Source: Alphaproteobacteria bacterium (lineage in GTDB: Bacteria; Pseudomonadota; Alphaproteobacteria; Bin95). From it: 64,000 nucleotides of DNA. The stretch is taken from the NCBI GenBank assembly GCA_965205265.1, contig CBDBGH010000003.1:352001-416000 (forward strand). Reading direction: 5' to 3'. Position 1 is the first letter of the stretch, and each line of letters starts with the position of its first letter. The notes under the pieces were generated by a model. That model did not search any database and was not told the DNA's origin. It was given only the letters and a program-made list of their open reading frames with translations. A program made the translations under genes and the position numbers. Below, in pieces: positions 1-64,000 of this stretch.

Positions 1-43
1 TGCCCATATTGGACAGCACGCCGATGAGATGGTCGTCGAGCAT
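1..43 (-). CDS. 5' end of probable second LivM-type ABC permease (runs off window)
   Basis: ATG at 43 reads MLDDHLIGVLSNMG, 4 nt downstream of the livH-like stop; only 14 codons visible. Confidence 0.5.
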   Translation of the reverse strand, partial: MLDDHLIGVLSNMG

Positions 44-47
44 GGCC

Positions 48-947
48 CTAGACCCTGCTTTCCGCCGCGCGCCGCGCCATGAGCGCCGCCTGCCCCATGA
101 GGCCGCCCGGGCGGAATGCGAGCACGGCGAAGAGCAGCATGTAGGCGATGAGGTCCCGCATTTCCACGCCGAGATACCAGAGCGCATTGGCCTCCACGAC
201 GCCGAGAAGGAGCCCGCCCAGCACCGCACCCGGTATCGAGCCCATGCCGCCCAGCATCATCGCGATGAGGCCCTTGAAGGTCGCCCAGAGCCCGAAGAGC
301 GGCGTGATCTGCTCGTCGCCCGCAGCGATCAGGAACCCGGCGAGCCCGCCGAGCGCCGATGCGCAGGCAAAGGCGAGCAGCGTTACCAGGCCGGTATTGA
401 CGCCTGCGACCCGCGCCGCTTCCGGGTTTTCGGAAACGGCGCGCACGGCGAGGCCGAAATGCGTGCGGTAGATAAGCCCCAGCAGGCAGAGGACGGCGAG
501 GGCGGCGATGGCGAGCATCGCCAGGCTGGAGGCCCGCAGGAAAAAGGGCCCGAACTCGACCACCGCGTCCGCGAGTATGCCGGGAAAGGCATAGGTCCGG
601 TCGGGGAAGAGGAGCGTCACGCCTTCCTCGATCTGCATCCAGATGACGAAGCTGGAGACCATGGAGGCCACCGCCATGTCCTTGCGGATGGCCCAGAAGC
701 AGAGTCGTTCGATATAGGCCCCGACGACGACGGCGCCGACCACGGTCGCAATCGCGATTTCGGCAAGCCCTGCATTGAATGCCGTATAGAGCGCAGTGCC
801 GGCGAATACGCCTGCCATGATCGACGGGCCGTAGGAAAGGTTCAGGCGCCGCAGGACCCCGAAGATCAGCGTGAAGCCGAGCGCGAGCAGGGCGTAGGCG
901 GATCCTGTGGCAATTCCGTCCAGACAGTTCTGGAGGAAATCGGCCAT
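48..947 (-). CDS. livH: Branched-chain amino acid ABC transporter permease (LivH-like, copy 2)
   Basis: GSAYALLALGFTLIFGVL and LGGMGSIPGAVLGG motifs; hydrophobic. Confidence 0.9.
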   Translation of the reverse strand: MADFLQNCLDGIATGSAYALLALGFTLIFGVLRRLNLSYGPSIMAGVFAGTALYTAFNAGLAEIAIATVVGAVVVGAYIERLCFWAIRKDMAVASMVSSFVIWMQIEEGVTLLFPDRTYAFPGILADAVVEFGPFFLRASSLAMLAIAALAVLCLLGLIYRTHFGLAVRAVSENPEAARVAGVNTGLVTLLAFACASALGGLAGFLIAAGDEQITPLFGLWATFKGLIAMMLGGMGSIPGAVLGGLLLGVVEANALWYLGVEMRDLIAYMLLFAVLAFRPGGLMGQAALMARRAAESRV

Positions 948-953
948 GGCGCC

Positions 954-1673
954 TCAGCCGCCGGCAGACCCGAGATAGGCCCGCTGTATGACCTCGTCCT
1001 CGGCCATGGCGCCGGGGTCGCCGTCGAAGGCCACCAGGCCCTGGTCGAGCAGGAAGAAATGGTGCGCGACCGTGAGCGCCATGTGGGCGTTCTGCTCAAC
1101 CAGCAGGATCGTGACGCCGTCCTCGTTAAGTTCCCGGATGATGTTGAAGACTTCCGCGACGATCAGGGGCGCCAGGCCGAGCGAGGGTTCGTCCATAAGC
1201 AGGCAGCGCGGCTTCGTCATGAGCGCGCGCGCGACGGCCAGCATCTGCTGCTCGCCTCCCGAGAGCGTGCCGGCATTGGCATTGACCCTCGCATTCAACA
1301 CCGGGAAGCGCTCCAGCATCCGGTCGAGATCGGCCATCGCCTCGCCGCGGTCGCGGGCAAGGCGGGTATAGGCGCCTGCAACCAGGTTTTCGCGCACGGT
1401 CATGTCCGGGAAGACGAGCCGGTTCTCCGGCACGAGCGCGAGCCCTTGCCGAACGACTGCCGTGGAGGAGGCGCCCGTGATGTCGCGGCCTTCGAAGGTC
1501 ACGCTGCCGCGCCTCGGGCGGAGCAGGCCCGCGATCGTCATCAGCAGCGTCGTCTTGCCGGCGCCGTTCGGGCCGAGGACGCAGGTGATGCGGCCTTCGG
1601 CTGCGGAGATGTCCACGCCCTTCAGCGCCTCGATCATCCCGTAATTCGTGACGAGCCCCCGGACCTCAAGCAT
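954..1673 (-). CDS. livF: ABC ATP-binding protein LivF-like
   Basis: GPNGAGKT, LSGGEQQ, LLMDEPSLGLAP, VEQN. Confidence 0.93.
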   Translation of the reverse strand: MLEVRGLVTNYGMIEALKGVDISAAEGRITCVLGPNGAGKTTLLMTIAGLLRPRRGSVTFEGRDITGASSTAVVRQGLALVPENRLVFPDMTVRENLVAGAYTRLARDRGEAMADLDRMLERFPVLNARVNANAGTLSGGEQQMLAVARALMTKPRCLLMDEPSLGLAPLIVAEVFNIIRELNEDGVTILLVEQNAHMALTVAHHFFLLDQGLVAFDGDPGAMAEDEVIQRAYLGSAGG

Positions 1674-2412
1674 CGGCCGTTCCCAGATAGGCCGTGCGCA
1701 CGGCCGGGTCGCTCCGGATTTCGGCCGGCGCGCCCTCGGCGATCTTCTGCCCGAAATTCAGGACGGCGATCCGGTCCGTCACGCCCATGACGAGCTCCAT
1801 GACATGCTCGACGAGCAGGATCGTCATGCCGTGCTCGCGCAGCGCCCGGATGCGGGTCGCGAGCTGGCCCACCTCTTCGGCGTTCATGCCCGCCGCCGGT
1901 TCGTCGAGCAGCAGCAGTTTCGGCCGGGCCGCGAGCGCCCGGGCCATCTCCAGGCGCCTTTGCTCGCCGAAGGCGAGATTGCGGGCGAGTTCGTCCGCGC
2001 GGTCGGCGAGGCCGGCAAATTTCAACAGCTCCCCGGCATGGTCCCGGCCGCGCCGCTGGCTGCCGAGCCAGCGCGCAAACCAGCTCGTTCCCCGTTCCTC
2101 GGCCGAGTTCTGCGCCACCCACAGGTTCTGCCAGACTGTCAGGTCGCCGAAGAGGCGGATGTTCTGGAATGTGCGGCCGATGCCGGCGGCGACGACCCGG
2201 TGCGACGGGGCGTCGGTGATGTCCTGCCCCTCGAAGACGACGGCGCCCGATGTCGTCGGGAATACGCCGCAGATCAGGTTCACGGTCGTGCTCTTGCCGG
2301 AGCCGTTCGGGCCGATCAGGCCGAAAATCTCGCCCCGGTCCACGGTCAGGCTGAGGTCGTCCACGGCCCGCACGCCGCCGAAATGCTTGGAGAGGCTGTG
2401 GAGTTCAAGCAT
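1666..2412 (-). CDS. livG: ABC ATP-binding protein LivG-like
   Basis: Start MLELHSLSKHFGG; GPNGSGKS, RTFQNIRLF, LLLDEPAAG, VEH. Confidence 0.93.
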   Translation of the reverse strand: MLELHSLSKHFGGVRAVDDLSLTVDRGEIFGLIGPNGSGKSTTVNLICGVFPTTSGAVVFEGQDITDAPSHRVVAAGIGRTFQNIRLFGDLTVWQNLWVAQNSAEERGTSWFARWLGSQRRGRDHAGELLKFAGLADRADELARNLAFGEQRRLEMARALAARPKLLLLDEPAAGMNAEEVGQLATRIRALREHGMTILLVEHVMELVMGVTDRIAVLNFGQKIAEGAPAEIRSDPAVRTAYLGTADA

Positions 2413-3304
2413 CGCGCGCGCCGAACAGCCGGCGGAGCGTGCGCATGGCGCGGGCATCGAACAGCCCGTCGGGCCGGACATTCATGGCCAGCACGATGAG
2501 CGCTCCGAACAGGAGGTTCCGCCAGTCGCCCATGAAGCGCAGCACCTCCACCAGGAAGCCCTGGATGAAGATCACCGCGATCAGCACCCCGATCACGGAG
2601 GAAAGCCCGCCGAGAATGGGGTAGGCGATGGCGAAGGTGGCGAGCACAACGCCGAAATTGAGATGTTCGATATGGGTCGTGTAATGGGCGTAGATCGCCC
2701 CGCCAAGCCCCGCAATGAACCCGCCTATGGTCATGGCGGACACCTTGACGGCGGTGAGGTTGATGCCGACGGACTGGGCCGCCAGCTCGTCCTCGCCGAC
2801 CGCGCGCAGCACGGAGCCGACGCGGCTCCTGTCCAGCCACCAGAGCGCGGCCATGGCGGCGATGACCCAGGCCCAGATGAAGAGCGCCACATCGGCGGTG
2901 GACCAGCCGTTCTCCGGGAAATACCGGATCTGCTTGAAGCCTTCGCCGCCGAGCGGGCCGACCTGGATATTGCCCTTGGCGATCTGGTAGTCGAAGTTGA
3001 ACCAGAAGATGCGCACCGCCTCGCCGAAGGCGAGCGTGGCGACGACCAGCATCAGGCCCTTCACGCGCAGCGCCGGGAAGCCGACCGCGGTGGCCACGAA
3101 GGCCGAAGCGACGGCGGCGAGCAACATGGCGGGGACGATGTGCCAGCCGGCCAGCACGGTCAGCATGCCGGCCAGATAGGCGCCGATGGCGAAGAACCCG
3201 GCCTGGGCCATCGAGACCTGGCCGGTCAGCAGCACGACATAGGCCGACAGGCCGAGCAGCGTGTGAACGCCGATCAGCTGCGCCATGCCGTAATAGAAAT
3301 CCAC
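2405..3304 (-). CDS. livM: ABC permease LivM-like
   Basis: GQVSMAQAGFFAIGAY and LRVKGLMLVVATLAFGE motifs. Confidence 0.9.
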   Translation of the reverse strand: MDFYYGMAQLIGVHTLLGLSAYVVLLTGQVSMAQAGFFAIGAYLAGMLTVLAGWHIVPAMLLAAVASAFVATAVGFPALRVKGLMLVVATLAFGEAVRIFWFNFDYQIAKGNIQVGPLGGEGFKQIRYFPENGWSTADVALFIWAWVIAAMAALWWLDRSRVGSVLRAVGEDELAAQSVGINLTAVKVSAMTIGGFIAGLGGAIYAHYTTHIEHLNFGVVLATFAIAYPILGGLSSVIGVLIAVIFIQGFLVEVLRFMGDWRNLLFGALIVLAMNVRPDGLFDARAMRTLRRLFGARDA

Positions 3305-3310
3305 GGGGCC

Positions 3311-4207
3311 TCAGTCCCTTGTGGAGATGCGGCCGAACAATCCCTGCGGCCGGAAGGTCAGGAAGACGAACAGCAGAAGCATGACATAGATGTCGCGCTC
3401 GGTGACGCCGCGGAAATACTGGAAGACGTTCTCGAACCCGCCCACCAGCAGGCCGGCGACGATGGCGCCGGGGATCGAGCCGAGGCCGCCGATGACGGTG
3501 ACGATGAGCCCCTTGACCGTGAGCGGCAGGGCGAGCAGCGGCGAGAGAATGCCGACCGAGGCGCCCACCATGGCTCCGGCAAGCCCGCCGAGCGCGCCCG
3601 TGATGACGAATGTCGCCGCATTGGTGCGCTGTTGGCCGATGCCGCAGAGCTGCGCCGCCGCGGGCTGCTGGGCGACGGCGCGCGTCGCGATCCCGAGCCG
3701 TGTCCGGTAGAGGACGTAAAGCAGGATCAGCATGGCGATGACGCTGAGCGCGAAGATCGTCAGCAGGTCGCCCCGCACCCAGAACGGTTCGAGGTCGATC
3801 ATCACGTCGTCGAACATCGCCGGATAGGGTTCGGGCATGCCCGCCGTCGCATGCACGACGACTTCGTCGATGAGGATCAGCATGCCCACCGACGCCATCA
3901 GCGTGGCGAGCGGCAGGTGCTCCGGGATGAAGCGGAAGCAGCAGATATAGACGGCATAGCCGATAAAGCCGGAGGCGATGGCGGCGCACAGGAACACGAC
4001 CAGCGCCGGCGCCGACAGCAGCTGGAACGCGGCCAGGCTGGCATAGGCGCCGCCGATGGAGGCGGCGGCATAGGCCAGGTTGATCTTGTGCATCACGCCG
4101 AAGATCAGCGTGAAGCCGATCCCGATCAGCGCATAGATCGACCCGAACATCACCCCGTCCAGCACCGACTGGACGGAGTCGATCACCTGCCACCAGAAAT
4201 CCGACAT
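3311..4207 (-). CDS. livH: ABC permease LivH-like (copy 1)
   Basis: GSIYALIGIGFTLIFGV and IGGLGSIPGA motifs. Confidence 0.9.
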   Translation of the reverse strand: MSDFWWQVIDSVQSVLDGVMFGSIYALIGIGFTLIFGVMHKINLAYAAASIGGAYASLAAFQLLSAPALVVFLCAAIASGFIGYAVYICCFRFIPEHLPLATLMASVGMLILIDEVVVHATAGMPEPYPAMFDDVMIDLEPFWVRGDLLTIFALSVIAMLILLYVLYRTRLGIATRAVAQQPAAAQLCGIGQQRTNAATFVITGALGGLAGAMVGASVGILSPLLALPLTVKGLIVTVIGGLGSIPGAIVAGLLVGGFENVFQYFRGVTERDIYVMLLLFVFLTFRPQGLFGRISTRD

Positions 4208-4271
4208 GAGGACCGCCTTTCGGCGTCAGGACCTTGCGGGCCGCCGGGAGAGGCGGCCCGCAGCCCGGTGC

Positions 4272-5465
4272 TCAGGCGTTCGGGTCGTGAAGCACGGCCC
4301 AGCTGCCGTCATCGGCGTGGACATAGACATAGGGCTTGACGGCCTCGCCCTCGTCGGTCCGCTGGATCTCTCCGAGCAGTCCCCTGGTCGTCTTGAGGTT
4401 GGCCAGCCCGTCCCGGATCGCCCGGCGGTCGGCGGCGACCGAGTCCGCGGTCGCCTGGATGCCGACCTGTTCGATGACGTCCTTGAGGATCATCATGATC
4501 TCCCAGGCGGCGGCCGAATGCAGGTCGGCGGAGCCGCCCAGTTCCGCAGCGGCGTCGGCTGCGGCCACCGCGTCCGGGTTTACCGGCGCGAAAGAGGTCG
4601 GGATGATGATGCCCTCGGCCTGCTTGGCGCAGCCGTTCAGGGTCTCCAGAGAGGAGGACGAGGTCAGGCCGACCAGCACTTTGTATTTCACGCGCTGGCG
4701 GGCCATTTCCTTCAGCACGCCGCAGGTGGTGAAGGGATGGGCCGAGATGGCGATGATGTCGGCGCCGGCGCGCTTCATCTCGCGCACCTGGGTCGTGAAG
4801 TTGGTGTCGTTCAACAGCCACTTCGACTCGCCCTTGACCTCATAGCCAGCGTCGGCCGAGCGCGTCTTCATCACCTTGTACCAGGTGAAGCGCGAATGGG
4901 CGAAGTCCTCCTCGACGCCGCCATAGACCGACTTGGCGTCCGGATGCTGCGAGGCGAGCCACTCGAACAGGCTCTTGTACATCTGGCTCTCGTTCGGCAC
5001 GTTGCGGAACGCCCATTCCGAAATCTTGGCCAGCCCGCCCTTGATCGCGGTGTCGGTGAAGATCGGGAATTGCAGCCCGCTGTCGCCTTCGTCGCCCGCT
5101 TTCGCCTGGAGGATGCCGAAGAGCGGCTCGGCGACGTTCGAGCAGGTCGGGCCGACGCCGACCACGGCATCGCCGGAGGCCAGCCGGCGCACGACCGAAA
5201 TGCCTTCCTCGGCATTGCAGCGGTCGTCGTCGAACGTGACTTCGATGGGGGCCATCGTGCCGTCGGCGAGCTTGACCCCGCCCGCTTCGTTGATCGCCTT
5301 GGCTGCGGCGCGCAGCACAGCGTCCGTGTTGATGCCGAACGAGCGGACGACGCCGGACATGGCCCCGAAACCGGCGATCTTGACCGTCCGGTCGGCGGCG
5401 TCGGCGGCGGTGCCGAACGACATCGCGACGCCCAAGGCTGCAGCGATCGTCAACAGTCTTTTCAT
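4272..5465 (-). CDS. ABC substrate-binding protein (LivJ/K family)
   Basis: GGAGG RBS, signal peptide MKRLLTIAAALG, DDRCNAEEG motif; first gene of operon. Confidence 0.88.
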   Translation of the reverse strand: MKRLLTIAAALGVAMSFGTAADAADRTVKIAGFGAMSGVVRSFGINTDAVLRAAAKAINEAGGVKLADGTMAPIEVTFDDDRCNAEEGISVVRRLASGDAVVGVGPTCSNVAEPLFGILQAKAGDEGDSGLQFPIFTDTAIKGGLAKISEWAFRNVPNESQMYKSLFEWLASQHPDAKSVYGGVEEDFAHSRFTWYKVMKTRSADAGYEVKGESKWLLNDTNFTTQVREMKRAGADIIAISAHPFTTCGVLKEMARQRVKYKVLVGLTSSSSLETLNGCAKQAEGIIIPTSFAPVNPDAVAAADAAAELGGSADLHSAAAWEIMMILKDVIEQVGIQATADSVAADRRAIRDGLANLKTTRGLLGEIQRTDEGEAVKPYVYVHADDGSWAVLHDPNA

Positions 5466-5673
5466 GGTTCTACCTCCCGTTGAAGCCCCGGCGGCGCGAA
5501 TGCCGCCAAATGACGGCGCGCTCCATCGGCGCATGCCCGAGGCAGTGTAGGTTGCGACAATTTGGCGGTCAATCCGGCGTTTTCGCTCCGACGAACCGTT
5601 CGAACCGTTGCATTGGCGGCCACGCTGCCGCGGCCGCCGCCCGGTGCTTTTTCGCTTGAGTTTGTTCTCATTT

Positions 5674-5688
5674 GTTCTATATAAGTTC
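5674..5688 (+). promoter_or_regulatory. Alphaproteobacterial LexA (SOS) box GTTC-N7-GTTC
   Basis: GTTC-TATATAA-GTTC in AT-rich intergenic DNA, with an extra GTTC at 5664. Confidence 0.55.
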
Positions 5689-5827
5689 CAAAACGGGAAG
5701 AACGGGGCCGCAGCCATGACCTGACGGATGGCGGGCGGGGGCCGCATGGAGCGCGCGAAAGAGCGCGCGAGGCCCCCGTTCTGCAGACGACGAGGAGCCG
5801 GAATGCCGGCGGCCGGAAGGCCGGGCG

Positions 5828-6172
5828 GTGGCGGCAGTGGTGCGTGGCGGCATGAGCGCCGCCGCCGCGGCCCGGCAGTTCGGGCTGGGGGCGTCCAGCA
5901 TCCGCCGCTGGGTACGGCAGTTCCGCGAGCGGGGGCATGCGCGGCCCGGCAAACAGGGCGGCCGCCGGCCGTCGCTGATCGAGCCGGAGCGGGAGCGCAT
6001 TTTCCGCATCCTGGCGGCCCGGCCGGCGCTTACCGTGCGGGGATTGCGGGATGCGCTGGCCGCCGAAGGGGCGTCGTTCGGCACGAGCACGGTGCAGGGC
6101 TTCCTGAAACGCCACAGCCTGGAGTGCAACCGCCGCCTCCCCCGCAGGCGGAGGCGGGCCAAGAAGGCGTAA
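5828..6172 (+). pseudogene. IS630-family transposase N-terminal HTH only (no DDE domain)
   Basis: MSAAAAARQFGLGASSIRRW...TVRGLRDAL...STVQGFLKRH; no downstream catalytic ORF. Confidence 0.7.
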
Positions 6173-6239
6173 TGCCAACGGCCGTCGCTCGGAACCTGTG
6201 CGATGGCAGCTGCGAAACCGGGCCGGAACCCGCTTGAGT

Positions 6240-7013
6240 TTATCCCTCAGTTCTGCGCATCGAGTCCCTTATGCTGCGGGATAAACATGCCGGGCACTGA
6301 CACGGCTCCCAAGCCGGCTTGAAGTGGAACAAGCCATGGATGACTCCACCCTCGGAATCGAAGCGGTGGGCTATCCGGTCGAAGTATCGAGCATCCGTTT
6401 GTTCGTACCGTCTCCAAACGGCCCAGGCGAGGAGGTCTGCAATCTGGATCAACCGGGATGCGGCCGAGTCCACGAACAGCGGCACTTCGGCGAGATTGCG
6501 CAGATTGCCCCATCGGGTGCCATGCTCGCGGAAACGTCTGGTCAGCCCCTGCAATGTGTCCTCGTAGTGCGATTTGTCCATTACAACCAGGCCGCGGGGT
6601 TGGCTGCCTTCCCGGTTATGCAGGCGCGTCAAGTAGAGATTGAAGCGATTGCATATCTCTTCAAACGCCCGCTCGACGGGATCGTCCGGGGAGACCGCCT
6701 GTTTATCCACGGCCACAGCAAACGCTCGAACACTCCAATGCGCGTTCTTTAAGAGGTCGAGACCTCCTTCGATGAACTCCAGACGTTTCCGGCGGACCGA
6801 ACCTTTCCAGGGCGCTTTGCGTCCGGCCGCCATCACGCTTGCGTGAAGCTCCACATCCTGGCTCGACCCCACGCCCAGCGATGCGGCGTATCGGTCAGCC
6901 TCGGAAATCAAATGATAGATTTGCCGCTCGAACACTGAGATACCCGCAAGAATAAAATAGCGTTCGTTGGGATTCTGGACCGAGCCTGAACCGTCCAAAT
7001 AGAGCAGATACAT
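6240..7013 (-). CDS. DUF3800 family protein (RNase H-like fold) with C-terminal CxCxxC
   Basis: YLLYLDGSG, ELHAS, IQIADLLAW motifs; ends CQCPAC. Confidence 0.85.
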   Translation of the reverse strand: MYLLYLDGSGSVQNPNERYFILAGISVFERQIYHLISEADRYAASLGVGSSQDVELHASVMAAGRKAPWKGSVRRKRLEFIEGGLDLLKNAHWSVRAFAVAVDKQAVSPDDPVERAFEEICNRFNLYLTRLHNREGSQPRGLVVMDKSHYEDTLQGLTRRFREHGTRWGNLRNLAEVPLFVDSAASRLIQIADLLAWAVWRRYEQTDARYFDRIAHRFDSEGGVIHGLFHFKPAWEPCQCPACLSRSIRDSMRRTEG

Positions 7014-7033
7014 GGAAATCGGGCGCTCTTGCG

Positions 7034-7099
7034 AAAAATAACGGCCGGGGGGAGCAGCACGCCCCCGCAGACCGTGAGAACCACAGCCTTCCCAACCGT
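7034..7099 (-). ncRNA. Candidate ~66-nt three-way-junction small RNA upstream of DUF3800
   Basis: P1 ACGGUUGGG/CCCGGCCGU, P2 GCUGUG/CACGGU, P3 GGGGGC/GCUCCC, then UAUUUUU. Confidence 0.65.
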
Positions 7100-7105
7100 G
7101 TCCGC

Positions 7106-7134
7106 AATATCGGAGCGCGCTCCGGGCAAGTCAA
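7106..7134 (-). promoter_or_regulatory. Sigma70-type promoter for sRNA/DUF3800
   Basis: TTGACT-17 nt-GATATT on minus strand; predicted +1 coincides with 5' end of P1. Confidence 0.6.
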
Positions 7135-7266
7135 GCAACCGAACACGATAATCGCGTTGCCGGCCGGCCTGCTCTCGAAGCCGTCTCGGCCACGCTCGAA
7201 GGAAAGACCGAACAACAAAAACCCCCATCCAAAAGGCTCGCTCGCCTTCGCCGCATGGCCGCCGCG

Positions 7267-8760
7267 CTAATGCGTGCAGCGGGCGTGGCGCTCGATGTGG
7301 TAGTCCTCGCGGGCGAGCGCGAGGGCGAAGCGCCTGACGGGGCCTTCAAGGCGCTCGGCCGCGGCGCGCGCGCCGGCATTGGCCGCGGCGAGGCGTTCGG
7401 CTGCGGCTTCCGCATCGCGGGCCAGTTTCGCCTCGTCCACCGTGACCATGCGCCGGCCTTCGAGCACCATGCGCCCGCCGATCATGACCGCCTCGACGCC
7501 CGTGCCGTCCTCGCCGTGGACGATCTGGTTCACCGGGTCGTTGAGCGGGACATAATTGATCTGGCCGAGGTCGAGGAAGACGATATCCGCCCTGGCTCCG
7601 GGCTCTATGGCGCCGATCTCGCCGCCGAAGCCGAGCACGCCGGCGCTGCCCTTCGTGGCGAGCGTCAGCACCTCGTCGGTAGACAGCCAGCGCTCCGGGT
7701 CCAGCTCCTGCACGCGCGAGACCATGGACGCGACGCGCATCGCCTCGAACATGTTGAGATTGTCCGAGCAGGTGCAGGCATCGGTGCCGATCCCGACCCG
7801 CACGCCCGCATCCAGCAGCGCCCGCGCCGCCGCAAGGCCGCTGCCGAGGCGCGCATTGGAGCCGGGATTGTGCGCGACCGCGCCGCCGGCATCGGCGATG
7901 CGGCGCATGTCGTCGCCGTCCAGCCACACGGCATGCGCGGCGGTGAAGTCCGGACCGAGGACGCCGATCCGGTCGAGATACGCGGTCTGCGTCATGCCGT
8001 AGAGGCGCACCCCTGCATGGGCCTGCACCTTCGATTCGCCGAGATGGGTGTGGAAGCCGACGCCGTGCTCCGCCGCCGCTTCCTTCGCCGCCTTCAGGAA
8101 CGCCTCGCTGCAATGGTGGGGGATCGTCGGCGCGAGCGCCAGCCGCACCCGGTCGCGGGAGAAGGGCCAGGAGCGCAGCGCGCGATTCCACGCCGCCAGG
8201 CTCGCTTCGAACGGCTCGACCGCCACCGCCTCCGCGTCGCGCCTCTCCGCGTCCGGCAGTGCGTCGAGCAGGCCGGGCACGGCCTGGTAGAAGGTGCGGT
8301 CCGCCATCATCGGGGCGACCACGGCGCGCATGCCGGCGTCGGCGTAAGCACGCCCTATGGCCTCCAGCCCCTCCGGCGTCGGCGCGGGAAACTCGAAATT
8401 GAGGTCGTAGGCGGCGGTGCAGCCCTTGCGCACCATCTCCACCGCGCCGATCAGGGTGGAGAGGTATTTGTCCTCCAGCGTCCGGCTGCCCGTGATCCAG
8501 GGCGCCGCATTCAGCAGCAGCTCCAGGTTCCAGCGGTCGCCGAAGCTCCTGGCGAGGTTGTTGTGGCCGTGGGTGTGGGAGTTCACGAGGCCCGGCATCA
8601 TCAGCCGGCCGGTTGCGTCGCGAAGCGCGGCGCCCTCGGGAGCCGCCATGCCGGGCGGCCCGATGGTGTGGATCGCATCGCCTTCGATGAGGATATCGGC
8701 AGGCTCCGCCGCATGGCGTTCGATGTCGAGCAGCCGCCCGCCGCGAATGATCGTGTGCAT
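7267..8760 (-). CDS. Amidohydrolase family metal-dependent deaminase (AtzA/MtaD-like)
   Basis: PGLVNSHTH, HTHLGES, AHAVW, HNPGSN, GIGTD motifs. Confidence 0.9.
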   Translation of the reverse strand: MHTIIRGGRLLDIERHAAEPADILIEGDAIHTIGPPGMAAPEGAALRDATGRLMMPGLVNSHTHGHNNLARSFGDRWNLELLLNAAPWITGSRTLEDKYLSTLIGAVEMVRKGCTAAYDLNFEFPAPTPEGLEAIGRAYADAGMRAVVAPMMADRTFYQAVPGLLDALPDAERRDAEAVAVEPFEASLAAWNRALRSWPFSRDRVRLALAPTIPHHCSEAFLKAAKEAAAEHGVGFHTHLGESKVQAHAGVRLYGMTQTAYLDRIGVLGPDFTAAHAVWLDGDDMRRIADAGGAVAHNPGSNARLGSGLAAARALLDAGVRVGIGTDACTCSDNLNMFEAMRVASMVSRVQELDPERWLSTDEVLTLATKGSAGVLGFGGEIGAIEPGARADIVFLDLGQINYVPLNDPVNQIVHGEDGTGVEAVMIGGRMVLEGRRMVTVDEAKLARDAEAAAERLAAANAGARAAAERLEGPVRRFALALAREDYHIERHARCTH

Positions 8761-8862
8761 GGGTTCCGGCCTCCTCGCGCCGCATCCGCCCTCGAAGGGC
8801 TGTCGGCGACATGGTTATATGATCCGGCCGCCCCGGATAAGGGCAAGGACGGGAGCCCCGCA

Positions 8863-9945
8863 ATGATCCCCAACACGATTCCCCTGATCGGCTATGCCGA
8901 CCGCTGGTCGGCGCGGCCCGGCGAGACCGTCGAATTCAAGGTGAGCAGCCGTTCGGTCGAGCCCTACCGGGCGCGGCTCGTGCGTGTCGTCTCGGCGGAT
9001 CCCAACCCGGCGGGTCCGGGCATCAAGGAGGAGGCGGTGGCCTCCGACATCGAGGGAAACCGGCCCTCGCGGGCGCAGGATGCGGAGCTCGGCTCCTATG
9101 CGCGCATCCGGGGCGCGCGGCTGGACGCCGGGGCGCTGACCGTTTCCGCAACGATCTGGCCGACGATTCCCGACCGCGAGGGGCAGGGCATCCTGTCGTG
9201 GCTCGGCGAGGCGGGTGGCCTCGCGCTGCTGCTGGACGGCGAGCGGGGCGCGAGTGTGCGGGTCGCGACGGCGGACGGGACTGCGACCGTCGCCGTCAAC
9301 AAGCCGCTCCTCACCCGCGCCTGGTACCGGGTGTGGGCGAGCATCGACCCGGCGACCGGCGCGGTCTCGGTTGGGCAGCAGGCGCTTCGCCCCTTCGCCC
9401 GCGTGGACGATACGGGCACGGCGAGCGGACGGGTGGAGGCGCTGATCGTGGGCGGCGGCGGAGACATCTTCATCGGCGCGGGCGGCGGAAGCCCGGTAGC
9501 CGGCCACTTCAACGGCAAGATCGAACGGCCGAAGATCGCGCGCGGCGCTTCGGCCGACGGCGATGTCCTCGCGGACTGGGACTTCTCGCGCGACATCTCC
9601 TCCCTCAGGGCGGTCGATGCGGGGCCGAATAGCTGGCACGGCGAACTCGTGAACCTGCCGACGCGGGGCATGAAGGGCTCGAACTGGAGCGGAAGGGAGC
9701 AATGCTGGCGCCACGCGCCGGAGGAATACGGGGCCATCCACTTCCACGAGGACGACCTCTATGACTGCGGCTGGGAGACGGACTTCTCCTGGACCGTGCC
9801 GGCCGGCCTGAAGAGCGGGTCCTATGCGGTGCGGCTCTCCTGCGGCGAACACGAGGACATGATCCCCTTCTTCGTGCTGCCGCCGCGCGGGGCCGGGCGC
9901 ACGCCGGTCTGCGTGCTGATCCCGACCTTCACCTACACGGTGTAA
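8863..9945 (+). pseudogene. N,N-dimethylformamidase large-subunit family, C-terminally truncated (360 aa)
   Basis: GYADRWSARPGETVEFKVSS, YGAIHFHEDDL; stops at PTFTYTV just where lower-GC island DNA begins. Confidence 0.8.
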
Positions 9946-9979
9946 CCGAACGAATATTCCGTTAGAGCCTGTTAACTAT

Positions 9980-10062
9980 TTGTATAGCGTTGCCTGTCTC
10001 CCATAGAAGGCTTATCCTGCAATGCATTCGGGAGCCAGTCAAGGGTGGTAATCTTGTATAGC
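9980..10062 (+). other. Candidate oriT region
   Basis: TTGTATAGC twice (9980, 10054), resembling MOBF nic context; TATCCTGC (10013); upstream of mobC-like genes. Confidence 0.4.
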
Positions 10063-10276
10063 TATGACAATGGGTGACAGCGATGGGTGATTTCTGTGGA
10101 AATTCGGGAACTGGATTGAAGGATTCGATGATGGGCAGGCATTGGAGCTTCTTTTGCCGGGCATGACGTCGGGGATATCGGGATAGTGCTACGGAGATGC
10201 ATATAGGATAGTGGACCTATGAGTGCGCTGTGACAGGCCCATTGTATCGCTATCGACGGGAAAGGAACAGAGGCCA

Positions 10277-10597
10277 ATGAGGGGACCCGAGGGAAAACGC
10301 AGGCAGCGCGCCGTGTTGCTGACCGACCGTGAGAGGGACCGCATCGGTGCGCGCGCGAAGACGGCCGGCATGCCGTTCTCGCGTTATATCGCGCACCGGC
10401 TGGCAGGCCCGGCGGAGACGCCGGCGGCGGCGGCGGACCCCTCGCCGGAACTGCTGCGCCGGGTGCTGCGGGAGGTCATGATCCTGTCGCGGATCGAACA
10501 GCAGCGCATGGCGGGCCGGGAGGGCGAGGAAGAGACCTGGGAACGGGTGGCCGCCGAGGTCGATGCGCAGCTGGCGGCGGAGGAGGGCCTGGGATGA
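10277..10597 (+). CDS. MobC/MobA-like ribbon-helix-helix protein 1
   Basis: RAVLLTDRERDRIGARAKTAGMPFSRYI. Confidence 0.7.
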   Translation: MRGPEGKRRQRAVLLTDRERDRIGARAKTAGMPFSRYIAHRLAGPAETPAAAADPSPELLRRVLREVMILSRIEQQRMAGREGEEETWERVAAEVDAQLAAEEGLG

Positions 10598-10914
10598 GGA
10601 AGGCGCGGCAGCGGACGCTCTACTGCACGCCGTTGGAGAAGGCGACGATCCAGGCGGCGGCGGCGAAGCTGGGGGACCCGGTCTCGCGGTTCGTGATTGC
10701 CAGCGGCCTGCGCAATGCTGCGGCCCTTGGCGAGGGTCCGACCGGTGAGGCTCTTGTCTTGAGCGATGAGGAGCAACGGGGGCTTGTCGAGGGCGTTGAG
10801 CGTCTGACGGCGCTGGACGCGGCGCTGCGGGAGCCGTTGTCGGGCATCGAGGCGACGGCACTGGAGGCGCTCGCCTTCGTCTATCGTGCGCTCACGGCGG
10901 AGGCGATGCGGTGA
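10594..10914 (+). CDS. MobC-like RHH protein 2
   Basis: RTLYCTPLEKATIQAAAAKLGDPVSRFVI; ATGA overlap. Confidence 0.7.
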   Translation: MRKARQRTLYCTPLEKATIQAAAAKLGDPVSRFVIASGLRNAAALGEGPTGEALVLSDEEQRGLVEGVERLTALDAALREPLSGIEATALEALAFVYRALTAEAMR

Positions 10915-11405
10915 GGCGGGCGGCCACGGGGAGAGGCGCGACCGGCCGCAAGCGCCCCGGTCCGAAGGACAGGATTTCGGGGGTCCATCTGTCGATTTCC
11001 TGCACGGACGCGGAGTGGGCCCGTATCCGCCGGCTTGCCGATGCAGCGGGCAAGACGATCTCGCGCTACCTGATCGACTGCGCCATGGAGGCGGCGGCTC
11101 TCATCGACAAGGGCGTTGACTGGCCGCCGCCGGGCGCGGAGGGCCTTGTGCTGGACGCGGCGCAGCAGCAGGCCCTGCTCGACGGCGTGAGGGACCTGGC
11201 GGGGCGTATGCCGGGCAGCGGACAGATTGCGGAGCAGGCGGCGATGGCGGCGTTCCTCTTCGATGCGGTGCTGCTGGACATGGCCGGGCGGGGTCTCAGG
11301 CAGGAGCGGGACGCGCTTCTGGCTGCCCATTTCGGCAGTGCGCGCGGGGCGGAGATAGCGGCCGGAGCGGACCGCAGAGCGGCGGAACGCGGTCTTGCAT
11401 CCTGA
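10911..11405 (+). CDS. MobC-like RHH protein 3
   Basis: LSISCTDAEWARIRRLADAAGKTISRYLI; GTGA overlap. Confidence 0.7.
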   Translation: MRRAATGRGATGRKRPGPKDRISGVHLSISCTDAEWARIRRLADAAGKTISRYLIDCAMEAAALIDKGVDWPPPGAEGLVLDAAQQQALLDGVRDLAGRMPGSGQIAEQAAMAAFLFDAVLLDMAGRGLRQERDALLAAHFGSARGAEIAAGADRRAAERGLAS

Positions 11406-11771
11406 GCGCCGGGCGTTTGCCGAAGCCGGTCTCCGGATTATGTGATGCTGTGGAATTATATAACGATTGGAGAGTTATAAAATGCTGTAAAAAAGTAATA
11501 ATTCACAGATTATAGAACTTTTTATAGTGAATTCATATGCGTGTTGATGGGGATCGCATGCCAGATTACTCACATGCCTCACGCGATCCCGAACGGGACC
11601 GTCCGGTTCATCCGAACCAGCGAATGACGAAGAAGTCCGGTATGGCCGGGACTATGGCTAGTGCAGGATTCCTCATCTCAAGGGAAAGCCAAATTCCGCC
11701 TCCGATGAACGAGTGGGCCATGACCCAAGCCATTATCTGAGCTGACGGTCCTTCATTCGCACTGGCAAAAC

Positions 11772-11921
11772 CTATTCGCCCTCGCGCTTGAGGTAGTCCC
11801 ACTCCATCTTCGGCGGCCCGGCCACAATCACGCGGGTACTGCTCTCCGGCGCGCCCGGGACCAGTTCCGGCATCCGCTTCTCGACGGGCCGTCCACGCGG
11901 TCGCTTCGGCTCGTCTGTCAT
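11772..11921 (-). CDS. Small hypothetical protein (49 aa, RPRGRP AT-hook-like motif)
   Basis: MTDEPKRPRGRPVEKRMPE...GPPKMEWDYLKREGE. Confidence 0.4.
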   Translation of the reverse strand: MTDEPKRPRGRPVEKRMPELVPGAPESSTRVIVAGPPKMEWDYLKREGE

Positions 11922-12093
11922 CGGTATCTTCGGTCCGGCGAGAGTCGAGTCGCGTCCGAGGGGTATGCGCGGTCCGGCCCACCCGCAATGCGCCTGACGG
12001 CGCGCCGATCGACATGGGCGGCAACCGGCACGCGGTATTGCCGTGATCATGCCTCGCTTGCATCGACGATTTTCACAAAGCAGACTGGTTCTC

Positions 12094-12223
12094 GCAAACG
12101 TTCCCAGGGCTCTCGGCATGTGCCGGGTTGCCCGCTGAATAGAACAGCCGAACCCGGCAAAGGGGTAGCTCCCCCGCGCTTGGCGAATAGGCGGGGACCT
12201 TCCTGAATCCTGGGAACGTTTGC
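12094..12223. repeat. Perfect 15-bp inverted repeat bounding 130 bp upstream of lipoprotein gene
   Basis: GCAAACGTTCCCAGG (12094-12108) / CCTGGGAACGTTTGC (12209-12223). Confidence 0.85.
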
Positions 12224-12261
12224 AACAGCCCGGCGACCCCGCCGGGTGCAACAGGAAGGGA

Positions 12262-13356
12262 ATGTACATGACTTTTCGCACTTTGGCGGCGTTGACCGCT
12301 GTTTTCGTCCTTGCAGCATGCGGAGGCGGAGGAACCGCCTCGAACGGAGGGCCGTCCGGTCCCGGTGCGCCCCCTAACCCCAATCCCGGCGCGGCTCCCA
12401 GCCTTGGCGATGTTCGGGCCGCCAATCCCGATGCGACCCGCAGCGCCGGCGCACAAGCGGCGGGCAATCTCCCGAACTTCGGCAGTGTTACCCAGTCGTC
12501 GAACGCCGGTTCGGTTGCGGGCATTACAGGCGATGCGGCCTCCGCCTCATTCGATGGCCGCGATGTGCGGCTGACAGTCCGGCGAAATGACGGAAGCCGT
12601 CTCGTTTTCGATGCGGCGACCGACCGGATCGGCAGCGAAGACTACGTACCGATTTTGTCGGGCTACTCCTATCGCGGCGATGCGCTTCTGACCCATACCG
12701 GCACCAGCGTCTCGGTCGCGGCGGTCTATACCAACTGGAACAACGCCAACCCGACCGACTACATGGCCGGCGGCTACTGGATGCACCTTGAGGGACGCAC
12801 AGCCCCCCTGCAGATTACCGGCGCAGAAATCGGAGCCTTTGTGGACGGCCCGGAAATCTCAGGCGCGCCGACGCTGCCGAACCTCGGCACGGCCACCTAC
12901 TCAGGGCAGGGTGCCGGTCTTTACGGCTATGGCTACGGATCTTCGGGAGTCGTGGAGATCGGCGAGTTCGAGGGCGCCACAACTCTCACGGCCAATTTCG
13001 CCACGAACACCATCTCCGGCTGTATCGGATGCAATGGCGGCGTGTACGTGACCGGGGTTGCCACCGATGCGAACGGGCAAACGCAGGCATTCGAGAGTGT
13101 CCATGTTCCGGCGCGGCTGCGTCTGGGCGCGGCGTCCTTCGGATCGGACGGCGCTTTCAGGAATCGGGATGTAGTCGTGGAACGCGACGACGCGACCGTG
13201 ACGCAGACAAGCGGTTCATGGGGCGGCCGGTTCTCGAATGTCCCGAGCCGGGCAGGCGGTCCGCGTTTGGCGGCGGGCACGGCCGGTGCCGAATGGACGG
13301 AAGCCGGCGGGGGTCGGGGAGTCATGGTCGGTGCTTGGGCTGGGACCCGGCAGTAG
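12262..13356 (+). CDS. Surface lipoprotein, TbpB-like C-terminal beta-barrel
   Basis: AGGAAGG RBS, lipobox LAAC-GGGG, GTATYSGQ, LTANFA, WGGRF, VGAW. Confidence 0.8.
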   Translation: MYMTFRTLAALTAVFVLAACGGGGTASNGGPSGPGAPPNPNPGAAPSLGDVRAANPDATRSAGAQAAGNLPNFGSVTQSSNAGSVAGITGDAASASFDGRDVRLTVRRNDGSRLVFDAATDRIGSEDYVPILSGYSYRGDALLTHTGTSVSVAAVYTNWNNANPTDYMAGGYWMHLEGRTAPLQITGAEIGAFVDGPEISGAPTLPNLGTATYSGQGAGLYGYGYGSSGVVEIGEFEGATTLTANFATNTISGCIGCNGGVYVTGVATDANGQTQAFESVHVPARLRLGAASFGSDGAFRNRDVVVERDDATVTQTSGSWGGRFSNVPSRAGGPRLAAGTAGAEWTEAGGGRGVMVGAWAGTRQ

Positions 13357-13415
13357 CACCATGTCGGGCGGGGTCGCTCCTCGCCCGACTTTCCCGATTT
13401 CAGACTGAGACAATA

Positions 13416-13922
13416 CCGAATGATTGTGGACAGCACCGGCATCGACCGGTTGGCCGAGGCGGGCGTCGCGCTGAGCGAGGCGAACCGGTTCCGGACGTCC
13501 TGCCAGTCGATGCCGGCGATCTGGCGCCCCGCGAAATACGGCAGGAGCTGGCTCTGCAGGTAGTTCCGGTTGACCGCGAGCGTTCCCGCCTTCCAGACCC
13601 GCTCGTGGCGCCGGAACACCGTCTCGGCGATCGTCTCGAACAGCGTTTCCTCGGGATCGGAGGGCAGGCCCTCGCCGCGCCGGATCGCGGTGAGCAGTTC
13701 TGCCGCCCGGAAGCGCGCCGCGCCGGCGGTCATCGTTTCGGCGCTACCGAAGATCTTCCAGACCCGCTCCTCCTCATACTGGCATTGGATGAAGAAGCGT
13801 TTCTTCCCCGAGGGCAGCACCCGGACGCCGAAGCTCCTGAGCTTTCCATCGTGAACGTCGCGTACGGTCCTGCGCGGCTTCAGCATCCTGACGCGCGCTT
13901 CGGTAAGCGATCTCTTCGGCAT
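13416..13922 (-). pseudogene. Truncated tyrosine integrase (arm-binding and core-binding domains only)
   Basis: LTEARVRMLKP...FGVRVLPSGKKRF...SANRSMPVLS; no catalytic domain. Confidence 0.75.
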
Positions 13923-13924
13923 GG

Positions 13925-14347
13925 CTACCTCTCCCAGGTCCGGATTGCAGCGCGCCCGCAGAACCGGCCGCAGCCATGGCAGCGGAGGATCCCGGTCGGC
14001 CGCTCCCGACCGGACGGTTGCGTTCCAGGACGCCCATCCGGCGTCTTCCGCAAAAGAGGGCGGCGGTGTTCCAGGGTCAAAGGGCGATGCGTTACTTTCT
14101 GCGCGAGAAGGCAGTTCTTCGATGCCCGGCGCCTCAGGCGCTTGCGATAGCGGCGCTGGCGCTGCGCATGCTTGTGCCGGCCCCGGCTGCTGTCCCGGTA
14201 GCGCTGCCCGGCGAGGCGCTGCGACTTGCGGCGTGCCGTCTGGCGGCAGCTCCTGGAGCAATAGACATGGCCGTGACCGCGGCGCCGGCAGAGGACGACC
14301 TGTCGTCCGCAGGAAGCGCAGTCGAACCGGCGGGCGGTATTCTTCAT
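13925..14347 (-). CDS. Cys-rich basic putative Zn-binding hypothetical protein
   Basis: CASC...C...YCSRSC...HAQRQRRYR...CHGCGRFC; recalled from ORFs next to IS21 elements (unverified). Confidence 0.6.
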   Translation of the reverse strand: MKNTARRFDCASCGRQVVLCRRRGHGHVYCSRSCRQTARRKSQRLAGQRYRDSSRGRHKHAQRQRRYRKRLRRRASKNCLLAQKVTHRPLTLEHRRPLLRKTPDGRPGTQPSGRERPTGILRCHGCGRFCGRAAIRTWER

Positions 14348-14474
14348 CGATGCCGGAAAATCCTGCAACAGGGCCGGGAGCAGCACCCCAGTGTTGCAAG
14401 GCAATGTGCTGGATGGGTTCTCGCGGATCGGGCCGTGATCCGGGCAGCGGCTCCGCATGCCGTGCATTTCACGC

Positions 14475-17400
14475 CTACAGCTTCATCCCGCCGCCCTCGC
14501 TGCGGTCGAGGGTCTGCGTCCTGCGCTGCTGCCGCTTGTCCGGCTGCGGCGCCTGGTACTCCGCCTGCCGGCAGAGTCTGGCGGTCACTTCAAGCGCTTT
14601 ACGGGTGAGAGACGACCTGTACAGATGCGGGACCATAGCGGCGTCCCGCTCCACGGCCTCCCATTCGGCGAGGAACCGGTCGGCTTTCCTGCGCCAGGCC
14701 GGGAACCCGCTGCGCTCGTGGACGGGCGTATCGGGCGGCCGCCAATACACTCCGCCCCGCAGGCGCAGGGCTTCCCTGGAGATTTCGCCGGCTTGCTCGC
14801 TGAGCGTCTTCAGGCGCTGCATGAGCTTGTCCTGCTCATCGAGCTGCGAGGCGATCGCGGCGAGCTGCTCGCCCCTCTTCGAGTCGGGATCGAAGAACCC
14901 GCGCGCCTCGTCGAGCGACTTGCGGAACGCCTCGTATCCGACCTGGTAGGGCATCTCCGAAGGCTTTCTGCCGGCCCGCTCGAAGAGTTCCTTGTATTCG
15001 GCGGCGACGGCCTTGCGGACCCGCTCGCGCTCCTCGCGCTCGTTCCGCCCGGCAAGGCCGGAGAGGCGCGCCGCCGACGCCTTGTCCAGACCGGGGCGCT
15101 GCGCCATCGTATCCAGGCGGGCGGTGAGATCGCCATACCCCTCGGCGCGGGAGGGCTGGACGCCGGCGGCCAGCGCGGCAGCGACATGGGCGTTCCAGTC
15201 CCGGAGAAGCCGGGCTGCGGCGTTGCCGGCCCCGATGGCGGACCCGAGCGTGCGGGCGCTTTCCCCGACCGAGGCGCGGAGCCCGGGGAGGCGCGCGAAG
15301 CGGACTGCGGCGCGCGGGTGGTCGGGAAGGCCCCTACCCCGGTCCAGGACCTTCCGGGCGTCGGCGCGCCAGGCCTTCCACTCCGGGAGCTCGGCGACGG
15401 CGCGCCCCTTGCGCGCCGCCTCATCGACCATGACGGAGCGCCGGTTCGCGATCCCGTCCGCCTCGCGCCGCCAGCCCTCCACGAGGTCGCGGGCCTGCAT
15501 CTCGCGCCCGTGCTCCCCGACGAGGTCGCGGATGTCCCGCGGCAGCGCCGCGGGAGGGTCGTCCCGCGCGGCGAGCGCCCGGAGCGGCGCCATGGCCTCC
15601 TCCGTTCCCTCCGCGTCGAACGGGGAAATGCCTTCGTCCTTTGCCTGCCTGGCATGCGTCCGCCACGTCTCCAGCGCATCGGCCAGCAACATGTCGGCCT
15701 CCGCGGCCGCCACCACGCGCTCCACCAGCTTGCGGTCGGCGGGGTCGCGGTCGAGGTGGACGCCGAACCTCCTGCTTTCGAGCAGCGCCTTGCCTGCCCG
15801 CATCAGCGCGCCGGCCTCTTCCCGTGCGTCCTTCCAGCCGGCAAGGTCGGTGACCGGCACGCCGGAAGATTCGGCCTCGGCGAGCAGGCCCGCGCGGCGC
15901 CCGTCCATCTTCCTGTATGACGGCAGCACGTTCCGGACCGCTTGGCCTGCCAGGACCAGCGCCTGATGCTCCTCCAGCAGGGCCGTCATGCACGCCGCCG
16001 TCGCGGCCGGCAGACCCTGTCGGTCCGCAATCTCCTCAAGCCGGGCGACAAGGGCTCCATATCCCTCGGCATGGAAGGGATGGATACCGGCTTCAGCGGC
16101 GGTCTTGTCATGCGCCCGCCAGTCCTCCAGCAGGGCCGCGCATTCATCGTCGAGCGCGACGGCCGCTTCCAGTGCTCCGGCCTCGCGCTCGATGCCGGAC
16201 CGGGTTCCGCCGGCGCGGGCGACATGGGGGCGGTACGCCTCGCCGTCCAGCAGCCGGCGCCCGGCCTTGGCTCTCCGTTCCGCCGCATCGCGCCATTCCC
16301 GCCAGCCGTCCATATCGGTGAGCGGCAGACCTGCGGCCTCTGCCTCCCCACCGAGCGTCCCGCGCGCCGTCTCGCTCCGGCCGCTCTCCTGGAGCCACGC
16401 CTCGACCTCCGCGCGGCGCGCCGCCTCCGTCTGCTGCTCTTCGAAGATGCGCGCGACCGCAGCCGGCGGCGGGCAGGGCAGGTTCCGGCGCGCGGCAAGC
16501 CTGCCGAGCCGTGCGACGACCTCCCCGTGCCCCTCCATGTCGAGCGGCAACACGCCCGCTTCCTCGGCCCGCGCCTCATGCTTGCGCCAGGCCGAGAGCT
16601 GCGGCCAGAGCTCCTCCCTGTCCATGATCCCGACCGCCGGGTCCTCGCCGACCGCCTCCAGCGCCGAGACCCGCTCGCCCGTCGCCGCCTCCAGCGCCGC
16701 CATCAGGTCCTCGCGGTTGTCGGTCAGCACAACCACACGGTCCCGCGCGCGCGTCAGCTCCACGTAGAACGTCGCCTGGTCGGTCAGCGCCCCATGGCCC
16801 GAGTCCAGCACCGCGACGACATTGTCGCGCGTGATCCCCTGCGCCCCGTGCACGGTCGAGCTCCAGGCATGGTCGAGATGGCGCAGCTGCATGTCCTTGC
16901 GCGAGAGCGCAAACGCGCGCCCGTCCTCGCCCCGGAACGACACCTTGCGCGGGCCGATCTCCACCACCTCCGCCCGGTCGCCGTTGGCGAGGCCGTGGGC
17001 CGGGTCGTTGCGGGTCCAGCGGATCCGGTCCCCGGCGCGTATCTCGATCGTCCGCGTCTCATAGACCTCGATCTGGTAGCGCACCCGCCCGTCCGGGCGG
17101 ATCGCAAGCCGGCGCCCGTCGGCATGCTCCAGCCGCACGCGCCCCTCCTCTATGCCCGTGACCGCGAAGCACTCGCCGGCGCGCGCCTTGCCGCCCCATA
17201 TGTCGTGCAGGAACACGACCTCGTCGCCTTCGACATAGTTGCGGATGTCGCCCTTCTGCGCCCGCGTCATGCCCCGGCTCACCAGGCGCTCGATGGTGAG
17301 CGTCCGCCCGTGCAGCACGCCCTCCTCGGCCAGCGCCTCGCGGACGGTGTCGTTGATGCGCTCGCGCAGCTCGTGCGTCGGGGCGAGCAGCGCGGTCTCT

Positions 17401-19334
17401 GCCCGCGCCGCCTCGTCGAGCCCGAGCCAGATGCGCGCCGCCGTCTCCCCGAGCGCGCCGGCGTCCACCTCGTGCACGTCGTCCCCGAGCCGCTCGACAG
17501 CCAGCGCCGGCTCCCGGTCCAGCGCCGCATCGACCGCCGCCTTCAGTTCCGGGGTCCGCTGGCGCAGGATCTCGTCCATGACCGCAATCGGCATGCCCGC
17601 GCGCTGCAGCAGCCGGAACGGGCCGCCCGCATCCACGGCGCGGAGCTGCGCCGTGTCGCCGACCAGCGCCAGCCGCCCGACCCCGAGCGTCTCCGCGATC
17701 CGCATCAGCGCCTGCATCTGCACCGTGCCGGTCATCGACGCCTCGTCCAGCACCAGCACCGTGCCGGCGTAACGCCGCCTGAGCCTTGCCAGTTCCTCCG
17801 CGCCGATGAGCCCGTCGGCGGCGTCGCCGAAGCGGGCGAGGAACCAGGCGAGCGTGCGCGCCGGCATGCCGGCCTCCGCGCCCATGGCGCGCGCCGCGAC
17901 CGCCGTCGGCGCGAGACCGATGACCCGCTTTGCGCCCGCCAGCCGCACGACCTCGCGCAGCATCGCCGTCTTGCCCGTGCCGGCATAGCCCTGCACCCCC
18001 AGGATGCGGTCATGCGAGCAGAGGATGTGCCGCACCGCGCGCTTCTGGCCCTCCGTCAGCCCGCTTGCCGCCAGGCCCCTGTCGACGGCCGCCTCCGCGA
18101 CGGTCGGCCCGCCCTCGCCGAGACCCGCACGCATCCGCGCCACCACGTCCTTCTCGCCCCTGAGGATGCGGTCGGTGGCGAAGGACGGGTCGCGCCGCTT
18201 CTTCGCCGCCACCAGGTGGCCGTCGCGCACCAGCCCGCGCACCGCCTCCCTCAGCGCCGGCAAGCGGAAGCTGCCGGGCGAGTGGCCGAGCGCCAGCGTC
18301 TCCAGCGACCGGGCCGTGAACACCGAGCTGCGCTCCTCCAGCTGCTCCATGCCGCGCCACACCACCTCCTGTGCCGAAAGCGCCGCGCCGTCCACCGCCG
18401 TCTGATGGATGCGCCGCCGCCGGCGCCGCATGGCCTGCGCCTTCCTGCCCGGCATCCCCATCTCGCGGGCGCGCGCCGCCCACATCGCCGTCATCGCCGC
18501 GCGGTCCGGCTCCGCCTTGCGCGTTCGCGTCGCCAGCGCCGCCTGCTGGCGCCTTGAGGCCGTGTTCCTCACCCCGTGCCTCTCCACCCACTTCAGGATA
18601 TCCCGCCGGCGGGTCGAGAAGCTCCGCAGCACCGGGCGCCCGTAGCCGCGGATCTCGAAGCTCGGCACATGCCCCGCCCGGGAAGGCTCGAGCTCGTAGC
18701 CCAGCGCCGCCACACGCGCCGCCAGCTCGTTGCGGTAGAACGCCCCGATCAGCATCTCGTTCGACGCGAGCGCGCCGAGGTCCGGGCTGCGCCACTCGCC
18801 GTCGCCCGTCAGCGTCATGTTGGCGATCACCGCATGGCTGTGCAGCTGCGGGTCGAGATTGCGGTTCGCCAGATGCCGGAACACCGCCGCCACCATGCCC
18901 GGCGCGCGCACCCGCCGGTGCCGCCGCCGCTCCCGGTCCCACTGCCGGGTGAGCAGCAGCTCCTCCTCGATCCACTCCAGCGTCGCCCGCACCGCCTCGT
19001 CATGCGCGCGCACCACCCGCTTGTCGCCGTCCACAAGCGCGGCCAGCGATACCGACTTCGGCGCCGAGAAGGTCACGTCGCGGCCCGCCTCGTGCACCAG
19101 CACGCCATCCTGGACGGTCCCGAGCCGGACCCCCGCCTTCGGCGCCTCGCCCTTCATGATCTCCGCGAAGCGCTTCGGCGAGACGTGGCGCCCGAGCCCC
19201 AGCGCCGCCGCGCCCTTCCCGTGCCAGCGGCTCGCCTTGCGGTGCTCCGGGTCGCCGGCGGCATAGTAGCCGTCCTCGACGAAATAGCTCACCACCGAAC
19301 GCGCCGAGTTGATCTTCGTTACATTGGCGACCAT
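14475..19334 (-). CDS. trwC: MOBF relaxase-helicase (TrwC/TraI-like) with long C-terminal repeat extension
   Basis: YFVEDGYY, DVTFSAPKSVS, HLANRNLDPQLHSH, GYAGTGKT, LDEASM, TVHGAQG. Confidence 0.93.
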   Translation of the reverse strand: MVANVTKINSARSVVSYFVEDGYYAAGDPEHRKASRWHGKGAAALGLGRHVSPKRFAEIMKGEAPKAGVRLGTVQDGVLVHEAGRDVTFSAPKSVSLAALVDGDKRVVRAHDEAVRATLEWIEEELLLTRQWDRERRRHRRVRAPGMVAAVFRHLANRNLDPQLHSHAVIANMTLTGDGEWRSPDLGALASNEMLIGAFYRNELAARVAALGYELEPSRAGHVPSFEIRGYGRPVLRSFSTRRRDILKWVERHGVRNTASRRQQAALATRTRKAEPDRAAMTAMWAARAREMGMPGRKAQAMRRRRRRIHQTAVDGAALSAQEVVWRGMEQLEERSSVFTARSLETLALGHSPGSFRLPALREAVRGLVRDGHLVAAKKRRDPSFATDRILRGEKDVVARMRAGLGEGGPTVAEAAVDRGLAASGLTEGQKRAVRHILCSHDRILGVQGYAGTGKTAMLREVVRLAGAKRVIGLAPTAVAARAMGAEAGMPARTLAWFLARFGDAADGLIGAEELARLRRRYAGTVLVLDEASMTGTVQMQALMRIAETLGVGRLALVGDTAQLRAVDAGGPFRLLQRAGMPIAVMDEILRQRTPELKAAVDAALDREPALAVERLGDDVHEVDAGALGETAARIWLGLDEAARAETALLAPTHELRERINDTVREALAEEGVLHGRTLTIERLVSRGMTRAQKGDIRNYVEGDEVVFLHDIWGGKARAGECFAVTGIEEGRVRLEHADGRRLAIRPDGRVRYQIEVYETRTIEIRAGDRIRWTRNDPAHGLANGDRAEVVEIGPRKVSFRGEDGRAFALSRKDMQLRHLDHAWSSTVHGAQGITRDNVVAVLDSGHGALTDQATFYVELTRARDRVVVLTDNREDLMAALEAATGERVSALEAVGEDPAVGIMDREELWPQLSAWRKHEARAEEAGVLPLDMEGHGEVVARLGRLAARRNLPCPPPAAVARIFEEQQTEAARRAEVEAWLQESGRSETARGTLGGEAEAAGLPLTDMDGWREWRDAAERRAKAGRRLLDGEAYRPHVARAGGTRSGIEREAGALEAAVALDDECAALLEDWRAHDKTAAEAGIHPFHAEGYGALVARLEEIADRQGLPAATAACMTALLEEHQALVLAGQAVRNVLPSYRKMDGRRAGLLAEAESSGVPVTDLAGWKDAREEAGALMRAGKALLESRRFGVHLDRDPADRKLVERVVAAAEADMLLADALETWRTHARQAKDEGISPFDAEGTEEAMAPLRALAARDDPPAALPRDIRDLVGEHGREMQARDLVEGWRREADGIANRRSVMVDEAARKGRAVAELPEWKAWRADARKVLDRGRGLPDHPRAAVRFARLPGLRASVGESARTLGSAIGAGNAAARLLRDWNAHVAAALAAGVQPSRAEGYGDLTARLDTMAQRPGLDKASAARLSGLAGRNEREERERVRKAVAAEYKELFERAGRKPSEMPYQVGYEAFRKSLDEARGFFDPDSKRGEQLAAIASQLDEQDKLMQRLKTLSEQAGEISREALRLRGGVYWRPPDTPVHERSGFPAWRRKADRFLAEWEAVERDAAMVPHLYRSSLTRKALEVTARLCRQAEYQAPQPDKRQQRRTQTLDRSEGGGMKL

Positions 19335-19433
19335 CGCCGTCCCCGCCGCCTGCCCGGCGCCGTGCATGATGCGGTGAATTGCATGGATGGCGGCGTCGGC
19401 GCCGCCGCCGCAACCGGGGTCATGGACGAAGCC

Positions 19434-20330
19434 TCAGCCGCCGTGGCCATCGGGCAGCAGGACAGCGGTGTCCCTGGGGAGTTCGGCTCCCAGCACGCTC
19501 GCGAAATTCACGATGCCGTAGCGGTACTCCCCCATGACGCTCAACACGGACACGAACGCGGCCAGCGCAACGATCCCGGCGGCCTTCAACCCCGCACGGC
19601 ACCACTGGCGGCCATGCCTCTCCTTGCGCGCCTTCGCCCGTTCATGCGCCCCGGCGTCCAAGGACCGCAATGTCTGCCGGGACCGAAGCCAGGCGACATC
19701 CTCCGCCGTCTTGCGGATGCGCTGCCGGTCGTGGGCCGAGAACACCACGCCGTCCGGCACCGATGCCGGGGGTTCGGCCTTGCCGGAGCCCGTCCCGGCA
19801 TCCGGCGCAGGATCGGGTGGAGGCGACTCTGTCCTGGCGTCCTTGGGTGCGGGCGCCTCCAGAGAAGCCTGCGAGCCGTCCGCCGCATCGCCGGCGCCCG
19901 CCTTCCGGCCCTTGCCGGACCGCCGCGCCGGTCGCTTCCGCCTGCCGCCCTCCGGCAAGGGTCCGAAGAGCCCCATCTGGCCATCGCCCGCGTCTCTGGC
20001 GTTACGCTCGGGTTCCGCTTCCTCCCGGCCCAGGAACCGCTCGGCCTCCGGCAGCGCGCCGGCGGCATCCAGGCCGCTTAGATGCGCCACCAGGTCGAGC
20101 GCATCGCCCCGGCCGCCCGTTGCCGCTTCGGTCCACCGGCCCTGCATCGAGCCGGCCAGAAAGACGCGGAGCGTCACGGCGCCCGTCTCGCCGCGTACCT
20201 CCCAGCAATCCTCGACCCGCGACCCCGAAGGCGCGTAATGCCGGCATACCTCTTCTATGGAATTTGTCAGCCCGGCGCTTGCGGCGCGCCTGCGTTCCGC
20301 ATCCGGAACGGTCTCTTTGCGGCCCGTCAT
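19434..20330 (-). CDS. Primase-N-terminal-like domain fused to linker and C-terminal TM helix
   Basis: EEVCRHYAPSG...GRWTEAATGGRGDALDLV...AERFLG; TM AAGIVALAAFVSVLSVM; GAGAGG RBS. Confidence 0.65.
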   Translation of the reverse strand: MTGRKETVPDAERRRAASAGLTNSIEEVCRHYAPSGSRVEDCWEVRGETGAVTLRVFLAGSMQGRWTEAATGGRGDALDLVAHLSGLDAAGALPEAERFLGREEAEPERNARDAGDGQMGLFGPLPEGGRRKRPARRSGKGRKAGAGDAADGSQASLEAPAPKDARTESPPPDPAPDAGTGSGKAEPPASVPDGVVFSAHDRQRIRKTAEDVAWLRSRQTLRSLDAGAHERAKARKERHGRQWCRAGLKAAGIVALAAFVSVLSVMGEYRYGIVNFASVLGAELPRDTAVLLPDGHGG

Positions 20331-20737
20331 CGATATCCTCTCCCTGTCCGCCGCGCCTCCTCGACCGCGACACTGCATGGCTCACAGAATACGGAACGGA
20401 AAGCGCCCCGCCCTCTGCGCCCGTCCGGGCTTCGCCATCCTCGGATGCCGCCGTAACCGGCTCCCTGGTTCGAGGGAGCGGGCCGCTTCCCGGTTACGGC
20501 AGACAAAGCCCTGTTTCCGGGGAAAGCATGACAGACTGCCGAAACATGCCTGTCAAGAGAGATACAACCGCAAAGAGTCGTTCAGGAGAAACCCGGGACC
20601 CGAAAAGCGCCCGGAAACATGCCGGCGCACGACATGGAGCCCGGAAGTTCCGAAGGCAGAAAAATCGTTGCGCATTCTTCCCAGGGTCTGCTATTGCAGC
20701 GCGCCTTCGACAGAAAGACAGGAAAGGACGGTGCCTC

Positions 20738-21004
20738 ATGGTCGACGAGGCTTCCCTCTCGAAAGGCGAGTTGCGAAAGCTCAACGCGCTGCGCAAGTCC
20801 CTGGGCCCTGCCATTGCCGACGAGGCATTCGCCAAATGGTTCGCCCAAGCAGTTAATAATGAAACGGCAGCCGACGAAAATGCCGAGACCATCGCTGGAG
20901 CATTATGGAACCTGGTGCAGGAAGACAAGCTCACGATCCGGCGCGGCGGCTATATGGTGCGGCGTGGCCGCGGGCGCGTCATCGTCGAACCCCTCGGGAA
21001 CTGA
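20738..21004 (+). CDS. Hypothetical protein (88 aa)
   Basis: AAGGA RBS, MVDEASLSKGELRKLNALRKS... Confidence 0.65.
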   Translation: MVDEASLSKGELRKLNALRKSLGPAIADEAFAKWFAQAVNNETAADENAETIAGALWNLVQEDKLTIRRGGYMVRRGRGRVIVEPLGN

Positions 21005-21184
21005 CCGCCCACAACTAAATTGGCAGACTGCTTGTGAAGATCGGGGCGAGAGGCGTCCGATCATCCGACTGGCGCCGCCCGGAAGCTTTTTGGCATTGTG
21101 CAGCATCGGCGTGTGAATGACCGCAAGCGCTCGGAAACTTCGCCCGGCGGATGAAATGCCGCTCCTCGGCGAAACGATCCTGTG

Positions 21185-21610
21185 CTACCGGCGGCCGATG
21201 GCGCTGTCGTCGCCGTCCGAGCCCATGGCACGCGTAATCAGATAATCCGCGACGTCCTGGAAATAGATTTCGAGCTCGGTCTGAAGCCGGCTGAACTCTG
21301 CCCAGACCACACGGTCGAAGGACCGTTCCCGCGCGCGCACCATGACGGTAGTGCGCCGTTGCCGTGCATAGCGGAAAGGACGCAAGCCATGCTTGCGGCA
21401 GACAGCAACGAACAGCCTGACCGACCACATGTCGGGCAGCGAGAACTGGAGCTCGGTCTCCGGTCCACCATCCTCATCGGCATTGCCGAGGCGGCCGCGC
21501 AGCCGCTCCATTGCAGCCCCGGCGGCGGCCTGTTCCCCCAGGCTGCCGGCTTGGCGAAACAGCGCCTCGACCTTTGCGAGTCTCTCCCGGAGTTTTTCGT
21601 CGCCCAACAT
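21185..21610 (-). CDS. Hypothetical protein with DUF2786-like N-terminus
   Basis: LRERLAKVEALF...GEQAAAGAAMERL. Confidence 0.65.
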   Translation of the reverse strand: MLGDEKLRERLAKVEALFRQAGSLGEQAAAGAAMERLRGRLGNADEDGGPETELQFSLPDMWSVRLFVAVCRKHGLRPFRYARQRRTTVMVRARERSFDRVVWAEFSRLQTELEIYFQDVADYLITRAMGSDGDDSAIGRR

Positions 21611-21768
21611 CGCAATCCGTCCCACCGAAACGCAACAGGGCCATGACACAGGCGCCGGGCCCGGCTGTCCATGCGCAGGACCGCGGGAAACGGGCATTGC
21701 GCGGATATCGCGCAGACCGGCGCAACATGCTACTCAGGTCACGATGGAGTCGGATCGGGAGCGGGTGC

Positions 21769-22053
21769 ATGAACAAGTCCGAATTGGCTGAGCGTCTTGC
21801 CGGGCGCACAGGAAGTAGCAAGGCCGCCGCGAAGGACGCGGTCGACGGTGTGTTCGACGTGATCGCCGAGGCCCTGGCAGATGGCGAAGACGTGCGGATT
21901 ATCGGATTCGGCACCTTCGGAACCAGGGAGCGCCCGGCGCGTATCGCCCGTAACCCGCGCACGGGAGAAAATGTGCCGGTGGCGGCTTCGACCGTGCCGG
22001 TCTTCAAACCCGGCAGATCCCTCAGGAATACCGTCGCCGGCGAAGCCTCATGA
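21769..22053 (+). CDS. hup: HU family DNA-binding protein
   Basis: MNKSELA...GFGTF...RNPRTGE...PVFKPG. Confidence 0.93.
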   Translation: MNKSELAERLAGRTGSSKAAAKDAVDGVFDVIAEALADGEDVRIIGFGTFGTRERPARIARNPRTGENVPVAASTVPVFKPGRSLRNTVAGEAS

Positions 22054-22301
22054 TCCGCCGCCAAAGGGGGAAGCGGGCCATGCCAGGACAATGAGGGTCG
22101 CGATGTTGTATCCGCGCGCTTGCGATACGATGACGGATGCCACCGCATTCCTGTCCGTCCGGTGTCGAGAAGCCAGGAAGAAGGCGGACTTCGGCAGCCT
22201 CAAGGCGCCCCGCCCCGATTGCCGCGACAGAACCGGCAGAAACGTGTATGTCGCAAACGGAGTCCTGTCGAACACGTTGGTCGCAAGCATATAGGTAAGG
22301 T

Positions 22302-22573
22302 TCAGCTGGACAGTGTGAGCCGTTGAACTTCGTTGTTGAAGGTTTCTGTAACCGCCGTACCTTCTGCTTCGGGCAGCCACTTTACCATATTCGGAACAAT
22401 TTTTTCCACATACGGATATCGCGTTCCGAAAAAGGCATAGTCTCTGAGCTACTAAGTTTACGGAGTAGAATATTCAATCGTGATCTGATGGCGTCGATGT
22501 CTGGTGTAGAGGAACGCTTTGGCGGTGTCATTTTGCCTTCGCCGAAAAGACTCTGTTGACCATCAACCGTCAT
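22302..22573 (-). pseudogene. Frameshifted small hypothetical gene downstream of type ISP enzyme
   Basis: ...MPFSERDIRMWKKLF, then continues in another frame PNMVKWLPEAEG...EVQRL to TGA at 22302. Confidence 0.45.
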
Positions 22574-23570
22574 CTATCTCATCTCCTGCGTCCCGTGGCC
22601 AAAGCACATTGCGCGTGAGCGGTGTATCGAGTGCCCGTGCCAGGATGGTATCGGCCTGGTCGAACAGGTCAATTAAACAGGCGATTCGGGCACAAACGTT
22701 TTGAAACTCTTGGAAGAGTTCGAGATTGACTGGCAGGCCCTTGCGGCCTTCAAGCCAACGCTGAAGTACAGAGTATCCGCTGACCTCGAAATCCCAAAGA
22801 TTCTCGGGCAATCCTGTAACAGTGCCGGTTCCATCTGCAGACAGGTTGAGTGTCGTTCCTTGAGGTTCCTCAACGTGCAACAGGGCTCCGACGCTCGGAG
22901 TGGTCGCGAGTTGGACGAATGACAGGTCATCCAATGCTGGAGGTGTCTGTGCAAACGTCTCGATCTCGCGAATCCGCGCACCGAGCACGGCCGCCTGGTC
23001 GAAAACCGCATGGTCAGCAGGCAAGGGAATATGCGGAAATTCGTCCTCAAGGTCTTCGGCAAATCGCAGCGTGTAGCTTGATGCTGAGCCAAGGCAGAGT
23101 ATTGCATCGAAGACGTTTTCGGCTATGACGGCGGTACCATAGACTGCCGTCAAGCTGTCGACGAGATCGACCGAGAGGTTCGACGCCGCGCGAGCTGGAC
23201 GGCGGTCGTAAAGGGGAAAAGCATAACCGCCGTAGCTGCCCCGGAAACTGTGGTAGTCAGGCAGCAGAGCGTGGCACCAGACAGCAGGCCCGGCTCCGAT
23301 GCCGCGGGGAAGCGTGTACAGCGCGGCGTTGGTTTCACCCCATACTTGCTGGAGTCGGGGGCGAAGACGGTCTCCGTACTGGTGTTGCAAGTATATGAAT
23401 CGGCGATCAAGCGGACGATAAGCTGCTTCCCGAATTGCTTCCGGATCGAATGGAACGGTGCGCGCGGATCTGGCGGTCCTGTAGCCGGTGTCATGGAACA
23501 TTTCCCGTGCAGCTTCGTCTGTTGCATCGAGGAACGCTTCAATCCGACGGCGTAGGCGTTCGGGGCTTGT
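22563..23570 (-). pseudogene. Type ISP restriction-modification enzyme, C-terminal specificity domain only
   Basis: YRPLD, FPLY, Y..RFAEDLEDEFPHIPL, WDFEVSGYSVLQRWLEGRK; 5' part missing. Confidence 0.8.
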
Positions 23571-23597
23571 GTGTGCAGACGGCCCGGAGGCCCGCAG

Positions 23598-24581
23598 ATG
23601 TTTCTCGAACCCCCGTTCAACGCTTCGGAGGCGCAGGATCGAGACCGGGACCCCATGCTCGCGGAGCAGTTGGCACAGTTCGTCCGGGCGGCAAGCGGCG
23701 CGTTCTCAGGCAATACCGAGCGGGCGCTCAGGTCCGATCTCGCCATCTACGCCGAGTGGTGTGCGGAGCGAGGACAGCGGGCGCTGCCGGCAAAGCCCGA
23801 GACCGTCGCCGCTTTCGTCGACGCCAAGGCGGAACTGCGCGCGCCCGCCACGGTGCGCCGCTACGTCACCAGCCTCGTCATCGCCCACCGGGCGCTCGGG
23901 CTGGAGAAAACGATCAAGAGCCCGCCGGTTCAGCTCGCGCTCAAGCGCATGCACCGGAAGAAGGGACGGCGCCAGGATCAGGCGACGGGACTGACCTGGC
24001 CGCTGCGCCAGCGCCTGCTGGAGGCTGCGGACGGCCGGCTGATCGACGACCGCAACCGCGCGCTGCTCGCCGTCGCCTACGACGCGATGCTGCGTCGGGC
24101 CGAACTGACCTCATTGGAAGTCACTGACCTGCTTGAGGAAGTGCAGGGCGACGGCAGCCTGCTGGTGCGCCGCTCCAAGACCGACAGCGAGGGCCGGGGC
24201 GAGATCGTCTGGGTCGGCCGGGACACCGTCCGGCTGGTGCGGGTATGGCTCGACCGAGCCGGGATCGCGGAAGGCAAGCTGTTCCGCTCGGTTGGCAAGG
24301 GAGGACGGATCGGCGAGCGGCTCCATCCCTGCCAGGTGCCGCGCATCTTCAAGACCATGGCGCGCGAGGCTGGCCTGCCGGACGCGGTGGCCTCAGGCCT
24401 CTCCGGGCACAGCGCCCGGGTCGGCGCGGCCCAGGACATGGTCGCCGCCGGCATCGAGCTGCCGGCGATCCTCCACGCCGGGCGCTGGAAGTCGACTGCG
24501 ATGGTGAACCGCTACAGCGAGCGGCTGCTGGCGCGGCGCAGCGGTGCGGCGCAACTGGCCCGGATGCAGCAGCGGGGCTGA
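23598..24581 (+). CDS. Cre-like tyrosine recombinase
   Basis: GGAGG RBS; AYDAMLRRAEL, RRSKTD, SGHSARVGAAQDM, GRWKSTAMVNRY match the Cre catalytic pattern. Confidence 0.9.
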   Translation: MFLEPPFNASEAQDRDRDPMLAEQLAQFVRAASGAFSGNTERALRSDLAIYAEWCAERGQRALPAKPETVAAFVDAKAELRAPATVRRYVTSLVIAHRALGLEKTIKSPPVQLALKRMHRKKGRRQDQATGLTWPLRQRLLEAADGRLIDDRNRALLAVAYDAMLRRAELTSLEVTDLLEEVQGDGSLLVRRSKTDSEGRGEIVWVGRDTVRLVRVWLDRAGIAEGKLFRSVGKGGRIGERLHPCQVPRIFKTMAREAGLPDAVASGLSGHSARVGAAQDMVAAGIELPAILHAGRWKSTAMVNRYSERLLARRSGAAQLARMQQRG

Positions 24582-24887
24582 GCGGCACCGGGGGCATGCG
24601 AACGAAGCCGTTGGGCTATGATGGCGCGACCTTCGACGCGGGATTCTGCAGCACAAATACGGCCGGAACCCGGGCCGCGCGCCTCATGGGCGCAAATTCA
24701 GAAAATGCTATCGAGCGCAATAATTGGCACCGTCAGCGGGCCGGGCTTCCTGCCGGTATGGCCTGCACGGGGCCGGCAGATCCTGGAAAAATCGCTATAA
24801 TTCAACGAGATGTCAGCAGTTGGAGGTGGGATTCCGTGGTCTGTCGCGGATGCGGTGGGCTGCCGGTGCGAGTACGATATTGACAAT

Positions 24888-24921
24888 ATTGCGCGCGATA
24901 GCGACAGCTATCGCGCGTAAT
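24888..24921. other. Candidate lox-like recombination site (13-8-13)
   Basis: ATTGCGCGCGATA-GCGACAGC-TATCGCGCGTAAT, 12/13 inverted arms. Confidence 0.65.
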
Positions 24922-25532
24922 CCGGAGCCGGAGCGAGCGGCTCCGCGCCGCCTGGCAAGCCGCCCAAGAGGTTGATATTTCGGGCATTTCGGACGCCGCA
25001 GGGAGCTTCCGGTTCCCGGAGGTCCGTTCCGCCGCCTGATATCCCCGATATCGTGAACCTGAGACGATCATTGCCCGGTTTCCCGCGTCTCGACAGAGGC
25101 GTGTCCCCGCAGGATGCGCTACGGCATCGGGCGGGACCGCGGTCGCCGGCATGCAGCTGCGGCCCCGGACCCTGCGTTCTCCCTTCTCCCCATTCTCCCT
25201 GTTAGCGGGCCAGACCCTGCAGGGATAATGCCCATCGCCAGAACATTCATGCGCGGGCGGCATGCCCTGTAGCCAGCACGGATCGGTAAGTGCCGCAGCC
25301 GGACGAGGATGATCGCATCAGGGTGACACGGCCCGAGCGGCACCGGCGCATTCATGCCCCGGTGGCATGGATTCGGACGCGGAGGGCATTTTCTTTCCTG
25401 CTGTCAACGGATTAATCGACCTCCCTCAGCATGCCGGGACGGCGACACCGCGAGCCGTAGCGCTTCGCGGGCGGAATCCGTGCCTCCCACCGGACGCGAT
25501 GCGCGCGCGGCGTGCATCGAGGGAAAGACGCC

Positions 25533-27833
25533 ATGCACGTCGTCGTCGTCGAATCGCCGGCCAAGGCGAAGACCGTCCGGGCCTGTCTCGGCCCGGGCCA
25601 CACGGTCATCGCCACCCGGGGCCATGTGAAGGACCTGCCGGCAAGGGACGGCTCGGTCGATCCGGGGCGCGGTTTCGCCCTCGTCTACGCCACCGGACGC
25701 AGCGCGGCGCGCACGCTGCGCTCGATCGCGGACGCGCTCAAGGGGGCGGACGCGCTGGTGCTCGCCACCGACCCCGACCGCGAGGGCGAGGCCATCGCCT
25801 GGCAGGTGCTGTCGTGGCTCGAAGAGAAGGACGCGCTCAAGGGCAAACCCGTGCGCCGGGTGGTGTTCCACGAGGTGACGAAGGAAGCGGTACGCGCCGC
25901 GATGGCTCGTCCGCGCGCGATCGACATGGACCTTGTGCGCGCCCAGCAGGCGCGGCGCGCTCTCGACTACCTGGTGGGCTTCAACCTCTCGCCGGTGCTG
26001 TGGCGCAAGGTCCGCGGCGGGCGCTCGGCCGGGCGCGTGCAGTCGGTGGCGCTCAGGCTCGTCTGCGAGCGCGAGGCGGAGATCGAGGCGTTCCTGCCGG
26101 AGGAGTACTGGACCGTCGAGGCCGGCGTCACGGCGGAGCGCGGCGGCAGCTTCACCGCCCGCCTCGCCGGGCTCGACGGCGAGGCGCTCGGCCGCCATGC
26201 GCTCGGGACAGGCAAGAGCGCCGAAGAGGCCGCGCGGCGCATCCGCGAGGGCGTCTTCCGGGTGGCGAAGCTGGAGCGCGACACCGTCCGGCGCGACCCG
26301 GTCCCGCCCTTCATCACCTCGACGCTTCAGCAGGAGGCCTCCCGCCGGCTCGGCTTCGGGGTGCGCAAGACCATGCGGATCGCCCAGGCGCTCTACGAAG
26401 GCGTCGATCTCGACGGCGCGGCGGCGGGCCTCATCACCTACATGCGCACCGACAGCGTGGCCCTGTCCGGGAGCGCCGCCGCCGCCGCGCGACAGATCGT
26501 GCACGACAGCTTCGGCCCGGACTACCTTCCCGCCAGGCCGCGCGTCTTCCGCTCGCGCGCGCGCAACGCCCAGGAGGCGCATGAGGCGATCCGCCCTACC
26601 GACCTTGCGCGCACACCGGATACAGTCGAAGGTCGCCTCGGCACCGACGAGGCCGCGCTCTACGGGCTGATCTGGCAACGCGCCGTCGCGAGCCAGATGG
26701 CCGCTGCGAAGCTCGACCGGGTGCGGGTGGAACTCGCCGCCGACGGGGGCGGGGTCGTGCTGACCGCTTCAGGCTCGCAGACCCTGTTCGATGGCTTTCT
26801 CAGAGTCTACCGCGAGGACGATGATGAAGATGACGCCGAGCTGGAGCCCGAGCGGACGTTGCCGGCCATGGCCGAGGGCGAGCGCGTCTTCGTGACGGAG
26901 GTCCACACGGGGCAGCGCTTCACCCGCGCCCCGCCGCGCTACACCGAGGCCGACCTCGTGGGCCGGCTGGAAGAGCTCGGCATCGGCCGGCCCTCGACCT
27001 ATGCCTCCATCGTCGGCGTGCTGCGCGAGCGCGGCTATGCGGTGCTCTACAGGCGCCGCTTCGTGCCGACCGAGCGCGGCCGCGTGGTGACCGCCTTCCT
27101 GGAGGAGTATTTCGAAAACTGGGTGGCCTACGGCTTCACCACCGGCATGGAGGCGGACCTCGACCGCGTGGCCGCGGGCGGGACGGCGTGGACCGGCGTG
27201 CTGAAGGCGTTCTGGGGGCCCTTCGAGGCGGCGCTGGAGAAGGCGGGCGGGCTCAGGCGCGAAGATGTCCGCGACGCCTTGGAAAGCGCCTTGGAGCGCT
27301 ATGCCTTCGCGTCAGCGGGACAGCCGGTGGAACGGGTCTGCCCCGCTTGCCCCGACGGGTGGCTCATGCTCAGGCTCGGCCGTTACGGGCCTTTCGTCAG
27401 CTGCGCGAACTTCCCCGAATGCCGCTACAGCCGTCCGCTCTCCGGAGATCCCGCGGAGGCCGGGGAGAGCGGCAAACATGTCGTCCTCGGCACCGATGGC
27501 GAAACCGGGCTCCCGCTTACCCTGCGCCGCGGCCGCTTCGGGCGCTACATCCAGCTTGGCGAGGACGACGGGGACGTGCGCGCCCCGCGCAGAACCGTCC
27601 CGGCGTCGATGGAGGCCGACGAGATCATCCCGGAACTCGTCCGCGCGCTGCTCGCCCTGCCGCGCACGGTGGGAGTGCACCCCCAGACGGGCAAGACCAT
27701 CCTCGCCGGCATCGGACGCTACGGCGCCTGGCTCAAGCACGGCGCCACCTACGTCCCGCTGCCCGACGACGAGGACGTGCTCGCCGTCGGTCTCAACCGC
27801 GCGGTCGTGCTGGTGGATGCCAGGCTCCCCTGA
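25533..27833 (+). CDS. topA: DNA topoisomerase I (island-borne)
   Basis: VVESPAKAK, LATDPDREGE, SAGRVQS, GLITYMRTD, QEAHEAIRPT, C4 Zn finger. Confidence 0.92.
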   Translation: MHVVVVESPAKAKTVRACLGPGHTVIATRGHVKDLPARDGSVDPGRGFALVYATGRSAARTLRSIADALKGADALVLATDPDREGEAIAWQVLSWLEEKDALKGKPVRRVVFHEVTKEAVRAAMARPRAIDMDLVRAQQARRALDYLVGFNLSPVLWRKVRGGRSAGRVQSVALRLVCEREAEIEAFLPEEYWTVEAGVTAERGGSFTARLAGLDGEALGRHALGTGKSAEEAARRIREGVFRVAKLERDTVRRDPVPPFITSTLQQEASRRLGFGVRKTMRIAQALYEGVDLDGAAAGLITYMRTDSVALSGSAAAAARQIVHDSFGPDYLPARPRVFRSRARNAQEAHEAIRPTDLARTPDTVEGRLGTDEAALYGLIWQRAVASQMAAAKLDRVRVELAADGGGVVLTASGSQTLFDGFLRVYREDDDEDDAELEPERTLPAMAEGERVFVTEVHTGQRFTRAPPRYTEADLVGRLEELGIGRPSTYASIVGVLRERGYAVLYRRRFVPTERGRVVTAFLEEYFENWVAYGFTTGMEADLDRVAAGGTAWTGVLKAFWGPFEAALEKAGGLRREDVRDALESALERYAFASAGQPVERVCPACPDGWLMLRLGRYGPFVSCANFPECRYSRPLSGDPAEAGESGKHVVLGTDGETGLPLTLRRGRFGRYIQLGEDDGDVRAPRRTVPASMEADEIIPELVRALLALPRTVGVHPQTGKTILAGIGRYGAWLKHGATYVPLPDDEDVLAVGLNRAVVLVDARLP

Positions 27834-27971
27834 TCGGCAAGGGGTCTTGTGGAAGCGCGCGGGACCGCACGCGACACGACGGCCCATCCGGTAAGCACAC
27901 TCGTCAACCGTCCTACCAATGACGACCCGCGCTGCGTCGAAGCAATCTCGCTCGCTTGACCTGGACCGCCA

Positions 27972-28409
27972 TACAACTGGGACACCTATATCGGCGAGAC
28001 CACCCTTGCTGATTTCAAAGCGCAAACCGGCATATCGGTCCGAATGGACCTCTATGCCGACAATGACGAGCTGTTCGCGAGGCTGAGGGCCGGCAATCCC
28101 GGCTACGACGTGATCGTGCCGACCGGCGATTTCGTCGAGCGCATGATCGCCGCCGGCATGCTGATGCCGCTCGACCATGCGGCGATTCCCAACATGGCGA
28201 ATATCGAGCCGGCCTTCCGGGACGCCGCCTTCGACCCCGGCCGGCGCCATTCCATCCCCTATATGTGGGGCACGGTGGGCATCGGCTACCGCAAGTCCCC
28301 CTGCGACGGCGCGCCCGACAGCTGGCACCGGCTCTGCGACACGGGCCGCCATAGCGGACACCGAACGCTGCCGAGCAAGGCGGGCATCCCCGCGGGACTT
28401 GAATGTTGA
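27972..28409 (+). pseudogene. PotD/PotF polyamine-binding protein internal fragment
   Basis: YNWDTYI...GYDVIVP...SIPYMWGTVGIGY...PDSW; no signal peptide, truncated. Confidence 0.8.
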
Positions 28410-28840
28410 AGGCGGCACAGGCCGCAGGCCCGCACTGAGGTCATTCGCGCGGCATCGACCCGGCCCGAAGGCGGACAGTAGAGCGCGGCCGTCAGCGCGT
28501 GGCTAAGCCCGTTGGCATGCGCTTCAGCCTGGGCGGCCGCTGAGTAAGGGGATCAAGTCCTCGCGGAAACTGGCAATCCCAATAGGTTGGCCGCTTTCCA
28601 TGCCGCCCGATGCCGTACTTCTCCATGTTGGAGACAACCGCGGTGGCGAGTCTCGAGTTCTTCCCCGCATTTTCGAACATCTCGAAAACACTGCTGCCGA
28701 TAATGGCGCGGAGGGACATGTCGACCGTTTTCGTCTGCGATCGCTGCCGTTCCTGGGCCGGGGATCGCTGGTTCTCGAAGATAAACGAAGGGGCATAGTC
28801 AGCTGCCGTAGAACCATAAGGGAGTCCCTCGATCGAGTGT

Positions 28841-29737
28841 CTACTGCCGCTTCGCGCCGAAGGCGCCGACAATGTTGGACTGCTCGAAGATGCCTGCCGC
28901 CTCGGCATGGCCGGGACCGTAGAAGCCGCCCTGGATTCGCGTACCCGACTGTCCGGATGAAAAGGTTCCGTCCGGAGCCACCGCGAGGTTGGTGAAGAAT
29001 AGCGTCTCGACGCCATGCGTCCTCCCGCGGTCGATGTTCCTGATTCCGCTGAATCCGGCATCGAGTCCTCCGGTGGCCATGTCGTAGTTCAGGGCCGCCG
29101 TCCCGACCAGTCGGTCACCCCGACCCTCCCCGACAGTAGGCGTCCCCACCATGATGCCAAGCCATGAGGCGGACCCGGTCAGCGGGCGATCGGTGAGATC
29201 TCCCAGGGCGGTCGCGCGCAGGGTTTCGCTCTCAACTTCCTCGCTGACAGCGCGCACGCTGTTGAGCGAGAACGAGCCATGCTCCATCCAGGCGCCGAGC
29301 GAGACCGCGTCCAGGCCCATCTGCTGCCTGCTTTGCGACATCAGGGTAACGCCATGCGCGGAGCCGATGGGTTCCATTTCGCCAAGTTCAACCACGGCGT
29401 CATCGAGAGTAGTCGTGTCGGTCTCGCCGGTTGTGGGGTCTAGCAGTTCGCACACCGCTCCGGAGCACTCCGAAAGCTGCCGGATTGTACGGGTCTTGTC
29501 CGAGACCACGAGTTCCGAGTGCGCCGTGGTGACAACCAGGGAATCGGCGCGTGAAACTATATCCTGCAGACGCGCCTGCTGCGCCGCCCCGGTCTCAATC
29601 GGCGCGGACAGGCCGGCCAAGTCCCTGATCTCGCCGGGAGTAGAAGCCAGCCGGGAATTCGAGCCGCCGCTCCCGATGCAGGCCGAAAGCGACAGAACCG
29701 CGGCCGTCGCCAGGCCGCAGGCAGAAAGGAACCTCAT
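28841..29737 (-). CDS. Surface lipoprotein, TbpB-like beta-barrel
   Basis: Lipobox LSAC-IGSGG; GGFYGPGHAEAAGIF...VGAFGAKR. Confidence 0.85.
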   Translation of the reverse strand: MRFLSACGLATAAVLSLSACIGSGGSNSRLASTPGEIRDLAGLSAPIETGAAQQARLQDIVSRADSLVVTTAHSELVVSDKTRTIRQLSECSGAVCELLDPTTGETDTTTLDDAVVELGEMEPIGSAHGVTLMSQSRQQMGLDAVSLGAWMEHGSFSLNSVRAVSEEVESETLRATALGDLTDRPLTGSASWLGIMVGTPTVGEGRGDRLVGTAALNYDMATGGLDAGFSGIRNIDRGRTHGVETLFFTNLAVAPDGTFSSGQSGTRIQGGFYGPGHAEAAGIFEQSNIVGAFGAKRQ

Positions 29738-30329
29738 GCCGGTTTCTCCCTCACATCTGGAAATCCACGGTCGGCTCTGGCGACCGTATTGATGACCGCG
29801 CCGGTATCCGCACCCTTGCGCTGTCGGCCTTACACGGTTCGGGAGTGCGGCGCCCGCAGGATTTTCTCGTGGAACTTTCATGGGGCCGACGAATAAGGTA
29901 TTCGGCCTCTCCGCGTTTTTCGAATTTCATCGATCCGCCGTAGCTAAGGCGGACGCCCCGTCGAGCATCCCGGTACAGATCGAAGCGATCCCGGACATCC
30001 ACAGCATCCCGGACGCTACCGTAGTCCAAAACTATTGGAAAAAACGAGAGGCGGTCAATCTTTCGGCACACAAGTCCCCCGACAGGAACCGGAAACGACA
30101 CACCGCTTGCCGACGTACCTCCCCATTCCGGCGCCTGTCCGATCCTGCCGACAGACCGCGACGGTCTTCAACAAACCGGTAAGAAATATTTCACGGTCTC
30201 GGCCGGGACATTTCCTGCGCCGACAGCCTCTGTCAGCCCAGAAACGAGCGACCGTCCCCATCGGGTGATCCTGCTAATGGCGCAACCGAATCCCTGCCTC
30301 GACAGCCTGCGTGTCGAAGCTTGCAGCAA

Positions 30330-30810
30330 GGCGCTCGATCTCGATATCCCTCATGGTTATATGTCGATAGCCACCGAACATCGTCATGTTCTCGGCCAGA
30401 TCGACCTCGAACCCCACCATCAGCCGATAGACAAAACCGTGTCGTCGCCGGATTCTGCCCTTGCGATGCCCTGCAGGAGCGGCGGCTGAACGGAGAGCGC
30501 CGTGTCGCCATCATGGCGCGCCGATCCCACTCCTGCACCGAAATACGGCCGCACCGGATCTAGGTCGAATGCCTGTCGCGCATCGACCATCGGAGACAAG
30601 GTCACCAAGTTGCCAATCAGCTCGTGGCCGGAAGGGACGGGGATCGAATCGGTCCACAGGCCGCGCATGCCTTCGATATCCGATGTCCGCCGCGCGGCCT
30701 CCAGCTCCACCTGCTGCCTGCTCGCTGTCTCAAAACCGACCGCAAGCGCAAACCCCGCCTCGTCGGACCGTTCGATATCTCCCGTGAACGTCCCGCGGGC
30801 TCGCGCTGCG
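30330..30810 (-). pseudogene. Degraded opacity/OmpA-type outer-membrane beta-barrel
   Basis: GFALAVGF...VELE...VRPYFGAGVG...DDTV, then stop. Confidence 0.55.
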
Positions 30811-30893
30811 TGCAGTCTCTGTTATGGGCCCCGAAGTCCGCTTCCCGGTCCGTGCTCTTGACGCGGCTCATCTCCCGGGTTGCCGCCGGGCGG

Positions 30894-33668
30894 CTACCAC
30901 CGAGCGGTCAAGTCGAAGCCTATCCGGTGCTCGGGCGGACCGTCGTCATTCGCGCTCTCACGCCGCAGCCCTTCCACCCGGAATTCGAAGGCCTGCGGGC
31001 CGCTCCACTGCGACGTCAGCCACCAGCCGAGCATGTAGTCGCGGCCCGTGTTCGACACTCCCACCGCGACCTCCGGCGTCCCCGTCAGGTGGCCGCCGAA
31101 CGCCGGCACGCCGTAGCCCAGCCGCGCCTCGAACCGCCGTCGGCCCGACTCGTCGTCGTTGGCTGCCAGACCCGCCAGGTCGTCGCGCGCGAGCAGCGCA
31201 TCCACGCCGTTCGCATCGAAGGGCCCCAGGGTCTGGTTCAACGACAGCTTCGGCCCGCGCTCCGAGGACAATTGCGGGTCCCAGGTCAGGCCGCCCGAGA
31301 CCCCACGCTCGCTGAAGCCCGACTCCTCGTGGGTCAGCAGACCGCGCGCCTTCACCTCGGCCGAGAGCCCGCGCTTCGGGTCGGACCACGCCACGCCGCC
31401 GCCGACCTCGGTGCCGAACCCGGTCTCGGCATCGCCGCCGTCCACCCGCAGGCCCAGATCCGCGCTCGGGGTCAGGGTGACGCCGTCGCCGACGTCGAAC
31501 GCCCGGCTGCCGTCCAGCACGAGCCGGAGCCGCGTCACCTCGCTCTGGCTCGCCGCCATGCCCGGCGCGGCCTCGCTCCCGGTGCCGACCCACATCGCGT
31601 CGGACCTGACATCGAGCGCGAGACTGTCCTTGTCGTCGAGCAGTCGGCCGGTAACGCCGAGCGCGCCCATGCGCAGGCTGACGTCGGTTTCCATGGCATC
31701 CCGTCCGTCGGGCTTCAGCGCGAGATTGCCCTCGCCTATGCCGGCGAGACCCCAGACCGACATCCGTCTGCTCACATCCAGCTTCGCGTAGGGGTGGACC
31801 CCCGTCAGCGTGCTCTCGACTTTGCCCCTGCCCTTAGAGCCGCCGTAAGTGCCCTCGCCCCGGCTGTGCGACAGCATGAGACCCGCCAGCACCCGGTGCC
31901 ACTCGGCGTCGGCCCCCAGGAATCCGGTGGCGGCGGTTCCGTCGATGGCGGCGCCATCGGCCTCGCCCTCGAATGCGGTGCTCGCGAACCGGCTCCACGC
32001 AACCATGCCCGGGCCACCGGTCTCGCTCTGGTCGGCGGAAAGATGGAACGAGGTGCCGAGCAGGAACTCCCGGGCAGTCATGGTTTGTGTCTGCGCCTCG
32101 CGGTCGTGCTCCCGCCAGTTTCGTTTGTTGTCGGCACCCAGCGCCGGCTCGAGCCATCCGCCGGCAGCAGCGGACTGCCCGCCGAGCGTCAGAGCCGGCT
32201 TCCGACCGGCTGTTCCGTCGAGCCGTCCGATCACCGCTTCCACGGCCTGTCCTGCTATCGTCCGTCCGAACCGGGCTTGCCATGCCTCGAGAACCGGGCG
32301 TCGGTCGAAGCCGATATCCGTCCGGGTCCTCCCTTCCCCCGACTCCGACCAGGCCCCGTCGCCCGCGGCATTGGACGCACGCACTTGCACCTGGTACGAC
32401 GTACCCGGCCGAAGACCCCCGATAGAGGTGGAAAGGCCGCTTACGTCCTGCGGGCCGTCGGTCCAGCCGCCGCTCGACCCCGTCCGGTAGCGCAGATCGT
32501 AGCTTGCGATTGCCGGGCCCGTATTCGACGGGGCGTCCCAACTCACGTCCAGGCCCGGCTTCGTGTTCGCCCTTTCCGTCACCCTCGGCGCCGCCGGCTT
32601 GCCCGGCACCTCCGCCACGTCCGTCACCCGCACCGTCACCGTCACGTCCGTGTTCGACAGCCCGTCGCTCGCCCGCACCGTCAGCGTGAACGCCGACGCC
32701 GGGGTCCCTAAGCCCTCGTAGTTCTCCCCGCTCCCCACATAGGTGAGAACGCCGCTCAGGGTGCCAAGCTCGAACTTGCTCTCCGTGTTCCCCGCCTGAA
32801 TGCTGTAGCTCACTACGTCGCCGGGGTCCGCATCCGTCGCCTTCACCGTTCCCAGAGACAGCGCCGTCACGTTGCCGGCCGCATTCTCCGCAAGATCGAA
32901 CGTATAGCTTGCTGCGTCGAAGGACGGCGCACTGTTCGCCGTCGTCGTCCCTTCCCCCGGATCCGACCAGGCCCCGTCGCCCGCGGCATTGGTCGCACGC
33001 ACTTGCACCTGGTACGACGTACCCGGCCGAAGACCCCCGATAGAGGTGGAAAGGCCGCTTACGTCCTGCGGGCCGCCGGTCCAGCCGCCGCTCGACCCCG
33101 TCCGGTAGCGCAGATCGTAGCTTGCGATTGCCGGGCCCGCATTCGACGGGGCCTCCCAACTCACGTCCAGGCCCGACTTCGTGTTCGCCCTTTCCGTCAC
33201 CCTCGGCGCCGCCGGCTTGCCCGGCACAGTCTGCGTGTTCGCCCTTTCCGTCACCTTCGGCGCTGCCGGCTTGTCCGGCATAGTCTGCCTCGTGCCAAGG
33301 TCAGGCGTCCGTGCCGGTTCGGAGCCGGACGACGACGGCGACCCTGTTGGTGGGGAATCCTGCCCATTGGTGGGACGGCACGGTTTGAATATGACTGGAT
33401 ACGTTCTCCAGAGAGGCTGCCAATCGGCATCGAACACGGTGCCCGCCGGGCACCCGTAGTTCTGGTCGTCGGCAGTGTCCGTTGCAGAAGCCGTCCCGCA
33501 CAGCAGCGCCGTCGAGACAAGGGCACTTGCGAGAATCGGGAAGAGCGCCCTGGCGACGGTCCATGCAGCCCCGGACAGAATTCCTGGAAAAGCTCGGAAA
33601 GAGAAGCGGAAACCCGGCCCGTCATATAGCCGTCGGCGTGAACCGCAAAGGACTGGCAGTCGATGCAT
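30894..33668 (-). CDS. Autotransporter-like adhesin: 2 fibronectin type III domains, cadherin domain, C-terminal beta-barrel (start uncertain)
   Basis: LDVSWxAP...GLRPGTSYQVQVRA twice; ATDAD/TLTVRASDG cadherin motifs; ends FDLTARW. Confidence 0.85.
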   Translation of the reverse strand: MHRLPVLCGSRRRLYDGPGFRFSFRAFPGILSGAAWTVARALFPILASALVSTALLCGTASATDTADDQNYGCPAGTVFDADWQPLWRTYPVIFKPCRPTNGQDSPPTGSPSSSGSEPARTPDLGTRQTMPDKPAAPKVTERANTQTVPGKPAAPRVTERANTKSGLDVSWEAPSNAGPAIASYDLRYRTGSSGGWTGGPQDVSGLSTSIGGLRPGTSYQVQVRATNAAGDGAWSDPGEGTTTANSAPSFDAASYTFDLAENAAGNVTALSLGTVKATDADPGDVVSYSIQAGNTESKFELGTLSGVLTYVGSGENYEGLGTPASAFTLTVRASDGLSNTDVTVTVRVTDVAEVPGKPAAPRVTERANTKPGLDVSWDAPSNTGPAIASYDLRYRTGSSGGWTDGPQDVSGLSTSIGGLRPGTSYQVQVRASNAAGDGAWSESGEGRTRTDIGFDRRPVLEAWQARFGRTIAGQAVEAVIGRLDGTAGRKPALTLGGQSAAAGGWLEPALGADNKRNWREHDREAQTQTMTAREFLLGTSFHLSADQSETGGPGMVAWSRFASTAFEGEADGAAIDGTAATGFLGADAEWHRVLAGLMLSHSRGEGTYGGSKGRGKVESTLTGVHPYAKLDVSRRMSVWGLAGIGEGNLALKPDGRDAMETDVSLRMGALGVTGRLLDDKDSLALDVRSDAMWVGTGSEAAPGMAASQSEVTRLRLVLDGSRAFDVGDGVTLTPSADLGLRVDGGDAETGFGTEVGGGVAWSDPKRGLSAEVKARGLLTHEESGFSERGVSGGLTWDPQLSSERGPKLSLNQTLGPFDANGVDALLARDDLAGLAANDDESGRRRFEARLGYGVPAFGGHLTGTPEVAVGVSNTGRDYMLGWWLTSQWSGPQAFEFRVEGLRRESANDDGPPEHRIGFDLTARW
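32331..33280. repeat. Near-identical ~280-bp FN3 duplication (offset 618 bp) plus partial third copy
   Basis: 32331-32609 ~ 32949-33227; partial copy 33235-33280. Confidence 0.9.
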
Positions 33669-33796
33669 AACAGGGATTCCAATCTTGTAACCGTTTGGCT
33701 TCTGTACTTTTCGCCGCAACCCGATGGCTCCGTTCGATCCCCAGGCGAATGCTTGCGCGACGATGACGCGGTTGTGCGAGTTGAGGTCAGGGTTTC

Positions 33797-33838
33797 CGGT
33801 CCAGGTTGGGATCGAACCTGCGATCTCAAGATTATGGG
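33797..33838 (-). other. Degenerate 3' half of a tRNA(CAT)-like sequence
   Basis: CCCATAA-TCTTG-AGATC-GCAGG-TTCGATC-CCAAC-CTGGACC has tRNA 3'-half spacing; T-stem mismatched. Confidence 0.35.
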
Positions 33839-34311
33839 GATCGAGGTCGATGCGGCATGCGGTGCCTCCAACACGACAATTGAGTGAATCGAGAGCGTTT
33901 TACGATCAACAATGAGGTGTTTGATTGCGGCATGGAAACCTCAAGGAACCAGCCAGCTCTGGGCAATAATCGGCGCATGGCGCTCAATTCTGGGCGCAAG
34001 CAAGCTAACGATGTCAACGTCACGGCCCGACGGCGCCCCCTAGCCCTCGTGCGCGGCTTCCGCCGCTCGCCCCTCTCCTCGAATCTGACCATGGGAGGCC
34101 GTGCGATGTCAATCCCGAATGTTGATTGAAGCGACGGAATTCAGCGGTTGCGGCCTCCTAAAGAATGGCGCTCCACCGTCGCCCCGGCCCCCCGAGCCGG
34201 GGCCTCGCGCCGCAAGGGATATTGCTCGCCGGGAGAGGTCCCGGATCGACGCTGACGCGCCGTCCGGGACGATGGAAAGGGCCTGGCGGTTCTTGCGCGT
34301 TGCCGCCGGTA

Positions 34312-34980
34312 TCACTCATCGTGGAAGCATACCCAGTCGGACAACGGCGCACGCTCGGTGCGCAGGGTGTTCTCGACGGCGTTCTCGTCCTCGTAGCCGA
34401 GCGCCATGCCGCAGACGACGACTTCCTCCTCCGGCATGCCGAGCACCTCGCGCACGACCTCGTGGTAAGGCATCCAGGCGACCTGGGGGCAGCTGTGCAG
34501 GCCGAAGGACCGCGCCGCCACCATGACATTCTCCAGGAACATGCCGTAATCGAGCCAGCTTCCGATCTCCAGCACGCGGTCCACGCTGAAGATGATGCCG
34601 ACCGGCGCGTCGAAGAACATCTGGTTGCGGGCGTGCTGGACGCGCATCTTGTCGGTCTCGCCGCGCTGGATGCCGAGCAGGCCGTAAAGGTCCCAGCCGA
34701 CCTTGCGGCGGCGCGACAGATAAGGCTCCGGGAAGCGGTCGGGATAGTATTTGTATTCGGCCTTCAGCGCCGCGCCGTTTGCGCCGGCGGCGAGCGCGGC
34801 CCGGACCAGCCGTTCGCGCGCCGCGCCGGTCACGACCCGCGCTTTCCAGGGCTGCATGTTGGTGCCGGAAGGCGCGCGGGCCGAGACCTCGAGAATCTCC
34901 CGGACGATTTCCGGCGGCACCGGGTCCGGCCTGAATGCGCGGACGGACCGGCGGGTGGCTATGGCTTCCAGGGCGTGCAC
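34312..34980 (-). CDS. Nitroreductase family protein
   Basis: GTG start; RRSVRAF, APSGTNMQPW, GMALGY. Confidence 0.9.
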   Translation of the reverse strand: MHALEAIATRRSVRAFRPDPVPPEIVREILEVSARAPSGTNMQPWKARVVTGAARERLVRAALAAGANGAALKAEYKYYPDRFPEPYLSRRRKVGWDLYGLLGIQRGETDKMRVQHARNQMFFDAPVGIIFSVDRVLEIGSWLDYGMFLENVMVAARSFGLHSCPQVAWMPYHEVVREVLGMPEEEVVVCGMALGYEDENAVENTLRTERAPLSDWVCFHDE

Positions 34981-35828
34981 GCGGCGACCTCCATGGCAGG
35001 CAGGCTTTCGATGAGGATTCGGTTGACTTCGTCCGGCGCTTCGAAGGCGGCCCAGTGGCCGGCGCCGGCAACGATATGGAAGGGGCAGCCGGGCTGCAGC
35101 CTGTGGAACAGGTCCCGCCGCGTGTGCAGCAGGTCGCCGGCCGTGGCGTCGCGCTCGCCCCATATGCCCTGGATCGGTAGGCCGGCGGCGGCCATCTCGC
35201 CGAGCCTCTGCGCGAGGCTGTCCCCGGCCGGGATGCTGCCGGAGCGGATGCGCGCGCGGCGCGTATTGGCGTTCTGGAGTGCAAGCGCGGCGGCGTCGAT
35301 CCGTTCGGGATCGCCGAACATCTGGAGGCCGAGATTGTGGCGGTGGAGATCGAGGATTTCCGCCTCGCTCATGCCCCGGTTCGGCTTGCGCAAGGCGGCC
35401 TTCGCCGCCAGCGGCAGGCCGAGGGCGTTGGAGCCTATCGCGGTATAGCTGAGCACGCGCGGCATGGCGCGGACGGCGACATGGCCGCCGACAATGCCGC
35501 CGAAGGAAAAACCGACCAGATGGAACGGCTCCGGCGCAAGCCGCTCCAGCCCTTCCGCCAGAATGTCGGCGAGGCTGCCCGCGTCGAACGGCAGGGGCGG
35601 CAGGTCGCTCCCGCCCATGCCCGGCAGGTCGCAGGCCAGCACCCGGAAATGCGCGGCCAGCGCCTCGATATTGCGCAGCCAGTGGGTCCAGGAGCCGAAG
35701 GAGCCGTGCAGCAGCAGCACGGTCCGCCCGGCGCCCCATTCGCGCCAGACCATGCTGCCGTCGCCGCAGGGCGTCTCGTGGCGCCGGGCCGCGCGGTCGA
35801 GCCGGCCCTGGATTTCGGGCATCGTCAT
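34959..35828 (-). CDS. Alpha/beta hydrolase
   Basis: LLLHGSFGSW, GFSFGG nucleophile, GAGHW. Confidence 0.88.
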   Translation of the reverse strand: MTMPEIQGRLDRAARRHETPCGDGSMVWREWGAGRTVLLLHGSFGSWTHWLRNIEALAAHFRVLACDLPGMGGSDLPPLPFDAGSLADILAEGLERLAPEPFHLVGFSFGGIVGGHVAVRAMPRVLSYTAIGSNALGLPLAAKAALRKPNRGMSEAEILDLHRHNLGLQMFGDPERIDAAALALQNANTRRARIRSGSIPAGDSLAQRLGEMAAAGLPIQGIWGERDATAGDLLHTRRDLFHRLQPGCPFHIVAGAGHWAAFEAPDEVNRILIESLPAMEVAACTPWKP

Positions 35829-35888
35829 GCTTGGTTTCGAACGGGGCGATAGAGTAAGTTTCCACCGGAGTGATAGGGGAGGAAGGCC

Positions 35889-36734
35889 ATGAAGTCCAAC
35901 AGCATCGAGGTTCGGCCGGTAGCAGGCGCGCTCGGAGCGGAGGTCTGCGGCGTCGATCTCGGCGACGCGCTCTCGGACGAGCAGGTGGATACCCTGCGCC
36001 GGGCGTTCCTGGACCACCAGGTGATCTTCTTTCGCGGCCAGTCGCTCGACCCCGACAGTCACAAGGAGGTCGGCCGGCGTTTCGGCGACCTCAACATCCA
36101 CGGCTATTACGAATCGCTGCCGGGGCATCCGGAAATCCTGCCCGTGCTGAAGGAGCCCGAGGCGACCGGCAATATCGGCGGCGTCTGGCATTCCGATGTC
36201 ACCTACCTGCCGGCGCCGGCGCTGGGCTCGATCCTCTATGCGCTGGAAGTGCCGCCTGCGGGCGGCGACACCATGTTCGCCAGCCAGTATCTCGCCTGGG
36301 AAACGCTGTCGGACGGCATGAAGGAGATGCTGGAGGGGCTGCGCGCCATCCACAGTTCCGACATCTTCACGAACAAGGCCCGCCGCGACGCCGCCAATGC
36401 GATCCGCACCACCAAGCTCAACGAGGTGGACGAGACCATCGAGAGCAGCCATCCCGTCGTGCGCACCCATCCGGAAACCGGCCGCAAATGCCTGTTCGTC
36501 AACGGGGCGTTCACGCGGCGCATCGACGGCTGGACCGTGGAGGAAAGCCGGCCGCTGCTCGACTTCCTCTACCGGCAGGCCTCGCGGCCGGAGTTCACCT
36601 GCCGCTTCCGCTGGGAGGAGGGGTCGATCGCCTTCTGGGACAATCGCTGCACGCAGCATTACGCGCTCAACGACTACCAGGGCCACCGCCGCAGCATGCA
36701 CCGGGTGACGCTGGAAGGGGACAGGCCGGTCTGA
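35889..36734 (+). CDS. TauD/TfdA family Fe(II)/2-oxoglutarate dioxygenase
   Basis: WHSDV, GGDT, HPVVRTHPETG, WDNR..QH. Confidence 0.92.
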   Translation: MKSNSIEVRPVAGALGAEVCGVDLGDALSDEQVDTLRRAFLDHQVIFFRGQSLDPDSHKEVGRRFGDLNIHGYYESLPGHPEILPVLKEPEATGNIGGVWHSDVTYLPAPALGSILYALEVPPAGGDTMFASQYLAWETLSDGMKEMLEGLRAIHSSDIFTNKARRDAANAIRTTKLNEVDETIESSHPVVRTHPETGRKCLFVNGAFTRRIDGWTVEESRPLLDFLYRQASRPEFTCRFRWEEGSIAFWDNRCTQHYALNDYQGHRRSMHRVTLEGDRPV

Positions 36735-37423
36735 TGGAACTCGTCGATCTTTCCCGCGAGCTTTACCACCGCACCGCCCACCACCCCTCGCACCCGCCGG
36801 TGGTCGTGACGGTCTGGAACGACCATTCCGAGATCAAGTCGGCCGGCGGCTTCGACTTCACTTCGAAGTCCCTCACGATGTCGCTTTCGGACCATTCGGG
36901 TACCCATGTCGATGCCTTCTGCCATTTCGATCCCGACCCGGAGGCGGAGTCGATAGACCGGATGGCGCTCGAGCGCTTCTACACCTCCGCCATCTGCCTG
37001 GACCTCGGCGAGCCGCCGCCCCGCCATGCGGTGACCGTCCCGGAGATGGAGGCCGCGCTCGAAGCGTCCGGGGAAGAAATCCGCCAAGGAGACACGGTGC
37101 TGCTCGCCATGGGCGTGAACCGGCGCATGTTCGGCACGCCCGCCTACGGGCATGAGTTTCCCGGCCTCGCGACCGAGTCCGTCCACTGGCTCGCCGACAG
37201 GGGGATCGGCATGTTCGGCGTCGAGGCGGTGAGCCCCGCACCGGAAGGGGAACTCAATTTCCGCGCCCACCGCGCCTGCGCCGAGCGCCGGATCACCCAT
37301 ATGGAGTGCCTCGCCAACCTGGAGGCGGTGGTCGGGCGCGGGCGGTTCCGCTTCATCGGCTTCCCGCTCAGGATTCGCGGCGGCACCGGCAGCCCGATCC
37401 GCGCGGTGGCGGTGTTCGAATGA
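36734..37423 (+). CDS. Cyclase/kynurenine formamidase family
   Basis: HSGTHVDA, GGTGSPIRAVA. Confidence 0.9.
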   Translation: MELVDLSRELYHRTAHHPSHPPVVVTVWNDHSEIKSAGGFDFTSKSLTMSLSDHSGTHVDAFCHFDPDPEAESIDRMALERFYTSAICLDLGEPPPRHAVTVPEMEAALEASGEEIRQGDTVLLAMGVNRRMFGTPAYGHEFPGLATESVHWLADRGIGMFGVEAVSPAPEGELNFRAHRACAERRITHMECLANLEAVVGRGRFRFIGFPLRIRGGTGSPIRAVAVFE

Positions 37424-38136
37424 GCGCCGTTCTCGCCCGGGGGCTGCTCGTTGCGGCCGGCCTGTTGGCCGCCGCCGCGGCATGGGCGGATGCCTCGAAG
37501 CCGGTGGTGGTCGAGCTCTTCACCTCGCAGGGCTGCTCCTCCTGCCCGCCGGCGGACCGCATCCTCGGCCATCTGGCGGACCGGGAGGATGTGGTCGCCC
37601 TCGGCTTCCATGTGAACTACTGGGACCGTCTCGGCTGGCCGGACCCCTTCGCGACCCAGGCCGGGACCGACCGGCAATACGCCTACAGCCCGGCTCTCGG
37701 CCGCCGCAATGTCTATACCCCGCAGATGGTGGTGGACGGGCGCTACGACGTGGTCGGCTTCGATGCGGAGCGGATCAAGCTGGCCATCGCCCAGGCGGAA
37801 GCCATGTCGGCATCGCGCCTTGCGGTCGGTCTCGAATGGCGCGGGTCCGGCCTTCTCACCTATTCGCTGCCGGCGGGCGAGGGCGAAGCGCGGGTCCATC
37901 TGGTGCGTTTCGCCCGCAAGCTCGACCAGGATATCGAGCGCGGCGAGAATGCCGGCCGGCACCTCAGCTACAGCAATGTCGTGCGCGAGATCGTGCAGAT
38001 CGCCGAATGGAACGGCCGGGCTGCGGAAGGCGAGATCGAGGTCGATACGGCGCAGGACGCGGCAGGCGGCGTTGCGCTGCTGGTCCAGGACCGCCGCACC
38101 CTGCGTATGCTGGGCGCAGCGAAGCTCGCCTTCTGA
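37420..38136 (+). CDS. DUF1223 thioredoxin-like secreted protein
   Basis: VVELFTSQGCSSCPPAD, YTPQMVV. Confidence 0.9.
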   Translation: MSAVLARGLLVAAGLLAAAAAWADASKPVVVELFTSQGCSSCPPADRILGHLADREDVVALGFHVNYWDRLGWPDPFATQAGTDRQYAYSPALGRRNVYTPQMVVDGRYDVVGFDAERIKLAIAQAEAMSASRLAVGLEWRGSGLLTYSLPAGEGEARVHLVRFARKLDQDIERGENAGRHLSYSNVVREIVQIAEWNGRAAEGEIEVDTAQDAAGGVALLVQDRRTLRMLGAAKLAF

Positions 38137-38173
38137 AGCGGCGAACCCGGCCGTTTCCGAGCCGCGCCGCTCC

Positions 38174-39943
38174 TCAATGCGAGTGGCGGGGCGGTTCGGC
38201 GGCGACGCGGTGGTAGCGGGTGGCGAACTCGAGGCAGCCGCCGTCCGCGAGCTGGCCCACATGGCTGCGGTAAAGCTCCTCCCAGGGCGTGTGGTTCTCC
38301 AGCGCCGGCGGGTCGTAGGCGGCGCGCCGCGCGGCCAGCACCTCCTCCGGCTGCAGGATATCGACGCGGCGCCTCGGCAGGTCCACACGAAGCCGGTCGC
38401 CTGTCTCCAGTATGGCGAGATTGCCGCCGACGGCGCTTTCCGGGCTCGCATTCAGGATCGAGGGGCTGCCCGAAGTGCCGGACTGCCGCCCGTCGCCGAT
38501 GGTCGGCAGCTCGGTGACGCCCGCGCGGATGAGCGCCGCCGGCGGCTGCATGTTGACCACTTCGGCCGAGCCCGGATAGCCGACCGGCCCCGCGCCGCGC
38601 ATCACCAGGATGGAGGTCGCGTCGACGCCGAGCGCCGGGTCGTCGAGCCGCGCGTGGTAGTCCTCCGGCCCGTCGAACACGATGGCCTTGCCCTCGAAGG
38701 CGTCCGGGTCGTCCGGGTTCGACAGGAAGCGCGCGCGGAATTCCTCGGAGATGACGCTCGTCTTCATCACCGCGGCGTCGAACAGGTTGCCGCCCATGAC
38801 GACGAAGCCGGCGCGCTCCTTCAGCGGCCGGCTCCAGGGGCGGATGACGTCCTCGTCGAGCGGGGCGGCGTCGCCGATGTTCTCGGCCGTCGTCCGGCCC
38901 GTGACGGTGAGCGCATCCGCGTTCAGCTTCCCGGCCCGCAACAGTTCGCCCATGACGGCGGGTACGCCGCCCGCGCGGTGGTAGTCCTCGGCCAGATAGC
39001 CGCCGGCCGGCTGGCAATTGACCAGCAGCGGAATGTCGTAACCGCAGTCCTGCCAGTCTTCCAGCTTGAGGTCCACGCCCATATGGCGCGCGATGGCGTT
39101 GATGTGGATCGGCGCATTGGTGGACCCGCCGATAGCGCTGTTGACGGCGATGGCGTTCTCGAAGGCCGCGCCGGTCAGGATGCGGTCGGGCGTCAGGTCC
39201 TCGTGGATCATCGCGACGATGCGCCGCCCGGTCTCGTAAGCGTATTGCGCGCGCTCCTTGTGCGGGGCGGGCGGGGCGGCCGAGCCCGGCAGGGACATGC
39301 CGAGCGCCTCGGCGAGCGAGTTCATCGTCGTGGCCGTGCCCATGGTGTTGCAGTGTCCGGGGCTCGGCGCGGAGGAGGCCACCATCTCGATGAACTCCTC
39401 ATAGCCGATCTCGCCCGCCGCCTGCAGCTTGCGCGCTTCCCAGACGATGGTGCCGGAGCCGACCCGCCGGCCCTTCCACCAGCCGTTGAACATCGGCCCG
39501 CCATTGAGCGAGATGGCCGGCAGGTTCGCGGTGGCCGCCGCCATGATCATCGCCGGCGTGGTCTTGTCGCAGCCCGTGGTCAGGATCACCCCGTCGATGG
39601 GGTAGCCGTGCAGCACCTCGACGAGGCCGAGATAGGCGAGGTTGCGGTCTATGGCGGCGGTCGGGCGCCGTCCGCTCTCCTGGATCGGATGGACCGGGAA
39701 CTCGATGGCGATGCCGCCCGCCTCGCGGATGCCGGCGCGCATGCGCTCGGCCAGCGTCTGGTGGATGCGATTGCAGGGCGAAAGGTCGGAGCCCGTCTGC
39801 GCGATGCCGACAATGGGCTTGCCGGACTGCAACTCCTCCCGCGTGATGCCGTAATTCATGTACCGCTCGATATACATGGCGGTCATGCCCGGATCGTGCG
39901 GATCGTTGAACCAATTCCGGCTGCGCAACTGCTTCCCGGCCAT
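38174..39943 (-). CDS. IlvD/Edd family dehydratase (sugar-acid dehydratase-like)
   Basis: PCN, GCDKT, GHCNTMGTA, GDGRQSGT. Confidence 0.92.
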   Translation of the reverse strand: MAGKQLRSRNWFNDPHDPGMTAMYIERYMNYGITREELQSGKPIVGIAQTGSDLSPCNRIHQTLAERMRAGIREAGGIAIEFPVHPIQESGRRPTAAIDRNLAYLGLVEVLHGYPIDGVILTTGCDKTTPAMIMAAATANLPAISLNGGPMFNGWWKGRRVGSGTIVWEARKLQAAGEIGYEEFIEMVASSAPSPGHCNTMGTATTMNSLAEALGMSLPGSAAPPAPHKERAQYAYETGRRIVAMIHEDLTPDRILTGAAFENAIAVNSAIGGSTNAPIHINAIARHMGVDLKLEDWQDCGYDIPLLVNCQPAGGYLAEDYHRAGGVPAVMGELLRAGKLNADALTVTGRTTAENIGDAAPLDEDVIRPWSRPLKERAGFVVMGGNLFDAAVMKTSVISEEFRARFLSNPDDPDAFEGKAIVFDGPEDYHARLDDPALGVDATSILVMRGAGPVGYPGSAEVVNMQPPAALIRAGVTELPTIGDGRQSGTSGSPSILNASPESAVGGNLAILETGDRLRVDLPRRRVDILQPEEVLAARRAAYDPPALENHTPWEELYRSHVGQLADGGCLEFATRYHRVAAEPPRHSH

Positions 39944-40053
39944 GGCGCGGTCTCCCCTCTGCCTGTAGCCGGAAGCCTAGCGAAGCGTTTTGCCGCCGGG
40001 AAGCCGTGCGCTACACTCCGCGTCGGCTGCGCAGACGGGGTCCGGGAACGGTC

Positions 40054-40995
40054 ATGCAGGGAATGCGGATAACGGTGTTCGGCGGCGCCGGGTTCGTCGG
40101 GCGCTATATCGTCAAGCGGCTTGCGGCGGCCGGCGCCGGCGTCCGGGTCGCCTGCCGGGACCCGGAACGGGCGAAGTTCCTGAAGCCCGCAGGCGGCGTC
40201 GGCCAGGTCGTGCCGGTGCAGGCCAATCTGCGCTATCCGGACAGCGTGCGCGCGGCGGTCGAAGGCGTCGATGCGGTCGTCAATTGCGTGGGCGTTCTGG
40301 TCAGCCGGGGGCCGCAATCCTTCGGCGCGATCCATGTCGCCGGGGCGGGAGCGGTCGCCGCCGCCGCTGCCGAGGCGGGCGTGCGCCAACTCGTGCATAT
40401 CTCCGCCATCGGGGCGGATGCGGAGTCGACGGCGGCATATGCCCGCTCCAAGGCCGCCGGCGAAGCTGCGGTGCGCGAGGCCTTTCCGGATGCGGCGATC
40501 CTGAGGCCGAGCCTCATCGTCGGACCGGAGGACGACTTCTTCAACCGCTTCGCGCTCCTGGCCCGGCTGCTTCCCGCGCTGCCGCTCGTCGGAGGCGGCT
40601 TCACGCGCTTCCAGCCGGCCTATGTGGGCGATGCGGCCGATGCGGCGGTCGCCGCGCTCGACCGGGCGGGCGGCGTGTTCGAGCTCGGCGGCCCGAAGGT
40701 CTATTCCTTCAGGCAATTGATGGAATTGCTGCTGGAGGAAATCGGCCGCAAGCGCCTGCTGGTGCCGGTGCCGTTCCCCATCATGCAGGCCAAGGCCGCC
40801 TTCATCCAGTTCGTACCGGGCGCGCCGATCACGCCGGACCAGGTCGAATCGCTCAAATACGACAATGTCGTGTCCGAGGGCGCGGCCGGCTTCGCCGAAC
40901 TCGGCATCGAGCCGACGGACATCGAAACCGTCATCCCGACCTATCTCGACCGCTTCCGCGTCCGGGGCCGCTTCGCCGGGCGCGATCCGGCCTGA
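40054..40995 (+). CDS. Complex I NDUFA9-like NAD(P)-dependent SDR
   Basis: FGGAGFVGRY, YARSK, GPEDDFFNRF. Confidence 0.9.
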   Translation: MQGMRITVFGGAGFVGRYIVKRLAAAGAGVRVACRDPERAKFLKPAGGVGQVVPVQANLRYPDSVRAAVEGVDAVVNCVGVLVSRGPQSFGAIHVAGAGAVAAAAAEAGVRQLVHISAIGADAESTAAYARSKAAGEAAVREAFPDAAILRPSLIVGPEDDFFNRFALLARLLPALPLVGGGFTRFQPAYVGDAADAAVAALDRAGGVFELGGPKVYSFRQLMELLLEEIGRKRLLVPVPFPIMQAKAAFIQFVPGAPITPDQVESLKYDNVVSEGAAGFAELGIEPTDIETVIPTYLDRFRVRGRFAGRDPA

Positions 40996-41064
40996 CAGAG
41001 CGGGCGGCAACCCGGGCCCGCCGGAGGGCGCGAGGCGGGCGCCATCGCGGCCGCGCTTCTGGCG

Positions 41065-41892
41065 ATGGTGTTCTGGGGCGCATGGTTTCCGCTGTCCCGG
41101 CTTTCCGTCACCGAGTCCATTACGCCCGAGGACCTGGCGATCCTCCGGGTCGGCCTGCCGGGCCTGCTGCTGCTGCCGGTGGCGCTGAAGCTCGGCTTCA
41201 AGGCCGGCAAGGCCGGATGGTGGGGAACCGCGGCGATGGCGGGGACCATCGGCATTCCCTTCGCGCTGGTGCTGGGCACGGGCCTCCTCCATGCGCCGGC
41301 CGCGCACGCCGCGATCTTCATTCCCGGCGCCTTCCCGGCGCTGACGGCGCTGCTGGGCATCCTGCTGCTGCGCGAGCGGGCCGGCGCGCTCAGGCTGGCC
41401 GGCGTCGGGCTGACCGTGGCCGGGGTCGGGCTCACCGCCCTCTCCGCGCTGCAGGGCGCGCCGCCGGGCGGCCTCGGCGGCTATGCGCTGTTCCATCTGG
41501 GCGCGTGGATGTGGGCCATCTACACGGTGACGGCGCGCCGGGCCGAGGTCTCGCCGCTGCACGCCGCCGCGATCCTCTCCACCGTATCGACGGCCGCCTT
41601 CCTGCCGCTCTTCCTGCTGTTCGGGGAAAGCCGGCTGCTGGAGATACCCTTCGCCTCCCTGGCGTGGCAGGCCTTCGTCCACGGCATTCTGGGCGGCATC
41701 GTCTCGATCTGGCTCTACAGCTACGCCATCGGCGTGCTGGGCGCGGGCCGCACCGGCGTCTTCGCGGGTCTGGTGCCGGGGCTCGGCGCGCTGTTCTCCG
41801 CGCTGCTGCTCGGCGAGAGCCTCGCCTGGCCGGAACTGGCGGGCCTGGCCGTCGTCACGGCCGGCATCGTGATGGTGCAGGCGGGGCGGTAG
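41065..41892 (+). CDS. DMT/EamA family transporter (start uncertain)
   Basis: Multiple TM helices, LLLGE motif. Confidence 0.8.
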   Translation: MVFWGAWFPLSRLSVTESITPEDLAILRVGLPGLLLLPVALKLGFKAGKAGWWGTAAMAGTIGIPFALVLGTGLLHAPAAHAAIFIPGAFPALTALLGILLLRERAGALRLAGVGLTVAGVGLTALSALQGAPPGGLGGYALFHLGAWMWAIYTVTARRAEVSPLHAAAILSTVSTAAFLPLFLLFGESRLLEIPFASLAWQAFVHGILGGIVSIWLYSYAIGVLGAGRTGVFAGLVPGLGALFSALLLGESLAWPELAGLAVVTAGIVMVQAGR

Positions 41893-41907
41893 GCCGGGCG
41901 CGCCTGC

Positions 41908-42789
41908 CTACCGTCCTCTCGCGATCCGGGTTTCGGCGGCGAGGTTCCACCAGGCGCCGGCGACGATCATGCCGGCGCCGATGAGCACCATCGTCTCCGG
42001 CACCTCCAGATAGAAGACGAAGCCGACCAGCCCCAGCAGCGGAAGCTGGATGTAGGTGACCGGCACGACGACCGAGATGTCGCCGAGGCGGATGGACTGG
42101 TTCATGGTGAGATGCGCGAGCACGCCCGTCAGGCCGACAATCGCGATCCAGCCGGCGTCCTCCCAGACGACCGGCGTCCACTGGCCCCAATTGGCGAGCG
42201 CGGCGATGGGGAGCTGGATGACCAGCATCCACAGCACGATCTGGATCGGCGTGTCGGTGCGCATCAGTTCCTTGGAGAGCACATTGGCGCCCGCATAGCC
42301 GGCGGCGCCGAAAATGCACACCAGCGCCGCCCACTCGACCGGCACGGCATGGGGGCGCAGGATGACCAGCACGCCCGCGAAGCCGAGCGCAATGACCGCC
42401 CAGCGCCGGAAGCCCGCACGCTCGCCGAGGAAGCCGACCGCAAACAGCGTCGCCCAGATCGGCGTGGTCGCCATCAGCGCGCTCATATCGATGAGGCTCA
42501 GCATGGCGATGCCGTAGAACCAGGCGAATTGCCCGACGAAATGGACCCCGTTGCGCGCCAGGTGCATCAATGGCCGGCGGGTGGCGATGCGCCCGGCGGC
42601 AAGCGCGAGCGGCAGGGCGGCGAACAGCCCGACGAAGCTTCGCAACACCATGATCTGCGCCGTGGACATGGTGTCCGAGAGCTGCCGCGCGGCGACCGCC
42701 ATCGCCATGAAGCAGAGCACCGTGGCGCCCATCCAGAGCGCGCCGACGACATTGTTCCGGGCGGCGAGGCGGCTGTCGGGTTCCCTCAT
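41908..42789 (-). CDS. DMT/EamA family transporter
   Basis: FLGERAGFRRWAVIALGFAGVLVILRP. Confidence 0.88.
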   Translation of the reverse strand: MREPDSRLAARNNVVGALWMGATVLCFMAMAVAARQLSDTMSTAQIMVLRSFVGLFAALPLALAAGRIATRRPLMHLARNGVHFVGQFAWFYGIAMLSLIDMSALMATTPIWATLFAVGFLGERAGFRRWAVIALGFAGVLVILRPHAVPVEWAALVCIFGAAGYAGANVLSKELMRTDTPIQIVLWMLVIQLPIAALANWGQWTPVVWEDAGWIAIVGLTGVLAHLTMNQSIRLGDISVVVPVTYIQLPLLGLVGFVFYLEVPETMVLIGAGMIVAGAWWNLAAETRIARGR

Positions 42790-44141
42790 CCTCGGGGTGC
42801 CAGGCCGGCGAGCAGGCGGTCCACCATCTCAGGCGCCTCGCCCACATAATTGCCGGGCTCGCAGAGCTGCGCGAGCGCCTCGCGGTCGAGCTTGGCCGTG
42901 ACCTCCGGCATGTCCAGCAGCACGTCGAGCAGAGGGCGCCGTTCGTCCGTGGCGATCCGGCAGGCCTCATAGACGAGATCGTGCGCCGCCTGCCGGCCGA
43001 GCGCGGGCGCGAGGCCCATCATCACAGCTTCGGAGACGATCAGCCCGCGCGTCATGTCCATATTCGCCCGCATGGCGTCGGGATCGACCCGCAGGCCCTC
43101 GACCAGGAAACGCGCCTGGGCGAGCGCGCCCGAGGCCAGCACGAAGGCTTCCGGCAGCGCGGCCCATTCCACATGCCAGGGGCCGGTGGAGCGTTCGAGG
43201 TCGGCCGCCATCGAGTCCATCGCGAGCGCGGCGCGGCTCTGCACCTGCTTGGCGCAGGCGAGGATGAGCTCGCTGGAGACGGGGTTGCGCTTCTGCGGCA
43301 TGGTGGAGGAGCCGCCGCGGCCGGGCGCAAAGGGTTCGAAGACCTCGCCCGTCTCGGTCGCGGTCAGCAGCACCACGTCGGTCGCGATCTTGGCGAGCGA
43401 GCCCGTAACAAGCGCGAGGAAAGCCATCGTCTCGGCGATGGTGTCGCGCGCCGTGTGCCAGGCGATGGCGGGCCGTCCGAGCCCGAGTTCCTCCATCAGC
43501 GCGTCGGCGACCTCGAGCCCGCGCCCGTGCAGCGAGGCGAGCGTGCCGGCCGCGCCGGCGAACTGGCCCGTCAGCACGCGCGGGCGGAGCTGGTCGAGCC
43601 GCTCCAGATGCCGCTCGACGGGCGCCAGCCACACCGCCGCCTTGTAGCCGAAGGTGACCGGGAGTGCGTGCTGGAGATGCGAGCGCCCGGCCATCGGCGT
43701 GTCCCGGTATTCGCGCGCAAGCCGGGCGAGGCTCTCCCGGACGGCGAGCAGGTCCGCTTCCACCAGCACGAGCGCGTCCCGGATCTGGAGCACGACGCCC
43801 GTGTCCTTGATGTCCTGCGTGGTCGTGCCCCAATGGACGTAGCGTCCTGCATCCCCCTCGCATATGGCCGCGAGGCGGTGGACCAGCGGCATGATGGCGT
43901 AGCCGACCCGGTCCACCTCCTCGCGCATGAGTTCCATGTCGATGAGGTCCGCGTCGGCCCTGGCGGAAATCTCGGCTGCCGCCTCCTCCGGGACGATGCC
44001 GAGCCGCCCCTGGACCCGCGCCAGCGCCGCCTCCACATCCAGCCATTTCTGCACCTGCCCGCGCTCGGAAAAGACGGCCCGCATGGCGTCCGCGCCGAAG
44101 AGGTTCCCGTAAATCCCGCTGTCGATGATGGAGACTGGCAT
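42786..44141 (-). CDS. pcaB: 3-carboxy-cis,cis-muconate cycloisomerase / class II lyase family
   Basis: HWGTTTQD, GRSHLQHA, GSSTMPQKRNP. Confidence 0.8.
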   Translation of the reverse strand: MPVSIIDSGIYGNLFGADAMRAVFSERGQVQKWLDVEAALARVQGRLGIVPEEAAAEISARADADLIDMELMREEVDRVGYAIMPLVHRLAAICEGDAGRYVHWGTTTQDIKDTGVVLQIRDALVLVEADLLAVRESLARLAREYRDTPMAGRSHLQHALPVTFGYKAAVWLAPVERHLERLDQLRPRVLTGQFAGAAGTLASLHGRGLEVADALMEELGLGRPAIAWHTARDTIAETMAFLALVTGSLAKIATDVVLLTATETGEVFEPFAPGRGGSSTMPQKRNPVSSELILACAKQVQSRAALAMDSMAADLERSTGPWHVEWAALPEAFVLASGALAQARFLVEGLRVDPDAMRANMDMTRGLIVSEAVMMGLAPALGRQAAHDLVYEACRIATDERRPLLDVLLDMPEVTAKLDREALAQLCEPGNYVGEAPEMVDRLLAGLAPRG

Positions 44142-44275
44142 CGCCCCGCTCTTCCCCCGCTGCCGCCGGCGCGCGCAGCCTAAAGCGTTTCTCGCCCGGC
44201 CGGAATCGTCCCCGCTTGCGGGCGCGGGGATGCGGGGGCAGTCTGTCGGCGCGGTTGCGGAGGAGAGGACCGGCG

Positions 44276-44980
44276 ATGGTGAAGGCGCTTCTGTTCGATG
44301 TGTTCGGCACGGTGGTGGACTGGCGGGGCTCGGTGGCGAGGGAGGCGAAGAAGGCGCTCGCGCCGAAGGGCCACGATCTCGACTGGCACGATTTCGCGCG
44401 GCGCTGGCGGGACCGCTACCAGCCCGCCATGGAGGAAGTCCGCAGCGGGGCGAGGCCCTACACCATCCTCGACGTGCTCCACCGCGAGAACCTGGTGTCG
44501 CTGCTGGAGGAGTTCGGCGTCGAGGGCCTGAGCGAAGCCGAGACGGACGACCTCAACCGCGCCTGGCACCGTCTCGCCCCCTGGCCGGACGCGGTGCTCG
44601 GCCTCTCGCGGCTCAGGCGCAAATACATCGTCGGCACCTGCTCCAACGGCAATATCGCGCTGATGGTGAACATGGCCCGCCATGCCCGGCTGCCCTGGGA
44701 CGCGATCCTCGGCGCGGAGGTCGCGCGGGCCTACAAGCCGCAGCCGGACGCCTACCTGCTGAGCTGCGCCGCGCTCGGCCTCGCGCCCGAAGAGGTGATG
44801 ATGACGGCCGCCCATAACGGCGACCTGCATGCCGCCGCCGCCCAGGGCATGGCGACCGCCTTCGTGCCCCGCCGGACCGAGCACGGCCCCGGCCAGACGA
44901 CCGACCTCGAAGCCGACCCCGGATTCACCGTGGTCGCGGACGACTTCATCGACCTGGCGGACCGGCTCGGCTGCCCCTGA
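44276..44980 (+). CDS. Haloacid dehalogenase type II
   Basis: FDVFGTVVDW, SNGN, YKP, AAHNGD. Confidence 0.9.
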   Translation: MVKALLFDVFGTVVDWRGSVAREAKKALAPKGHDLDWHDFARRWRDRYQPAMEEVRSGARPYTILDVLHRENLVSLLEEFGVEGLSEAETDDLNRAWHRLAPWPDAVLGLSRLRRKYIVGTCSNGNIALMVNMARHARLPWDAILGAEVARAYKPQPDAYLLSCAALGLAPEEVMMTAAHNGDLHAAAAQGMATAFVPRRTEHGPGQTTDLEADPGFTVVADDFIDLADRLGCP

Positions 44981-44996
44981 CGACAGACGCGCCCCG

Positions 44997-45584
44997 TCAG
45001 GAGGCCAGCGCCTCCTCGACGAAGTCCAGCCGGTCCTGGCCGAAGAACATCTCGTCGCCGACGAAAAAGGTGGGCGCGCCGAACGCGCCGCGCGACACCG
45101 CTTCCTCGGTATTGTCGATCAATTGCTGTTTGATCGCCGGCTCCTGCGTGGCGGCGAAGAGCGCGTCGGCGTCGAGGCCGGCGGCGGTGAGCACCTCGCG
45201 CAGCACGTCCAGGTCGCCCGTGTTCTTCTCCTCGACCCACATCGCCGTGAACACGGCATCGGCATAGGTCTGGAAACAGCCGTCGCGCTGGGCGGCGAGG
45301 CAGCCGCGCATCAGGCCGAGCGTCATGATCGGGAAGAACGGGTTGCGCCGGAACGGCACGCCGTAGCGTCTGGCGAAGCGCGGGAGGTCCGCCGCGTAGT
45401 AGGCGGATTTGGCGGGCACATCGCCGGGCGGCGCATTTCCGGTCGCCTTGAAGACGCCGCCGAGCAGCATCGGCTTCCAGGCGATCTCCGCCCCGGTGCG
45501 CGCGGCGATGCCGGGCATCTGCGTGTGGGCGAGATAGGCGGTCGGCGACCCGACATCGAACCAGAATTCAAGGCGTTTCGGCAT
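44997..45584 (-). CDS. 2-hydroxychromene-2-carboxylate isomerase (DsbA/kappa GST family)
   Basis: [20 protein letters not shown]. Confidence 0.9.
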
Positions 45585-45700
45585 GGAGGGCTCCCGGTCT
45601 CCGCAGCGTTTTCCGCACTATAGAGCACGATCCCGCCGCATTGACAGGACAGGCCGGTTCGGGAATGGTCCGGGGCCTTTTCCGGGGAGGGGAAACATCC

Positions 45701-46543
45701 ATGTCCGACGGGACCGTGCAGGCCGCAATCGACCGCGCCTGGGAGGACCGCGCCGCTATCGGGCCGGACACGAAGGGCGAGGCCCGCGAGGCCATCGAGG
45801 CGGCGCTCGACGCGCTCGACCGCGGCGAGGCGCGGGTCGCGGAGAAGGTGGACGGCGAATGGCATGTCCACCAGTGGTGCAAGAAAGCCGTGCTGCTCTC
45901 GTTTCGCCTTGCCGATTCCGCCCCGGTGTCCGGCGGGCCGGACGGCGCGCCCTGGTATGACAAGGTGCCGTCCAAATTCGAGGGCTGGGACGCGGCGCGC
46001 TTCGCCGGGGCCGGCTTCCGCGCCGTGCCCAACTGCGCGGTCCGGCGCTCGGCCTACATCGCGCCCGGCGCCGTGCTGATGCCCTGCTTCGTGAATGTCG
46101 GCGCCCGGGTCGGCGAGAACACCATGATCGACACCTGGTCCACCGTCGGCTCCTGCGCGCAGGTCGGCGCCAACTGCCATATCTCCGGCGGCGTCGGGCT
46201 GGGAGGCGTGCTGGAGCCGCTCCAGGCCGAGCCCGTGATCGTCGAGGACAACTGCTTCATCGGCGCGCGCAGCGAGGTCGTGGAGGGCGTGATCGTCGGC
46301 GAGGGCGCGGTGCTCGCCATGGGCACCTTTATTTCCGCCACCACCAAGATCGTGAACCGCGACACCGGCGAGGTGCATACGGGCCGGGTGCCGCCCTACG
46401 CCGTGGTCGTGCCGGGCAGCCTGCCGGGCCGGACCCTGCCGGACGGAAGCCCGGGGCCGAACCTCTCCTGCGCCGTCATCGTCAAGACGGTGGACGCGCA
46501 GACCCGCGCCAAGACGGCGATCAACGACCTGCTGCGCGACTGA
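45701..46543 (+). CDS. dapD: Tetrahydrodipicolinate N-succinyltransferase
   Basis: [21 protein letters not shown], hexapeptide repeats. Confidence 0.96.
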
Positions 46544-47676
46544 TGTCCGCGGGCGCCCTCGACCTCGCCCGCGCCCTCATCCGCTGCCCGAGCGTCACGC
46601 CGGCCGACGAGGGCGCGCTGGCCGTGCTGGAGGCGGCGCTGGAGCCGCTCGGCTTCGCCTGCGAGCGCATGCCGTTCAGTGCGCCCGGCACGCCGGATGT
46701 GGACAATCTCTACGCCCGGCGAGGCAGCGGGGGGCCGCTGTTCTGCTTCGCCGGGCATACCGATGTGGTGCCCGCGGGCGATCCTGCGGACTGGAGCGTG
46801 CCGCCCTTCTCGGCAACCGTCGCCGGCGGGCGGCTTACCGGGCGCGGCGCGGCGGACATGAAGGGGGCGATTGCCGCTTTCGTCGAGGCCGTTTCACGCC
46901 TCGGTCCGGTTCCCGGCTCCATCGCGCTGCTCATCACCGGCGACGAAGAAGGCCCGGCGGTCAACGGCACCCGGCCGATGCTGGAGCGGCTGGCGGCGCG
47001 CGGCGAGCGCATAGACGCCTGCGTCGTCGGCGAGCCGACCAATCCCGCGCAGTTCGGCGAGATGATAAAGATCGGCCGGCGGGGCTCGCTCAACGCGCGC
47101 CTTGTCGTGGAAGGCGTGCAGGGCCACGCCGCCTATCCCGATCTCGCCGACAATCCCGTGCATCCGCTGCTTGAGATGGCGCACGGCCTCGCCTCGACTC
47201 CGCTCGACCGGGGCACGGCGCATTTCCAGCCCTCGTCGCTCCAGGTCACCAGCGTCGATGTCGGCAACCCGACCACGAACCTGATCCCGGCCCGTGCCGA
47301 GGCCCGCTTCAACATCCGCTTCAACGACCTGCATACGGGCGCCGGTCTGGAGGAGCGGCTGCGCGGCATGCTGGACCGGCAGGGCCACGCCTACGGGCTG
47401 GACGTGTCGGTCAGCGGCGAAGCCTTCCTGACGCCGCCGGGGCCGCTGGTGGACCTGGCCGCAGAAGCCATGCGCGAGGTCACGGGCCGGACGCCGGAAC
47501 TCTCCACGTCCGGCGGCACGTCGGATGCGCGCTTCATCAAGGACTATTGCCCGGTGGTCGAGCTCGGCCTGGTGAGCGAAACGGCCCACAAGGTGGACGA
47601 ATATCTGGAGATCGAGGACCTCGAGAACCTGACGCGCGTTTACGAGAAGATGCTCGCGGGCTATTTCCTCTCCTGA
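46543..47676 (+). CDS. dapE: Succinyl-diaminopimelate desuccinylase
   Basis: [29 protein letters not shown]. Confidence 0.96.
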
Positions 47677-47699
47677 TACCGCTCAGGAGAGCGTTTCGG

Positions 47700-48242
47700 A
47701 TGCTCGGGGAAATTCGGACGGGCTGCGCCGCCGCACTGGCATTGGCGCGCGGGAACGCGGGGCCGGTTTCCGCGCTCGCCGATTTCTGGCGCTCGTTCCG
47801 CGCCGCCGCGGTGGCGTTTCCGCTCTCGCTGCTGATGCTGGCCCTGGTGCCGCACGGTTTCGAGATGACGGGCAAGCTCATCGCGGCGGATATCTTCGGC
47901 TATATCTGCACCTGGACCGCCTTCCCGCTCATCATGGTCTATGTGGCGGACCGGATACAGGTTTTTCCCCATTACTGGCGGTTCGTCATCGCCACCAACT
48001 GGGCGAACCTGCTGCAAAGCGCGGTCTTCGCGCTCGTCGTGCTGGTGGACGCCGCGGGCTTCCTGCCGGAGCCCGTCTCGGCCATGCTGTTCATGGCGGC
48101 CTGGTTCTGGATCCTGCTGTTCAAGTGGCGCCTCGCCCGCCACGGCCTCGGGATCGCGCATTTTCCGGCCGTCGCCATCGTGCTGCTCGACCTTGCGCTT
48201 CGCCTCGTCATCGCCCGCGCCACGATCTGGTTCGGAAGCTGA
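47700..48242 (+). CDS. Hypothetical membrane protein
   Basis: Several hydrophobic helices; FWRSF, NWA motifs. Confidence 0.75.
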   Translation: MLGEIRTGCAAALALARGNAGPVSALADFWRSFRAAAVAFPLSLLMLALVPHGFEMTGKLIAADIFGYICTWTAFPLIMVYVADRIQVFPHYWRFVIATNWANLLQSAVFALVVLVDAAGFLPEPVSAMLFMAAWFWILLFKWRLARHGLGIAHFPAVAIVLLDLALRLVIARATIWFGS

Positions 48243-48279
48243 ACGGGCGGAAATGCAGGGTCACGAAATTTTCTCTTGT

Positions 48280-48294
48280 GTTCCTGAAATATTC
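48280..48294 (+). promoter_or_regulatory. LexA box of recA (GTTC-N7-ATTC)
   Basis: GTTCCTGAAATATTC upstream of recA; one mismatch to the alphaproteobacterial consensus. Confidence 0.6.
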
Positions 48295-48365
48295 CTTCTA
48301 TGCAATTGGCCGGTGAATGGACCGGGGGCAAAAAAACGGCCTCCGGGCGAGCGGGGAGCGAGCAT

Positions 48366-49445
<1,080 letters not shown>

Positions 49446-49454
49446 GCGCTTTCC

Positions 49455-49708
49455 GAGACCGTTCGAGAATAGCGTCTCTGCAGGGTCCGGTCCGGCTCCG
49501 CAATGCCCGAACGCCTCCCTTCGACAGGCTCAGGACAGGCTCCTTCGTCATGCCCGGACTTGTTCCGGGCATCTCCACCGCTTCTCCCGGGGCGGCCGCA
49601 TGGATGCCCGGAACAAGTCCGGGCATGACGGGAAGAAGGTCGGGGCAACGCTTTCGGTCCCGCCTCGAACCCCCGGGCGCCGCAGACAGCCAATTCTCAA
49701 ACGGTCTC
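49455..49708 (+). mobile_element. MITE-like element copy 1 with internal REP-like palindromes
   Basis: TIRs GAGACCGTTCGAGAAT/ATTCTCAAACGGTCTC; internal IR GTCATGCCCGGACTTGTTCCGGGCATC; homologous to 57497-57738. Confidence 0.8.
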
Positions 49709-50581
49709 TCACGACCTCGGGTCGAGCGCGTCCTGGAGGGCGTCGCCGAGGAAGTTGAAGGCGATCACCGTCGCGAAGATCAGAAGCCCCGGCCAGACGG
49801 CGAGATACGGAGCCTGCCAGATCGTTTCCTGGGCGTGGGCCAGCATGTTGCCCCAGCTTGCGGCCGGCGGCTGGATGCCGAGCCCGAGAAAGGAGAGGAC
49901 GCTTTCGAACAGGATGATATTCCCGATCGAGAGCGTCGTCGCCACCAGGATCGGCGAGGCGACATTGGGCAGGATATGCCGGAGCGCGATGCGCCCGCTG
50001 CCGGCCCCGAGCGCCCGCGCCGCCCGCACATAGTCCTGGGCGCGGGCGGCGAGCGCGGCGGCGCGCACCAGCCGGGCCACCGTCGTCCAGCCGACCAGCG
50101 CCACGATGGCGATGACCCGGAACAGGCTCGCGTCCGTGCCGTCGTCGAGGCCGAGCTTGGCGGGATCCACCGCCGCCAGCACGATCAGCAGCGGCAGCAG
50201 CGGCAGCGCGATCACGCCGTCCGTCAGCCGCATGAGCGCGGTGTCGAACGCGCCGCCGCGATAGCCGGCGAGCAGGCCGAGGCCGGTGCCGATCAGCGCG
50301 GCGATGAAGGCGGCGGCAAGCCCGACCGAGAGCGAGACCCGGCCGCCCCGGAGCAGCCGCGCCAGCAGGTCCCGCCCGAGGTCGTCGGCCCCGAGCGGGT
50401 GGGCGGCCGACGGCGGCGCATAGCGGGAGAACAGGTCCACCGACTCGGCGTCGATGCCGAGCGCGGCCTCGATGAGCGGCGCGGACCAGGCGGCGGCGGC
50501 GAGCAGCAGCAGGAAGACCGCGCCGGCAAGGCCCGCCTTGTGGCGGCGGAAGCGCAGCCATGCGAGCGCGGCCGGGCTCAT
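49709..50581 (-). CDS. Peptide ABC permease (DppC/OppC)
   Basis: HPLGADDLGRD, RHILPN, SFLGLG. Confidence 0.92.
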   Translation of the reverse strand: MSPAALAWLRFRRHKAGLAGAVFLLLLAAAAWSAPLIEAALGIDAESVDLFSRYAPPSAAHPLGADDLGRDLLARLLRGGRVSLSVGLAAAFIAALIGTGLGLLAGYRGGAFDTALMRLTDGVIALPLLPLLIVLAAVDPAKLGLDDGTDASLFRVIAIVALVGWTTVARLVRAAALAARAQDYVRAARALGAGSGRIALRHILPNVASPILVATTLSIGNIILFESVLSFLGLGIQPPAASWGNMLAHAQETIWQAPYLAVWPGLLIFATVIAFNFLGDALQDALDPRS

Positions 50582-51540
50582 GCCCCGGCCCGGAACGCGA
50601 TGCGCGGGTCGAGCGCCACATAGGCGCCGTCCGCGGCGATATTCGCGGCAAGGGTGGTGAAGGTCGCGAACAGGAGGCCGATGAGCGCGAGGTTGTAGTC
50701 GTTCGCCATCACGGCGTTGTAGATGAGCGCGCCCATGCCGGGATAACCGAACATGATCTCGGTGATGAGCGCGCCGGAAAAGAGCGCGCCCATGTCGAGG
50801 GCGAGGATCGTCACCACCGGGATCATAGCATTGCGCAGCACATGGCGGCGCAGCACGGCGGCGCGCGAGAGGCCCTTGGCGCGCGCGGTGCGCACATAGT
50901 CCTGGCGCAGCGCCTCGCGCATGGAGGCGCGGACATAGCGCGTGATGCCGCCGGCCGAGAGCAGCCCCAGAACCGCGACCGGCAGGACGAGGTGGCGCAG
51001 CCGCTCCAGCCAGCCCGCGTCGCCCGCCGCCGGATAGCCCGTCGCCGGCAGCCAGCCGAGCATGACCGAGAAGAGCAGCATCGCCATGATCGCGAGCCAG
51101 AAGGGCGGCGTGGAAATGCCCGCGAAGCAGAGGAAGTTGACGGCGTAGTCGGCGAAGCGGTTGGCCTTGAGCGCGGCGAAAATGCCGGCCGGCAGCGCAA
51201 TCGCGACCGAGAGCGCGAAGGCCAGCCCCATCAGCAGCGCGGTGTGCGGCAGCCGCTCCGCCAGCAGGTCGAGCGCCGGGCGGTGGTAGATGCGGCTGTG
51301 TCCGAAATCGCCGCCAAGCGCCCGTCCCGCCCAGGCGAGATAGCGTTCCCAGACCGGGCGGTCGAGGCCGTAAAGCGCCTTCAGCCGTTCGGTGTCTTCC
51401 GAAGTCAGTTCCGGGTCGGCCGCGATCATGGCGTCGATCGGGTCGCCCGGCATCAGGCCGATCAGCCCATAGACGACGAAGGACATGACGGCCAGCACGA
51501 GGGCCGCCTGCAGCAGGCGGCCGGCGAGAAAACGGCTCAT
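50578..51540 (-). CDS. Peptide ABC permease (DppB/OppB)
   Basis: PGDP, YVRTARAKGL, DPRI. Confidence 0.92.
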   Translation of the reverse strand: MSRFLAGRLLQAALVLAVMSFVVYGLIGLMPGDPIDAMIAADPELTSEDTERLKALYGLDRPVWERYLAWAGRALGGDFGHSRIYHRPALDLLAERLPHTALLMGLAFALSVAIALPAGIFAALKANRFADYAVNFLCFAGISTPPFWLAIMAMLLFSVMLGWLPATGYPAAGDAGWLERLRHLVLPVAVLGLLSAGGITRYVRASMREALRQDYVRTARAKGLSRAAVLRRHVLRNAMIPVVTILALDMGALFSGALITEIMFGYPGMGALIYNAVMANDYNLALIGLLFATFTTLAANIAADGAYVALDPRIAFRAGA

Positions 51541-53192
51541 TCCTCCGCGCGCCACTCCTCGATCCAGAGCGTGGTCGGATACTGGTGGCCGGTGGGCGTC
51601 ACGCCTTTCAGCCACTTCGGGAAGACATAGGGCGTGGCGCGGAAATAGAGGGGCAGCACCGGCAGGTCGCGCGCATAGGCAGCCTGGAGCTGGGCCCAGA
51701 GCGCGCGCCGCTTCCCGCGGTCGAGCTCCACCTCGATGTCGTCGAGCAGCCTGTCCATATCCGGGTTGCGGTAGCCGGTGTAGTTCTGCCCGGACCAGTT
51801 GTTCTCCGCCGTCGGGATCATGGTGGAGTGGAGCGTCGAACGCGGCACGCTCTCCGGCGAGGAGAGCCAGGCATACATCGCCATGCCGCTGAACCGGCGC
51901 TTGGAAACCGTCTCGCCGAAGAACACCCGCGCCGGCCGGTTGCGGATGCGCACGTCGATGCCGACATCCTTCCACGCCGCCTGCAACACCTGCTGCACGA
52001 GTTCGCGCGAGCGGTTGCCGGCCGTGGTGCCGAGTTCGAGCCTGAGCGCCTCCCCGGCGGTGTTGCGGCGGGGCGCGCCCGGCGCCTCGTTGGTCCACCC
52101 CGCCTCGTCCAGCAGCCTCCGCGCCGCGTCCGGGTCGAACGGCGTCTTCGGCAGGTCCGGGTCATAGACCCGGTCGAGCGGGCTGACGGGCCCGTGCGCC
52201 ACCGGCTGCCGGCCGAAAAAGAGGCGCTTCGAGATCGTCTCCCGGTCGATGGCGTGCAGCAGCGCGCGCCTGACCCGGACATCGGCCAGCGCCGGATTGT
52301 CGAGATTGAGGTCGATATGCTCGTAGATCAGCCCCGCCTTGTAGGCGAAGTCCCAGGCATCGCCCTCGCGCTCTTCCATGGCGGCGGCCTGGTCGAGGCT
52401 GAGGCCGAGTTCGCCGGCGATGTAGTCGATGGCGCCCGAGCGCAGATTGACCTCGAGCGCCGCGGTGTTCTCGACGATGCGGATGATGACCGTCCCGAAG
52501 GCCGCCGGCTTGCCCCACCAGGTGGGATTGCGCGTGAGTTCGATGGCGGCGCCCGGCTCCACGCGGACGACCCGGTAGGGCCCGAACCAGAGGCCGGGAT
52601 TGGCGCTGTCGGCGTCGAAGGCGGTCCGGTTCCGGTATTCCGCCGGGTCCGCGTCGAAATTGGCGCGGTCGATATGCGCGGGAAGCACGAGGCCGCCGAT
52701 GTCGTTGTAGTCGAAGGTCACGCGGTCCAGATGCAGGGTGAACCGCCGGTCGTCATGGATTTCCAGTTCCAGAATGCGCCGGAAGAGTTCCGCCGAGGCG
52801 ACGCCCGATTGCGGATGCTTGCCGACCTCGACGGCGAAGGCCACATCCTTCGTCGTCACCGGCGCGCCGTCCCCCCAGCGCGCATCCGCGCGGATGGTGT
52901 AGGTGACGGCGATGCCCTCCTTGCCCTCGGAGGTCGTCTCGCGCACCGCCCCGCCGTTCTCGATGGTCGGAAGGTCGACGCAGAGCATGCAGACCAGCCG
53001 CCACTCCGGGTCGTAAGCGGTAAAGGGGCGCATGCCCATCGCCAGCGCATAGCTCTTCGCCAGCATCGAATCGATCAGCGGATGCAGGGTCGAGGGGAAC
53101 TGGGTCATGCCGATCACCAGCCGCTCCTTCGCCGCCGCCGGGGCCGTCCAGCAGACCAGCAGCGTGAGCACAGCGGCGAGGATGCGAGTCAT
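51537..53192 (-). CDS. Peptide ABC substrate-binding protein (family 5)
   Basis: Signal peptide; WGDGAPVT..DV, GPYRV, DVRVRRAL. Confidence 0.92.
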   Translation of the reverse strand: MTRILAAVLTLLVCWTAPAAAKERLVIGMTQFPSTLHPLIDSMLAKSYALAMGMRPFTAYDPEWRLVCMLCVDLPTIENGGAVRETTSEGKEGIAVTYTIRADARWGDGAPVTTKDVAFAVEVGKHPQSGVASAELFRRILELEIHDDRRFTLHLDRVTFDYNDIGGLVLPAHIDRANFDADPAEYRNRTAFDADSANPGLWFGPYRVVRVEPGAAIELTRNPTWWGKPAAFGTVIIRIVENTAALEVNLRSGAIDYIAGELGLSLDQAAAMEEREGDAWDFAYKAGLIYEHIDLNLDNPALADVRVRRALLHAIDRETISKRLFFGRQPVAHGPVSPLDRVYDPDLPKTPFDPDAARRLLDEAGWTNEAPGAPRRNTAGEALRLELGTTAGNRSRELVQQVLQAAWKDVGIDVRIRNRPARVFFGETVSKRRFSGMAMYAWLSSPESVPRSTLHSTMIPTAENNWSGQNYTGYRNPDMDRLLDDIEVELDRGKRRALWAQLQAAYARDLPVLPLYFRATPYVFPKWLKGVTPTGHQYPTTLWIEEWRAEE

Positions 53193-53225
53193 GGCGCGGA
53201 ACTCCCGGCGGAGGCGGCGCGGGCG

Positions 53226-53618
53226 TCAGAAACCGAACTGCACACCACCGCCGCTAGTAGAGCTACCGTAGCCCGCCACAAAACGGAAGCCGTTGCAGCA
53301 AAGCTGCCGGCATGCCTCTATGAAGTTGCTGTAAGGAGGAGCGCACATCGCCACGGCGAGGCACCGTGCCATGCACAGCTCAAGACGATCTGGTTCGTCC
53401 GGACGAGGGCGGTCCGGATAACGGAGAACGGAGCCGATGACGAGGCTATAGTTCTGGCACGGGGGCAGTTTGCCTGGGTCGAAGTTCCGGAGTTCGCAGC
53501 GAATCTGATCGTAAAATGGGTTGACGGGATTGCACGGATCGGAAAAGGACGCTGAGGTCGGGCCCACAGCGGACAACACCAGAAAACAGGTGCCAACGAT
53601 ATGGGCAAGGATACGAAT
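53226..53618 (-). CDS. Cys-rich secreted small protein (ATT at apparent start)
   Basis: AAGGAG RBS 7 nt before ATT-RILAHIVGTCFLVLSAVGPTSA; 9 Cys in mature part. Confidence 0.5.
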   Translation of the reverse strand: MRILAHIVGTCFLVLSAVGPTSASFSDPCNPVNPFYDQIRCELRNFDPGKLPPCQNYSLVIGSVLRYPDRPRPDEPDRLELCMARCLAVAMCAPPYSNFIEACRQLCCNGFRFVAGYGSSTSGGGVQFGF

Positions 53619-53865
53619 CGCAACTCTCCTTCGAGGCGCTGCAAGTCCGACGATGACAGCCGACCCGCAAGCTGCTGTCCAGACTTCCGGAGAAATTCGC
53701 CGATCTGAGTTTTCCGGATGGAAACGCTTTCCTCGACGCGGAAATATTTTCTTCCTTAGTGATCGATGTCCGCTGGAACCCGTTGACATGGTCCCGATCC
53801 GGTGTTTGAATACCTGCATGGTATCCGACAGCGATATGCTTACAATCCTCCCGGCCAGATCTTGG

Positions 53866-54378
53866 ATGAATGCCCCCCGCTTATATCTCAGGATCGTAGA
53901 AAAGACGGACGACCTTCCAAATCCAGATAAGGAAGACTTGAAGGTCTTTGACAGCTTAATCAACGTCTGGATACTGGAAATCATCCATGATGCGAATATC
54001 GCCGCCAGGATGGACACAATCATAGGAAAAATTATGGATAATCGACCGAGTAAATTGCATAAGAGCAGAGCAAGTACGGCGCGAAATTTGCGAAATCAGA
54101 TGAAAAAATTCGAACGATTGAAACTCATTAAGAGAGTTTCATTGCCGTTATATTTCGATGAGAGGTTACCGGAGCTGGAAGCGGGGGGAAAGGTCAGCAT
54201 TAAGGAGGAATTGGATCGATTGCTGAAAATGGAGGTCGCTAGCAGGCATGACGAAGACCAAGCGGGACCGGTATCGACTCACATCTGCGGGTTAAGACCC
54301 CTCAGAGAGCTGGTCGAGCTTGTCAAACGATATCCAGAACAACGCGATTCAGGTGACCGGGAAGGAGCCGCGATATGA
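53866..54378 (+). CDS. Hypothetical protein (lower GC; start uncertain)
   Basis: Open frame in AT-richer DNA, coupled to next gene by ATGA overlap. Confidence 0.55.
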   Translation: MNAPRLYLRIVEKTDDLPNPDKEDLKVFDSLINVWILEIIHDANIAARMDTIIGKIMDNRPSKLHKSRASTARNLRNQMKKFERLKLIKRVSLPLYFDERLPELEAGGKVSIKEELDRLLKMEVASRHDEDQAGPVSTHICGLRPLRELVELVKRYPEQRDSGDREGAAI

Positions 54379-55247
54379 GGGAACTCTTGGGAGCTGCTAA
54401 TAGCCGGAGATTTGGCGCTTTGGCGCTTGTTCTGGTTTCGATGCTATCGTTTGACCGGGGGATAGCGTTGGCGGCGGACTTCCGTATTCCAACCATATCG
54501 CGCGCGACGAGCGGTTTCGTGCCTGGCGCGGATTCTGGAATTTATGTCGGGACGGTGGAACAAGCCGAAGTCGCTGCTGCACCATTGTGGACGCAGTATG
54601 AGGCTGGCGGCTATTTCCGCGACTATTTTAGCTATTTCGGTGACCATTGGAACGACATTCATCGGGCGGATGTGGGTATGGCTGCTGAGGCGGTGTGCTC
54701 AGATTTCGGCAAAGTTGTCGGTTTAAGGGCCGGTAAACTGGTTCCGGTCGGTGGCGCAGACGACAGAGATATTGATCGACTGCTGGACGATTACCGCAAG
54801 AGCGGTCGGGAATCAGAGAGTGATTCTGAGAGGCAAAGACGTTATTTCGAACCGATGTTGCGGGAATTGTTTGAAGAAAAAGGGTTCAAGGTGTCCGGTG
54901 GAGGAGTGAAGGACGGGATGAAGGCAGCAGAAGTGGACGAGTCGTTCGCCAAGGCAATAGTTAAGGAGTGGATAGCCGCGACTAAGGAGTGGGTAGCCGC
55001 CGGAAACGGGTGGAGAATGGCCGCCGGAAACGACGGTCGAGTAGTCCTGATCCCGGCTTGGGGCACCGGGACAAAGTTATTCCCGATCCCGATCCCGACC
55101 CCGGTTTCGGGCATCGGGAAGAAGATGGTGTCCGCGACCAGCGACTTGCCGGGGCAGGGGCTACAGCCTTGCGAAGCCCGGCGCCCTACCGCCATGGGCT
55201 TGGTGACCGCCTTCTCGCCTTCCGCTGCCGCCGCTTCACCCCGTTAG
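54375..55247 (+). CDS. Hypothetical secreted protein
   Basis: AAGGAG RBS; hydrophobic N-terminus ending ALA-A. Confidence 0.6.
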   Translation: MRELLGAANSRRFGALALVLVSMLSFDRGIALAADFRIPTISRATSGFVPGADSGIYVGTVEQAEVAAAPLWTQYEAGGYFRDYFSYFGDHWNDIHRADVGMAAEAVCSDFGKVVGLRAGKLVPVGGADDRDIDRLLDDYRKSGRESESDSERQRRYFEPMLRELFEEKGFKVSGGGVKDGMKAAEVDESFAKAIVKEWIAATKEWVAAGNGWRMAAGNDGRVVLIPAWGTGTKLFPIPIPTPVSGIGKKMVSATSDLPGQGLQPCEARRPTAMGLVTAFSPSAAAASPR

Positions 55248-55910
55248 CGCCGCCAGCCAGTCCTCCAGGCTTTCGGCGGTATGGTGGACGGCGGCGGGGT
55301 CGAGGCCGCGGGCGCCCTGGGGGCGCTCGGTGCGCAGCCATAACGTCGTCATGCCCGAGGCGGCGGCGGGGATGAGGTTGCGGGCCATATCCTCCACCAT
55401 CACGGCGCGGCGGGGATCGACCGCGTGGCGGGCGAGCAGGCGCCGGTAGCCTTCCGGGTCCGGCTTGGGCAGGAGTCCGGCGGCTTCGACATCGAACACC
55501 GCCTCGAAATGCGCGCTGAGGCCGAGCCGGTCCAGCACGCGCTCGGCATGGGCGGTGGTTGCATTGGTGTGGATGAGGCGCCGGCCCGGCAGCCCGGCGA
55601 TCAGCCGTTGCAGGCGCGGGGAAGGGCGAAGCGAGGACAGATCGAGGCGGTGGGTTTCCTCGAGGTAGTCATGGGGGTCCACGCCGCATTCCGCGATCAC
55701 GCCGCCGAGGGTCATTCCGTAGCGGCTGTGCCACACGCTGCGGAGCCGGTCCGATTCGTCCGCCGGGACGTCGAGACGGCGTTGGATGAAGGCGGAGATC
55801 GCCGCTTCCATCTGCTCCGGGATATCGCATTCCGACGGGCTGTAGAGCGTGTTGTCGAGGTCGAAAATCCAGCAGTCCACGCGGCCGGGATCGGGGAGCG
55901 GGTGGTTCAT
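55236..55910 (-). CDS. Pyrimidine 5'-nucleotidase (HAD family)
   Basis: [21 protein letters not shown]. Confidence 0.9.
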
Positions 55911-56827
55911 TGCCGCCGGATCAGCGTGCCTGCGCCCGAATGCGTCAGGATTTCCAGCAGCACGGCATGGTCCATCCGGCCGTCCAGGATCGCCGCCGCC
56001 TCGACCCCGCCCTGGACGGCGTCGAGGCAGGTCTCCACCTTGGGGATCATGCCGCCCTTGATCGCGCCGTCGGCGATCATCCGCCGGGCGCGGTCGCGGT
56101 CGATTTCGGGAATGAGCCGGCCTTCCTCGTCGAGCACGCCCGCCACGTCGGTCAGCAGCAGGAAGCGGCGCGCCTTGCAGGCGGCGGCGATGGCGCCTGC
56201 GGCCGTGTCCGCATTGATGTTGTAGGTCTCGCCGTCCTCGCCGAGGCCGATGGGCGCGACCACCGGGATGAAACCCGCCTGCGCGAGCGCGTCGAGCACG
56301 CCCGTATCGACGCCGGAGGGCTCGCCGACGAAGCCGAGGTCGAGCGCCTTCTCGATGTTCGACTCCGGGTCGCGGCGCATGCGCTGCAGGCGTTTCGCGG
56401 TCAACAGCCCCGCATCCTTGCCGGAGAGGCCGACGGCGCGTCCGCCGGCCGCGCCGATGGCGGCGGCGACCGCCTTGTTGATGCGGCCCGCCAGCACCAT
56501 CTCGACGATCTCGACCGTCTCCGCGGTCGTCACCCGGAGCCCGTCCACGAAGTCGCTGCCGATGCCGAGGCGCTCCAGCATGCCCCCGATCTGCGGACCG
56601 CCGCCATGCACCACCACGGGGTGGATGCCGATCTGCTTCATCAGCACCACATCGCGCGCAAAGCCGGCAAGCGCATCGGCGTCGCCCATCGCATGGCCGC
56701 CATATTTGACGACGACGGTGGCGCCGGCATAGCGCGCGATATGCGGCACGGCCTCGGAGAGCACGGCGGCTTTCGCAATGCCCTCGGCGAGCGGGCCTGC
56801 AAGGGGGCCGGCGGCGGTCTCGGTCAT
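55907..56827 (-). CDS. argB: Acetylglutamate kinase
   Basis: [27 protein letters not shown]. Confidence 0.96.
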
Positions 56828-57480
56828 GGGCCAGGCTCCTCTGCAAGGGCGGCGAGTTCGGCGCGGAGCCGGGGGACGCCGTCGCCGGCGCGGGCGCTGG
56901 TGGCGATGACGGCGGGATGCGCGGCGGCCCGGCGGGCGATGCTGTCCTCGACTTCGCCAACCGCCCGCGCGCGCGCCGGGGGGCTGAGCTTGTCTATCTT
57001 GGTCAGCACCACCTGATAGACAACCGCCGCGCGGTCGAGCAGCTCCATCAGCTCGTGGTCGCTCGCCTTCAGGCCGTGCCGCGCATCGACCAAGAGGCAG
57101 AGCCGGCGGAGCGTCGCCCGTCCGGCGAGATAGTCGCGGGTAAGCGCCGTCCAGGCCGCCGCCTTCGTCTTCGACACCTTCGCATAGCCGTAGCCCGGCA
57201 GATCGACGAGGCCGAGCCGGCCGGCGAGGTCGAAGAAGATCAGCGCCTGGGTGCGGCCCGGCGTGTTGGAGGTGCGCGCCAGGCTCCGGCGGCCGGTAAG
57301 CGCGTTCACGAGGCTCGACTTGCCGACATTGGAGCGTCCGGCGAACGCGACTTCGGGCAGTCCGGCCGGGGGCAGCCGGCCGGCTTCGGCCGCGGCGGCC
57401 ACGAAGCGGCAGTCTCCGGCGAAGAGCCGCCGGCCGCGCTCCAGTTCCAGGGTGTCTTGCAACGGGCCGGGCTGGCACAC
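56824..57480 (-). CDS. engB: Ribosome biogenesis GTPase YihA/YsxC (start approximate)
   Basis: [26 protein letters not shown]. Confidence 0.95.
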
Positions 57481-57496
57481 GGGTTCCTGGACCTCA

Positions 57497-57738
57497 ATAT
57501 CCGTTTGAGAATTGGCGTCCGGGCGTATCGAGACAGGACCGGAGGCGTTGCCCCGACCTCTTCTCGTCATGCCCGGACTTGTTCCGGGCATCCATACGGC
57601 CGGCCGGCCGAAGCGGTGGAGAGAGATGCCCGGAACAAGTCCGGGCATGACGGAGGAGCCTGTCCTGAGCCTGTCGAAGGGGGGCGTTCGGACATAGCGG
57701 AACGGGGCCTTGCATGGACGCTGTTCTCAAACGGTCTC
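57497..57738 (-). mobile_element. MITE-like element copy 2 (inverted)
   Basis: Full-length homology to 49455-49708; TCA on both flanks; one TIR end degenerate. Confidence 0.8.
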
Positions 57739-59487
57739 TCAGGTCTTTCCGGCCGCCGTGCGGGTCACGCCGTGACGGCGCATGATGACCCATTGCTGCG
57801 CCATGGAGAGGAGGTTGTTCCAGGTCCAGTAGATCACCAGGCCGGCCGGGAAGGTCGCCAGCAGGAAGGTGAAGACCAGCGGCATGAACTGGAAGATCTT
57901 GGCCTGGATGGGGTCGGCGGGCGTCGGGTTGAGCCGCATCTGCGCCCACATCGAAAGTCCCATCAGGATCGGCCAGATGCCGAGATGCAGGAAGGAGGGC
58001 GGCCCCCAGTCCACCAACCCGAACAGCGTGAACAGGTTTGTCGGATCGACCGCCGACAGGTCCTCGATCCAGCCGTAGAACGGCGCGTGGCGCATCTCGA
58101 TCGCCACGAACAGCACCTTGTAGAGCGCGAAGAAGACCGGGATCTGGATCAGGATCGGCAGGCAGCCGGCGGCCGGATTGACCTTCTCGCGCTTGTAGAG
58201 GGCCATCATCTCCTGATTGAGCTTCTGCCGGTCGTCGCCGAGGCGCTCGCGCAGCTTCACCATTTCCGGCTGCAGCGCCTTCATCTGGCTCATCGAGCGG
58301 TAGGACTTGTTGGCGAGCGGGAAGAAGACCAGCTTGACCGCGACCGTGAGCGCCAGGATCGCCAGGCCGAAATTGCCGAGCACGCCCTGGAGCCAGGAAA
58401 GCGCATAGAAGAACGGCTTGGTGAGGAAGTAGAACCAGCCGAAATCGATGGCGAGGTCGAACTTCGCGAAATTGAGGTCGTCGCGGTAGCGGTCCAGCAG
58501 ATGGGCCTTCTTGGCGCCCGCGAACACATGGTTGCGCACCGCGACGCGCCCGCCGGGCGGCACGGTGACGGCGGTGCGCAGATAGTCGGTCTGGTATTTG
58601 TCGAGGCCCTGTTCGAGCCTGTGCAGGAAGCGCGCCGTGAACGCTTCGCCCGGTTCCGGGATGAGGGCCGTCAGCCAGTATTTGTCGGTGATGCCGAGCC
58701 AGCCCTGCGTGTTCTCGACCTTGATCTCGCCGTCGTCGGCGAGGTCGTCATAGTCGTGCTCCTGCAACCCCTCGCCGAGAACCCCGAGCGGCCCTTCATG
58801 CAGGATGAAGAAACCCGAGGTCTCCGGCGTGCCGGAGCGCGAGACGAGGCCGTAGGGATAGAGCGTCACCGGCGAGGCGGTGTCGTTGGCAACGGATTGC
58901 TCGACCGTCAGCAGGAAGTCGTCCGCAAGTTCGACGGTCCGGGCGAAGCGCAGGCCCGCGCCATTGTCCCAGGACAGCTTGAGCGGCCGTTCCCGGCTCA
59001 GCTGGCGGTTGTTGGTGGCCCAGAGCGTGTCGCCGGCCGGCACCGGCGTCGTCCCGTCGGCCGCGACCCAGCCGAGCTCGGCGTAGAAGGCCCCGCGCGT
59101 GCCGGGCGGGGACAAGAGGGTGATAAGCGGACTGTCGGGATCGGGCGTCTGCCGGTAGTCCTTGAGCGTGATGCTGTCTATGCGCGCCCCGGCGAGCGGG
59201 ATCGAGCCGGAGACGCGGCCGTCTTCAATCGGGATGCGGGGCGCCTGCCCCTCGGTCGCGGGCTGCCGGGCGGCGGGCTGCGTTCCCGGAACGACGCCGG
59301 ACGGGGCGGGCAGTCCTCCGGGCGTGGGGATGGCGCCCCTCTCCGCGCCGGGCGCGGGCGGCGCACCAGGCGCGCTTGTCTCCTCCGCCGGTGGCGGCGG
59401 CTCCGGCGGCGGCATCATCATCTGGAACACCAGCAGGATGCCGATCGAGATGACGATCGCGAGGAGGAGGTTGCGGTTGTCGAGCAC
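57739..59487 (-). CDS. yidC: Membrane protein insertase YidC
   Basis: IDFGWF, GCLPILIQIPVFFALY, GLVIYWTWNN. Confidence 0.97.
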   Translation of the reverse strand: MLDNRNLLLAIVISIGILLVFQMMMPPPEPPPPAEETSAPGAPPAPGAERGAIPTPGGLPAPSGVVPGTQPAARQPATEGQAPRIPIEDGRVSGSIPLAGARIDSITLKDYRQTPDPDSPLITLLSPPGTRGAFYAELGWVAADGTTPVPAGDTLWATNNRQLSRERPLKLSWDNGAGLRFARTVELADDFLLTVEQSVANDTASPVTLYPYGLVSRSGTPETSGFFILHEGPLGVLGEGLQEHDYDDLADDGEIKVENTQGWLGITDKYWLTALIPEPGEAFTARFLHRLEQGLDKYQTDYLRTAVTVPPGGRVAVRNHVFAGAKKAHLLDRYRDDLNFAKFDLAIDFGWFYFLTKPFFYALSWLQGVLGNFGLAILALTVAVKLVFFPLANKSYRSMSQMKALQPEMVKLRERLGDDRQKLNQEMMALYKREKVNPAAGCLPILIQIPVFFALYKVLFVAIEMRHAPFYGWIEDLSAVDPTNLFTLFGLVDWGPPSFLHLGIWPILMGLSMWAQMRLNPTPADPIQAKIFQFMPLVFTFLLATFPAGLVIYWTWNNLLSMAQQWVIMRRHGVTRTAAGKT

Positions 59488-59504
59488 GGGGCGGAAGCGT
59501 CCGT

Positions 59505-59738
59505 TCAGCGGCGGTGAGCGCCGTGTTCCGGCGGCACCGGGTCATAGCCCGAACCGCCCCAGGGATGGCAGCGGGCGAGGCGTTTCGCCGCAAGCCAGCT
59601 GCCGCGCAGCACGCCGTGCGAATCGATGGCCTCCAGCGCAAAGGCGGAGCATGTGGGCCTGTAGCGGCAATTCGCCGGCAGCCAGGGCGAGATCAGCCAG
59701 CGATAGGCGTAGATCGGCGCTTTGAGCAGCAGCCTCAT
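59505..59738 (-). CDS. yidD: Membrane protein insertion efficiency factor
   Basis: [22 protein letters not shown]. Confidence 0.95.
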
Positions 59739-60067
59739 CGCCGTTCGACCCGGTCGGCGGCGGCCCGGAGGTCGCCGGTCAGCGCCTCCCAGTCCCGAGT
59801 GAGCGCGGCGCGGCGGCCGATCACGACATAGTCCCTGCCGGGCCGGGGCTCCAGCGAGTCGCGCACGGCAGCGCGCAGGCGGCGGCGCACCCGGTTGCGT
59901 TCGACGGCGTTTCCGACCTTTTTCGACACGGTGTAGCCCACCTGCATGGGGCCGTCGTCGCCGCGCTCGCGCATCTGCAGCACGAGCCCGGCCGCGGCCC
60001 AGCGGCGGCCGGCCGCACGGACACGGAGGAAGTCGGCGCGTTTCCTGAGCGTCCGGGGGGTGTCCAT
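59735..60067 (-). CDS. rnpA: Ribonuclease P protein component
   Basis: [29 protein letters not shown]. Confidence 0.95.
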
Positions 60068-60087
60068 GCGGGTCGGCGGAGCCGGGC

Positions 60088-60222
60088 TCAGGCCGAGAGG
60101 ACCTTGCGCCCCTTGGCGCGCCGCCGTTTCAGCACGCGGCGGCCGCCTACGGTCGCCTTGCGGGCGCGAAAGCCGTGGCGCCGCTTGCGCACGAGGCGGC
60201 TCGGCTGGAAAGTGCGTTTCAC
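60088..60222 (-). CDS. rpmH: 50S ribosomal protein L34 (not in ORF track)
   Basis: [46 protein letters not shown]. Confidence 0.97.
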
Positions 60223-60349
60223 GGAAAATGAGCTCCATCGCGGAGGATATTACGGCCGCCGGCCGCATCCAGATGGCCGGATAATGGAGATACCCCGCTC
60301 GGCTGTCAACGCTATGATGACGGGACGCGGACGATGCGGAGATGTGTGG

Positions 60350-61081
60350 ATGGCCGCTACCGGACGGCGCTCGCTCGGCGGCGCGGCGAAACGCCTTTCG
60401 ATCCTGGCGGTGCTGGCGGCCGGCCTCGCCGCCTTCTTCGCCGCCGGGCTCCATGAGCAGTTGAGCTTCGAGGCGCTCAGGGACAACCGGGAGATGCTGA
60501 CCTCCTGGGTCGAGGCGAACCTTTTGCTCGCGCTGCTCGCCTATCTGGCGGGCTATGCCGTCGTCATTGCCTTCTCGCTGCCGGTGGGCGCGGTCGCGAC
60601 CATTTCCGGCGGGTTCTTCTTCGGGCTGTGGTTCGGCACCGCGGCGACGGTCATCGGCGCCACGCTCGGCGCGACGGCCCTGTTCGTCGCGGCGCAGACC
60701 GTGCTCGGGGACCGCCTGCGCGCGCGCGTCGGGGCGGCGCTCGAACGCATGGACAGCGGTTTCCGGGAAAACGCCTTCAACTACCTGCTGGTGCTGAGGC
60801 TGGTGCCGCTGTTCCCGTTCTTCCTCGTGAACATTGCGCCGGCCTTCGCCAATGTGCGGCTTGCGACCTATGTCAGCGCCACCTTCATCGGCATCGTCCC
60901 CGGCACCTTCGTCTATACGAGCGTCGGCAACGGGCTGGGCGCGGTCTTCGACAGCGGCGGCGAGCCGGACCTCGGGCTCATCCTCGAGCCGGAAATCCTG
61001 CTGCCGATCCTGGGGCTGTCCGTGCTGGCACTGGTGCCGGTGATCTACAGGCGTTTCCGGCGCGCCCCGCCGCCGGCATGA
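60350..61081 (+). CDS. TVP38/TMEM64 (VTT/DedA) membrane protein
   Basis: LRLVPLFPFFLVN, ATFIGIVPGT. Confidence 0.9.
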   Translation: MAATGRRSLGGAAKRLSILAVLAAGLAAFFAAGLHEQLSFEALRDNREMLTSWVEANLLLALLAYLAGYAVVIAFSLPVGAVATISGGFFFGLWFGTAATVIGATLGATALFVAAQTVLGDRLRARVGAALERMDSGFRENAFNYLLVLRLVPLFPFFLVNIAPAFANVRLATYVSATFIGIVPGTFVYTSVGNGLGAVFDSGGEPDLGLILEPEILLPILGLSVLALVPVIYRRFRRAPPPA

Positions 61082-62457
61082 TGCGGCTGCCGCGCTCCTT
61101 TCGTTCGCTGTCGGCGCGCCTGCTGGTGCTCACCGTGTTTTTCGTCATGCTGGCGGAACTGCTGATCTACGCGCCGTCCATCGCGCGCTTCCGCACGGTG
61201 TATCTGGCGGACCGGCTGGCAGACGCCCATATCGCCGCGCTCGCGCTCGAGGCGGCGCCGGCCAGGGCCGTCGGCGAGGCGCTGGAAATGCGCCTGCTGC
61301 GCCAGGTGTCGGCCTACAGCGTCGAACTCAGGGTGGGCGACCACACGACCTACATGCTCGGCGGCAGCATGCCGCCCGAAGTGGATGCCGTCTTCGACCT
61401 CGACGAGACCATGGCGGTGTCTTCGGTATGGGACGCCGCGTCCACGCTCGCCCAGACAGGGAACCGGGTGCTGCAGGTCAGCGGCGCCTCTTCCCGCGAG
61501 CCGGGCGCGCGGGTCGAGATCACGATGGACGAATGGCCGATGCGCGAGGCGATGATCGCCTATTCCGAGCGCATCCTGCTGCTCTCGCTGGTGATCTCGG
61601 CCTTGACGGCGGCGGCGGTCTTCCTGGCGCTGCACTGGCTCATGGTCCGCCCGATGGGCCGGTTGACGGAGGCGATGGTGCGCTTCGGCGCCGACCCGGA
61701 AGACCAGAGCCGCATTCACGGGCCCTCGGAGCGCAGCGACGAGATCGGCACGGCCGAGCGCCAGCTTGCCGGGATGCAGCGCCGCCTGCACGCGGCGCTC
61801 AGCCACCGCGCGCATCTGGCGGCGGTGGGCGAGGGCGTGGCGAAGATCAACCACGACCTGCGCAACATGCTGGCCTCGGCCCAGCTCGTCTCCGACAGCC
61901 TCGGCGAGAGCCGCGACCCGCGCGTGCGCAAGGCGGTGCCGACCCTGGTGGGGGCGCTCGACCGGGCGGTCGGCCTCTGCACGCGGGTAGTGGATTTCGC
62001 GCGCGCCGGCGGCCCCCGGCTTACCCTGGAGGCCGTGCCGCTGGCCGAGGTGATGGACGATGCGGCGGGCGTCGCGGGCAAGGGCGTGTCGTGGACCAAC
62101 GGCATTGAGCCGGGGATAGCGGTGGAAGGCGACCGCGAGCAGTTGTTCCGCGTCTTCGCCAATCTCGCCCGCAATGCGGCGGAGGCCGGCGCCGGGACGG
62201 TTTCGGCGACGGCGAGAATGCGCGACGGGCGCGTGCATGTGACGGTTGCGGATGACGGCCCCGGCCTGCCGGAGCGGGCGCGCGAGAACCTGTTCCGGCC
62301 CTTCCAGGGCTCGACCCGGCCGGACGGCTCCGGCCTCGGCCTTGCGATCGCGCGCGAGATCATGCGCGCTCACGGCGGGTCCATACGGTTGATTTCCTCC
62401 GGCGGCGAGGGAACTGTCTTCCGGCTCGATTTCGCAATGTGCAGGGAGCGGCGATGA
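61078..62457 (+). CDS. HAMP-domain sensor histidine kinase
   Basis: INHDLRN, NLARNA, DDGPG, GSGLGL. Confidence 0.92.
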   Translation: MMRLPRSFRSLSARLLVLTVFFVMLAELLIYAPSIARFRTVYLADRLADAHIAALALEAAPARAVGEALEMRLLRQVSAYSVELRVGDHTTYMLGGSMPPEVDAVFDLDETMAVSSVWDAASTLAQTGNRVLQVSGASSREPGARVEITMDEWPMREAMIAYSERILLLSLVISALTAAAVFLALHWLMVRPMGRLTEAMVRFGADPEDQSRIHGPSERSDEIGTAERQLAGMQRRLHAALSHRAHLAAVGEGVAKINHDLRNMLASAQLVSDSLGESRDPRVRKAVPTLVGALDRAVGLCTRVVDFARAGGPRLTLEAVPLAEVMDDAAGVAGKGVSWTNGIEPGIAVEGDREQLFRVFANLARNAAEAGAGTVSATARMRDGRVHVTVADDGPGLPERARENLFRPFQGSTRPDGSGLGLAIAREIMRAHGGSIRLISSGGEGTVFRLDFAMCRERR

Positions 62458-63245
62458 GCACGAGAGGGGGCGGGGCCTGGAACCCCGGGCAATATCTGCG
62501 CTTCGGCGGACACCGCCTGCGGCCGGCGCTGGAGCTGTTCCAGCGGGTCGAGCACGACAATGTCCGCACCGCCGTCGACATGGGCTGCGGGACCGGCGAT
62601 ATCGCCCGCGCGATGGCGGCGCGCTGGCCGGAAGCGGAGGTGCGCGGGCACGACCTGTCGGACGCGATGCTGGAGTCGGCGGCGGCTGCGGACCCGGATG
62701 CCCGCATTGCCTGGTCGAGGGCCGATCTCCGCGACTGGCGGCCCGACCGGCCGGTGGACGTGCTCTACGCCAACGCCGTTTACCAGTGGGCGGACGACCA
62801 CGGGACGCTCTTTCCGCGCCTGCTGGGCGCGCTGGCGCCGGGGGGCGTGTTCGCGGCGCAGATGCCGATGAGCTGGTCGGAGCCGAGCCATGAGGGGATG
62901 CGCGCGGTCCTCGACGAACACGGCTTCGGCACGCCGGAATTGCGGACGCGGCTGGCGCGCAAATGGGTGGCGGAGGCGGAGGAGTATTACGGCCTGTTCC
63001 GGCCTCTGGTCTCGGAACTGGATATCTGGGAGACGCGCTACATCCAGGTGCTGGAGGGCGAGGACCCGGTGCTGGAATGGGTCAAGGGCACGGGGCTCCG
63101 CCCGGTCCTGGAAGCGCTGGAAGGCGAGGAGAAGGAGCGCTTCCTCGCCCTCTACGCAGCCCGCCTGCGCGAACTCTATCCGAGACGCGAGGGCGGCGAG
63201 ACCCTCTACCCCTTCCCCCGCCTGTTCATCGTGGCCCGGCTGTAG
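62454..63245 (+). CDS. tam: Trans-aconitate 2-methyltransferase
   Basis: WNPGQYLRF, DMGCGTG, WVKGTGLRP, YPFPRLFIVA. Confidence 0.88.
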   Translation: MSTRGGGAWNPGQYLRFGGHRLRPALELFQRVEHDNVRTAVDMGCGTGDIARAMAARWPEAEVRGHDLSDAMLESAAAADPDARIAWSRADLRDWRPDRPVDVLYANAVYQWADDHGTLFPRLLGALAPGGVFAAQMPMSWSEPSHEGMRAVLDEHGFGTPELRTRLARKWVAEAEEYYGLFRPLVSELDIWETRYIQVLEGEDPVLEWVKGTGLRPVLEALEGEEKERFLALYAARLRELYPRREGGETLYPFPRLFIVARL

Positions 63246-64000
63246 GGAATAGCGTTTCGATGACCGCGGTGTAGTAGTTCCGGGCGAAGCCGGCGTCGCG
63301 GGTGCGCTCCATGAGGTCGCGGGTGACATGGGCGGCGCGCATCTCCATCCCGGTGCCCTCGGCGAAATCGAGGGCGTAGGAGAGGTCCTTCAGGATGTAG
63401 TCGGTCGGGAAGGCGCCCTCGGTCGGGTGCTCGCCCGTCAGCAGGCATTTCATGCCGTGATTGCGCAGCACGAAGCTGTCGGCGGAGCTGCGCGCCAGCG
63501 TTTCGAACAGCACCTTGCCGTCCACCGCGCCGGAGGCCCGCGCCGCCGACAGCGCCTCCGCAAGCGCCACCACCGTCATCGCGACGACCATGTTGTTCAG
63601 CAGCTTCACTGCCTGGCCTGCCCCCGCGCCGCCGCAATGGGTGGTCTCGGCGGCCATGCAGTCCAGCAGCGGGCGGATGCGCGCGAAGGTCTCCGCGCTG
63701 CCGCCCACCATGATCGAGAGCGTGCCGTCGATGGCGGCCTGCGCCGTGCGGGCGACGGGCGCATCGGCAAAGACCGCGCCGCGCCCGGCGCAGGCTTGCG
63801 CCAGTTCGCGGGCGAGATCGGGCGGGGCGGTCGAGCAGTCCACCAGCGCCTGTCCCGGCCCCATCGCCGCGACCAGCCCGCCATCGCCCAGGCAGACGCT
63901 GCGCAGCTGCGGTTCGCCCGGCAGCGACAGCAGCACCGTGCCGGCGCGGCGCGCGATCTCCTCCGGCTCAGCGGCTTCCGCGCCTTCGGCCGCAAGCCGC
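63226..64000 (-). CDS. 3-hydroxyisobutyrate dehydrogenase-family oxidoreductase (5' end outside window)
   Basis: DAPVART, GAGQAVKLLNN, KDLSYA. Confidence 0.88.
   Translation of the reverse strand, partial: RLAAEGAEAAEPEEIARRAGTVLLSLPGEPQLRSVCLGDGGLVAAMGPGQALVDCSTAPPDLARELAQACAGRGAVFADAPVARTAQAAIDGTLSIMVGGSAETFARIRPLLDCMAAETTHCGGAGAGQAVKLLNNMVVAMTVVALAEALSAARASGAVDGKVLFETLARSSADSFVLRNHGMKCLLTGEHPTEGAFPTDYILKDLSYALDFAEGTGMEMRAAHVTRDLMERTRDAGFARNYYTAVIETLFPTAGPR

Follow-up and report, generated by a model that had tools for sequence, protein, structure and literature searches.

A Cre-type recombinase with a lox-like site as the probable one-site relic of a proposed family of invertible cassettes

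To our knowledge, the closest known design to the element described here is the Hin/hix H segment of Salmonella, in which an invertible segment contains the recombinase gene together with an outward promoter and, on flipping, switches an adjacent surface-protein gene. Hin belongs to the serine recombinases and depends on an enhancer and on Fis. The recombinases of two further invertible promoters, fimS and ipuS, are not of the Cre subfamily. The accessible text of PMC6083910 describes both as promoter inversion by tyrosine recombinases, with FimB/FimE acting on fimS and IpuA/IpuB acting on ipuS, which lies beside the autotransporter gene upaE. For Cre-type enzymes, the accessible part of PMC10250229 gives a search rule for target sites (a 13-15-bp palindrome with an 8-bp gap, less than 1 kb from a Cre-like gene) and reports about 500 predicted pairs, with 8 of the 17 tested pairs being active.

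The window, that is, the whole stretch of 64,000 nucleotides that was analyzed, sits in a 5.46-Mb chromosome (68% G+C) of a three-contig genome, and contains a Cre-like gene followed by a lox-like site. We consider it probable that the two are a Cre-type pair, that they belong to a family of cassettes which flip a promoter toward either a surface-protein gene or a hairpin, and that the window copy is a locked relic of this family. The recombinase gene and its ribosome-binding site are located as follows:

23586-23590, + strand: GGAGG ribosome-binding site, 7 nt before the ATG
23598-24581, + strand: intact gene for a Cre-family tyrosine recombinase (327 aa)

The ribosome-binding site was kept in all 19 of the 19 upstream alignments shown. 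The 327-aa protein matched Pfam Phage_integrase with an E value of 1.8e-15. Among the sequences of solved structures, its 17 best distinct matches were all Cre or Cre-derived (E values of 9.3e-26 to 8.3e-24), and the first match to a structure other than Cre, which was XerD, reached an E value of only 0.009. The alignment placed residues 27-316 of the query against residues 29-333 of the 343 residues of Cre, a span that takes in the DNA-binding domain at the N terminus as well as the catalytic domain. R166, K194, H271, R274, W297, and Y306 aligned with R173, K201, H289, R292, W315, and Y324 of Cre, the six catalytic residues as named in the accessible part of PMC10250229. An earlier sequence-only reading of this DNA had claimed Cre-type motifs in the protein, with Trp at the W315 position and the catalytic R, K, and Y. 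The structure-sequence alignment bore this out, with SGHSARVGAAQDM of the 327-aa protein standing opposite SGHSARVGAARDM of Cre and the residues in question being W297, R166/R274, K194, and Y306. At the level of sequence, the gene product is confirmed as a Cre-type tyrosine recombinase with all six catalytic residues present, and it is presumably capable of catalysis.

The proposed target site and a related single arm lie downstream of the gene:

24888-24921, + strand: 34-bp lox-like site ATTGCGCGCGATA-GCGACAGC-TATCGCGCGTAAT, 306 nt after the recombinase stop codon
24888-24900 and 24909-24921, + strand: the two arms of the 34-bp site
24901-24908, + strand: the spacer of the 34-bp site
24709-24721, - strand: accessory single arm, read on the + strand as TATCGAGCGCAAT, with one mismatch to the site arm

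A 34-bp site of 13-8-13 geometry had been claimed about 300 bp downstream of the gene, and it was found there with arms complementary at 12 of 13 positions, the sole mismatch being G:T. The 34-mer is present once in the 5.7-Mb genome, with up to three mismatches allowed. The 8-bp spacer had also been called asymmetric. This holds for the central GACA only, as the palindrome enters the spacer by two bases, which lengthens the arms to 15 nt and leaves 4 nt between them. Among 5,699,735 genome positions, 68 palindromes with 13/8/13 geometry and no more than one mismatch were counted, and the chance expectation for such a palindrome is about 0.03 per 2.3 kb. The first inventory of sites was correct for the downstream 34-bp site and overlooked the third copy of the arm at 24709-24721. 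Matches to the arm with at most one mismatch occurred 18 times in the genome, and three of them lie inside the same 213 bp. The accessory arm is a probable extra half-site for binding of the recombinase. The pair may be orthogonal to Cre, as had been suggested.

The homologue scan, in which one genome per species was used, returned 29 loci with 57-90% protein identity, several per genome, distributed over the Alpha- and Gammaproteobacteria and one Longimicrobiales genome. The same geometry and arm family was found beside the recombinase gene in 28 of these loci, the exception being L026. An upstream site was present in 24 of the 29 loci, 71 to 38 nt before the start codon, and a downstream site in 23, about 300-350 nt past the stop codon (in the Longimicrobiales locus L022, about 70 nt beyond the last position of the protein match). 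Sites on both sides of the gene were found in 19 loci. Among 27 cassettes examined, the window included, 25 carried the lone arm 117-148 nt past the stop codon, and its sequence varied together with the site arms of its own locus, for example as the TATCGCGAG, TATCAGGAG, and TATCGTG types. Such conservation may point to an additional binding site without a counterpart in Cre. A search for plasmid-borne relatives yielded 2844 records, all with less than 60% identity, and the three that were examined (L032-L034, 39-48% identity) showed no 13/6-8/13 palindrome with at most two mismatches within about 2 kb of the gene.

The sequence-only reading had asked whether the site recurs near homologous genes, and its recurrence at all but one of the related loci leaves the proposed pair standing. 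The recombinase/target pair is further upheld, as far as sequence can tell, by the covariation of site arms and accessory arm and by the matching spacers of paired sites. These observations support the assignment of the 34-bp palindrome as the putative cognate site of the recombinase.

The two sites of each two-site locus are inverted relative to each other. Once one site was reverse-complemented, the central six bases of the spacer were identical in 18 of 18 paired loci, while reading both spacers in the same direction left 2-6 of the 6 positions different. When partners were shuffled, none of 10,000 shuffles reached the observed agreement, with six spacer types being present in the 18 loci. 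The Longimicrobiales locus, which belongs to another phylum and has 59% protein identity, has different arms and supplied a 19th pair with a seventh spacer type; both of its sites are palindromic without a mismatch, and all 8 spacer positions agree between them. In total, the spacers of paired sites matched in 19 of 19 loci with seven spacer types, and since these loci are related rather than independent, it is the roughly seven spacer types that carry the weight. In genome G001, which has eight full-length and two partial copies of the recombinase gene, all sites found with at most two mismatches belong to one of six pairs, whose members are separated by about 1364 bp and enclose a gene. Genome G003 has four copies of the gene.

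Tyrosine recombinases require identical crossover regions, and inverted sites in cis permit inversion only. Because the paired sites are inverted and their spacers identical, the family has the look of a self-contained invertible unit, about 1.4 kb in length, with the recombinase encoded inside. The sequence-only reading overlooked this natural design with two inverted flanking sites, of which the window keeps only the downstream one. In the proposed mechanism, each 13-bp arm would be bound by one recombinase monomer, and strands would be exchanged within the central 6 bp of the spacer. Inversion of the approximately 1.4-kb cassette together with its recombinase would then be the only reaction possible in cis, and we infer that such inversion takes place in two-site members of the family.

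What the cassette may switch is suggested by its two flanks. Nine of 22 loci have an open reading frame, 366 to more than 970 aa long, that points away from the cassette and starts at most 38 nt outside the upstream site, after a GGAAGGTGGAGG-like motif, and this short distance leaves no room for a promoter of its own. At the remaining loci, the open reading frame near the upstream site is short or starts about 166 nt away. The large cassette-adjacent proteins have cadherin-like, fn3, SWM-repeat, Calx-beta, or He_PIG domains. At L014, the neighbor is an unnamed protein, followed by a gene for a surface-lipoprotein assembly modifier. At the other end of the cassette, the window has the following features:

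24880-24885, + strand: TTGACA box, candidate -35 element of an outward-facing promoter, 2 nt before the site
24697-24724, + strand: promoter-like TTCAGA-16-AATAAT, overlapping the accessory arm and pointing toward the site
24923-24945, + strand: GC-rich hairpin with an 8-bp stem and without a U run, directly outside the site

Of the 23 cassettes that have a downstream site, 22 have the TTGACA box at a distance of exactly 2 nt before it. The hexamer that follows it after 17 nt coincides with spacer positions 3-8 (GACAGC at 24903-24908 in the window). On the downstream side, its last base is C in 18 of 23 cassettes; after a flip, on the upstream side, it would be T in 14 of 18. As a -10 element, this hexamer is weak (GACAGC or GACAGT), and the consensus promoter scan did not call the TTGACA promoter. 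The same scan did call the TTCAGA-16-AATAAT block, at 9 of 12 positions, and the block is conserved in the alignment of related cassettes; it may function as a promoter as well. A hairpin-prone GC-rich stretch also follows the downstream site in related loci. In a separate observation, the segment 24831-24881 inside the cassette has a GGAGG and, after it, a frame of 15 codons that opens with GTG and is closed by the TGA within TTGACA. The alignment shows an equally long and equally placed frame at L008, and the feature could encode a leader peptide or be due to chance.

The TTGACA box and the spacer hexamer together resemble an outward promoter that would be split across the crossover point. 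One fixed flank, at the 5′ end of the recombinase gene, would offer a surface-protein gene with its ribosome-binding site and a start codon at most 38 nt from the site, while the other fixed flank would open with the GC hairpin. Depending on the orientation after a flip, the promoter would face the surface-protein gene (ON) or the hairpin (OFF). We infer this ON/OFF logic from the arrangement of the elements in the sequence.

A more elaborate reading, which we regard as possible and distinctly tentative, sees the cassette as a portable phase switch whose split promoter is tuned by flipping. The -35 box and five bases of the -10 hexamer would move with the cassette, and the last -10 base would stay in the fixed flank. 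With T at the gene side and C at the hairpin side, the exchange could also tune the strength of the promoter. The seven spacer types, several of which occur within one genome, may at the same time partly insulate up to eight copies per cell from one another. If this portable-switch reading were true, the enzyme and site of the window would belong to a ready-made set of lox variants.

Evidence on the orientation of the cassette was sought in its flanks, one of which is shared between the window and an upstream-only locus:

24922-25110, + strand: fixed flank common to L021, where it adjoins the 5′ end of the recombinase gene

In L021, this flank is reverse-complemented and lies at the same distance from the site, beside the 5′ end of the recombinase gene and not beside the TTGACA end. 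The same opposite-end arrangement was found in L030 over about 60 nt. Flanks at opposite ends, in the window on the one hand and in L021 and L030 on the other, are what inversion would be expected to leave; since the window and L021 are both one-site copies, this falls short of proof of an active switch. In the main group, which comprises at least 12 loci, a single assembled orientation was found, with the recombinase pointing away from the large gene. The flipped junction was not found in 301 genomes of the class, among which the window genome is the only member of its genus, and a low-power search of 17 genomes of the genus returned only known cassettes. Metagenome contigs likewise yielded no flipped junctions; they also yielded none of the generic TTGACA-plus-site ends that served as the positive control, the family being absent there. 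Comparison of L012 with the Logan contigs of four runs gave pieces of about 80-500 bases of this multi-copy family, none of which spanned the site and both flanks, and contigs of this size listed no strand-changing joints at L012. Two of these runs, with pieces at least 99% like these genomes, are labelled as sponge metagenomes.

The window copy departs from the two-site design at its upstream end, where two features meet:

23561-23597, + strand: conserved 5′ leader of the cassette, at which homology to all related cassettes begins
22563-23501, - strand: 5′-truncated gene for a Type ISP restriction enzyme (PF18135, E value 1.1e-40, profile positions 67-315 of 342)

Homology of the window to related cassettes spans 23561 to about 24928. 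The 34 bp preceding 23561 are unrelated sequence, and the upstream site is absent where its inner arm should end. No remnant of this site was recognized in the window, an ungapped comparison matching 2 of 14 positions, and none of 30 relatives shares the upstream junction of the window. The truncated Type ISP gene adjoins the cassette at the place of the missing site, and the fragment comprises the C-terminal specificity domain alone, with the nuclease, motor, and methylase parts missing. Since the breakpoint lies at the inner edge of the missing arm and not in the spacer, the loss is not explained by the recombinase itself. A partner site was not found elsewhere in the genome either, so the window has one site in place of the two inverted sites of an invertible segment. 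Without a second site in the genome, the window copy cannot invert.

Other one-site loci are known within the family. L018, L021, L023, and L024 are without a downstream site, while L025, L027, L029, and L031 kept the downstream site and have a 5′-truncated recombinase gene. These four upstream-only and four downstream-only loci look like products of decay. In the window, decay would have removed the upstream site and the target gene, with the truncated Type ISP gene in their place, and would have spared the recombinase gene, so that the copy would be parked with its promoter end toward the hairpin flank. The wider surroundings of the locus are as follows:

10223-10597 and 10800-11405: two NikA-like proteins, remnants of a conjugative element
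14475-19433, - strand: TrwC relaxase-helicase (1652 aa)
21775-22053: HU, conjugative-element surroundings
25512-27833: type IA topoisomerase, conjugative-element surroundings
27960-28409: fragment of a solute-binding protein gene, probably a pseudogene
28841-29881: gene for a TbpB-like surface lipoprotein
30894-33899, - strand: fn3/cadherin protein (1001 aa), about 6 kb from the cassette

The window copy is probably a locked one-site relic inside a decayed conjugative element, judging from the missing site and these neighbors. The 1001-aa fn3/cadherin protein showed 24-43% identity, in tblastn segments, to the cassette-adjacent large proteins of nine other loci. Its gene has TTGACA-like boxes of its own upstream, and no lox-like site was found in its upstream region (33900-34300). 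Homology to the upstream flanks of related cassettes was not detected anywhere in the genome of the window.

Three further features of the surroundings were recorded. At 25159-25269, 240 nt past the site and ahead of the topoisomerase gene, there is a conserved non-coding element of about 110 nt, with ACATTCATGC as an invariant stretch. It recurs 430-530 nt past the downstream site in L003, L004, L005, L007, L009, L013, L025, and L029, and in L006 it lies beyond an inserted transposase gene and precedes a relaxase gene. No Rfam family was assigned to this element, a scan of 23300-25700 giving one chance-level miRNA match. Ends of a Mutator-family IS were found in the same genome outside the window (C3:427245-427426, 2322168-2322336, and 3503440-3503608), and these are 94-97% identical to the copy beside the L006 cassette in another genome of the genus. 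Within the window, the segment 53001-55000 has a G+C content of 0.52-0.58, compared with about 0.68 elsewhere, and a strong G-over-C skew of 0.26.

The conjugative surroundings invite another explanation, namely that the single site and the recombinase serve a once-mobile conjugative element in multimer resolution or cointegration and are not a dead switch. Cre/loxP is itself the resolution system of the P1 plasmid, the recombinase gene of the window is intact, and one site suffices for intermolecular recombination. The locus stands amid TrwC, NikA-like, HU, and topoisomerase genes, and fragments of TrwC-like relaxases or topoisomerases were also seen near the cassettes of L006, L007, L040, and L025. 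Nevertheless, we think this explanation unlikely. The homology between the window and the two-site cassettes runs from leader to site and takes in accessory arm, TTGACA box, and flank hairpin; it ends exactly where the upstream site is expected, so that the loss of one site is a simpler assumption than a one-site design of separate origin. Moreover, the element sits in a chromosome of 5.46 Mb beside truncated genes, and the upstream-only and downstream-only relatives, the latter with truncated recombinase genes, have the appearance of decay as well.

It is more doubtful still that the cassette is a transposon-like mobile element, with the 34-bp ends as its terminal inverted repeats and the recombinase as its transposase. 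Several copies per genome, as in G001 and G003, the spread over Alpha- and Gammaproteobacteria and a Longimicrobiales genome, and cassette ends that are inverted repeats of each other would all agree with such an element. However, the flanks are conserved too, over 230-700 bp downstream and 50-100 bp upstream (up to 1343 bp in paralogues), and conserved sequence outside both sites means that the repeated unit exceeds the cassette. Neither an empty target site nor a target duplication was seen, and each end by itself has both arms and the 8-bp spacer of a full lox-like site, the kind of substrate used by Cre-type enzymes in conservative recombination. If a Cre-type enzyme integrated a circle, the resulting repeats would be direct, whereas those of the cassette are inverted.

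That the palindrome is only an RNA or DNA hairpin (a terminator or stabilizer) unrelated to the recombinase is very improbable: its RNA forms a stem of 15 bp closed by a 4-nt loop, with another hairpin of 8 bp behind it (-46.8 kcal/mol, z -5.1, with 0 of 200 shuffles folding as well), and the G:T mismatch of the arms would pair in RNA, but it lies 306 nt past the stop codon, has no U run of an intrinsic terminator and was not called by the terminator scan, 24 loci have the same site on the upstream side of the gene too, and a role as a hairpin alone is insufficient to explain why the spacer bases, which are free in the loop, are identical between paired sites in 19 of 19 loci and why the lone third arm, which is unable to form a hairpin, is kept in 25 of 27 cassettes.

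The preferred reading of a Cre-type pair, with an invertible family and a locked copy in the window, has consequences for both tool building and biology. For tool building, the occurrence of the site at nearly all homologues and the covariation of arms, accessory arm, and paired spacers go beyond proximity, and on these grounds the target assignment appears better supported than a prediction from proximity only. The seven natural spacer variants, together with several arm variants, are candidates for orthogonality. For biology, the cassettes point to a so far undescribed design of phase variation, in which a Cre-type enzyme would lie inside the segment that it inverts, repeated up to eight times per genome beside giant adhesin-like genes. 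In the literature on tyrosine-recombinase invertible promoters, as far as its text was accessible, no Cre-type enzyme inside its own lox-flanked invertible cassette was found. The window would illustrate how such a switch decays, the partner site being lost and the recombinase gene kept.

Compared with Cre/loxP of phage P1 and with other Cre-type pairs (Dre, Vika, Nigri, Panto, and the YR1-YR12 of PMC10250229), the recombinase of the window has in common the similarity to Cre over the full length and the R-K-H-R-W-Y set. The target has in common the 34-bp length, the 13-bp inverted arms, the 8-bp spacer, and a distance of less than 1 kb from the gene. Unlike those pairs, the window site has GC-rich arms, whose cores are absent from the sites in the one supplement of PMC10250229 that was accessible. 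The present family further differs in having two inverted sites around the gene and a lone accessory arm, and in being a chromosomal, multi-copy element instead of a phage or plasmid resolution system.

The fimS and ipuS switches, as far as the accessible text of PMC6083910 describes them, resemble the present family in being promoter-bearing invertible elements that turn an adhesin or autotransporter ON or OFF, a function that is proposed for the family here. They differ from it by a short invertible element, by recombinase genes located outside this element, and by recombination at short repeats and not at lox-like 13-8-13 sites. With Hin/hix, the present cassette has in common the internal recombinase, the proposed outward promoter, and the neighboring surface-protein gene, but its recombinase is a Cre-type tyrosine enzyme and its sites are simple and lox-like. 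The cassette family appears, from its sequence, to be a natural system in which a Cre-type recombinase is combined with an invertible promoter switch.
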